The notes: a model not told the origin generated them from the sequence alone. Shown: positions 1 to 64,000, counted from the first letter of the stretch. The stretch: 64,000 nt of DNA from Lenisia limosa (GCA_001655205.1 LPNZ01010610.1:21631-85630); one strand, 5' to 3'. Numbers and translations are program-made.

Positions 1-3000
1 ACCCCAGTAAAAGTCTCCGAATGGTCCTCCTCCTCATTGCACTCAATGGCGACACCTTCCACTTCACCCGGGGCAGCGCTGGAGGGGTTCGGTGTGCTAC
101 ACACCTCGCCCATTTCCCTGCTCTCTTGGAGAGTCTTGGGTGTAAGAGAAAGCAATTCGGTATCTGGCCAAATCTGAGAACTTCAGTCCCCTAGTAACTC
201 TTGTTTAGCCAATTTGAATCATTTTCATGAACTCATAGCTCTCTCCCAGCCTACAGCCTCAGACTCGTGAGTCTCATGATTGGGTGGAATACGGGAGCCC
301 CAGATACGGCCTAAATATGTTCAGTAACCGTAGTCTCCAAAAGTACTTCATTCTTGGACTGAACTGAACAGCATCGATATGGCATTCCTATCTCACCGAT
401 ACCGCAGCAGAACACTTTGGTTTTGAACTTCTTCTCATAGAACAGGACAACAGTGGGGAAGAACGTGATAACAGAGATGTAGTTGCACAAAACAATCATG
501 GCACTGAAGATACCAAAGGTTCGGATTGCGGGAAAACTTGATAACTAAAGACCAGTTACAGGGAGAGAAATTAAGGTGGCATTTAAAAGATTTTTGAAGA
601 ATAATGAGCTGTCTGTGTTAACTTGAAGAACCCCTGCATCAGAATGACTATGTATCAGAATGTAAACAAGAGCGTCCACCGAACCCACGGCGTTGGCAAG
701 GAAAGACGCAATGGTGGTGGCTGAAGTCACCAACATAGCACTGGCAGCATGGCGAAGGGTCCTAAGCGGTCACTGCTGCTCATTGTTTCTTAGGTTGGTT
801 TTTGAAAAGAAAGTAGCATACCAAGACATTCTGGCTTCAGGAGTACCTGAGATAACGGATGGTTGCATGGATGAAATACTCCACGTGTCCTGGGGGTGTG
901 AAAGACAATGGGAAATGCAATCGTCCTTTCATATTCTGAGTTGCTGTGATAAAAGCTCTTCAGTACCATATTAGAGACTCCTCTAATTGCCCCAGCCACA
1001 ACTCACCAATAGAACGAAGACGTCGTCAACACCAATACCAAGAATAATGAAAATGGCCAAGATGTTGAAGACCTAAAACGCTGTCAAAAACTGAACCCGT
1101 TTGGAACATTAATTAGTAGCCCCATTTACTCCAAAATATTGCTGCCAAAAGACAAAGCGATAGAGGAAGTAAGCGGGGAAGAAGCAGAGTACAATCTGGC
1201 CCATAGCCATGAAGGACAGGAACCAAGACCTTGAGTGTGAGAGTTGGAATGCTTGCATGGACGTATTATGTGAAATCAAATAGAAATTAAACCAAATTCA
1301 CAAAAAAAAAATCCATTTCTTTAGAAATAGACGGCCATGCCCACTTGGTCATATAAGCGAGGTAGAAGAGGACGAACACGAACGATCCAATAGCCCAAAG
1401 ACCGTCCGTCATCATTTGCTGCCCAATGAACCGCTCCATCATATTCGCACCGTTGTACCAGACCTGAGGGGGATGATGCTGGATACTACCGAAGGCACCA
1501 GTAAACAAAGAACAAAGTGAATTTACTGAGAACAAAAGCGTAGTCCCCACAGTGAGCCGGCTCGTAGAAGCGTCCTTCAAAGTAGGCTCAAGAGAGTCCC
1601 AAAGGAAGTCAGTGATATCTTCGAGCTGTTGTTCGGGGTCATCTTCGACAGACGTGTAACCTTCAAGAGGGAAGGCAAATTGGAACCTTCAAACGTCAAC
1701 GTGTAACTATTATGCAAACACAAGACATAATTAATAGTCGGGTACCGCACCTGGTTCTAACAGACGCCGCTGTCTCCACACCCGCGCCAAACGAGGCGTC
1801 TGCCATCAGCAGCCTAGGTGGTTAGAAGGATTGTGTCTACTTGATTACGGAATCGTTGTTCCCTTCCCCCCAAATGATAACACTGACCATGTTACCCCGA
1901 AGGCCTACATAGAAAGAGACGCCCGGCCTTCTGGCGTGGGGCTGTAAGGCGAGCCGTTGGCATACTGGTTGAGCTTCAGGTCGCGGAACTCTTTGCTCAA
2001 CTTCATTTGATCCGGGGTGCAACCTCCGTCTGTCACTGTAAGCACTATATACAGGCAAGGCGCTTTCCCATCATTTAAATATTATATGATAGTGTATATT
2101 ACATTGTTTATCTCGAAAATGGAAGAATTGGTCCAGAGCCCTCCCAACCAATATCGCAATCAAGAAGACCGGCAGGTAAGGCGCCGGCCTGTTCACACGT
2201 GTTGTTGCCACTGGGGGTACAAGCCCACACAATGGAGAGAGGCGCGGTACAGGGTGGTAACTCTCCTTTGTTTAGGGCGATCTTCTCATCGTTGGTTACT
2301 GGGTACAGTGATAAACAAGGAAATGGATAGCTCTCTTGGACAGATGATACCCAAAGCTTCTCATTATCGTCCCCTCACAATTGGCATTCAAAACTGAATC
2401 TGGCCAATCAAGAAGACAGTATTTGGAGTAGTCTTCGTGCTGGTAGATCTTCTTTTCGAGTGCAACCATTTCCTAACGTGTGAACATGATCCAGAGCCAG
2501 GCATATCATACCATGAAACAACCCGTCCATACCTCCAAGAACAACCCGTCCATACCTCCAAAAATTGGATTTCAAAGACACTTCCTCCCTCGGTCACATA
2601 AATGAGTTCCAACTCAATATCGGCACCTGTTGGTGTCAAAATGAATATGAATGGTGCTTAGTGTTGAATTTTGGTTATTTCCCCCATCCTTCGAACAACC
2701 CGACAAAAGGGGTCCAATTGAAAAGCAGCAGGACACACCCCCTCCCACCAGTGCTGTCCAGAGACACTGAACGGCGGAGGTCCACTTCACCAGGGGCAGA
2801 TTTGACCTTGGCCACGTCCTAATGGGTCACACAGGCGCCTTAGTGATTTAAAGAGGAATGATAAAACAACAATACAGTTATTGATTAAATATAATAGATC
2901 GTAGGTTGTACATATGTATATGATATTGTATATCGATATGTATATGATATATAACTATGTCTTGAACACAATTGTGCACCTCCCCCACTAGTCCTTCATT

Positions 3001-3540
3001 GTAGGCGTCTTGCCGTTCCTGGGTTCTGTGGCCTCGAAGATAAAGGGGAACCTGGGGGAGGGGGTTACAGAGGGATATCAACCGAGAAAAGCCCAGAATA
3101 TAAAATGAAAACAGTTTCAGTACAAAGAAATCAACAGTGACCCCCCTCCCCCCCACATCATTTTTGTAAGGGAAGAACCAGGAACCGAGTGTGATGGCCA
3201 TGATAATCATAAGGAGGAAAATTGTACAGAGAGAGCAACACCCAATGGAGAAGGCCTTTCCGGGGCTTGCCACCATCCTAGAGGGGTAAATGGGATCCCA
3301 AGAGCAAAGAATAAAGGAAAATAATGGGCGAAGAAGCAATACCCCCCCCCCCCNNNNNNNNNNNNNNNNNNNNNNNNNNNNNNNNNNNNNNNNNNNNNNN
3401 NNNNNNNNNNNNNNNNNNNNNNNNNNNNNNNNNNNNNNNNNNNNNNNNNNNNNNNNNNNNNNNNNNNNNNNNNNNTGCTTGTCATCATGTCCGTCGCTAT
3501 GTTGTGCCGCGGGCTGTGAGCCTTCAGAAGCAGCTCCCAT
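1..3540 (-). CDS. Dispatched-like RND/sterol-sensing-domain membrane transporter; multi-exon, 3' end runs off the window
   Basis: Spliced peptides: N-terminus MGAASEGSQPAAQ; TM1 KAFSIGCCSLCTIFLLMIIMAITLGSWFF (~3180-3270); luminal EMVALEKKIYQHEDYSKYCLL; SSD motif FNILAIFIILGIGVDDVFVL (GxxxD, ~1010-1075); AMLVTSATTIASFLANA (~690-740); LCNYISVITFFPTVVLFYEK. These match the Dispatched branch of the Patched/NPC1/Disp family. Confidence 0.85.
2517..2561 (-). repeat. 23-bp tandem duplication spanning a 5' splice site
   Basis: aacaacccgtccatacctccaa(g) occurs twice; on the minus strand each copy carries ttggag|GTatgg. Confidence 0.9.
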
Positions 3541-4212
3541 TCCTTAAGGTTTAACTTGTTATGCTTTAAACACGCTCGTGCTTGGAGGGCCTTCAACACC
3601 CAATCGGGGGAAGAAAGCATGAGGAACGAGGACCAGAACAGGTATCAAAGCACAGGGTACCATTTTTCCACCACAATAAGATATGTTGTCATTATTTATT
3701 AAATCTATCAAAATATAGACACAAGCCCTCTTCCCACCTTCCGACTGAACGATCACACGGGGAATAGTGAGGGCGTGAAATCAAGGGGACAGGTCTTCTT
3801 TTGAGTTGAACAGCCTCCTGCTGTGAAGTAGATCAAATGTCGATAAAGAGACTGAGAGGAGCGTGTTACAGAACAGATGCGGGCAAGATCCGCTTCAAGA
3901 AAAGAATGTAGAGGCGGAGATTAGTAAAACCGCTTATAAAGAGTTTAGCTTCTTCTTATAATTCGTTTCCAAGAAGAAAATGTGAATTGGAAGGCCTAAG
4001 TGTAATTCCAAAAATTCGTCCGAAACAGTTGTGGCTTCTGTAGTAACTTTGTGAAGCTTTAATTGTAATTTAACATTATTAAATATTATTAATAAATCAA
4101 TAAAGTCATTTAAATGGCAAGTAATTAATATTGTTAGAATGTTAATTCAGTCAATTCACAATGTGTATTTGCAACTCAGTCGTCCATCGTGCCAAACTTT
4201 CAAGTCCCCGCC

Positions 4213-4703
4213 CAAGGGGCTGAAACTCCCGGAAATAGACGGGATCTAGAGAATCTTCAGAGAAACAAAGAATTTACTGGAGAAATGCCAGATCCCAACG
4301 AGATCCTCACGAGTTCCCAAGAACCCTCGCCCCCTGTTTTTTTTTTTTTTTTTTTTTTNNNNNNNNNNNNNNNNNNNNNNNNNNNNNNNNNNNNNNNNNN
4401 NNNNNNNNNNNNNNNNNNNNNCAAGTTTCATCAGTTTCATCCTTTATCAAAACAACTCAACAACAAACCTCCATATCTTTGCCAAATCTTGTCCATATCC
4501 ATATCATCCACATATCTACACTCCATACACAATCCAATCCAAAAAAAACCATATTTATATCATTATTGAGATAGATTGGTATATGTGATTGCTGTCCTTT
4601 TTTGGTGGGGGAACGCCGCCAGATCCCTAACCAGATCCCAGATCCCTGACTACCATAACCAGATCCCTGGATCCCATCTATTTCCGGGAGTTTCAGCCCC
4701 TTG
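4213..4703. mobile_element. Non-autonomous TIR element (hAT-like MITE candidate), intergenic
   Basis: 4213-4256 and the reverse complement of 4661-4703 share 27 identical terminal nt (caaggggctgaaactcccggaaataga) and stay similar to about 44 nt. Termini are CAAGG/CCTTG. Flanking 8-mers tccccgcc and cccccgcg match at 6/8 positions (possible decayed 8-bp TSD). Contains one gap. Confidence 0.6.
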
Positions 4704-5049
4704 CCCCCGCGCTTCGCCTCCGCGTCTGTCTGCGACACTCTCCAGTCAAACCATATGTATATCTCACACCCCGTCCCCGTGGAGGANNNNNNNNNNNNNN
4801 NNNNNNNNNNNNNNNNNNNNNNNNNCGCCAGTCCGGAGGACTCTTTTTGTTTTTTCCGTCTTTTGTTTCCCCCTTTTGCCCTTCTTTTATTTTCTTCCAG
4901 GAAATGGGCCAAAATCAATTTGTAATTTGTGTTAGGAATTTTTCAATTTAATGGATTACAATTGGATTATCAATAAATGGCACCTATTAAATTCACAAAT
5001 TCAAGCCATATTTCTCAGGAATTGTTTAAAGTCCAGAGAGTTGTATGTC

Positions 5050-8000
5050 AAAATTTGTCACAATTTTTACAATACACTAAAAAATAAAGGACAAAAAATA
5101 CTAGTAGGAGGAGTTGTATATAAATAATAAATAATATTCCCAGGAAGTCAGGAGCAAGCCGGGGGTTCCGACACATTGGGGATGACAAAAATACAATATA
5201 AGTTTACCTGGGAGTATGACCATGTTCTAGAATGGTACACCGCTCACTGCCACTCAAAATGACCTGTACATCGTAATGCTCCTCACTTAACTACTTGTCC
5301 GATAAATAAGAAGACCCACACAAGAACAAGAGAACTGTGTGTAAGGTAAGGAGGGAAGGCACAGCCTCCTCAGGCACAAGGGTAACCCCGAAATAGAACC
5401 GGTTGACTTTTACAACAACAGAGATACAGAGTTATCATTGGAATATTGGAACCGTTGAACTGAATAATAATACATCAAAGGAGAAAAGGAGTGAAACAAA
5501 TATCGAAATAATAATCGTGTCATATATGATATGACTCAAAAAAAAAAACCGGAATAGAAAATACAAAAAAAAAAACAANNNNNNNNNNNNNNNNNNNNNN
5601 NNNNNNNNNNNNNNNNNNNNNNNNNNNNNNNNNNNNNNNNNNNNNNNNCATCGCGTTCCAGGTCAAGATCATCCTCATTCGGTGCCAAAATCGGGTCTTT
5701 CTCAAGCTCACGCTCCAGAGCCAGTAGCCCGGCATCGGATTCCGTTTCAGTTGTGAAATCATCAACAACAATCTGGGGGCGGGGGGTAAAAGGAGAAATG
5801 AAAGCATTGTATTTCATCAACTCTCTTGGCAAATAGAAGAGGTGATCTTAACATGAGAACCTCTTCACATCACCCACGTCGGAATCCATGGAGTCGATAT
5901 CCTGGTCCTGAGTTCTATACACTGATGAGCTCGCCGACATTGATGACGTCATGGTTGACGACTCCAGTGCTATAGAACCAGAGGCACTGTCAAAGTCCTC
6001 CGTACTCTGGGAGGGGAGGGGGGAGTAAAATGGGAAAATTTATGAAACAAAAAAAAAGCCGAATCAACTCTGTTGGTTGACAACACACGAGGGTTAAGAA
6101 CAACAAAACAAAAAATAGCCCAGGCCAGTCGTTTCTGCAGCACAGCATCGAGGGAGGGTAACAGCAGGCTGACTAATGAAAAACATAACTGGCGAAATAC
6201 TGAGTGAACAAGGCCATCACTACAGCCATCCAAGTGTGCTTGAGATAAACTGAGCAATGAGCCTGGCGCCCATCTCCCCACCTGGATGTTGTCAAGGTCT
6301 TCCTCCAGAGGAACTGCCTTGCCCGAAGTAGTCGCTTCAATGTAAACAATGAGAGCGATAAACAGAATGTTGCCACAAAGCAGCACCAGAACCACCACTG
6401 TCCAAAGGTCACGATAGTGGGTGCTCACAGCTTTCTGATAGGGTGAGTGGCATGGATACTATTTCTTGTCACATCACCATACATCTGGGCCTAGAACACC
6501 CCCCCCCCCNNNNNNNNNNNNNNNNNNNNNNNNNNNNNNNNNNNNNNNNNNNNNNNNNNNNNNNNNNNNNNNNNNNNNGTCCCATTGAATCCAGGGTAGT
6601 AAGCCGAGGCGACAGGTACGGTCGGAACCGCTCGTTAGCGAAGAGAGAACAACTCAGGAATCCGAGACAGAGGGCCACCTGGAGAGGGGGGTTAGTCCAA
6701 CTCCCATTCGAGTTTATCAGGGTAAAAGAGACACGTAGTGAGGGCCCCGGTGATTTGGTAGTGCCAAATTGCATTTGGAAGATAACAAAGCTGGCCCCAA
6801 CCTGAGTAGACGGGTTGTTGATGATCAACAAGGCTATAACCACTGCAAGAAGTCTCAGCAGCACCACCGCTTCCCACATCGCCGTCTCGTCCTTATAACG
6901 ACTATGCAAGAATCCCGTCCTGGTGAGAGGTGAGAGAAATCGAACAAAAAAGATCAAATGGAGAGATGAGGGGACAATAAAATAGAAAGTACCATCAGGG
7001 TAGAGTTATTGATTATAATATACCAATTCACCCAATCATTTGCCTCTAAATCTTCACACAGCTTTCTATTTGTCGCCCCATTATAATGACAGTCTAAGTG
7101 GAGGCTAATCGTAGCGCTTTTACTCAAAAATAGATGATCAATAACACGAATTTGCTCACCACCTAAGCCAATCCACCTCCTCACTTGGCGAACCACCTTA
7201 GCCAATCCACCTCCTCACTTGGCGAACACCCGCGGGCGATAAAGCTTCTCCCTTCTCATGATGATGAAGAAGGCCACTGCCGCAGGGATGAGGATTACGT
7301 AAGCAACCACGCCGAGAAGAACGTATATCAAGAAGGCCTTGTGGTCGGATTCAAAACAAGTCACCGACGGGTCTGTGGGGGGGGGGGGGGNNNNNNNNNN
7401 NNNNNNNNNNNNNNNNNNNNNNNNNNNNNNNNNNNNNNNNNNNNNNNNNNNNNNNNNNNNNNNNNNNNNNNNNNNNNNNNNNNNNNNNNNNNNNNNNNNN
7501 NNNNNNNNNNNNNNNNNNNNNNNACTCGAGGACAAACCACGAGATGGGAATATATAGCATTACCATAAGGAGAAAGAATGACCGAATTGCTGCGTGTTTC
7601 ATGGCCTTGTGGGCTGGGACCTGAGGGGGAGTAAATCTGGAGTATTTATGAAACAAAACAATCGACTCTGTTGGCCAAGCACTTCGAAACACACTTGGGG
7701 TTAGTATTATTGTTGTATTGTTTTTTGTAATATTTGAGTATTTAACTCTCTTCACCTACGTCAGACTGGGCAGCTACGATTTTGCCGGACTTTGTCAAAT
7801 ACAGGCCGATGGCAAAGCAGATGAGAATGACCACCAGGATAGCAATAGGGATGAGGAGTTTCAGAGTCATAATAGTGAAGTATCCGAGCTGGACAAGATG
7901 AGTTCGACCAAAATAATTATAAACTCAAATATACTTATCAAATGATAAGTCAAAGAGATTCTATTTGATGACGGAGCAATTAATGCAAAGGATGCTTTAG

Positions 8001-11000
8001 AGGCTATTCGTGAAATACAGGTGTTTTATGTGAATTATTGTCGGGGTATGATGCTGTTGAGAAATCTTGAAATTACCCACCTTTTGTGCAAGTGAGCACT
8101 CGGGAGCTGCAACCTATAGAGTTATTAGGAATAGATATAAAAAAAGACTTCAACACATCACTTGCAGAAAAAAACAAGACATTATTCACACACGAAGTCT
8201 AGTCATTCCCACCTCGATGTTGAGAGTGAAGGAAGAGAAGACGTTGAGTACAGCGTCAACCTCAGGCGGCCAATTGATAGAAAACTGCCCATACAGGCCG
8301 GTCACCTGGATTTGCATATTATGCGACAGAAATACATATAGCTGCTATATATATTATCATCATATCATATCTTAGAAAACAACTGAAACTAGAGGTAAAT
8401 GGGAGGAGAACGATGCTTTGTGGAGTATAAAAAACACTATGATGAGGCTCATTTCACCAAACCTGAATGAAAGCGACCAGGATCCTGAGGGCCGCCCATC
8501 TAGCGTTGTGTTTCGGGCGGTAAGACATTACAAACACCACCGACACAGTCAGGACAAATGCTATGACCACCAAAGGGAGTATGAACCTGGAACAAAGATG
8601 AGAGAAAAGATGAGGGTAAGACATGAAGACCACCTCAGTCACACCCTCCTACTTGTCATTCTCTGAACACTTCTTGCAGGAGTTATCCCGCTTGTACCAT
8701 CCAGCTTGACAGAGGGCACACAAATTGCCTTCATAGCCGTCCTCGCATGTCCCTCCTAAAACAATTATTTTGCTATGGATAGAATGAAGAATGTCAAAGT
8801 GCCAGGAAAGCATACCCAAAACACAGGCTTCTTCAATAGGACACTGAATGAAGGATGATCCGTCCACACTTCTGTAGTAGCCCGGAGCAGGAATAGGCGC
8901 TGCAAGATCAGAAAATGAACAGGACTGTTGAGAGTTTCAATTCTAAACACAGCCCCCCCCCCCCCCNNNNNNNNNNNNNNNNNNNNNNNNNNNNNNNNNN
9001 NNNNNNNNNNNNNNNNNNNNNNNNNNNNNNNNNNNNNNNNNNNGGTAGAAGCCGGTAAGACACACGCAGTCTTGCGCGGCAGTGGCGCCAACAAAGAGCG
9101 TTTCTGTGTTCTCCGGACAGGAGCTACATGTACCCAGGTTGGAGGTATCGCTGAGAGGAAAAGTGAATGATTGAAAACAAAAAAATTACAACCAGTGATC
9201 ATAACCAAAGTAAATGTTGTTATGGGGTCAACAAGTTAATTTACGAGTATGATTGATCCCAGCCCCTTCAATAATTTCTTTGCCCCCTCCCCACGAGAAG
9301 GTATTCGAGGAGCACAGCACGCATTCTTCGCTGTCGAGAACGAACTCGCTTCCCTTGGGGCATTTACAGTCGCGGCTGGAGGGGACGGCTACCATGCCAG
9401 GCCGGCAGATGCAGGAGGCAGTGGAGGGACAGCCAGCAAATCCTGGGAGTGAAAAGCGAAGGCAACAAGGGCGTGTGAAGGCCCTATTATGAATGATATA
9501 ATATATTAGGAATGATAGTATATGTAGAGTGAACGGGATAAGTCTTGACCGATTTTCCTAGGGAAATCATAGAGCAAATCAGTCAAGACTTATCCCAGTT
9601 ACTGTACATAGCAGCATCATTTTGCCCAGGACGCACCGGTGAGACGGTAGAGGCCCTCGCAAGGAGTGCACTCAGTGGAGTCCAGTTCAGAAGAGTACGT
9701 GTTGATGGGACATTGTACACATACGCCGGAGTCAACCTGGGGGTTAGAAGAAACAATATGGAGAAGGACCTACTCTGGAGCCAGGACCACAGCGACATTG
9801 TGTGCCATTCAGAACTGAATTGGCAAGTTCCACTGAACAAGGTGCAGCCTTAATGGCACTGGCCTGACAGTGTTAGACCAACATGTCCATGAGTGGTAAA
9901 CCCAAACTTACATAGGTCATGGCTCCAAAGTCTCCTGTGGCGGTAATCTGAAAGGTTTAACCATATTAAAAGCCAATATTGAACTACCACATGCCCTTTT
10001 ACGGCAGCATTCTTCTGATTATTCCATAAGTACATTAAAAAAGGTAGTGATAACGCAAAAAGAAAATACCAAATCTAAGCAAGACATACCGTGTATGATA
10101 CGTTGCCTTGATGAGCTGATAAAATAAGGTTGTCAAAAGTGGCATCCCCACTATCATCAGAAATGGCGATGTTGCCGGAAATGCCTGAAGAGATAAATTA
10201 TTAGTATTTGTTGTTTGAAACAATATATTATAAGCTGAAATTGGCGTCGAGCAAGAGAGAACGAGCCTCAGTCTAGCACACTACTTGATCAATATATTCC
10301 CACTCAGACTTGACTCCAAGAATCATTGTTTTTTTAAAAACTACCCTTCCCCACCATCAACGGTTCAACCCTTCCCCACCATCAACGGTTCAACAGTGAA
10401 AGTGACAACGGTATTCCTCCCACCATGATCTGGTTCAACAGTGATAGTGACAACGGTATCAGGAATAATGCTGAAGCCACCCTCAATTTCGTTGAATGTC
10501 TGAAGGGGTCAGAAGCAACCCAGTAGTTGATAACAGTCAAAAACAAGCAATATATATAATTATATACCATATATGCATATATATATAATGTAATATTATA
10601 CCACGAATCTAATTAAAAGTTAATTCGCAAAAGATAACTTTGAAAAACGCAATCAGGAGACCGCAACCTACGAAGACAGTAATGGTGGGCATGACTTTTC
10701 CTGACACAATGTGTTCCGGTGGAGTGGAGGTAAATGACGCTTGGACTTGCCAGTTGATTGGGATTGCCACCGATAGTGGACTATATGCGAGCTGTTGATC
10801 ATGATTGATGCCATCCATGGTAGAAAATATATCATATCAAATAAGTATGATATAGTAGTATGTATATTATATAATTATATATATCATATGTATCATATAC
10901 TATACTATATTACATGTGTTTACAATCAATATGCAGATATGTATGTATACTTGTATAATATCAATTTGAATTAATAAAACAGTACCCCCCCACATACATC

Positions 11001-14000
11001 AATTACAAGATCATTGGTTCCTATGAATAGTTCTACTGGCTCTAGGAAATCACATATCACTTGATCAAAGTATATGGTTGTAACAGCAGTTTGGCTATTA
11101 GCTTCACAGACGATGGGAGCGGAGGTGCAGAATGTGCCCTGAAATGTCAGTAAGGCAGGGCAACAGTTTGTTTGTTTGACCACTCGAATAGAAATAGCTG
11201 GCCTTGTCCATCATACAAAAATCCCGAACGTTAACACTCTCCCAAAAAATAGGAATTATCAGAGCCATATGTGTCTGTAGTGAGGAGAACTCCCTTTATG
11301 CGAGTAATCCATCATACAAAGAGCGTGAACTGCGACGGAACGTTTTCGGGATCAATAGAGTTGGGAGCAGAGCCCGTAATCTCCATGTTGTTGATTCCGG
11401 TAATGAGCAATGATTCTCCTTTGACTGCGTTACGAGGCGCAATGTTCGCTGATACTTTACCTTAAGCTGTCACAGAACAAGAACCCCAACAACACTGCGG
11501 CCGAGAACAAGAACCCTGGCCCACATCCATTGTATTCGTATTCTGCGATATTGAACACACAGGCAGGTTCCATACAGGCTTGGGTGAGTGTCAACGGAGG
11601 GAACCCCTCCTCAAGGTCGCTTAAACTATTTTGATAAGAAAGGCTAGATCCAAGATTATCACAATATCTTGTAATACGGAATACAAATCATTTTGACATC
11701 ATAATGTAAAAAGCAAAACACCAAGGTGTAGGCCAACATAAGTTCGTAGTTCCCAAAGGTCGAAATGCCGAAAGCCAGCTCTTGACCATGCTTTACGTCT
11801 AATAGCTCAGTTAAGAGCACAGCTGGCTCGTATGTCTGAGTGCATAAGAATCAGCAGTCAATATTGTAGTTTGAATCCAAACAAGGTAACTCCCCTCTTC
11901 CTTGCACACATTGACGGATGTGGAAACATCGTAAATAATACCGGAGTCCCAGGCAAAGAGGTCGTACTGTTTGTTGATGCCTGTCGTGTGATCTGCTGTG
12001 TAGTAGGAAGTACCGGTCTATAGGGGTTATGGGTCTGGCGCCATTCGTAAAAAAGAATAAATGTATATATCAGATAATTGTGCATATTATTTCGTTTTGT
12101 TTTTGTTTCAAATGAGCAGTAATATTCCAACTAGAAATAGCGCGGCTAATACCGGATATCAATACAATTGTCAGATCACATCATAAAACCGCATCAGAAA
12201 GAGAGGTAATTCGAGGTTTCAAACGAACTTTAAAAAGTTTGAGGTGGAACTCTGGAACTTGAGTTATCGGGTCGAAAAACATCAAGTAAACGATAGACGA
12301 GAGCTCGTTGTCAACTGCTGGGTAAAATATCACTACCTTGAGAGGGGACAGAGCAGTTTTCACTAGTCCATATTATGTATCATATATTATATAAGCATAT
12401 GCATACTATATGATAAAATATGTAATATATGCATCATATACATATCATATGTATATGCTCAAGGTCCAAAATTATGACGTTAATTCGAATTAATGTCGTT
12501 AATTATTTACGATCGCCAAATCAGCAATTCCCCTTCAAAACAGTAAAATATTTCTGAGATATACACACTTTATTCGTTGATGAAGGGAAACAAAGAAAAA
12601 AAAATAACCTTTCAAAATTATTTTTTTGTAAGTCAGCACTTAATCGTGGAAATTTAATTTTTTAGCACCACGCTCGCGCAATTATGTTTCAGTTTGTGCT
12701 CGCATTTTCCTCATATTTTCTTTTTTTACGAGTTAAATTGTTGTGAAGTTGAGCGTAACATGAAAAAGAGACAGTCACAGAAAAATGAATTAACGACATA
12801 GTTTAGGATCTCGAGCAAATATGATTATGTTTTATTGAAAAGATGCCCCCCCCCCCCCACTATTCAACTCAATTTGAANNNNNNNNNNNNNNNNNNNNNN
12901 NNNNNNNNNNNNNNNNNNNNNNNNNNNNNNNNNNNNNNNNNNNNNNNNNNNNNNNNNNNNNNNNNACGGTAAGGTGCGTCATTTGTCTTGATGATGAGCC
13001 CTTGCCCAATTCCCTGGGTCAAGAGATCACGAGGAACAAAAATAATGTGAGACAAAGATGAAAAGTTGCGAATTCGGATTTGTTGACTTACGAATGTCAA
13101 CCTTCTTTCAAATAATAAATTTCATGTGATACTACTTTAACCAATTGAATAATACAGAAGACCAAGCAATAAGCCTCAATATGCCTACCACAACAGAGTA
13201 CATATCCAGGCTCTGCCTCGTTGTTCGCCACCACCCGTTTCCGTAGTACTCCGCATCGGTACCGTACGGAACTACTTTGAAGTAGAGGTAACCAAATGCT
13301 GGAGGAGTTAGGAATAGTCTGGTTAAATCTGGTTGGTATTTTATTGACTGAATTGTGAAAAGAGACTCAAAACGGATGTTTTGGCGAACTTTAAGGTAAT
13401 ACTATATTGGGTGAAGCTCAAAGAAGCGTCATCACGAAGGGCCACTCACAGTCTAGGATCACAGCCTCCTCCACGTTGTCAAAGTCGATGGAGATTGGAA
13501 GGCCCCGTGTGATGGGCGGATTGTAACTGAACCAGTCCCAATAACGCGGTGCACTGCCAAGTTCGAAAGTAGTGTACTGTTTTGGTGAATCTGTTTTTTT
13601 TTTAAACTGAATTTAAAGTTCAAAGTTCAACATAACTTGAGAAATATCAAACAAAGCTCGAAGCCTACTTCTTGAGATGGGTTCATACTTCCCATATCTT
13701 CTTCTTCATGTGAAATCACAAAATTACCTGAAAGAGTAATCTATGTGAGATCGCCAATTCATATCAATTGAAATAAGCCTACCATCCAAGGTGGTGATGC
13801 AGTCGTATGAGCAATATCGTGGAGGTGTTGCGGCATTGTAGCTAACAGTTGTTCCAGACATCTTTACTACCTTACGGTTGTCGGTAACTATGATGTCAAG
13901 GTATGATAAGGCAAAGGAGTGGAATGCAGCTGAGGTTGTATGATTGTATTTCATATTATTACCCAGCAAACCCGAAAGGTACACCAAAGGGGTGTAGTAG

Positions 14001-17000
14001 CCAGTCGGGCTGAAAAGATCGTGTCCGGATATCGACACTCCATTCGACCAAATTGTTCCGATGCCGGTGATGTAAGCTGCACCCTTGTTGGCCCAGGCAA
14101 ACTTGTTGGCTATGGAATAGTCCTTCTCACTCTAAATGCATAAGTACAACTGGGAAGTTTCAGCTATCCCTTCTGCATTTATTACCCTTAAGAAGATGCT
14201 TAAAATATTCCGGTTTGTGATATGAAGAAAACCTTCCAGCGCAGCCCCACTGGAAAGGTAGTGTTCCTTGGGTAGACGGTTGTAACGACAGTTCCTGAGA
14301 TGAACACATTTGCGGAATCCGAAAGCGGTACGTTGGGTGACTGAATGTCGTATTCCGTGAAGAGACCAAACAGGTCCTGTGAAATTAATACTCCAAATGA
14401 ACACAAAATCTGGGGCCTACATTAACATGTGATGCCTGAACCATTTCGTAATAGCCTAAGGTAGTGAGTGAGGCGTCGTAACAGAAAACAGAGAATATTG
14501 CCACCAACCTTCATTGCGGGTGTAAAACAAGTCTCTCCCATGTCCGCTGACTGTACTTAAAGGGCTCTGAAAATGTAAAACAAAAACAAAATAGGACCAA
14601 AACAAGCTTTATTTTGCCCTCAAAACCACTCCAAATCAAGCTTTATTTGGCCCCAAAACCACTCCATTAATAAGTGAGTGCCTCAACCCAAAATAATAAC
14701 CACACCAAATCAAATGATTATCTACCATACCAAAGGCCGGTCTGTCGCGTTATAGTACTCATTGCTTCCCGAGCCGAAGAGCTCTTTACCAACACTGACA
14801 ATGTACAGTTGGCCTGAGAGACAAAGAAAATAAGAACAAGAACAAGACAATAAATATAAACTTGAGAAAATTTAAACAACTCACCTTCGCAATTGAAAAC
14901 TGGGTAGTAGTGGGAGTTCAAAATAGTACATGAATTAACTAAATTGGTGAGACTTAGTGCTGAAGGTAAAACTTGAAACCAGAAAGCGATACATAAATTC
15001 AAGGTACATGTCAATATTTTATTGCTAGAGAGAAGTCAACGAATTGCACCCCGATACCTGTCGTCATCTGGGCATTACTTAGGACTGCATTGGAGATGTC
15101 ATTACCAACAAACGGCGCATTGTTTGCGTGGACGCCATAGTAGAGGAGTTCTAAATCGTCAGCCATACATTGGTATTAATAGTCACTTGAGTGAATATAT
15201 ATGATAATATAGTATAGTGACGTTTTAATCCAGGTAGTCCCTCCTACTCTTCAATCCGGTCCTGTCAAGAGTCACCATACTTCCGATGTCTAAGCCGGAA
15301 CCTTGTGTGACCTGGTGCGCATTGACCATTGTGTAACCATCAATATCACCAGTCTGCAAAATCAACCACGCAAATATTAAACATTCTCTTTATCAAAATA
15401 CTGACATTGAGGATATAACAGTTTTTGTTGGAAGGGCAGCTTAACCACATAGGTTCTCGACACCAACCCACCTCAATTTTAAGTTCATAATTGGTATGAG
15501 AAGTGTGAGACCAAATCATTCCTCCTGAATTGTAAGGAATTTGAAGATTTCAATAATACTGTGATTAAAAAAATCTACTCAAAGCCACTACAAATAGTTG
15601 CGACAAAACAGGATATGGAAATAGAAGTGAATCCAATCCAACCATAACCGCGGTGGAAGACCACCTTGCCGTTTGTAGTCTTTGTCACCGCTTTCGCATC
15701 GCATGGCAAGCTGTACTACATTGTCACAACCTCAAGATCGGATTGCAATCAAGCTTGATTCTAGTTTCTAAAAGTCTTGCAATTATCGGTAGTCATTTGG
15801 AAACTTAAAAAATTGACAGTAATGAAGCCAAACTCACGGAAGCAGATTTATCTTGACAAGTCATTTTGAACACTGTGCTACTGAAAGTATGTTGGGGCGT
15901 TAATCCAGCCCGATAGATACTTCCATCTAAACCATGAGCAACAAATTAACACAACACGACCAACCAGTGTGAACGAAATAGGACAGGTAATTGTCGCCGT
16001 TTTTAATCCGAACAACGTCAAGAAACGCATTCATCACCCCCTGACAAATGAAACACTTTCAGAGGACCTAGAGTACAAACATCAAATATTATTACGTCAC
16101 AGGAATGCAACCAACCCACCGCAATCGGCATGGGATAACTGACGTAGTAGTTGAAAGTTCCCACACCCAGTGACCCATCATAATTCCGGCCCAATGCATA
16201 CATGCTGTTTGAGTGTCCTAAAATATAAAAACTCAACACGGAGGATGCTTCAACAAAGCTAGTCTGATATATGAGATTACCAACGGTCTGAAATAAAAGA
16301 CCGGCAAAATTTCAACGATTTTATTGAGAAACTCTGTCTTTTATGGAACGTCACCCATTCCCAATTTAAAAGGAGCTGTGAATTATTCTGAAACTTTTTG
16401 CATTTCCTCAAAACCCCACATTTTTAACCTTTCCCCTCCTCCCAAAGAGCCATACTTAAGAAATAGAACGTGGAGGGGTCAATGATGATCAGCTTTTTGA
16501 GGTTGTCGGGGGCTGTATAAGTGGGAGGAAAGTCGGACATCTCCATGAGGCCTGATGGGCCCTAAATTCTGAGCGGTGCCTTCATTCAAGTCAACATTGC
16601 GGTTATCAGCCACCACAAACTTCAGCATAAAAAGGCGATTCACTGTCGGTGGTGGTACCGAAGGTGTACATTTTACCTGGATAACAAAATGAGATGACTC
16701 ATGTGGCATGCAACAAACAGCCAGCCTATACCTACCACTAGAGCATCCGAACACAACCAGGCCATTCTGAAGGAACATTGACGTCATTGAACATGATCCC
16801 GGCACGGGGACCTCCATCTGATTTACGCCCATTGAAGGCGGTCGTGTGGCCGCGGAAGTGATACTTGTCAGCCACCCAGGGAGGGCTAAAAGGCGTCATA
16901 ATCCTGAATTGGAGGGTACATATCTGATAAAAGAGATGATAAGCCTCCTCCAAATCTTCAGAACTAAACGGAGAACAGTTCCACCAAGAAACTCACAGTC

Positions 17001-17680
17001 GATTTCATCGGCATAGTAGCGAATTGTGATGGAATTTCCGTCTAAAATGTGACTAATTTAAAATACAGTAGATATATGATTGCTAGGAGCGCTACATCCC
17101 AATAAATAAACGGAACAATCAAGAGTGATTGGTTGTCTGAAGCCAAACCATATCATATGTATATGTCAAATCAAGCAAACCAGAAGTCACCATGAAGAAT
17201 TCGGATGACACAGACAGCTGCGAATCTGGTACAAACTCTAAAGGCTAGAAGTGGATAAATAGACCCCAGGGTAGTCACCTTCAAACAATGCAAAATTTTA
17301 GACTATAATAGAGCAAAAATAACTAAATTATATGATTATGTTATATAAATGATGAAGAAGATGAAGGGATGTTTCTATAGTTTCTGACGGTAGTTTCAGC
17401 ATTAGCTTCCCACCTGCAGCATGAACTTGTCATTGTCCTTCGAGGCAGCCATCTCATCTGTTGACCATCTTCCCGCCAAATTCTTGCCATAAAGATAGGT
17501 TCTCTCATAACTCACACCTGAGAATGGTCAGGTTGTCAGTATCCTTCGCCCGAAAACAATTGTGCTTTTTAGGGGGGGTATACTTTGGTTCGCACTGAAC
17601 TAACCTAATGACACGTGTAACACGCTGGTAAAAACATAGATGAGTAGGACTAGGAACACCTTGGAGTGACAATTTGCCAT
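5050..17680 (-). CDS. Very large signal-peptide, Cys-rich, multi-pass membrane protein with RCC1-like and GCC2/GCC3 (ephrin-receptor-like) repeats; 3' end approximate
   Basis: Signal peptide MANCHSKVFLVLLIYVFTSVLHVSL at 17680. FVPDSQLSVSS (~17200). RCC1-like YALGRNYDGSLGVG (~16180). Cys repeats CVQCPINTYSSELDSTECTPC, CKCPKGSEFVLDSEECVLCSSNTFS and CEDGYEGNLCALCQAGWYKRDNSCKKC. TM-region motifs DPSVTCFESDHKAFLIYVLLGVVAYVILIP and GFLHSRYKDETAMWEAVVLLRLL. Acidic Ser-rich cytoplasmic tail. That this is one continuous gene is inferred from uninterrupted same-strand exons. Confidence 0.7.
6007..6143 (-). repeat. Introner-like repeated intron, copy 1
   Basis: GT...AG intron whose 3' ~65 nt (ccaacagagttgattcggc-ttttgtttcataaattttcccattttactccccc...cag) recur in introns at 7621, 28742 and 29992. 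Confidence 0.75.
7159..7226 (-). repeat. 34-bp tandem duplication spanning a 5' splice site
   Basis: ccacct(a/t)agccaatccacctcctcacttggcgaa occurs twice; the minus strand reads ttcgccaa|GTgagg twice. Confidence 0.9.
7621..7759 (-). repeat. Introner-like repeated intron, copy 2
   Basis: 3' block ccaacagagtcgattgttttgtttcataaatactccagatttactccccctcag, plus the upstream taaccc..gtgtgtt motif shared with copy 1. Confidence 0.75.
9535..9596. repeat. 62-bp intronic fold-back element with a perfect 15-bp inverted repeat
   Basis: gggataagtcttgac (9535-9549) pairs with gtcaagacttatccc (9582-9596); the stem extends by gattt/aaatc after one mismatch. Confidence 0.85.
10344..10459 (-). repeat. Nested tandem duplications containing three copies of a 5' splice site
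   Basis: A 25-bp unit cccttccccaccatcaacggttcaa occurs twice, plus an overlapping ~40-bp unit twice; the minus strand shows atg|GTggg three times. Confidence 0.8.
12457..12816. mobile_element. ~360-bp AT-rich MITE candidate in an intron
   Basis: Left end gctcaaggtccaaaattatgacgttaattc versus reverse complement of the right end gctcgagatcctaaactatgtcgttaattc (about 25/30 identical). TA dinucleotides lie just outside both ends. No ORF. Confidence 0.65.
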
Positions 17681-18021
17681 GCTATGGTGGGGCAAACCAA
17701 CAACCAACATTATCAACAACCTAACTTTTTGTGTTCTTCTTTCTTCTTCCACCCATCTAAAAAACACCGTTACCGAAACGTCAAATCATCATCAACAAAA
17801 CAACATTTCAAAATTTATAATCAAAGTTTCTGGGGGTGATATCGTGTTCTCTATCATTTGTGGTTGGCAGAAGGGCACAGACAGAAGAAAAGGCAGATCA
17901 GGGCACAAGCTGGGCAGAGTCAGGTCAAATTTTGGTTTTGGTCAAATTAGCAGAGTAGTAGTAGTAGTAGAGTGTTTTGTTTCAAGTAGTAAGTTGCAAG
18001 CAAGCAAGAAAGAACAACAAA

Positions 18022-20753
18022 ATGACGTTCGGCACTCTTCTTGTGCTCCTTTTGGCCCCCCTTGCCCTCTCGTAGGTTAAGAAACTTAAAATCTTTTGAA
18101 AGGAACCGCGGAAAATGGTATTCACATTCCAACATAAAATCATTATTTTGCCTTACTTTTTGATTTACCTTTCCCAGTTCTATCATCCAAGGGCCTAATG
18201 GAGAAGTAGATCTCTGTGGAGGTGGATCTTGTCCCAATATCCCAATTACTGCAACAGAAAGATGTGGGGCGTAATAATTAAATGGAATGAATTGGTTATT
18301 CAATCCTGTGTATCATAAGATGACTTAACTGTGTCTCAATTCAGTAAAGCTGGTAGCATGTGATATATTTCACACTTTTTTTGGTTCCTTTTCCATCCTC
18401 AGTCCCCAGCTGAGTGGGTGTTTTTTTTAGTATTCACCACTAGTATCCACGCTGAGTACACTTAAGCTCATCACGCCGCCGTCCGATACTGACGCCAGTG
18501 TCTCTTTGGACATCACCGATATCCCAAGAACTTCCGACTATTACGTCAAGGTATGTGAATATTGGTGGGAGGATTGGGTGTAAACTATATCAAACATCCG
18601 CATAGTAGTTTTGGTTTATGGAATATATCCTAGTAATCTCGGCTGAAATGCATCATATTGAACAGGGGAAAGTTGGCTGTTTTGGGTGAATCTTAAGTGT
18701 GGTGAGTGCTTCGCCTATCAGATGGACAACACTATCATTCATTTCCTCACTATTTGAATATTCTCCAGCATGACTTTCCAGGCTACTTTTGTTGACCAGC
18801 AAGAGACCCTCCAGTTCCCTCTCAACGGGGCAAGCGATACCCTTGACATTGCTCTTGATACCGAGAGGCTTTGCAACATCCAGGTAAGTGTCTTATTCGC
18901 AGATTCTGTGAGTTAATTGAAGTTGTCATTCCTTGATAGCAGAGATGCCAGTATAATTGTCAGAGAACACACCTTCACCTTTATCCTTCGACAAAATGCG
19001 ACTTCAACTATGACTGAACATCTCAGCTCTGCACGGTGTATGATCTTGACGAGTTCTGTGGTCCCTCACTTCTGTCATCTCCTGTCGAGTCCGAACAAAC
19101 AACTGCATTCAAGGCTCATGGTAACATCACGCGTGTGAGTTACAAGGATGCTTTCACCTGGCCTGTCCCTGGATGGACTGTTGAGGTAAGGCGGTTCAGG
19201 GACATCTTAACTCCCGTGGGGTTGCGGAGATATTGGCATGAACATTATGCTGAGATAAATAGGATGCGGTTGGTTTCGATTTTTCTTCAAAGGCTTTACT
19301 CTCCAGGTCATCTTCACATCGTCTGATACAGCTGAGAGCTACAACGGCTTTCCACTCATCCACTTCTTCTCTGCTGGATCGCCTACAAACAAACACTTCT
19401 TCATCCCTCGCAGAATTGTGGGCTGGGATGGAATAATGTAAATATATAGTAAATATGATATACATGGTAGGTACATAATTACATATGATATCGATATATC
19501 ATGGTATAGTATGATATCGATATATCATGGTATAGTATATATCATATACTAGATATATATGATATACAGACATATATATATATTATGTATAGTATTTCAT
19601 ATTGTTGTAATACTATGGCTTCCCCACGATCCCAAAATAGACTGAATTTCTCGATAAATCCTCGATAAATCCTCGATATATTACCGGTCTTTTTCGGACC
19701 GTAGGGAAGCCTGGCAAACGTCACCATTTCCCTAACACCTTCAGCAAGAGACTCATCTTCAAATTTACACTGCGCCTGGAATAAGTCATTCTGTTGCCGA
19801 TGTCTTCCGTAAGCTTTTCGTTCCATTCTCTGCATAATGGAACGGCGCGTCTTCAGTTATCTTACACATTAGCGATCTTCAATCAGACTTACCATGTTTT
19901 CATCACAATGGACACTGATCGCACTGTAAGCCTGCCAAATGCTACCAATACTTCTGTGTTTTCATTATTTTATTGTTTTGATATGATTCACTTTTCTTCA
20001 ATGACTGCCAACTAATTGTCTCCAATTTATCCTGATCCATTAGTCCCAGGCATTCGTTGATGGCGTGTCTTTCCCCATTACCTTCCCTGGAGACAGCTTC
20101 CAGCAGGAATTAGTGGTATGCAGTATGAGTAATTTTGACGACCACATGACAGTTTACCCATTATTTATTGATAAAGTATGAAATAGAAGTTGATTTGAGA
20201 GGTTCATCCCTTTCCATTGTACTGCTCACGTTGTAGTCGGTCTGTTCGGGCGCGTTCTTCGATTCCGCCGTGGACGAACTGTCAATGTCGCACCTTCTTG
20301 CTGGAGAAGCATCTGTAACTTATGTAAGTTTTTTCCATTTCTGGGAGATTGTCAAACATATGGGATGGGTTATAACAGTACAGTTTTAAACTTCTCTTTT
20401 GCCCAATTTACTCCCCAGACACGCATTTACAACCGAGTGCTGACTGTCGGTGAAATGACTACGCTCCAAAGCACAGGCCCGACTGTCAAGGTAAGCTGCC
20501 GTTATGATTGTGTGTCTTTTTTTGTGCAGTTCAATATGTGAGCGTAACTAGAATAGTTTTGGAGCTAACTCCCAATCCAGACAGGCAATAAGACTATCTT
20601 GAAATCTAACCCTACAGCCCTCAGCATCCTAACCCTACAGCCCTCAGCATCCTAACCCTACAGCCCTCAGCATCCCTGCGGCAAAACCTTCTCTTCGACT
20701 TCAACGTTGGGCGTGGCGTTGGAAATGGGAGCGCTGTAGGAGAACTCGCTTAG
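18022..20753 (+). CDS. Secreted LamG/concanavalin-A-like jelly-roll domain protein
   Basis: Signal peptide MTFGTLLVLLLAPLALS; exons giving FTWPVPGWTVEVIF, QTYHVFITMD, AFVDG, TRIYNRVLTVGE and NLLFDFNVGRG, typical LamG-3/pentraxin-like motifs. Confidence 0.75.
19617..19711. mobile_element. MITE family A, copy 1 (95 bp, intronic)
   Basis: TIRs ggcttccccacgatc / gaccgtagggaagcc; internal tcctcgataaa repeats; clear reverse-orientation homolog at 30664-30759. Confidence 0.8.
20606..20674 (+). repeat. 23-bp x3 tandem repeat spanning a branch-point-like site and a 3' splice site
   Basis: ctaaccctacag|ccctcagcatc occurs three times with identical sequence. Confidence 0.95.
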
Positions 20754-20909
20754 GTCGTGTGTTTTTTTTTTGTATTTACAATTGCCCCACCAAAAACAAG
20801 CCTTAGAGGGGTCTTATTCCGTATCATAGAGGGGGTCTTATTCCGTATAGAGGGAGTATGGGGTCACTTGAATATTCACAATGTATTACTGCGTTTGCTA
20901 GACAGCCAG

Positions 20910-23971
<3,062 letters not shown>

Positions 23972-24383
23972 GCTTGTAAATTCAATTTATTAACAACGCT
24001 ATTAGTTGAATTTTCTAATTGTAAAACGTCAACACAACCAAATACTAAACTGATTTTGGGTGCTCTTTCTTCTCTGTTCTTTCTCTCTTTCTCTCTCAAC
24101 TTTATTCACAAACCTCCTACTCCGAGCCATTCCCTTTTTTGCTACTCCTCTGCTCATCTTCATTTGCCTGCTTCCAGTCCTAGTTCCTCTTCCCGATCGC
24201 AGGAGTCAAGCAGGAGTTTATTAGTTTATTCTCTTGTTTTTTTATCCTACTCAAACCCATAAAAACCTCCTCGACTGGAATAGTATTACCCTAGACGTGC
24301 CCTAGACGTGACCTAGAGGTGACCTAAAAACTCTTAGACTCCGAGACAGGAACTGGAGTTTATTTAATCTCAAAACAAGCTCA

Positions 24384-26833
24384 ATGACTATTGTTTCAGC
24401 AAACCTCCTCATCCCTCTCCTTGTTCTATTGAGTCTTACAAGCGCATATGTGTAAGAAGATGGATGGATGAATATGGATGTGATGTGCATGTGTAAAAGA
24501 ACAATGCTCTTTGGACTTTGGTCCGCCATAGACATAATTGAGGCTGGGTCTTATTGTTGACAGTGTTTATGCGGGTCCTTCATTGCAGTACTCTTTAATC
24601 TTCTAGGACTTTATCATCAGATCAAATTACGAAGTTGGGGGGGGGGGGGGGNNNNNNNNNNNNNNNNNNNNNNNNNNNNNNNNNNNNNNNNNNNNNNNNN
24701 NNNNNNNNNNNNNNNNNNNNNNNNNAAGCATGTCTGTTCATCTTTGTTTTTTGGCTCTTCGATTGTCTTGATTTTACCGACCAGAATTGACACCCTTGAG
24801 TCGTTGGACATCCGTGTTGACAACCTAGTTGCCCAAAATGCCAATAGTAGGTAGTTTTTTTTTGATAATCAGTTACCCGTCGATAACTTGTTAAAGGATG
24901 TGTTTGTCTGTTCTCATTTCTAATTTCGTAGTTACATCAGGATTTATAGGAAACGTATCCATTGCAGAGGTGAGTCTCTGCAAGTTTCAAAACGGTTTTT
25001 TTTTGGAGAGCATATCAGTCTTATTTTATAGATTGAGGCACTGTTTGCACGGGGTGGTGGGAGGGTATCAGTAAGGTTCGGCAACGCCCGTTGGTTATTT
25101 TGGCAGAATATGTAAACTTATCTACTCCGTAAATTCGTCATAGGAAATACCTGTTATCCTACATTGATAATAATACATAGCGTAATACTACAATGTGGAT
25201 TATATCATATGTCAGTTCAAAATTTGTGTTTATTTGGTAGTTCTGGTTTTGTTTGTTAAAAAATTGTCTGTCTTTTCTTATGTTGAAGGATCTGGGAAAA
25301 AAAAAATCCATTATTCAACAAAAAAAACCATCAGGGCAGTTTACCCAGCACTGCTCTCTTTATGTTTTTAGCTGTGTATTCATCATGTCGTGAAGCTCTT
25401 GATGCCAATAGTAACGAGGAGGCAGCGTACAATATAATCTTTGGGGTATTAAGGGACTGTAGCTTTGCTTGGAAGACCTTATACACCGTTTTATCAACCA
25501 TCCTGAATTCACCATTGCTAGTATTTATTGTATCATCAATATTGAGAATCAGTTAAACAAAGTGACTGTTTAGGACAAAAAATGCCGAGTTCGTTGTCGT
25601 TATGACGAAACGTATGGATACCTGACAAGGTATGGATTGGTTTAGTTACGAATCCCTATTCTTGGACATGAAAATGTTTTGTTTTTTGCGTCATCTCATT
25701 ATACAATCTTATACCTGATTCTTTCCCACTTATTTCCAATAGAGTCGGATTATTTCGTATCATATTCATTCACATTTAATCCCGTCCACAGAATTTTGGC
25801 ACTCACCGGTGGACCCTACGATTACGCACCAAACTTCTGGTCTTTGGGACTCAGATATGGCGGACCTGAAAGTGGGAGAGGAGGGGCCGCCTATGTAAAT
25901 GGAAAAAGGTAGATTGCTCCACATACTATTAGTCAGTCAACAATTTTATCCCGGTTACAATTTTACCAAATTTTATGATACCTCCTTAAAAATAATAATA
26001 AATAAAATTATCAATCACGCAATTTTTTTGACTTCTTGAAAATCAAAAATAGAAATCAATCGCGCCCTTACTATATTTTGTGTGAATGACGTATCAGTGA
26101 ATGTCGACTTTCAAGACGGCTACTACACAATGCCAATCGCAAAAACGGTCCTTCAAATAAATTGTATGTTGGCTCGTTTGTTAACTGTACTGATGGCAAG
26201 ATGGGTTACATAATTTCCCCTATTTCATAAGTGACATTGTTCTCGCGTGTGCCTTATTGTCACCCTATTAGCTCTTCAATTTGGTGCCTATACAATTGCT
26301 TCAACTACCTTACCAGCTGCTGAAATTGTAAGCACCTGTTTTTTTGTCACCTTTTCTCAGCTCTAATGGGATAATAACATCATCACCATCATTTCCCTGA
26401 AACGACGGCTTCGGCCATATCCACACTCTTCTTTATGTTACAAGATGTTTATTGTCTCTTTTTTCTCTTTCAATCTTCATTTGTATGCACTGATCCCCAA
26501 TAGACAACGCCTCTCTTTAGCATGAATGACTTGTCAGTGTACATGGCACAATCGAATAACGGCTACTTCTACAACCCTCAGTACTTCCTTGTTGGTTCCT
26601 ACGGAGCATCGCCTGTCCTGCCTATTACGAACTCAGAGGCGGCAAACTCGAAGCAGCTCTTCCTTGGTGAGGATGGGCTTGTTCAAAGGAGAACTTGTAT
26701 CACTGAATTTTTGAACCCCGAACCCCCGAAGCATCATAGTGTAGGAACTGGTACGTTGAATGGAGACTGTCTCCAAAGGACATCCACATCAACTTACACT
26801 GTGTGTCCTCCACAGGTTGGTGGCTTTTTGTAA
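24384..26833 (+). CDS. Secreted protein with a divergent fibrinogen-related (FReD-like) domain
   Basis: Signal peptide MTIVSANLLIPLLVLLSLTSA; then IDTLESLDIRVDNLVAQNANS; then YSSCREALDANSNEEAAYNIIFG-DKKCRVRCRYDETYGYLTRILALTGG...NFWSLGLRYGG, aligned by eye to the SC...GxYxI...VYCDM..GGGWT FReD signature. Confidence 0.6.
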
Positions 26834-26975
26834 AGAATTTGAAATTGTCGGAAAATATTCTGGAATTATTTGGATTATTTTTCTAGGATACAACAACCCT
26901 CATCTCTCTGTGGGCAGCAGAATAATTCTGTTGTCGACCTTTTATTGTATCAAATATATGAATAATATGTATTAT

Positions 26976-29900
26976 TTATGTATGAAACAGATGCGGTTGC
27001 TTCAGTTCATCAAGTGGATGAAAGAAACATGAATTAGAACTATAGAAACCATGACAACAACAATGAAACAACTTATTCTCCTCTTCTCTTGCGCATAATG
27101 GTGGCACTTTGTGACTTGCTAAATCATCAATTGATGGGAAGATGAGAGATAAGAAGACTGCATGAAGATCTTTCCCATCAAACCCCTTCTTCTTCTTCTT
27201 TTTGGCAAGCTTTTTGTAAGCCTCTTCTTCCATTTCTTTGAAAGTTTGAGTCTGACTCTAAGACGAGTGAGATACTTTACACCAGCTACAGAAACAATAG
27301 GAACATGAAAATTGCCACTCCTGTCCCTACCAACCTCGGCTGCAAGTTGATAGACAAAACAGAGTCCAGCTGTATTAAAGCCCATTGTTTCCTGAACGGT
27401 TAGGTGCGATTATCAAGGGGAACAAATTATGAACGCTCTTTAAATATTTCAAAATGGGCGAGTAAGGTCATCCTAGGGGTCCCGACCTTCTCATCTTCCA
27501 GCTTCGATGACGTGGCATCTCCAAGCTGCGCAAGGGCAGTCTGGGTGTCGACACTGCGTGACAAGAGGCGTCCGTGCGCAGTCAGTGAGAAATCTAGGAG
27601 CCGGGCGACAACCTCAACTTGCTTGCCCTGAAGAGTGAAAATATGGCGGTCTATTATCAGGAGCCTGATGCTTAGAGTTACAGATTTAGCCAAATGGATA
27701 TACTCAAGGAGAACCTCCAATTTAACAACTTGCAATAGTTTCATAGAGTTCAAGCTTACTTGATCGACCCATTTCTTCATGAATTGGAAGAGTGTTGAGA
27801 GAAGGTGGAAGGGTAGCACCAGCTAAACAGAGTCAAGAAAGTGATTAGATGTCGTAATAAATTATTCAAGAGGGCCAGCAAAGCTTAGTCTCAGCGTACC
27901 AGGGCAGGTTCGAGCTGAGCAGGCTTGACGCGAGTGATTTCTTTGAGCAAATAGTCAGACGTGTTTTGGCCCATAAGCATGATATTGGCCTCGAACGGAG
28001 CACAAAGCGGCTCCGGCGTCTGATACTGTCAGAGACGTTGAAAGTTGTGACGTGATATAGCAAATACCATCAATCAGCATTCGAAAAGGGTATCTGCCCA
28101 CCTCGCCATTGTCGCGTTGCTTCTGCCTGGCTGCCTGAACCTCCGGAGTTTGCTCTTTCTCCATCAAACGAAGGTCATCATTGTAGGCTGAAGCGTGAGA
28201 TCCATGAATGCTACAATGAAAGATAACTTCGGTGGTCCCACATACCCTCGATTTTCTTCTCTTCCTCAAGGACCAGCTCGATTGCTTCGATGAGAACCTC
28301 TCCGGACCTGATTGCTTCACGTGACATACGCGATCCACGCTGAGGGGGAGGTCAATTGGTTCTCAGAAAGCAGCTTGAATGAATCACCACAACAACAGTA
28401 AAAAGGAAGCAAGGTCTGTTTCAGTCTTTGGCGTAATATATCACAGCCTACCTCTTCCGTCTTTTCGTCACCCTTCTTCTCGTCCAGGCTTTTGTCGAAC
28501 ATTTCTTCGAGTTCTTTTTCTTTTTCTTCCTCAAGGAAAAGCTGGGGGTTGGGGTAAATGAGAATACATTGCAAAACAGGTGGCATACCCCCCAAAAAAA
28601 CCAACCCACCTGGTCGTCGGTTCGACTGAATATCCGAACACTTCGGTCGTTGGAGCATGTGGCCACTCGCTCACCCCGGGCACCCACAGACACGCCCCAC
28701 GCCTCGTCGTGATGCGCTTCAATCGACTGGACTTGCTGAAACTGGGGGGGGGGGTAAAATTGGAAAATGTATGAACAAAAACCCCAAATCAACTGTACTT
28801 TTCTCAATGAGAAACAAAAAAAGTTACTTGTTCAAGTGTTGCACGGTAAGGATTGACCATATTACTATCCCATCATACTGAGTCACAATCCCAGTATTTG
28901 AGCTTGCCGTCCTTTCCGACAGTGAAGCAATAGTGAGACTTGCCGGAGAATTGAACCTAGAGCGTGAATGAACCGCCATTGTAGCCCAGTGATGACCAGT
29001 GAGAATTAGTGATGAGCACAAACAGAAGGTGAGAATTCCCCGAAGCCAACAACAGACGAAAAAGACAAGATAACGAAGAAAATTGGGGAAATGATAGTAT
29101 CCAGATACGATAAATTGATGTGAGGATAATGATGCAATATCCAATGGAAAACCCACGTTCATAACAGCGCCGTCATGAGCCTTGAGTGAACGGTGACAGT
29201 CACCATAGTCCAAACCCCAGATCTTGATGTTCTTGTCTGACGAGGCTGTGACGATAATGGTGCTGTCGTTGGAGATGTCCATGGAGGTCACAGGAAGGCG
29301 ATGGCCGTACAGACTCAAATGGAACTTCAGAGTGTCGGTGTGGTAGATCTTGGGTGGTGAAAACGCATCAATAAATGGTTTTTCATATTAAGGCCCATCT
29401 CTGCAGTGTGGTCAAGCCGCTTCCAACCTTCACGGTGGTGTCAAGTAAAGCAACAGCAATGAACTTGCCATTGGGACTGTAGCGGACAGCGAGAACATCG
29501 TCAGTCATCTCCATCTCACGGATTGGCCGACACGAGAGTACCTGTTGGTCAGATCGATCAGTCTAGGAACAGCATTTTATTATTGCAAATAATGAACCAC
29601 AACATAAAATAAGATAAGAGGAAAAGGGTACGAAAAAAGAGTGGGTGTGATCACACATACCATTTTTTTGTTCTGTTCAAGCATTTCAAAGTTCCAGAAC
29701 TTGATCAGCCTGTCACTACCGCCAGTGACGAATCCCTAAAATGTGAATTGTTCCTTCACAGAGAAATCAATGGGGAGTCAGAAGTTGAGCCACTCTTGCT
29801 TTTTTAACCCAATAACATGCAATTATAAAAATGTTATTAGGGGGTAACATCAAGTGGCCCAGTATCAAGACTACCTTGCAGTCCGCTCGAAGGGCAAGAC

Positions 29901-32900
29901 CACGCACAGCACCCTTATGGGCCTCATAGCGATGCAAACAGTCGCCCGAGGCAAGATCGTGAACCTCAAGCCCGCCTTCCTTAGTGGCGACCTGCGGGGG
30001 AGTATAATTGGAAAATTTATGAAACAAAAAAAAACCCAAATCAACTCTGTTNNNNNNNNNNNNNNNNNNNNNNNNNNNNNNNNNNNNNNNNNNNNNNNNN
30101 NNNNNNNNNNNNNNNNNNNNNNNNNNNNNNNNNNNNNNNNNNCCCCTTGTCCGCCCCCAAACAGCATAATAATCAATGCAAGAAGCCCCCCCACCAGAAG
30201 ATGTTTTCCACCAGGTACGTAGGCAACATGGATGGCGTGACCGGTGACCAGAGTGCGAACACATTGCTTTTGCTGCCGAGATTAAAATGGCGCTTCAAAT
30301 GAAAAGGCAATAATTTCCCCAACCGCAAGTACTCATCCTCAGAAGACCTTCCCCCCATACAACGGTACTCCAGATTTTGACCTCAGTTGCTGATCCAGTG
30401 GCAATAAAAGCGCCGTCAGGAGAGTAGGCAACCTGACAGTGAGGGAAAGGAACAGAAGATCATGAAGAAAATAGTTCTTTTGTTACTTAGGTACCAAACC
30501 CCGCAAACCGTTCTCACGTCGGCTCTATGCCCAGGGAGATTAAGCATTGCAATTTCTTCAGCTGAGAACGACGGGTCTTTTTCCTCCTAAAGTGTCAGTT
30601 ATACGCAATGGAGGAAATTGAAGCCTAACGCTGCTGTTGAAGATATCCCTCACATTGCAGCTCGGGCTTCCCTACGGTCCGAAAAAGACCGTTTAAATAT
30701 CTATATTTATCGAGGATTTATTGGGAGATTCATTCTTTTTTGAGACCGTAGGGAGGCCCTAATTGCATCTCTACCACTATATTACCTTCTTGTTTTTCTT
30801 TGAGACCAGTTTCCAGCACTGCAACGAATTGTTGAGAAGTCCGCAGGCAACCTTTAAGAAGGAATATTAACGAAAGGGAGCGACTGATTATTATCATGAC
30901 CCCCTCCCCCAATAAAAAGACAAGAGCACGGGAAAACAATTGTGATACCCTCCCACAATGGTAGCCTTAGAAGTCTGTCTACAGCTGAGGGACACGACCT
31001 TTGAAGGGGACCTGAGGATGCAGATGGGCTTGATGGCGTCGGCGGCCTGGACCACGCGCATCTCATCAGCTGGGGGGTGAATGGAAATGGAGGAGAGAGA
31101 AAAAGGGGGGTCATCTTCGTTATTCTGAAAAAAGCAATCGCAATTCTATTGAGCAACATAAAAGGGTTCTAAAAAGGCCTTTCCACATTTTTAGGAGTAG
31201 TACTGCCCTCAGCATACTGATAAGAGCCTCTTTGATTTCCAGTCTTCTGATGCGTCTCTTCATTCTTCTCTTCGACTCCGCGTCGTCATGACACCTATCA
31301 ATTAGAGGGAAAAGGAAACCATGCACCTGCACCCAATATTCAGTAAAGGCAATGTTGTCCCCCCTCCCCCAACTTGAAGGCTTCAACAGTGCGATCAGCG
31401 TTGTGGACAAATAGGAGGTCTCCTTCATCGCTGAAGTGTAAACAATTAAACACACAGGTCAATTCAGCAAATAATTTCAAAGGCGTAGGGAATGAGTATT
31501 CGAAACCTCAATTCCACAGGTGACCACAAATAGCAATTTTATCAATATCGTATTATTCAGGGTTTCCCTAAGGTCCCAAAAAAGAAGGAAGCTCAAGAAA
31601 AAAAATTACCCTTTATAACAGTATGTTATAAAGGTGTGGCTTACCTGAATTGCACCGTAACGACACGTTCGTGAGAGGCACGCTCGAAGGAACCCCAGAA
31701 ATGAAGAATTTGCTGGGGTCAACTGTAAAAAAAAAAAAAAAAAAAAANNNNNNNNNNNNNNNNNNNNNNNNNNNNNNNNNNNNNNNNNNNNNNNNNNNNN
31801 NNNNNNNNNAGAAATAGACAGGCGCCCCCTACATCCTTTTCTTTGTTGTCGACAGTGGCGACAGAGGCCAACCAGGGTGTCATTTTCGAAGTTGCGCCTG
31901 AGCGTAAGACCTCAACCATGGCACATGCTCTCACATCACCAAAACAACCACGTCGTCGTACCTGAAGAGGACACATCAGTAAGGAAGGGGTTGTCCGCAG
32001 CTTTAGCACGTGCTTCGGCCCTTTCGGCCTCGTCTCGGTCTTTGTCTTCTTGCGTAACCTGCAAGATAAAGAAAAGCCCCATTGCATTTGAAATATACTG
32101 TGGGGTTCTGATAACTTTGTTATTTGAAAAAAAATAGGGAGAACAGCTGCCAATAGAATACAGGATGCCTCGCAGCAAAGAGTCATACCCCCCCCTCCAA
32201 CCTCCACGGTTTGTCTGTCAATTCGATACACACGAAGTTGGTGATCAGTAGAGCCGGTAATAATGATCGACTCGGTTGGATCCATTGAAAAGGACCAGAC
32301 CTGAAACGTCGGTAATTATATGAGTGGGGAAAGCAAACCCAGTACAATTAGGTCATCCCTCTTGAAGTTTTGAACACTCCCATTGTTAAAAGAGAAAAGT
32401 GGCTCTCCCACCTCCTTCGGGTGTCCCATCATGGTCTGGAAGCAGTGTTGCGAGTCCACATCCCAGGCTTTGACAAAGGTGTCCTTGGAGGCCGACAACA
32501 AGACGTTCTGTGAGTGAACCAGAGCCACAGCTAAACAATGGGTGAGATAATGCTATTATTGTGAAATACCAATGTCTCAATGGAGTGATGAGTTTTGGTA
32601 GACAGGAAAGGTAATTGCAAAAGAGGCATTGAAAGCAGCAGCATGGAACCGTTGAAGGAAGTATTTGCTGCCAGTATTCTTGCCACTCAATTTGTACAAA
32701 GTCTTCCACTCCCCATACCAGTGATCGCATCTTTATGTCCCTTGAATCTGTGGAGGCCTTGTTCAGCTACAACATCCCAAATAATAACATCGGTATCGCG
32801 AGATCCTTGGGTGTAAACAGTAATAAGGAAGAAGGAAGAGAAATCTATCAAAAGTAGAGTGGGAGAATACTCCTCCTAATCTGTTTCATTGCAGCATATC

Positions 32901-33489
32901 ATATACTATGTGAATATCAAAGAACGATAGACCAACTTTCGCCTAGGTTTGCCGCCTCCCCCCACAGACCTGACACCAGCCATGCGCCGTCGTGAACAAA
33001 TTTCATACATGTGATAGCCTTACGATGCCCGTTCAATACCACCATTTCGGTAGCTGAGGAGGGATAAGGATCAAGAACTGATTTATCTTAGCTTGAAGAG
33101 GAAAAGCACGCCAGACCATCAAGGAAATGATTAAACCAAAGCATGATCCCAATTAAAAACAACATTGTATCCCACCAACCAGTTGCAAACTCGAATATTC
33201 GGATGTAACCATCTTGATAGCCGATAGCAAGGAGCTTCTCGTCAGGAGAGAGGCACACGCAGGTTGAAGGGGAAGTCTCACCCCTGAAAACACGAATCTG
33301 AGAGGGTGAACAAAATTTTCGCTGGATCCTCTTTACCATCTCGGCTGTTTTGATATTCCAAAGCTGTACATGCTCAAGCGCAGAGGATAGGACGAAGTGA
33401 CCGTCTTTGGTCAACTGAACCTCTCCTTCTCGGGAAGAGATCACACCAAAGGATCCTTCTTCCTCGTAACGAAGATACGTTTTCACCAT
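26976..33489 (-). CDS. WDR3: WD40-repeat SSU processome protein WDR3/UTP12/DIP2
   Basis: [19 protein letters not shown]; [49 protein letters not shown]; C-terminal Utp12 region with GFNTAGL and a Lys-rich tail. Confidence 0.95.
28742..28827 (-). repeat. Introner-like repeated intron, copy 3 (in WDR3)
   Basis: 3' block agttgatttggggtttttgttcatacattttccaattttacccccccccag. Confidence 0.7.
29992..30051 (-). repeat. Introner-like repeated intron, copy 4 (in WDR3; 5' part lost in a gap)
   Basis: aacagagttgatttgggtttttttttgtttcataaattttccaattatactcccccgcag. Confidence 0.75.
30664..30759. mobile_element. MITE family A, copy 2 (96 bp, WDR3 intron)
   Basis: 16-bp TIRs gggcttccctacggtc / gaccgtagggaggccc. 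Further partial or decayed copies at about 31560-31585, 61420-61445 and 62014-62080. Confidence 0.8.
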
Positions 33490-33676
33490 CTTTATCGCGA
33501 AGAGAAAGCAAAAACAAAAAATCATCGCCATTTATTTGATTACTTTGATTACTTTTTTGCTTGTTAAAAAAAATCTCGGAAATAATCCTCTATTGATGTG
33601 TATCACGGAGTTATACGCATATAACTGAAAAGAAATAAATTATTGAATACCAATTGGGTCCGGGCCTATTTCCAGT

Positions 33677-35624
33677 ATGGATGAACAGGTCAATCAAAAG
33701 GCGAAAGCCAAGGTGAGCCCGCATTACAATTTACTTATACTCACTTATGTTAGTGGCTGAAAAGCTTCGACGAAGCAATGGAGTTTGACTCTTGGGGACA
33801 ACTTATTGAAGCATCTGAGGCCTATCGCAAGTTGGTATTGTTGTAATTTTTAAAAAATGGTTCTATCAAGCTATGTGGCGGATTTAACCTCTCCCACCCA
33901 CCCTCCTCTATATCATATTCCCAACCTTACAACGCAGACTTGCAGCAATGGTTCAGAGCTTTGAAGAGGAGTATGTTGGAGAGTCCATCCCGGAAGCAGA
34001 GCGGGTAAGAAGCGATTTCATTTCCACAGGGTCTTCTTTTTTCCTCACGCATTCAGACCCTGTTGAACCGTTTTGCGCTCGTGACACGTGTCAGAGCACA
34101 GGCAATCGAGGATGCTGAGGCTAGTATGGGGAATGTTGGATATAGGATTTGCAGGGTTTAGTATTCTGTCTGATAGTGGGTAGAAACAGATTAACACATC
34201 ATTACCATTTTTATTAACTGAAAGGAAACCAGTTGCAGTAGATTGTCTTGGTCTAAACATTCTTCGGACAATTTATTACCTTACCGATTTTCCCATATTA
34301 TAATTTTACGTTTCCTATTTCACTAATCTCTTCAGCATTTAGCCTGAATGACCTGCGTAAGGTGCGAATTGTTGTGGAAAACGCTTTCACCCCCACATCT
34401 CTCTCCTCCTCCCCATTTCCCATTGACTTGACCCCGTACCAAAGCCAACTTAACCGAACCACGTGAGTTGGAGTGCGGGGTATTTATTAACTCTGGAATT
34501 AGGTTCTTATCAAACAAAAAAACGCAGTTTTTTTTATATCGTATGTATCATTGTGTCACTGCAGTGCCTGGCTTCCTTCAAATTTCGGACATTTCCTTAT
34601 CCCGCTAGACCCACACACCAACACGACTCGAGTGACGATGAAGATGACCGAATTAACACCAAAGGAACACTCCTGCCAAGGCCGCCGCCGAGTGCCACTG
34701 GTGGGTAATCTGATCTTACTTTCAAATTATTATGGTGATATTTTGGAGAAAAATATGTTTACCTGATGAGCTATTTTTTTTTTTTTTTTTACCCAGCAGG
34801 TACACAAGTGTCTCTAATGATCACGAAGATTGGGCTCAAAAAAGCCTCACAGTACATTGAGCCTTTCGCCACAATATCCGTTCTTGGTGGGGAGCTTGTG
34901 GGTATGAACTAATACTCCCTAACGGGAGATATTAGTTCAATCAACGAGGCAAAAACTCTTTCTGGGAGTTGAATTAGAGGAAGACCATTAATTTTAATAT
35001 TCATCCATATTTGCCTATTTGACCGACAAGATGCCGCGGGAACCGTTATCGAAAAAGTTCAAGATACCCCAGTCATGCTTGAGAAGGAAGAAAACTACGT
35101 TCTTGGTTCCTGCGAAGTCCATTTACAGGTGTGATCCTAACCCCTCACTTTGTACTTCACTATTACTTTCTCTGGAACTGTTGTTAATTCTGGATTATTT
35201 TTGTGGTCTTTTAACTGAAGTGAAGTCCAATCACTGACAGTCGTATTAGTCAGAGTTTCTCACCTCGTAGACCGACTTAGAATCTTGGGGAACAGGTGCC
35301 TGCATAGCTCTTGAATTCAAGCACTACAAACCAAAGAAAGAGAAGGTTTCAACTAAGGCGTGGAGCTTCATGGATGTTGACAAGCTTCAAGCTGGTGATA
35401 AGACTCTTCAAATGTATGAAAATGTGTCCTTTGCTCTTTGGATCAATTTAGCAGCTTTCGAAGAACTACTGATTTTTTGCCATCTTCCTGACTTTAATTG
35501 TTGGAATAGTGATCATTGATCGTTTAGTTTCAAGAAGCCATTAGACCCAAGGAGACGAAAAACCAAACTCCTTAGTGTCAAGCCTCTTTACTGTCACGTA
35601 ACTGTGACTTTGAGGAAATCCTAG
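33677..35624 (+). CDS. AIDA: Axin interactor, dorsalization-associated protein (AIDA N-terminal + AIDA-type C2 domain)
   Basis: FDEAMEFDSWGQLIEASEAY; KGTLLPRPP; TKIGLK; EFKHYKPKKEKVSTKAWSFMDVDKL; KKPLDPRRRKTKLLSVKPLYCHV. These match vertebrate AIDA motifs. Confidence 0.92.
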
Positions 35625-35855
35625 GAGGTATGTATGTTATATAGGGTGTATTTTCTTGTTTATTCGTTTATTTGTACATGGGTTGATGTACTGTTTTTTT
35701 TATCTTTCAAACCTGTGCAGAATGTTTACGTTCTCTTTTGAAGTGTGAAATAGTTCCATCAAATAAATACCATATCTAATATACAAAGTCGGGAGTTTGA
35801 CTAGTTGCTATTGCCAGTTCGCCTAAGGTATTATTATGTGAGGAACGACCGCTCA

Positions 35856-36946
35856 TCAAACTTTCCCAACATACGATAAATGGCTGACAAGATCAACCCA
35901 GCCTTTACCCTCAGTATCATCAGGGTTCAGCTGGAGTTTTTTCTTTTGTTTCTTTGTGAGTGCCTAAGATTTGAGAAACAAAAAATGCGTATACACTCAG
36001 CGTTGATAAACGCCTTCGGATACACAATATTGCCGCGAAAACAGCGAAAATTATCAACCCTTGGCTGTACCTGCCTCTCCTTGATTGCAGATTTTGAGTC
36101 TTTTTCAGCTTGTTCATTTTCTGTCAGCACTGGGGCTGTTGGAGATGATGTTTTCTTCACCTCATCCTAAGATGTCAGAGGGGGGGGGGGGTNNNNNNNN
36201 NNNNNNNNNNNNNNNNNNNNNNNNNNNNNNNNNNNNNNNNNNNNNNNNNNNNNNNNNNNNNNNNNNNNNNNNNNNGTAACTCTCCATCATAAACAATCTC
36301 CTGAAAATCGCATCGAAGGGCCTCAACAATGGTAAACATCATGGGCATTCCAAGCATGTCTTCCGAACACTGCAACAGGTCAAAGCAAAAGGTCCCCTAT
36401 CCAAATTCTATGAAAAGCTGAGGCTGAGGTTGCTCTCCTGGTGATGCCCTGTGGTAAAAAGCCCAGCAACCTGTTCCATAAGGAAGTTAAGGATGTGCTT
36501 CTTCCTATGTGGAGAGAGCCTGTTGTTTTGGAACGCATCCAGGTTCAAGACCGGCGGCTCGAAGGGGTACATTTCGGGGATAGTCACGCCGAGTAGGAGC
36601 CAGAAAACCTTGGAGTTGGTGTCGGAGTAGTCTAAATGGTTTGTATTAATGACACGTAAGAATCTCAAGGATAATAAACCTTCTCAAAAGGCGGGCAATT
36701 TATAAATAGGAGGGTGTAACCGCCTGAACTCAAATATATTGCAGGGGGAAATACGACTGCTCAAGAAAGAAAGGTTTCCCATTCGCCTAATTTCCCCCTC
36801 CTACCAACATCATCTTCATCAATTGGTGCGATCTTGACCTGATAACTGGTGTTGCTGTCGGCAGTGTATATACCATCAATTCCCCAAATTGATTCCAGGG
36901 CTTCAACTTCCTCCTCTTGGAGCTCCAAAGCTTCTTCAGCAGACAT
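35856..36946 (-). CDS. RWDD4: RWD domain-containing protein 4-like
   Basis: ELQEEEVEALESIW; PEMYPFEPPVLNLDAFQNNRLS; LGMPMMFTIVE; C-terminal LTKKQKKKL...KGWVDLVSHLS, matching the RWDD4-specific tail. Confidence 0.85.
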
Positions 36947-37314
36947 TGGAGAGAAAACAGAGACTGTCGTGATAGATGAAATAGAAAACTGCCCAAATCA
37001 AACTTGACTTCTCTAACTTGGTATTTTATATTGTTGTGGCGTCAACAATCACGTTCAATATAAGAGGAGGAGACAAGGATTACTAAGGTGTGTAAGGTGT
37101 AAAAGGAGGAGAGAGGCGGGGCTGGCGGGCCGGGGCGGGGTGTAATATTTATTTTTCGAAATCTCTCTATCTCTCTATGCCTCGACAGTTTCTCTATATC
37201 AGCCCCCCAGCCCAGCCCAACCCAGCCCCCCCTCTTCTTACTCTCTTTAGTGCAATCGAGAAGAAAAAGTTTAATAATATAATTGAATTGAGTTGGAACC
37301 TGACGCTTGACAAC

Positions 37315-38350
37315 ATGGGAGGGGTGTGATGGTATTGAGATAGTTAACATTTTCAATGTTTTTTTTGTTTTGTTTTTGTGGAGAGCCTTACCACTTAGGA
37401 CGTGTATCAAGCCGATTTCTTCCCTGAGTCACCAAATACCGTTGATCTCACAGGTAATATTTTCTATTTTGTTGCATTAGTCAAAATTACAGGCTGCTGT
37501 CACCTTTGGGCCAGTACATCAAAAGAAGAGAACTGTGTAGAGAGCCTCAGGGATGAATCTATGTCAACGTTTTGGCAGAGTGAGGGCAAAAATGAACACT
37601 TCATCCAGGTTCAGTTCCCAAGCTGGGTCCATGTGAAGGTTAGTAACTATACCGTTCATGAATATACATACTCCATATAATACAAAGTATAGATTATTAT
37701 GACTTCAGTACTTTCTGCTATTACAACTCTAGTCAGTTGGTGTTTTAGCCCCCCTTGACTATCATGAGAGCTACACCCCAAGGTGCGTAGCTTATCATAA
37801 TATATCATATACATCATATGTAGAAATGGAAGCAATCGCAAATATATCAAGCGAGTTATTTCAAATACTGGGGGTATACTACCATCTTCTGAACCTAGGG
37901 TTATAAATATATCTGAACGTAATCTATCAAGCTAGTGTTTTGAGTTACAGTGCAGGTGCTTTGCTCTTGTATTTGGTGATGAACCAGCATCCTTTCCGTA
38001 CCTCCAATTTGACCCGAAACTACCAGAATCAGCCTTGTTATATGAGGCCGAAATGCCCCCGCAAGACTGGACCATTTTCAACTATAGGTTTGACTTTTGA
38101 CGCGATACCTTCAGAATTCTGGCGCCTGTATAACCAATCTGATACAATGTAATAATAGTCTTTTAAGTGGAATTCTGGACAGTGTTTCTTATTTTTCGTC
38201 AGCGAAGCCCCTGTGGGCTGTTTTGGCTTTCGTATCTACTTCCGACATATGTTCCGACTTGGCTTGAACTGCCAGGTAACAAGAATCACAATTAGGGGCT
38301 CCGTCGTACAAAGGTGGGCATCGGCTGAATATCTAGCTGTGGTATTGTAG
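37315..38350 (+). CDS. Small APC10/DOC-domain protein; ends approximate
   Basis: WASTSKEENCVESLRDESMSTFWQSEGKNEHFIQVQF; LDYHESYTP; FGDEPASF; GLNCQVTRITIRG, which together form the DOC domain signature. Confidence 0.75.
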
Positions 38351-38402
38351 GGGATTTGGATATTAACCTTATAGCGATGAAGCCCCTTCAAAGCTCAGGG
38401 GA

Positions 38403-40963
38403 CTAAGGTGACAAAACGACTCGCATGTGCTTTCTGATGTCACCAAATGTGTGGTGACTTTTCCTTTCAACCTCCATTTTGAAGTCGCTTATCTTTTTGT
38501 AACCTTTTTCTTTCAAAACCTATGCATTCATTCTACCCATACCATTCCTTAAATAAACATGACGGCCTAGTCCCTCTTCTTTGTATCTTGTCTCACCTAT
38601 TTTAATAAGAAAGGGAGAATGTAGAGAATATGTGATATTAGTAAACATGAAAAATGGTAATGAGCCCATTAAGCCGTCAATAGCAACAGTACCCTCCCTC
38701 CCTACTGAAGCCAGGAAAGTGAGTTTATCGTGATAGGCGGAACCAAAGTTCAGAGCAGGTACACCAAGTTCTTTGGCAATTGCCTAGGGTGTAACGGGGT
38801 GTTTTTTTGGCAGTATGCCGTATTCGCGACAACTACCACTCATACCAACTGAACATTTCTGGCATAGAGCTGAGGATCAGCCTTTTCTTCAGTAGAAGGG
38901 TAGTAAATTGGGAGGTAGGTGATCTCAGCTCTGTTGACAAACTGGCTTGCCATACGGAGAATATGCCTAATGATGTGTAATGGTCGAGAGGTCGAGAAAA
39001 GCAAGGGATTTTTTTTTTTTGGCTGAAGCTCGTATATCACATGATCCCTCAAATGCGACAATAAATAGAACTTTCTTGGTACCAAAAAGCCATGATTCAT
39101 TCAATGCCCCAAATGAACGTCGATCGAGTCCAACCCAGCCAATGAACATACCATCCAAACGGTGCCGACTCCCAGGTCAGCGAAAAGTTTTTGCAGTTGT
39201 AGTGGATGGCAACAGGCAAAACAGGCTCCCCACTAATGAAGCCGCCTGGGGAGGGATGAAGATTAATACATACAAAACACAATTAATTCAGAAACCTCCT
39301 CAAAAGCATCACAAACCTGTTTTGAATTGAAGGATATTTTCGCCGTTTGACGTGGTTCCTTCAGGGAATAGGACAAGAGGTGGCATTTTGCGACGGCTAG
39401 AAAGCGGTTTAGTGAAAGAGAACAGCGAATTAAAAAGAACAAAACATACAATATAATTACATTTCGTAATACAAAGTACATAAATGTGAACTCGGCTGCA
39501 TTGTCATTGGTTAAATAAATACATGTACATAGTCAATATATGCTTGTAGTAAATAATAATACATATCATATATTATACATATACATGTATAAAATATCAT
39601 ATGCTAGTTTGCCCCCCCCCCNNNNNNNNNNNNNNNNNNNNNNNNNNNNNNNNNNNNNNNNNNNNNNNNNNNNNNNNNNNNNNNNNNNNNNNNTAAGAAG
39701 TTAATACATGAAGAAGTCAAGGCTAACGCGGAGTCAAAAGTGGTCCATACCCAACTCACCGCCTTAGTACCAGATCGGTCAACGTAAATGGTTCGGAAGA
39801 GGGTGGCCATAATACCAAAAATTGGGATCTGCACACTGTCAGCAATAGGCAATAGTGCTAATAGTGTAGCTCTATCAGATATTAAATGATAGATTATATC
39901 TCCCGAGCCTCCTCCCCCCATCCCCTTCACAAACCGTTTTAACAGTGTGTTTGGAAACAAACGAAGGCAAAATAATGGACATCAAAAGAAGAATGTCTAG
40001 ATAGGACGTGTGGTTGGAAACAACTAAAAAAACATTACAAGCTCAAAAAAAAGAGAAAGGGGAGGAGAGGAGAGGGGTTGTATGGTGATGCACAATAAAA
40101 ACAAATAAGTATCAATAATTTCCCATTAGATATTGCGTAAATGCATCATGAATAACCCGAACAAATGTGTGTCACCCCCCCCCCCCCNNNNNNNNNNNNN
40201 NNNNNNNNNNNNNNNNNNNNNNNNNNNNNNNNNNNNNNNNNNNNNNNNNNNNNNNNNNNNNNNNNNNNNNNNNNNNNNNNNNNCTCCTTTGGTTTTGTAC
40301 TACGATTGGGAAAATTAGGGTATTATAACGCAGTCAAAAAGAGAAGATGATGTAAAAGGAATAAATACCCCTCTGGTAGTCTCAAACCTGATAAAAGGAG
40401 AAGAAGAACATTTGGATTCTTGAAGTGAGACGGTTGAAGTCCAGCAGCTTGAAGCGCCAATCTTCCATGTAAAAAAAAGGCAAAGCCACTTCTAATTTTC
40501 CAAAGACGTTCAACCCGGCTAACAAGGATATGTTTTGCACCATGACTGAGACATATCGTCGGGATCAGGATAGGGAACCCCAATATGCGCCAAGAATCCA
40601 GTCACATAACCGAGACAGCCGAAGAAGATGAAGAAAAACTATGGGGATTAAGGTAGTAGTCTTCGTAAGGGAACAAAAATGATAGAATTCACTGTATATT
40701 TCAAATGATACTCACTTATCTCAGGGTATCAAAAAATAGCATATAAGACAAGAAATATAGGCAAAAATAGGCTAAAAGTACTTGAAATACCATACCATTT
40801 TAAACGGCAAGAGGGGGAGGAAAAGGAAAATTTTTAACCAAGTATAAATCACTGCAGAGAGTCGTTGAGAGGGGTAGTCTGAGCGGAAGAAGCAATCCCA
40901 TTCTGGATGGATTTTCACAACTTCTTTGCGACTCATTTTCGAAAAGTCGCGAGTTTGGCTCAT
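38403..40963 (-). CDS. Lysophospholipid acyltransferase (LPCAT/LPEAT-type, PlsC domain); 3' end approximate
   Basis: VSNHTSYLD (HxxxxD); IPIFGIMATLFRTIYVDR; PLVLFPEGTTSNG; GEPVLPVAIHY; ITYLPIYYPSTEEKADPQLYARNVQ. Confidence 0.92.
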
Positions 40964-41145
40964 TTGTTTGAGGGTATCCTCTAATTAGTTAGAATGAGCC
41001 TTTTAGTCAATAACAAGCCTACCAGTAAGGAGATGGGCGTCCTTTGAAGTATTGTTGGGCTTGGTCATTGCAAGGCTTTTTGTCAAATACACCTAAGTGT
41101 CAAAATTCTACACAATGTCTAACATTAATTTGTTTCCGTGATGAA

Positions 41146-44100
41146 ATGGCAAATATTTTCAATTTCATAACAGATTCAACAAGTAGGGTTTATATAGCGG
41201 CTTTTGAAAAACCAACCGTCCAACCTTGGCCGTTTTATGACACAAATATATTTTGAAACAGTTCTGGAACAGTTGTTTAATCAAAACAAAGACGACAACG
41301 GTTATTTACTTCTCTCACATAAATGGCAGTTGAGCTATTCAGCTCTGAAGGCCTTCTTATCACCTCGCCTGAGCGACTACAAGCTGATTTTATTACTCCT
41401 GCTCAACTTCTGATCAAAACTTGGCAGCAGCTTGAATCCCTGTGTGGCCTGCTACGAAAGGTCAGTTTCCGACCGTTTTATTGATGTTAATCACAATGGT
41501 AGAACCCTAACCGCGTTAGAAGTACTCAGCACATTGCAATGAGGCACAGGCTTTGAATAAGGATATTGTAGTCAAGTATGGTCGATTGCTTCTTGAGGTG
41601 AGCAGAGTGGCACTATATTGCTTTAAAGCTCCACAATTTACCTGTTTTTCTTGAGATGTTTATCTCATCACATAATATGCAAACAATATTTATAATTGGG
41701 AATTACTCTTGGTACCTGCTTACTCTTCAGACAAAGAATGCTCGTGAATCCCTAAAGAGCTTGCTTACTACTTTAAACGATGCCAGAAACAGCAGCGCTG
41801 TTACTGATAGAGGTTCGTTGTATTTTTTTCATTATTTTTGCTTTATAAGGTTATTAACCTAACGCTGCTTAGATGGTCAAGGCCCATCATCCATTCTTGC
41901 TGGACAGGAATTCACTATCTTCTCAGCTCCGTTTCTGGCACTCTATTTCGACTCATCAAGTGTTGGTGCTGGGTTGCTTTGTAAATGAAACTGTATTTGA
42001 AAAGAACTAATATCAGGGTATTCTACAACTAAGTACATGTACAAAATAGTATTAATTTGGAAATTGTTGAAGAGAGAAAAACAAGACTTGTTTTTACAGG
42101 TCAGGTTCTCACTAGTCTTGATTTGGAGTCAAACCGCATTAGCTCTATTATTCAGTCTACTTTAAGCTGTAGGCTTGGAAAACCTGAGACAGGCTGTTTC
42201 TCTCTATATTACTAAATATTATCGCAACGCTTATTACGATTATTGACACAAAATCGCTCCTGTGGCCTCTAAATTGACTAGGTTTCTAATCACTTCGTGT
42301 TTATCGTACATACATTTTTATTCGGTTTGGTTTAACAATAAAATGTATCTTAATTCTGTGATATCTCTAGATACATCACAACACCATGTTAAATCTGCGA
42401 AGTTCTGTCTCAATCAGACCAATGTCTACGGTTCCCCTTCTAAATACGACTATCAGTCACGCCAGCCCATACCAAGTTTGTGGTGGAACCAGCAGTACGG
42501 ATTCATGGTGTTAAACCTAGTAAAATAGCATCGTATTCAGATTTATTAGAGGGAACCTTCTGTTTTCATTTCGAAAACAATCCAGCTCATCCCTCCCGCC
42601 CTTAATAGTAACTGCTTTGTAGAAGGGTCACGGCACGTCCCGAAGGTTGAGGACCGCCCGCCTCCTGGTATGTGGAGTGTTGTTCACCATCCTTGAAACA
42701 CCTGGGATACCTTCACTTATGTGCTATTTTATAGTACCACTGCAAATATTTATCATATGTAGGCCGGAAGCATGTTGCCACATCGACGATTTCGAGGCAC
42801 GATCGAAGCCATGCTGAGCCGCCAACCAAGACGGTGGAGCAGATAGTGGAGCCAAGCCCGATCAAGTCCCAACCCCCCATCAAGCCATTCGGAACTGGTT
42901 TGTGAATGGCCCTGTTGATAAAATAATTTACATGTATCGTTGTACTTCTTGAAAGAATGAAATCAAAATTAAAATTGGAGGTTTATTTTTTGAAACTTTT
43001 GCACTCTTTTTGATATTTTTGAGCTTTAGAGGTTCAATGTACACATTATTTTTTTTATATGTTGACAGAACCAAGCTCTGAATTGATAGGTTGAACCCTC
43101 ATATCTCCATCTACAACCCATTCTTCGAATCCTCTCTATCAGTTTACAATATAGGAGGACGGTTTACTCAGTCACGGTCTCTCTCAAGGTCATTAAAAGC
43201 GTCATCAAAGAACACCTCGTCAAGTGTATCATCAAAGCAATCCAAGTCATCAATCGGCACACACACCCCGCCGCCTGGTACGCCTGAATTGCTTGAATTT
43301 TGATTTTGAACATACGAGGTCTCTTTCTCACATCTCACCACAGGAACCCTTGCTTCGGACGTTATCGATTCATGGGCCTCTGAGACCTTCCAACCAACAA
43401 CGGCTGCGAACTTCCCTGAACAGGTATTCCCTGCTCATTGTAACGTTAAGCTCATATTGAGATGTAGTTGTCTTTTATCTCTTGATAGGATGTTAACTAT
43501 CTTCCATTTAGGATTCCATTGAATCTTTGCTCATAACTTGTAGACCAAACCGCTGCCGAAAGACATACTCTCGAGAAAACCGAAAAAGAAGGCGATAGTG
43601 GGTCTTCCGGACGCCCCCGCCAGTTTGGCCGATGTTGTGCAGGGAGTCATCAATAGCAAGAAAACAAAACCATGTCCCGGGTGCGCGCGATGCGTCCACG
43701 CTCGCCACTGCTCAGCATGTGACCAGGTTGGTAACGTGGACTGTGGAACACATAAATGATAAATATTACATTCCTTGATCATTTGTACTATGTATTTTCT
43801 TTATTCCATCTGTTACTACCTTTCATGCGTTTGATTTCTCCAGAAATCCAGAAAGCAAGCAAACAAAACCAAGGCCCTTCATTTAGCTCAGAATGAGGCG
43901 AAGGCGAGAGCTAATGGATATCACCGTCACTCTGGCCTCCCAGGCGGACAGGTTAGCTTCCAACCTTATTGTCCACCACCTTGTTTTTCCGTGGTGGAAC
44001 TGATGTACCACATGTGAGGAATTTTCTGTTTCATGGGTTTCTTATGTGTCATAATGGTCCCTTAGTATCTCTTCGGAGTTGACGGTCATGAGGTCTCTCC

Positions 44101-47100
44101 GAGCGGCGCATACGTGAGCGGGGTTGCTCGGGCTGCTCTGTGAAACAGAACCGAAGGATGTGATTCCAGTCAAAGAGCTCTGTTTTGTCCAGTGTCCGAT
44201 AATGTCAGTTGTATGTGCCCAAAGTCATCCCCCCCCCTAGTTTGAGGCAAAAGACATATCAAGCTTGGTGCCAAACAGGGAATTTGAAATGCCTCCACCT
44301 GATATTCCTTTTGGTAAGTTGTCTACTACCCCATCAGTCGAATATTAATATTAATGTGCCAGCCTATTAATCCGTATTGAAACGAACGCCAACACCCCCC
44401 CCCTCTCCCAGAGAACTTTACTTCCGGCTCAACCCTCATTTCACCCGACCCGGAGAAGAGAATGGGCCGACATCAGGATGATAAAGTGGGCGTTATTTCT
44501 CAATACACTGCTGTGTAGCATTAGAATTGTGTTTACCCATCCAGCTGACAATGAAGGCACTTTTGGCCGACCCTACTGACGAAGCTGAAATGTGGGCAAT
44601 CTTTCTATTAACATATTTTTATATTTCATTTTTTTTATTCAGGATTTTTTTTTTCTAATATAGTAGATATGTTCCCAACCCACCCTTTTCCGTTCTCAAC
44701 ATCGCTGAGGAGCCCAACGCAGATAAGCAGCAAACAAAGCCGGTAGGTTGCCCGCCCACTATTGGAGCTAGTAAACACAGTGGTTTTTGTTTGTTTGGCA
44801 ACCTTGGTGAATCTTGAAGCGTATCATATTCACAGGAAAGCCCATTACACCCCCCCCCTAGGCCGGAAAATCATCCCCCCTCCTCGACATTCTCACCAAA
44901 GCCGTGCCGACTGCAGCAATGGTTGCCCCTCAAGTGGGCGTAGTATCATTGTGATGCAGATTGTTTCGTTTGATTATTGTTTTGTTTCATCCATTTTACC
45001 CCCAGTTAAACAACATGTTTCTAATATGTTTAGCCTGGAACGCCCGAGAAGAAGCCTGCCCCTATCCCGAAAGATGAGGTGGCCTTCATGCCAAGCCCAA
45101 CGCCAATGGAACCTTTGGAGCCTTTCACCGACCGGGCCAGGCTAACTGATCCTCATAAGTGCGCAAGGGGTCTTATGCGTTTATCAGTTTGCACCTGGTT
45201 TTCAAGCTAGCTTCACCATAAATTTTCACCCCCCCTCCCCTCCAGAAGCCTGCCATGCAGTGAGAAAGCAGCTGCTCTCAGCATCGCCCGTGGATCTTTG
45301 AGATCGAACCTGGCGGCCAAAGTGGCTGACTCATCTTCATCGCAGGTTGAGGGGGCAAGTTGTGCTAGTCCCAACAGGCTGATATTTGTTTGGGTAACTT
45401 TCTCTTTGATTTTGTGTAATATGACTATTTAATAGGACATCTTCTTACGTATAGATTCCCCCAAAAGAAGCACGTTTCAAGGCCCGTAAGCTGCGGCCAT
45501 ATATTATGAAACACGCCTCATCGTCTGCATCGCCTTCCTCAAAAATGAGCAGCCATACGGTGGGAGGGGTTGTTGAATTTTCGATGTTGTATTGGCGGAG
45601 GACAGAGAGCGAGCTGATTTTTCTTTGGGGTTTTGTGTAATATAGCCCTTGTTTTACTTCCTTTTCAGGGGCGAAGTTCGCTGACAACGTCTTTCTACTC
45701 CCTACCTGCCCAAGACCCCACACCCGAAAAAGCGCCTGCTCCCACTGAATGTCGCACTCCTCCTAAATCCGTAAGCTCAATATGTAAGGCAAATACCTTT
45801 TATGAGCGTGATGGAGTGAAAGGCTATCTATCTATTTTAATTTTAACTTCACTTCTACATACCATATCATTATTTCCCCTTTGGCGAAGGGAAACCCATT
45901 TCCATTTAACCCAGGATAGCATATTACCTTTCAAATAGTCCATATTTCACCCAGCAGCCTCCACAGCTCATCGACCCCACTCAACTTCGCGCCGACGAAA
46001 ACCAGGCAAACTCTGAACATGCTTCTACCACGGGTTCGGACATGGATTCTGACGCGTGTAAATCCCTCAATATTGATGACGATATTCCGCCGGCTGCCCG
46101 AAGGATGCTTCGAGGAATTGAACATGGTGGGCTCTGCATTGACTCGCCCATTGGCGCACAATACTACTCTACTACCAGATTATGTCAAAATGTTCTCTCA
46201 TGAATTCTATCTTAACGCTGGCCTTTGACCTTGACAGCCCCCTTGTCATATTCCATCGATGCCAATACGCTCAACATCATCCCCCACTTGTCTGAGGGCC
46301 TGGCTAAGACCATGGCCATTCCTACGACGGGGTCGGAGGAGTATGAGGGCTATCACAGCACGCATTATGCAGAATAATATAATATTGTCCAAGTGCATAG
46401 TATGAGATTTTCACCCCCCCCCCCNNNNNNNNNNNNNNNNNNNNNNNNNNNNNNNNNNNNNNNNNNNNNNNNNNNNNNNNNNNNNNNNNNNNNNNNNNNN
46501 NNNNNNNNNNNNNNNNNNNNNNNNNNNNNNNNNNNNNNNNNNNNNNNNNNNNNNNNNNNNNNNNNNNNNNNNNNNNNNATTTGCCGTTCCCGCCACCGCA
46601 GTCCGAACTCAGCGCATCCTTCCTGGGGTATGTTACCAGGCCGGCTATTCAGGGATTTGTGAAGGGTTTTGTGGAACTGTTTCTTCGAGAAAGCTAATAA
46701 ACTGCCGTGAACCCACATGTTCCAACCATAGGACTCAAGCTATGATGACACTATAGCACCATGCCCCCCAGCCAGGCAATGCCCCGACCTCACCTGTCAT
46801 CGTCAATGCCGCACCCCATGAAAGTCGCACAGAAAACCAGCCATACCTTGGGCAGCACCTCTCATAGTGGGTGAACAAAGGAATATCAAAAGCCTGGAAT
46901 TCTCATAAACCTTAGTCCTTCAAGGTTTTCTTGTATTTTCTATCTTTCTATAGTCGCTAATTGTGGTGTGTCTATTGCATTCCTAAATTGCTGAGATTCT
47001 CATCCCCCCNNNNNNNNNNNNNNNNNNNNNNNNNNNNNNNNNNNNNNNNNNNNNNNNNNNNNNNNNNNNNNNNNNNNNNNNNNNNNNNNNNNNNNNNNNN

Positions 47101-47603
47101 NNNNNNNNNNNNNNCGTCCCTCATTTTCTCATTTCAACATTGACTCTTAGTTCGGCCATTGTACAAACGGATTTCTCACACAAGTGGCTACGAGTCTCTT
47201 TCCTGTCACCTTGCCAAGTCCACCATGACGAATGCGTAAGAGGGCAACCATACCTTGGCTTCTGATGCTAATTGTGATGAATTTCATGAGCTGATTTGTT
47301 GTTGGTCCAAACTAACGAATAGGGTGCCCAGCCCAATGTTCTCAAGAAGCCCAGCCTCCAAGCCATTCCAAGAAACTGATCTCTCGCTATCGCTGAGAGG
47401 AACGGTAATAACTCATTCTCTTGAGTAATTACTGATATTTCCTGACCCAACACACTTGAATAGATCTCTCTTGTTATCCAAATGACCACCAGGTTGGCCC
47501 CGTCGGAACACAGCCTTTGGATCTCAGTGCCGTGCCGGAGTCCATGCAGAACTACTACCAAGACCTTGCGGAGGCGGCGACGGCTCGGGATATCGGGTCC
47601 TAG
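41146..47603 (+). CDS. Large hypothetical protein: helical N-terminus, long Pro/Ser-rich disordered region, one Cys/His cluster
   Basis: Chain of in-phase GT-AG exons, e.g. ELFSSEGLLITSPERLQADFITPAQLLIKTWQQLESLCGLLRK; KPCPGCARCVHARHCSACDQ; last exon VGPVGTQPLDLSAVPESMQNYYQDLAEAATARDIGS*. No family recognised; could be two genes. Confidence 0.55.
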
Positions 47604-47755
47604 GCGTGAGTATTGTTTGTGATTTAGGTCTTCGTATTTATTCTACTATTAAATTGTTATGTTGAAATGTTTTCGAATTCACTTCTATGCACTTCACCTT
47701 GCCTGTCATCTGATAAATAGTAATAATACTAATACATAATAAAAAAAAAGACACT

Positions 47756-49706
47756 CTACTGCACAAAGACCACCAATTCAGGCGGGAACGCAAGGCTGTT
47801 AGTCCATCCCCTAACGTCATTGAAATCCGAGGCAGCATCGGCTACTTGGGTGCCGTTGACAAACGCATCATAAAGGAGGGTTTCTCTCCCCGGGGTAGGC
47901 CTGTGAAGGTGATTGTCTGATGAAACAGGAGAACGTATTCTCAAAAATGCTCATGAGCTTAATCGTCTTGAATATTCAGTTGCAAGGAAAGATGAGGAGA
48001 GCACGATATAAGATCAGTGTTTATTTCAAAATGAAATAAATATGCCATAAATGTATTCTTTCAAATCTACTCCCCACCCGCCGCCCCCTTTCAATTTTCA
48101 ATACCAACTCAGGATAAGCACCCCCAATGATTGTGTAGTCGCCTCCAATACCCAAACAGTCTGTTTTCTCGTAGTGCAGGACTACAATATCAGCGAACAA
48201 CTACGAGTACAAAAATCACCAAATATATTACACTGTTAAAAAGGGGACCCCTTCATACGACTTTGTTCACTCAGATCTGTCAAACTCTGGCAATTGAACT
48301 AAAGCGTCAGGGAACAAAAGATGAAAATCATGGAAAGGAATCTAAGAGTCTCTCACATACAATAGTGGGGTCAGTTGCAATTGCCATTGGAATAGTGATC
48401 CAATCACCTGAGGAACTAGATCCAATGACATTCTTAACTGCTGGGTAGAGGAATAGAACTTCAGTCTGAGTGATGAGAAAACGTCAACTTTATTGAATCA
48501 AAATTTCACATAGTACTAACTTTTACACACCATATAATAAAGTGATTCAATCATGCATTGAACCCAGAATCGCAGTACAATGTTATAACTTTATAAATGA
48601 CTTCGAAAGATTATAAGGAAATTTCACAAACTCTACCTTAATTTGCCTGTAAGTTTGCCATCTTTCATCAGGAATGATTCCCTGTACATCTGGCGAGTAG
48701 CTCAGAACATCTGATCTCATTAATATTCTTTGAGAGGGGGGGGGGGTAAGAAATTTCAGCAACCACAAATGATAGGAAAAGACTCAACGTAATAATAGAT
48801 AGAGATATAGCAAAAATATCGAGCTAAACACCCTAATGTACATCTAAAATATTGATATATATATATAATACATAATCTCAAATGACATATGATATATTAC
48901 AAAATGTCATTTCTAATATCCAGGGTACATATCAAAATGAGAGACGAAATGTATTTCCTACCTCTGACAGCCGGAATGCCTCCGAATTTACGAGCAACTA
49001 ACTCCCAGGGACCTAAGCTGTAAAAAGGCCAATGTCTTGACATATATATTTGTATCCAGAATAGGTCTCAAAAGGTACTCAGTTTGTAAAATCCATCACA
49101 AGGGAGCAGACCATCATTTCTATCAAGAAGACAAAACACATTGGTATTGGCTGTTTTGCTGTAGTAGAGTCCATTGACAGCACCACGGGCATAGGGCCCG
49201 ACACAAGCACCGGATTTGGCCTCAAGTAACTGGGCCTCAAGCTGAGCATCAGCAACATGACGATTCAAAGCGGGGGATTATATTGATGACAATAAGTATC
49301 CATGGTGGGATTACATATTAAACTAAAACCACCACATTGGTCCATCTGGTGACATCACTAACATACCTGGCTGATCCTGTTAGAGAGTTCCAGGTAATTA
49401 CTGTCCACGTCTTGCGTGAGATTATTCATCGAAACTCCACGCACAACGACATCATCTATTACGTTGTAAAGTTGATAACCCAGTTGAATGTTAGTCCACA
49501 GAGTATAGGTTAGTGAAAAATCAAAGGTGCATTTGCGACTAAGTTAATGGCTCGACCCTCAAACCAGCAACAATGGTATCGGCGACAATGGCCATATTTG
49601 GGGTCATAGTGAATGCTTGGGTAAGCATAACAACCAGTACCAAAAAGCTTAACCTATAAAATCATAATAATAAATGGGATGAAGCTTACACTGAGACGGA
49701 CAACAT
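47756..49706 (-). CDS. Secreted protein with a divergent FReD-like domain
   Basis: Signal-like MLSVS..LSFLVLVVMLTQAF; coiled-coil-like LELSNRISQ..NRHVADAQLEAQLLEAK; SGACVGPYARGAVNGLYY..TNVFCLLDRNDGPWELVARKFGG; ends ELVVFVQ*. Confidence 0.65.
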
Positions 49707-49880
49707 GCTTAGAGGTTCGGATTTACAAATAAGGTGTGCTGAGTGGGTGACAACAAGGGGACAGTTAGTGGATAATAATGGGTGAGGCTAAGAAAGGCTA
49801 AAAGTGTAAGGAAGGGGTGATCATCGATCATGAAACATCAAAATTTCATTTCATAAAACTCGCTTCTTCTCTCCTCAAAC

Positions 49881-51620
49881 ATGACTAAATTGCTTTATCT
49901 GGAAGATACACATAAATTGACCTGCGAGGCCAAGGTGGGTCGCCCGTTGTATTCTTACTGATCCTTACTGGCTTTTATTATATATCATGTATAGGTTGTC
50001 TCTGTGTCTCCCTCACCCGTTGAAGGCGATGGAGAGGGTGTGAAGATCATTGAACTCGATTGCACTGTTCTCTACCCCCAGGTCAGTCGCCAACTTTTCG
50101 CAGAACCTGAAAAATGTGGCCTTTCACTGACCAACAGATGTTTTGTTTTTGTCATTATTATTACTAGAGTGGAAATAAAGGTACAGGAATAAATAGAAAA
50201 AAAGCTATGATTTTTTTGGCCATAAGCCGCCGCTCTAACCTCGAATGTTGGGAGTGAACTGACTTGTGCAATGTTTTACATCTAAGGGTGGCGGACAACC
50301 CTCGGATACCGGGTCAATCACCGCCGATGGGAAGGTAGGCTGCTGTCATACAAAGTATGCTGGTAAATGTTTGGTTGGGCAAGATGGATGAATTAGGGTC
50401 AGTTAAAACCATTTTGTTTTTTTATTAGGCAAATGACGTATAATGACAGAAAATCTTCCGAGTTTACCGCACAGATTTTCAATGTCGAATTTGTTTCAAT
50501 CAAAGAAGGCATTGTATCGCATAAGGGCAAATTTGTTGAAGAAGAGTTTGCTTTAGGTTTGATGGTCAAAGCACTTTTCGCGCTTCTTTTTGGAACACTC
50601 CATTGACCGTTGCAGACTCAGTTGTGACCGTCTCCGTTGATGAGGCCAAACGAATGGAGTTTGCTCGCCTCCATACTGTGGGTCTATTCTGCCCTGTAGT
50701 GCCATAACAGACTTCAACCAATTTATTAATTTATGAGAACTTTCCTTAATCGATTTTGGCGGTTCTACTGTTCTCAGGAACTAAATACCCAGGCTGGCCA
50801 CGTAATCGATGATGCTATGAACACAATCGGCATGACACTGGAGACTGGTGAGGTGTTCACATCTTGGCTCTAGTTGTCTTGTTCATTCTAAACGATGGAA
50901 ATGCCCGTTTTCTATTCTATCCTATAACACACCTCAGGAAAAGGCTACCACTTCCCCTCGGGTCCATATGTTGAATATATTGGCAAGCTTCCCGAAGGGT
51001 GGACCAAAGAGAAGGTTCGCTGATTGACAATGTTTTTTCGGAGGTCATCATATCTAATTATCTGGTTGAACAGCCAAGTCACCCCCCTAGCTTGTTGAGG
51101 CACTGAACGAGGCAGCCGCTACAATTGTGACAGAAGACCGCCCGGTGGACATTCATATAGATTGTGACGAGACCAAGGTGGGAGTTTTCTGCTATTATTG
51201 GACCATTTAGATTTTTCTTCTTTGTTAGTATTGTATAACAGTCAATAAAGGTGTAGGTTGCTGAACTCTGTAATGGTGAAGTACCCCCTTACTGTGTTGG
51301 AAAGGTTCGATTGGGCCGTTTCCGAATACAGCACACTTTCATTTTCAAATAATCATTGTTCTAGAAATCTCGTGTCATCTATATGGGACGACTTGGCTGT
51401 AGGAGGAGGGTAAAAAGACTAACGATTTGAGATGAAAGCATTAACTCCGCAGGTGCATGTGGTGGCACCCATGTCAAATCCCTTGCAGCCCTCGGCAAAC
51501 TTGTCATTACAAAGGTTCGATAAACGCTTTCTTGTTGATAAGATTCTTGGCTCATGCTTTTAGATCAAAACCAAGGGAGGAAAGAATCCTACTGTCCGCG
51601 TTTCATATGTTCTCCAATAA
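49881..51620 (+). CDS. Free-standing Ala-tRNA editing protein AlaX (AlaX-M-like, tRNA_SAD)
   Basis: MTKLLYLEDT; TVLYPQGGGQPSDTG; Zn ligands LHTAGH and CGGTH; KGYHFPSGPYVEY; C-terminal KTKGGKNPTVRVSY. Confidence 0.93.
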
Positions 51621-51781
51621 ACGTCACACCCCACTGTCTGATTTCATTCCTTTCTGCTTATACAATATATACATGTTACAACTTCGTCATTTGCAGTCGC
51701 TGGAATGAGCATTAAAGCTACATCTACATGTGGCCAAGAAAATGGAAAAAACACACAAAAAAAGACAGAGAAACAAGAAGA

Positions 51782-53927
51782 TTATAAGATGCGGATGATC
51801 ATCTGAACAGGAAGGTGGGGTGGGAGAATTTCAACCTAAAATATCAATAAAGACAAGAATAAAAACAGAAATACTAAAAACGAGCCTAACTCTCACGGGA
51901 GAAGAATTGATAACTTCAGCATCCTTCTCCACAGTCTTAATAGTAGTATCAAGATCAACCGAGGTGGAGTGAACATGACCTTCGTCGCGACTATACAATG
52001 AGAAGAGGAGCAAAAAAGACACTGTTCTTCAACCTTTACATATATATATATATCATATATATATTATATGTAATCCCATCACAAAGCCTTAAAAGTAACA
52101 TTAACGTCTAAAAAAGCCTCGTAAACAATACATTGCTGTGAAGCTAGCTAAATAATGGATTAATTATAAGTACACCCTATTACCTGGAATAGAAATCAAC
52201 TTCTTCAAGAGGGTCAGTGCGGTAGACCATACAGCGTGCCTGTAAACTTAGATTCAATAGATCGGCCACATTATGTCAATAGGCCTACCAATAACTATTA
52301 TCATACGGATCCAGTTTAAATCAAAAAAAAAAAAAAAGTCCCAAATATTCCATCACCCCCCCCCCNNNNNNNNNNNNNNNNNNNNNNNNNNNNNNNNNNN
52401 NNNNNNNNNNNNNNNNNNNNNNNNNNNNNNNNNNNNNNNNNNNNNNNNNNNNNNNNNNNNNNNNNNNNNNNNNNNNNNGCTCCTGAAGGGTCATTTTGCA
52501 GAATCCAAAAGAGAAAACTGGGAAAATTGCCAATTTTTTAGAACTCTCAAATCAAATTCAAAACATTACCTAGTCAAAAAGGACAAAATCCAGGGTTATC
52601 AGCCCTCAACCCACCAGTTCTTTTGCTTGTAATTCAAGATCTTGTGGGAATGCTCGCCACCAACATGAGTGTCATTGAGGGTCAGAGGATGGTTATGTGT
52701 CACCTAGAGACTGTAAGACCTACGTACAAAGGACAGACCAAAGCAAATTAGCGAAGACTGCGACTTATATTCAGAGAGGGGGAGGGGTATGTTCGAATGT
52801 TATTTACAGAAATTTAGCGTTCAAAACCCAGAACCTAACCTGATGCTCATGTGCACCAAGAGTGTACTCGTGTGTGTGGGGAGCAGTATCGTACTTCTCA
52901 CCAAGAACGTTGTAGTAGTTGGCTCCCTTGAGGAAGGTGCCGGTCATATCGGGCACGGCCTTCTCAAAGAAAACGCTAACCACGTTAAGTTTAGAAAACC
53001 AACCATTGAAGACTATCTTCAGAAGAAAAAAAAAGCTTATTTGGTATAAAGCAAATATGCAAAATCTTACTCTTTTGTGGACGCATGTTGGAAAAATAAA
53101 TAATCAATATTATTGTAAGGGCCACATTCACACCTGTTTTCGTTGGTCACCACGGAGCCATCGCAAATGGCCCAGCCAGGGGGGGCAGAGTCAGAGGGTT
53201 CAGCTGGCATCCAAGGAATAATCGTGCCAAGAGGGGGTGCTGCAATATCAGAGGGATAATGGTACATTGATGTGTCGGATTCTGAAACTAATCACATGAT
53301 ATGATATTTGCAAATCACATGTGGTTCTATTAATCGGAAGAAATATCCACAATACTCTTTTATATATAGCAATGAGAAATAAAAAATAAGGTTGTATCTG
53401 ACCGAAGTCGTCCACACCATCACGCTATTAGAGATATTGAATTGTAGAATAATATTAATTCACCCAATTTGCCTTACAACTCTGTGCACACAGCTTTCTG
53501 CCTGCCTCCCCAGCATACAGTAAAGCATAGATAAGGTCCCACTTACGAAGATTAAAAATATTAAAATTGCTATTGATATTTTAAATGCACCAGATCCATC
53601 ATCAACAATTGAGCAAGAGGTCCTTCTTAACGCGGGTAACCCATTTTGGTGAGTCACCCAGTTTCATAAGAATAAAGGTCCCAAGAAAACACGGTTGTTA
53701 TAAAAAAAAAAACGATCTTGTGTTTAAAACCTTACCAATTTCAGAGATCTTGACACCTTCCATGACGATGTTACCCTTGACATTGAGATCCTTCTCAACA
53801 ACAAGACTCTCTGAACGTTTAGAGGAGATACTCCCAAAAACCTACCGGTATAGAATGAATTGTCCTTCCTGATCTCCATTGCAACGGCAAAGGAGATATA
53901 GACGAGGAAGAGAAGTATGATCTTCAT
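51782..53927 (-). CDS. Secreted, intron-containing phage tail-collar domain protein
   Basis: Signal peptide MKIILLFLVYISFAVA; VVEKDLNVKGNIVMEGVKISEI; PPLGTIIPWMPAEPSDSAPPGWAICDGSVVTNENSVFFEKAVPDMTGTFLKG; His-rich HTH/HEH/HNH/HSH/HVH motifs; C-terminal MIIRIL*. This is the Collar (PF07484)-type signature. Confidence 0.8.
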
Positions 53928-54123
53928 CTTTCTTTTTTAAACAAGAAGACAGCTCTGCACGTATATGCGTCCTGATCTCAGCCTGATCTTCTTCTTCTTC
54001 TTGCTGTGTGTACTAACTTGGTACTCACTAAGCGCACGAAAAGCACAAAAAGAAAGAAAAAATCGTGAATTTAGAATATATTTTTTTTTCTAGGGTTGCG
54101 ATTGATCATGACTGTCTTATCAA

Positions 54124-54143
54124 AATTACCATATATGGTAATT
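54124..54143. promoter_or_regulatory. Perfect 20-bp palindrome in a divergent promoter region
   Basis: aattaccatatatggtaatt lies between the start codons at 53927 (-) and 54369 (+). Function not shown. Confidence 0.3.
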
Positions 54144-54368
54144 GGCTCAAACTGCTTTCCATTATTTGGATCACGTATGCTCAGACACAAAAGGTGTTAA
54201 TTAAGTGTTTAATTAGGAGTTTAGTGAGTTTTTTTAGTGAAATTATCCCAATTCTAATCCCCCCTTCCCCCGACTTCCTCTCAACTTCATCTCTAAATAT
54301 AAACATGTGAGGAAAGCGTTCTATTTTATTTCAAAAATTACCAAAAGATTTTCCTGAAACACACCACG

Positions 54369-56376
54369 ATGGACATTTTTGAGAAAGGAGGTAATCATTT
54401 AGCTGGAATGGAGAGTCTCTGTCGGTCAAGTGAGCTACTTGATAGTGCCAGAAAATTGGCCGCCCCTCTAAAGGTGTGCTTCCTCAAAAGAGTCAACTGT
54501 TCAACAGTTAATATACTTGTACATACCCTAAACACAGGAATTCATTTTTAAAATATATGTATAATTGCAATTACAACATTTGTGAATTCTGCAGATTCTT
54601 TTGACAGGTGGCACTGGCTTTATTGGTCGAAATCTCGTAGAAGAACTTGCAAAATGGGGTGACTCAGTAGGCAGCAAAAAGTGTTAGGAAATTTTATCAA
54701 CTCGTTTTCTTTTCTGGCATAATTGCTCAGATTACCATTCTTGATGTAAGGATGCCAACAACCTTATTACCAAAAACCGCCCGATTTGTACAAGGCAGCA
54801 TTAACAGTGGGTGGACTTTCAAAGATCGTAAAGAATGTCATATATCTCTGAATCCTTTCATTCTTCAAACGTGACATTCAAGATTCACGGCTAGTTCAAG
54901 AAGTTGCTTCAGGTCATGATATAATCATTCATGCAGCTTGTTTGGAATGTGAGTCAACATTTAACAAGACAATATAGCTAATGGCGGTTTCAGGTCGTGA
55001 CACCTTTTCAAACCCAGCTCGTTCGGTTGAAGTTGGTTACTGCTTTTGGTTTATGACCATTCAGGTGAACACACAAGGATTGATCACAGTGCTAGATGTT
55101 GCTAATGTGTTAGACATTCGCTTCATCTACATCTCCAGAGTTAGCCTATTGGTTCTTGAGTAACATCAACGTGTCTTGTATTTTGTGTATTCACCCTTTA
55201 GTATTCCCAAGGCCCCTTTTGGCTTCACCCCTTTCGTATCACTGAGCAAGCTGGCGAGGATTTGTGCCGCATGTATGCAAAAGTCTGTAGGATTCGGGGC
55301 CTTCAATTAGCATGCTGTGAATTGGACGTGTATTTACCATTCCCAGGAATGGGGTCTTGACATCAAAATAATTCGACCTTTCAACGTCTATGGGCCAGGA
55401 CAAGGTCACAATGAAAGCTATGTTAACACTCCGCCAGTCATGATCATGCAGGTTTGTATGTATAAAAGAGAATGAGAAAATAATATGGATGTGCAGTTTG
55501 TGTTCAGCGCTGACCGTCTAGGCCCTAACAGGGAAGGATATTGTGGTTCATGGAACTGGAAAGCAATTTACAGATCTGGTTTACATCGGTAAGCAGTGAC
55601 ATTGCATTGATGTACGAAAACTCACGAGGGATAGTCACTGTGTTTTATCCTTCCTGACATCATAGATGATGTGACTGCTGCAATTGCTACGGTTACTCAT
55701 GAGCCAAACACACGTGGAATTGACGAAGTTGTCGAAATTGGTTCAGGTGAGTCATTTATTTCATCGACTTTCTTATGACCGCCTCTTCACTTCTGACCTT
55801 TAGGCTTTCGGATATGGTCCAGCAAAAAAGAGACTGTTATCGTTTTTAGGTCACGCAACTTCTGTAAGACAACTGGCGGAGATAATCTGTAGAATTTCTG
55901 AAGGGTATGCTTCATGCTCTTTTTCTCAAATTTCTCATTATCCCTTCCACAGTACTGGACACGTGGTGACTGATGTGGAGATTGATGGAGGGCGTTGTGC
56001 CCCTCGGGTCTGTGCTGACCTGACAAACCTTCACCAAAGGTACTTATTCAGACCATGTAAGCCAACCTGGGTTGTGGCGTTACAATATAGCCACCACTTT
56101 GGAGCAGGGTATTACCAAGTGCGTGGACGACATGAAAGCGTTCCTTAAAGTCAGACAGGTGCGAGGTTTAGTTCTGAATGCCATTTTGTCAACTGTTTTA
56201 CAAAACAGGTTGAAGCGCCAGCCAAAGTCAAGCTACGCCCTCCCCCTGTTACTGTGGGTATTGTGTTCATTTCATTAGTTTATGATCTGATACTATCTTG
56301 TAAATTTATTCTCCAGAAGCACATGCCAACCATTTCTGAGAACATTGACCGCTGCTTCGCTGAACTTGACTTGTAG
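54369..56376 (+). CDS. Extended SDR (NAD-dependent epimerase/dehydratase fold) with a degenerate catalytic motif
   Basis: ILLTGGTGFIG; ITILDV; IIIHAA; VNTQGLITVLD; HPFRITEQAGEDLCRMYAK; IIRPFNVYGPGQ; VHGTGKQFTDLVYIDDV; TTLEQGI. Confidence 0.88.
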
Positions 56377-56572
56377 TGGACCTGATCAAAGTTGTATGTA
56401 TTTTTGAACTTTAAAAGTGAAAGTGTTATTGAGTAACAATTATTTTGTTTATCTTGAACATATATAGTATATAATATATGAAATATACTATATAAAAAGA
56501 AATTGTAGACTCTCCCACGTGCAATAAAATAGAAAGAAATAATAAATAATGTGAAAAATAAAAAAGGAACAA

Positions 56573-59127
56573 CTACACCACAAGGTCTTGACTTGCCAAA
56601 TATGCCATGTAGGCCTTGTAGTCCAAGCGGCTTTGATTCGGGTTCAGAACCTGACGAATAAAACTGAATAGTAAGTGGACGTGAAATACAATCTTAACAT
56701 AAACAGTTTTTTTTAAAAAATTAAACATCATTACCCCCCCTCCCCCACGATCCGTCTTGAATATAAATACAACGGTCAGCATAGCACTCCAGATCAGGGT
56801 TATGCGTCACCTGGATGGTGAAATAATGTGGATCGCAGTAAATAGAAAATGTTAATGATTGTTCCACCCTTCCGAAATACTGCCCAATAGCCGGCCATAT
56901 CTCACCATAATACAGGTGGTTCCAATCCCATTGTTGATGCTTAATAGCAGATCCATAATTTCAATGGTGTTGAGAGTGTCGAGATCTCCGCTGGAAAATG
57001 AGGATACAGATAGGTATGATACATATCATATCATACACTATAAACTTTGGAAGCAGAAGAGCTACGACGACGGGGGTAGCAATGAAACAGTTACCAATGA
57101 AGTAGCTTAACGGTACGATATCAGACAATAACTCAGTTGCCTGTTGTTATGCTTATGTATGCATAGGTGTGCTTCTTTTGATGCAGTATAACACTGCTAA
57201 GGATTTGGTTCACTGGGAATAATATTATGGTTATATCCAATGCAGTGACATCGTAAGGTTACGTAACTTCAGGATGCTATTTATAAAACAGAAGAATTTG
57301 ACAAATGACTGCTCTTTTACAAGCTTTCCTTCGATAAATGAAGAAATGTAGACTAGTTGCAATCCCTGAATGACATTGACACCCACGTTGGTTCGTCAAG
57401 AAGTAGCAGATCGGGGTCATTCGCCAAAGCTCGAGCAATTGTCCTGTATAGTCACAAAATTAAGGTCAACAATACCCCTGGTCAAAGGAAAGCACTCATC
57501 CTCAAACACTCGCTGCTGTTCACCCCCGGAAAGTTCTGAAGGTAAATGGTTCACTCTGTCTTGGAGGCCGACACCTAAAATAGAATGAGACCGATAGCTA
57601 TTATTTATTATACATTAAGCATGGATTGCTTTATCAAGAGAGTACAAGCTAGAAATCAAAGTCGGAGTTAAACCCGCATCGCGTACTTTTGAGGAGTTCT
57701 AACGCCTTCTCCTTGCGCTGTTTCTCGTTAAGTTGACCAGTCAAGGTCATTGGGAGCTAAGACTCTTTAAAAAAAAAATACACTGATTTAGTCTGGGAGG
57801 GTGCTGAAAAAGAGAATTTGATTCCCCATAGGAAGAACTACATGTAACTATAATATCACAGAGACTTGTAACTACTACTATATCATATAGTCATATTATA
57901 CATACCATTTCATAATATGATATCCATAATACATGAAAAAACTACATACCTCCACGTTCTCAAACGCCGACATTGTAGCAAGGAGGTTGAATGTTTGGAA
58001 CACAAAACCTGAAAGATGAGTTTGAGATGAATATCACGATGTTCAATATCGATATATGAAGATAGCTTCAAATTGAAAAAGCAAGCCGTTGAATCGAGTT
58101 TGCATTATATCAAAATCACAAGAACATTGTAGTTTATTTACAGATTCCAGTTTACCAATCTTATGAAGCCGTAGATCGGCCAAATGGTCATCAGAACACT
58201 CGCTGTTCACAAGTGAGCCAAAAAGTTCTAAAATAATAACAACGCATAATCAGGAGACCAATGAGAAGCAAATGGGGAAAGATCTATTTATCCAATGTTG
58301 ATATTACTGTACGACTTACCAAGTTTTATAAAATTTTCAAAATGAGTCCATTTCAAAAATGTTGGATTTTTTCTAACACATCATTGAAATCACACTATTA
58401 TTGGAGTGTAACAAGGATCTCAACCACCAACCGATTTCACCCTCACTTGGCCTGTCTAAAGTGCCCAGCGCGTGCAAAAGGGTGCTTTTCCCTCCTCCTG
58501 AGGGCCCCCTTGATTCATAAAAAATGGCACTAATCGTAAAATCCAACAGCATCATCAAAAAAATCAGGAAAAGAGGGAAAATCCAGTCCCCAGTACAGTT
58601 CATTTCAATAACTAGTCTGGTCTTACTTATAGAATCCAGAATACCCATCCAGTTCCCCTGGAATGCAGAAATGCCCAAACGCCTCACCTCAACATCACGA
58701 ATTCTCCCCTACAAGTTGAGAAACAATGACAATATAGTATTCTAAGGAGCAGGTCAAAATTGAGTCTTAAGATGAAAAACCCTGAAAAAAAAAGCCAAAA
58801 CAACTTGCACAACCAAAAAGAGAAATCTTAAAGAATATATTACTCATTCGCCACGATATGACACTACCCCCCCGAGCTGAGGCCCACTTTCGAACGGGAA
58901 AGAACTCGCTGTTATCATCCACATGGATATCTGCGAGGGCCACAATCTCATCCTGTCGTCCTGCCAAGGCAAACCCTGTGAAGAAGTTACATACTGAAAG
59001 AGAACCGGATTCAAAATGGAAAACCAAAAAGTGAGAAAACAATGCGAGACATACTCTTTGAGAGATGCTTTATTTTCACAACTGCTTCGCCAAGTGGCTT
59101 CCTGAACTCACTAAGCATCACCTCCAT
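56573..59127 (-). CDS. Stand-alone ABC ATPase of the LolD/MacB/FtsE-like family (Dictyostelium abcH-type); start approximate
   Basis: ALADIHVDDNSEFFPVRK; Walker A GPSGGGKSTLLHALGTLDRPSEG; GFVFQTFNLLATMSAFENVE; ELSGGEQQRV; Walker B LLLLDEPT; VTHNPDLECYADR. No TM domain. Confidence 0.92.
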
Positions 59128-59327
59128 GATGATTGTCTGATCCTGAAGGTACTCTCCCCTTATCCGTTATCCGTATAGTTACTATGTGATTATTATTAAC
59201 TATTATTTATTTTTTTAAAAGGTTGGTGGCGGTGGCCATGTTCACAAGTTTTCGGTTTTGGTAGGGTATTAAACAAGTGTGACGGATCCCCTAGGTAATA
59301 TTAATGGAAAAATACCTCCTATCCCGA

Positions 59328-59411
59328 TCCGCCGCCGGGTCCTCCTATAGAGAAGCTGAAATCGGAGTTAGACCCGCCGGCTGCCGCCGGCAAATAGGAT
59401 ACTGCGGCGGA
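59328..59411. other. GC-rich three-way-junction structured element (candidate cis-regulatory RNA or ncRNA)
   Basis: Pairings: tccgccgc(59328-35)/gcggcgga(59404-11); cgggtc(59336-41)/gacccg(59371-76); ctcc/ggag; ccggc/gccgg capped by a tetraloop that reads GGCA (GNRA) on the minus strand. Confidence 0.5.
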
Positions 59412-59538
59412 CGAATTGCGATGATTGCGAATTACATAGACAATATATATATAATAATCAGAGTCAGTATTATATATATATAATATATACATATAATTTT
59501 GTTGTTTTGCTGTGTATTGGAGATCGCCCAAACTAACC

Positions 59539-62248
59539 ATGCAAGCGTCACTTTGGGGTGTTATTCTCTTCGTTTTGTCATTAACGACTGTGGTATTGAG
59601 GTATGCAAGCCAGCAACCACTCTCCCCCTCTGCCACCTTGATATTCCTAGCGAATCTCACCTTTTAGTTCAGTGAATGTTGACCAAGCAGGAGTGTTAGT
59701 ATCAGATAAGGCACATTTCACTGATCTTGTGGTTGATAGTGAGGGGGGGGGGGTATTCATACCACTAGAGACAACAGAGGGATTTGAACCCTGGAGCCTG
59801 TAAGCAATCCACCTCCCGAGCAGGATTCAGCTAATTTCAAAACAGTATTTAGCGAAAATATTTTGTTAAGTACAAAATGAGCGCACTTTACTCAACAGAC
59901 CATGAATGGGTGCCTCGTGCGGAGTTTGAGTCTGTTGTGAGCAGCCTCCAAGCGTCCATTGCTAACCTAACCTGTGAGCCCCTTTCCTTTGTTGTTATTC
60001 GAAAATACTCGGTTTATTATTCTTATATTACTTGAGTCTCATTGCTGTAGCTGCTTTGGATAGCATGACCGCCATGCACGCATCCTGTAAAGACACCTTG
60101 AATTTTCAGAAGGCTCTTGGCAATACCCCAGGAAGCGGTGTCTATACTATCTTGGATAATGTACAGGTGAGCCGTCCCCCTAATCATTTATTTTTGACGT
60201 TTTCACTACATTCCATTTTCCTTCAGCAATGTAACCAGCCAGAAGGGTTCATGTCGATTATGTTAAATAACAATACACCCGTTTCACCAATTCCGACAGG
60301 TGTACTGTGACATGACCACTGACGGCGGCGGATGGACGTTTGTAGCTCGAGGCTCCGACCAACCAACCGTGGCTACTCAGTTCGGAACGGTGCGGTGTAG
60401 GGTATCAGAATAGCTAAAAAAAACTATCACAAACCCTCCTTAAACTTAGACTGTTGGACAACTTTTTTTCATCCAGCAACATTGACTTTTAATGCGAGAG
60501 ACCATTAGTTTTTTTGAAGGTCAATGGTTTGTTCTTTTTTAATTTTTCTTTTACTTTTCACTATTTATACCCCAGGTCCACATATAAAATAGAGCCAAAA
60601 TGAAAGTGGCTGTGTAGTTATGTTAGGTATCCATTATAACACAGAGAACAACAAGTCGACTTGTAAAGTGAACACAAGTAGCTTTGGTGTCCAAGTGATC
60701 GCAAATTAAGACGCTAATGCGCTCACTCTTCGACTAAATATGATTGGCAGCACTAAATGCAGGACACACAACGGAATTGAATCTTAAACTTTAACAAGAG
60801 AGCTACAAAGAACCTAAGAAAATATCCAAGAGACTTTCATCCATCCTAGAAGTTCTCAACTTGTGTCAACTTTCTGCTTCCTTTCTAAGTCTCCCGCCTC
60901 TCATCATTTGCAAATAACTTTATACATTGGGGAACAACTTTTTTGAGCGGTTAGAGCGAATATTGAAAACTTCAAACAACTAATGGTCTCTCGCTTCAAA
61001 TGGATTACAAGTAGATTCTATTTTTATTTCGTGATAGGGCTTTCATTGAGCTCAAAAGTTATTTACTCTTTGCGTTTTGGAGCTAGAGATATTTCTTTGC
61101 TAAAGTAGTCTCATTGTCCTAGATCTCATCCGACCCGACCCAAATGACCAAGTTCCACTTTAGCAATGCGGATGTTGAGCTCATTGCTGGGGTAGGGTTC
61201 TTCTCTTCTATAAGACATTTGTTGTATTTAGATGAGTTTTGATATTTTCTTCTAACTGCTTCTTCTACCTCTTGTGACTCACTAGGCTACCCCAGAAGTT
61301 TACTTGACCATCGGCGAAGGATCTGTAGATTCGTATGGAGGCTTAGCTGCCGAAGATGGTGAGCTGAGGCGGCATGATCAGTTCTTTCATGTTCTTGTCT
61401 AATGCTATATTACTCTCTAAAAATATCAATATTTATCGAGGATGTGTTGTATGTTTTAGTTTTTTCAGTGAAACCTCCATACGGGAATCTCGATAATGGT
61501 TTAGGAATGTTCCGTGTGAGGAAGGAGACGGGGCCTGTTACGTTCGATTCAAGGATGTGGCATTATTATGGTGGGTAGGCTTTATTTCGGCACTGCAGAG
61601 ACGTAATAAGCAGTGTTTGAACAACTAATATTTTGTTATGTTTCACATGTTTATATCACGCATTTAGGACGCACTTCTAGTGGATATACTGTTGAAAGTA
61701 CGAGTGTGTGTAGCACAACAGATGTGGGACCTTGCTTCCAACCAGAGAGTGCAAGTACTTGTTGCGAGGTGGGGGACTATGTTCATTTTTGTCTTTTAAA
61801 ACACGGTTGAGTCACTTTCCTTTAGAGAAACACACAAGGTGACTGGATCAACTGCGCACAGGCAAGCCTAGGGAGGGTATGACGGCAGATAATAGATAGG
61901 TGCACGTCGGTCAAAAAAAAACGATAGTGCTCCAGTTTTTTGGAGGTTTCAACTTGGGACCAAAGGGAAACCCTATAAAAAACATGTTTTAGCACCACCC
62001 CCCTTTTTTTTTTGTTTGGGCCAAAAAGGCTGGATTTCTCGATATATCCCCATAGCTATCGATATTTTCAAGGTCTATTTGGAAGCTCTATTCTCGACAC
62101 TTACTGACCCCTTTATGAATATACGAAACAACAATAAAACTTCACAATCCAGGAAGGACAGTGGTCTGCGTCTAACTCTGGCAACCAGCATCTCAGGTGC
62201 AAGGCTGACACCAATATTAACAATGGGCTGTTAATGTTTGTTCGTTAA
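59539..62248 (+). CDS. Secreted fibrinogen-related-domain (FReD/intelectin-like) protein
   Basis: Signal peptide MQASLWGVILFVLSLTTVVL; AEFESVVSSLQASIANLT; HASCKDTLNFQKALGNTPGSGVYTILDNVQVYCDMTTDGGGWTFVARG; probable end NINNGLLMFVR*. Confidence 0.8.
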
Positions 62249-62522
62249 TTGGTTTGTAATATGTATTCATCAACCAACATGCATGAAGTGAATATTGATT
62301 TGTAAACACATGAAGTATTCTGGTGTTGTGTTTTTTCAGAGATTAGGAAATATCTTCAATTATTTTCAACATTTGAGATGTTGGTACGCTGGAGTGATGG
62401 GATGTGGTAATGCAGAAGTGGTCTGGGCCTTTTTTTTGTTTTCATTTAATCTGTGTTTCAAGCTAACAGAGTTGATTTCCAATCATAATTCAAAATAAAT
62501 ATCACAAGCAGAAAGGAGGAAG

Positions 62523-63664
62523 CTAAAGTAGACAGCACCGGGATGATGGCGGTTCAATATCATCCTCCTTCACGGGTACACAACCAATGGTCTCGATCTC
62601 CTCACCTGCTGGGTTGTCCTGTAAGATTAAAACAACAGGCATGACCTGGTGAACAATAAACGATATTGGAGCCGTTAAAAAAAAAAAAAATTGTCATTTC
62701 TGATTTATGTTCGCCTTCAACCTCATAGATCCGTTGGATGATTTGAATAAACTTGTCCCGTGAAGTTGTGATTGAAGAGACGGAATTGATTTCAAGATGG
62801 GGGAAGGCCTCCTTGACATCCTGGTTTGGTAAAGTCGTGATATTAAGTTGAAAACGCATTTGCATCGAGATTTATTGTTAGCATGAGGCAACACAACATT
62901 TTTTTAAGTGGAAGCATACATACCTCTTGAAATACCTGCTGAATCCCAGCTTCGGCGTCACACATTGTGAGCCAAACCTGGTATGGAGCCTTCAGGTTGT
63001 AGTGTTTCAAACTGGCTGCCGCGTTAACGGCCCATTCTAGGCTGTTCTGCGGCAGTTAAAGGACTCTGGTGAATGGAGCGCAGCAAAATCGCAAACAATT
63101 ACCGACTTTATCAGTAGAATTAACGAGAAGTACAATTGCTTGACTTATTCGGGCGATGCGGAAGATGGCACTAAAACGTGAAAAAGTAAGGTGACTGGTA
63201 CAGGTGGTCAACTACCCATTGTCCAAAAAGTGCAGTGCACCATTTCCCCATTAATTCAGTAACTAAATCCAACTCACTTATAGGTTAAGTCCCCAATAAA
63301 GCAGGGCTTGAGAAGATACACCCTTGTGCCATCAGGTCCTGGTAGAGATACTCCAGGCCAATAAGCTGAAGGAATATGAGACAAGTATTGGTTATTCAGC
63401 CGTTTTAAAACACAAAGTTTAGAAAAGAACATCAATGTGCAAAAAAAGATGGTCCACAGAAGCCTACCATATATTGGCGGCTCAAAACCGTGCGAAAACT
63501 TGTCTTCAAGGATTTTGTGTATCAAACAATTCTGAATAATATTAATACAGTCTGTTTTAGCTTTGCAGTTCAATAGCATAACAGGAATATAGGAAAATAA
63601 AAATCATGTACCCCCAAACAATTCCACATTTTCGAGAACCAAGGAAAAGCAATTTGTAAGACAT
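62523..63664 (-). CDS. Ras-superfamily-like small GTPase with degenerate G-boxes and a C-terminal CAAX (candidate pseudo-GTPase)
   Basis: Spliced model: MSYKLLFLGSRKCGINCLIHKILEDKFSHGFEPPIYAYWPGVSLPGPDGTRVYLLKPCFIGDLTYNAIFRIARISQAIVLLVNSTDKNSLEWAVNAAASLKHYNLKAPYQVWLTMCDAEAG...NSVSSITTSRDKFIQIIQRIYE...PPSSRCCLL*. Confidence 0.7.
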
Positions 63665-64000
63665 TCCAGCGGTGACTACTGTATAATCAGAGTCTTACTT
63701 CAACTTTGAATACAGCAAAATGATGGGGGGAATTAAGATTATATTATGTAATCCAATATATCTATAATCGTGATGGTGGACAGCTTCTGTTAGATAACAC
63801 CTATTTTATCTCATCTCTATAGATGAATTGAAATATCCTTATGGTAAACCGACATCGGTATGTGATTCCAAATTGTAGTAAAAGGTATCACTACCAATCT
63901 TACATCTTACGGCTGTCTTACGGTTTCAAAGTTTCGTAAAACATAGTTGAGCAGGAGAGCGTACCTAAGTTGCTGGTGGCTTGTCCATAGGGGGGGGGGG

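Follow-up and report, generated by a model that had tools for sequence, protein, structure and literature searches.

To our knowledge, the sole studied precedent of fibre hardware in eukaryotes is the S74 chaperone domain of MYRF/MrfA. The closest described systems of the collar type are the T4 proteins gp37 (2XGF) and gp12 (1OCY, 1PDI). In the gp37 needle, stem and tip are inserted into the collar, with seven irons bound by pairs of His (PMC6957217); this needle binds LPS and OmpC, and the axial metals of gp37-type fibres are structural (PMC6957217). Small gp37-like collar-needle proteins are also found in the protist world, in virophages: collar trimers of DSLV2 were assayed on Synechococcus (bacterial LPS; PMC12724248), and collar genes are listed in virophages OLV18/19 (PMC3671162); the accessible part of PMC3417536 makes no mention of a collar domain. 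Among bacteria-eating cells, Bdellovibrio uses secreted, phage-like trimeric fibres (MATs) on its prey (PMC10769870). Finally, Table 1 of PMC9530463 contains a Plasmodiophora brassicae protein, Pb4_109755 / CEO97090.1, of 191 aa with a signal peptide and a Phage Tail Collar annotation. A secreted collar protein in a eukaryote is thus not wholly unprecedented, since one further eukaryote at least bears this pair of annotations; in the accessible part of that paper the protein fills one row in a table of candidate effectors and is not treated as a fibre, and its likeness to the protein described below is one of annotation. Beyond this row, our search of mostly open-access literature found no paper discussing a spliced or secreted eukaryotic collar fibre; supplements of genome papers may list such proteins.

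We describe here a transcribed and spliced host gene with a conserved collar, conserved His motifs and a full-length eukaryotic homologue. It lies in the window, i.e. the whole stretch of DNA analysed (64,000 nt). With gp12 and gp37 its product shares the collar, the inserted His-motif stem, the closing C-terminal strand and, as far as its homologue is concerned, a predicted trimeric state. Unlike theirs, the gene is nuclear, has eight introns and a signal peptide, and is associated with no virion or baseplate; the collar is divergent, scoring under the Pfam cut-off in exon 3 and in the homologue, the tip is unrelated as far as tested, and five HxH motifs are visible as against seven iron sites in gp37. 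The virophage fibres differ in being virion proteins, encoded by three tandem genes beside a minor capsid gene (PMC12724248, PMC3671162), a context not seen here. The MATs, as signal-peptide-bearing, phage-fibre-like trimers of a bacteria-eating cell, are a functional analogue (PMC10769870). However, a beta-rich domain that is conserved and about 130 aa long follows their signal peptide, where our protein has about 36 residues, and they bear S74 or other tips (PMC10769870; the word "collar" is absent from the main text). A Pfam scan found no S74 domain in the homologue, and no MAT structure appeared among the chains listed in the structural comparison described below. The protein belongs to the gp12/gp37 structural family; it forms no part of a virion or of a tailocin or eCIS locus, and it is not a MAT.

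Gene structure and genomic setting

The coding span lies on the minus strand, from an ATG at 53927 to a stop codon ending at 51782. An 804-nt contig from a polyA RNA run (X2, record 9) crosses the whole gene and joins its exons, with 7 listed joints, which give nine coding exons and eight coding introns when set against the window (Table 1). Both the ends of the gene and the figure of about eight introns proposed in the first-pass annotation are thereby borne out, and so is its expression, for which RNA had been named as the check. The RNA evidence is a single contig of one study, two public runs of which cover the stretch; the library is a polyA metatranscriptome and the sample a mixed community. 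Since positions 54624-56615 have no RNA cover, the library is not simply DNA.

Table 1. Exons and other features of the collar gene, in window coordinates
Feature	Position	Strand	Description and evidence
exon 1	53846..53927	-	start codon, then the signal peptide (about residues 1-16) and the first part of the mature protein; RNA joint 53810/53846, hydropathy
exon 2	53736..53810	-	short strand-rich stalk ahead of the collar; RNA; common to Lenisia P0096 (E 1.2e-5)
intron 2	53240..53735	-	496 nt; joint 53239/53736; very high-copy repeat at about 53360-53520
exon 3	53134..53239	-	first half of collar domain; RNA, PF07484, PHROG 4591, ESM Atlas
exon 4	52840..52975	-	second half of collar; HxH motifs 1 and 2 (residues 121, 130); RNA
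exon 5	52615..52703	-	needle stem; HxH motifs 3 and 4 (residues 136, 151); RNA
exon 6	52366..52482 (73 nt, begins 52482, mostly in N run 52366-52478)	-	part of needle tip; sequence unreadable in the window
exon 7	52184..52239	-	end of tip; RNA
exon 8	51897..51990	-	return strand; HxH motif 5 (residue 211); RNA
exon 9	51782..51835	-	C-terminal PP motif, collar-completing strand, stop codon; RNA
5' UTR intron, 25 nt	54004..54028	-	likely, inferred

The spliced model is 765 nt long and in frame; it encodes 254 aa with no internal stop in the visible part, 23 residues being unreadable. The seven fully visible introns (35, 496, 158, 136, 132, 193 and 61 nt) are all of the GT..AG type, and the donor of the eighth falls within an assembly gap. 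At the joint 52240/52614 the RNA carries 71 extra letters, which belong to an exon concealed in an N run. Because these letters are unplaced, and because a DNA contig has 73 letters where the window shows 113 N, we placed a hidden exon 6 of 73 nt at this point; it preserves the reading frame of the joined model. Two micro-exons considered in intron 2 were ruled out, as the RNA jumps 53240-53735 in one step. A ninth intron is likely in the 5' UTR: RNA record 10 ceases to match at 54003, right on an AG, while 30 of its letters remain unmatched, and a GT donor is found 25 nt upstream. The window contains 17 N runs in all, many of them abutting G or C homopolymers in introns, and these can conceal exons as was the case for exon 6.

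A 13,024-nt DNA contig spans exons 3-9 and continues into the convergent neighbour gene; exons 1-2 and the region upstream of them are on a second one. The two are interrupted within the high-copy repeat of intron 2, a break that the RNA contig bridges. Summed DNA depth over this repeat reached 92,102 and 79,763 in two bins, compared to about 35 alongside; 2,693 DNA records match the stretch, and a further copy lies at 63723-63827 (72% over 112 nt). Intron 2 showed no clear terminal inverted repeat. An ORF of 205 aa crossing this intron (P0003, 53064-53681, minus strand, TGA read as Trp) is a gene-calling artefact.

The window is eukaryotic. Sampled ORFs of the window match WDR3, APC10, RWD, a family-14 glycosyl hydrolase and an ABC transporter, and GC is flat (0.36-0.47). 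The convergent neighbour (49874-51638, plus strand), which by its motifs we take to be an alanyl-tRNA-editing (AlaX-like) protein, encodes 250 aa in 12 exons, with 11 GT..AG introns in an RNA contig of its own, and its transcript ends about 90 nt from that of the fibre gene. Coding GC is 0.48 in both genes, and GC3 is 0.55 in the collar gene and 0.46 in the neighbour. This spliced neighbour is direct evidence of the host context. When the 80 flanking ORFs of at least 58 aa (44-64 kb) were scanned, none had a phage structural PHROG match, a scan weakened by the shortness of exons; two matched an ABC transporter family, one gave a weak Pfam nodavirus match (17.4 bits for a cut-off of 30) overlapping a repeat, and no baseplate, tail, capsid, packaging or integrase gene was seen beside the collar gene. 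No paralogue of the latter is present within the 64-kb window. The beta-amylase (family-14 glycosyl hydrolase) gene at 21000-22500, minus strand, is found here in a eukaryote that does not look like a plant.

Collar domains are typical of viruses and the sample is a mixed community, which would suit an endogenous viral insertion, a contaminating sequence or a pseudogene in decay. Eight introns are spliced, however, and the frame is intact; the neighbours on the contig are host genes, GC is flat, and a eukaryotic homologue exists that is diverged and full length. These observations largely refute this explanation, which we regard as extremely improbable. The earlier proposal of a host gene sitting between host genes is the one that the spliced neighbour and the flanking ORFs sustain.

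Protein plan, eukaryotic homologue and predicted trimer

Residues 1-16 have the look of a signal peptide, judged from their pattern by eye and from a mean hydropathy of 3.4 over residues 3-11. As no second hydrophobic stretch is present in the readable spliced protein, no membrane anchor is visible. After the signal peptide come about 36 residues of alternating, strand-like character, then the collar (about residues 55-107) and a stem with HxH at 121, 130, 136 and 151. A tip of 57 residues separates the fourth HxH from the fifth, which is carried by the return strand at 211 and followed by the C-terminal PP motif and strand. All the tail-collar motifs quoted in the first-pass annotation, together with its HxH pairs and terminal strand, are present in the spliced model, and the signal peptide it had called is conserved in the homologue described below.

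An intron cuts the collar domain, of which exon 3 encodes the first half. Exon 3 alone matched PF07484 with E 1.8e-4 and 21.9 bits, below the 24-bit cut-off; the full homologue, at 22.0 bits, falls short of it as well. Exon 3 also matched the PHROG short-tail-fibre family 4591 (E 2.4e-4) and, in the ESM Atlas, 28 of its 30 matches were Collar clusters, the best at 0.93. The remaining exons had no match in Pfam or PHROG, and tblastn of exon 3 against phages gave matches at E 0.2 or worse only, the annotated ones being nearly all tail fibres. Profiles were also applied to the spliced model: one built from 12 collar segments of viral contigs scored it at 48.6 bits over residues 55-136 (best of 300 shuffles, 2.0), and one of 14 bacterial-type segments at 67.2 bits (best of 300 shuffles, 4.7). 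The collar HMM match put forward as a check on the annotation was thus obtained, under the Pfam cut-off for exon 3 and well above shuffles with the viral-only profile.

A profile made of two phage proteins and two exons was then run on 1.84 billion representatives and gave 4,537 matches at E 0.001 or better. P0096, found among the 150 listed, stood out when these were rescored with the spliced model (125 bits, a signal peptide and the same stalk); of 29 of the 150 whose source was looked up, one came from EukProt, so that eukaryotes are thinly sampled here. The P0096 cluster consists of two EukProt entries labelled Lenisia limosa, a breviate, and its 268-aa isoform P0155 (EP01086_P015847) is full length. 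The C-terminal 20 residues of P0096 presumably represent sequencing-adapter read-through, P0155 having the true C-terminus. P0155 aligned end to end with the window protein (BLASTP, 155 bits, E 3e-51), 87 of the 231 readable positions (38%) being identical. Residues 135-254, which lay outside the search profile, matched P0155 on their own at 34.9 bits. In a 37-row tree, P0155 is sister to the window gene at 99/98. No annotation of P0155 or paper on it was found, and it is known from a transcriptome entry only; as the culture contained bacteria, it could be a contaminant, but its sister position to a spliced gene speaks against this. The window's own spliced protein was not found in the protein collection: a word-index search with P0096 returned only itself (66 candidates), exon 4 had no match, and exon 3 returned P0003 alone. 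As the collection apparently lacks it, P0155 would be either the orthologue from a different species or a paralogue from the same one.

All five HxH are in register among the window protein, P0155 and P0118, a metagenome protein described in the last section, and two of them are invariant in the 6 aligned rows. Five such motifs in a small secreted protein might also serve extracellular scavenging or storage of iron or zinc rather than a needle core. We consider this very unlikely, because the motifs are in register with those of fibre homologues and lie in the predicted trimer interface, where axial metals are structural (PMC6957217).

Fold and trimer predictions were made on P0155 and not on the window's protein. 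A first fold with 6 rows had a pLDDT of 44.7; with 42 rows, the monomer reached 64.5, with values of 94-96 for the collar, 88 for the block of the closing strand (257-261) and near 40 for the tip (about 160-213), which is unplaced in the trimer model. When the model was compared with 48,161 chains, the nine best were all collar-type fibre or baseplate proteins, namely gp12 (Z 6.8, 6.4 and 5.4), the gp37 tip (6.3), the Photorhabdus eCIS fibre (5.7), the fibres of cyanophage A-1(L) and Pa223, Bizionia C24 and gp10, while unrelated chains scored 2.5 or less. Residues 55..264 of the model superposed on 1OCY 339..527 with Z 6.8 and an rmsd of 3.2 over 82 aligned residues, and the model on 2XGF with Z 6.3 and 6.5 over 105. 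These Z values are middling (all below 8), but the predicted fold retrieves a coherent top set, a modest argument for a fold of this kind. A six-row family profile matched gp12 with E 3.4e-5, in an alignment that takes in the stretch just before the gp12 collar, to which the exon 2 stalk aligns.

As a homotrimer, P0155 residues 20-264 scored 0.80, the best of 3 controls scoring 0.00, and the runs agreed on at least 88% of contacts with a pLDDT of at least 71. Among solved same-chain pairs 21 of 30 attained the mark, among single chains 0 of 23; on eukaryotes these figures were 17 of 29 against 0 of 30, with only 1 of 7 among those lacking an older solved relative. The pass may stem from likeness to solved phage fibres, and as similar complexes are already solved, the score shows likeness and not binding. 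Stalk, collar and His positions all lie in the interface of the predicted trimer. The trimeric, gp12-like architecture anticipated by the first-pass annotation therefore holds, as a prediction, for the homologue, from the trimer score and the superposition on 1OCY, whereas Foldseek on the PDB, which had been proposed for this purpose, gave no match at E 0.001 or better with either of two models.

Possible functions of the needle

By analogy with the fibres described above, the protein may be a secreted, likely metal-cored trimeric needle of bacterial-fibre origin, the variable tip of which would bind bacteria for prey capture or for holding partners; in our judgement the chances for and against this reading, which we prefer, are evenly balanced. 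Such a gene would be an ancient acquisition from a collar fibre that a bacterium secreted. The signal peptide would be cleaved after about residue 16 and the protein secreted through the ER, whereupon three chains would intertwine via stalk and collar, each HxH triplet holding one metal ion on the needle axis. The loop of about 57 residues between HxH 4 and 5 would be the tip that binds the bacterial surface. As no anchor is visible, tethering needs a partner: lacking a membrane or GPI anchor, the needle would either dock on a surface partner by its short N-terminal stalk or remain soluble and tag bacteria.

The same features could be read as those of a structural part, i.e. a secreted trimeric needle that has no bacterial ligand and serves as an extrusome filament or as a spine or hair in the coat of cell or cyst. 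The lack of an anchor and a strand-rich stalk that might polymerise or dock agree with such a role, and five HxH kept while the tip diverges would fit selection on the scaffold alone. On the other hand, the tip loop is similar in length in both eukaryotic proteins and in P0118, the Lenisia tip weakly resembles a myxobacterial tip (E 0.015 among 1,513 sequences), and the solved relatives are receptor-binding fibres; we find a purely structural role rather unlikely.

Another possibility, unlikely in our opinion, is a secreted lectin-like adhesin for non-bacterial targets. It might hold to polysaccharide of sediments or biofilms or to other protists, or be a decoy against the attachment of giant viruses or virophages. 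The nearest relatives, which would come from bacteria that contact other bacteria, speak against it. Plasmodiophora brassicae, for its part, is not known to graze bacteria. That a secreted collar protein is listed in this plant parasite (PMC9530463, Table 1) is in favour of such targets, as are the presence of collar fibres in giant viruses and virophages and the free swapping of fibre tips among targets (PMC10769870).

Returning to the binding of bacteria, breviates carry attached Arcobacteraceae and Desulfobacterota cells, and contact dependence and adhesion machinery are named as future work on this symbiosis (PMC12453579). This ecology applies to Lenisia and only perhaps to the organism of the window. 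It is conceivable, if doubtful, that breviate-like anaerobic, bacteria-eating flagellates turned a phage-type receptor-binding needle from a predatory or sulfate-reducing bacterium into a secreted recognition protein that picks and holds prey or hydrogen-consuming surface symbionts. If this were true, it would provide a first molecular handle on partner choice in these symbioses, and a tail fibre would have become a pattern-recognition receptor of eukaryotes. The protein being a small, soluble, expressible gp37-like needle with all metal motifs, recognition of bacteria by a protist becomes testable by standard binding assays.

Bacterial relatives and the donor of the gene

A profile built from the two eukaryotic proteins gave its best other scores with P0118 (89.6 bits), two Corallococcus proteins (62.2 and 61.7), P0078 (59.0) and a Desulfocarbo protein (58.2), whereas the best viral contig scored only 40.5 bits. 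P0118 is a 343-aa protein on a metagenome contig of 1,953 nt, and aligns over 54-253 with the same five HxH; both P0118 and P0078, which are on short metagenome contigs, would be bacterial in origin. A search with P0118 brought up 3 loci among 307 candidates, in Desulfocarbo indianensis and Corallococcus exercitus. The Desulfocarbo protein, of 221 aa, resembles the window protein in having a signal peptide, a short stalk, a collar, HxH and the same C-terminal PP motif; its gene is a lone one among housekeeping genes (amidase, deacetylase, symporter). In Corallococcus exercitus, three tandem collar-needle genes encoding about 610 aa each follow an S74-bearing gene (L015:56-6329). None of the three has a Pfam match at E 0.01, and this collar subfamily therefore escapes Pfam. 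Its signature (WW.P ... CDGS ... SP..G) was also present in Myxococcota and Desulfobacterota genomes G031, G157 and G235 and in P0118 and P0078. Most bacterial relatives carry longer N-terminal domains, and the subfamily is rare and patchy: in two phylum samples of 151 genomes each, 4 genomes carried it in either sample, counting the seed genome. Scanning viral contigs with the bacterial subfamily gave 49 loci among 259 candidates, and with P0155 none of 8 candidates was confirmed; in JGI metagenomes, P0155 gave one distant locus among 91 candidates.

The main tree was made from 37 rows hand-picked among 130 segments, with 86 columns. The eukaryotic pair grouped with bacterial-type rows, with support of only 83/77 and 81/76, unstarred. 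Union of the pair with the L001/P0005 phage group was rejected (p-AU 0.015), and union with three phage rows (L018, L021) was not (p-AU 0.25), both groups having been chosen after the tree was seen. A quick tree of 95 rows placed the pair in a group of 15 rows without any row from a viral contig (SH-aLRT 89).

We conclude, from sequence comparison, that the donor was probably a bacterial secreted collar fibre of the Myxococcota/Desulfobacterota type rather than a phage, with moderate support, because the best non-eukaryotic relatives are mostly bacterial-type fibres, several of which already have a signal peptide. Whichever the donor, ultimate ancestry is common with phage fibres. The idea of a domesticated phage protein that gained its signal peptide in the eukaryote, as first annotated, thus keeps its host-gene half and makes its phage donor the less likely one. 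A gene coming straight from a phage, a giant virus or a virophage, the signal peptide being gained in the eukaryote, is an account of origin only, which we think rather improbable. In its favour are the union with the three phage rows, which was not rejected, 36 viral structural matches at E 0.001 or better and, as no more than a lead, the top Atlas cluster for P0155, a viral one composed mostly of Nucleocytoviricota and found at 0.88. The low scores of viral rows (40.5 bits at most, against 58-90 for bacterial-type rows), the unconfirmed candidates on viral contigs and the rejected L001/P0005 union weigh on the other side, and the plan of a signal peptide followed by a stalk exists already in bacterial relatives. 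The gene adds a well-supported case of prokaryotic fibre hardware turned into an intron-rich eukaryotic gene.

Three tandem collar genes were also found in a Bacilli MAG (L016:27-2484), two of them encoding about 230 aa with signal-peptide-like starts; judging from these starts, they are a second, separate case of putatively secreted bacterial collar fibres.
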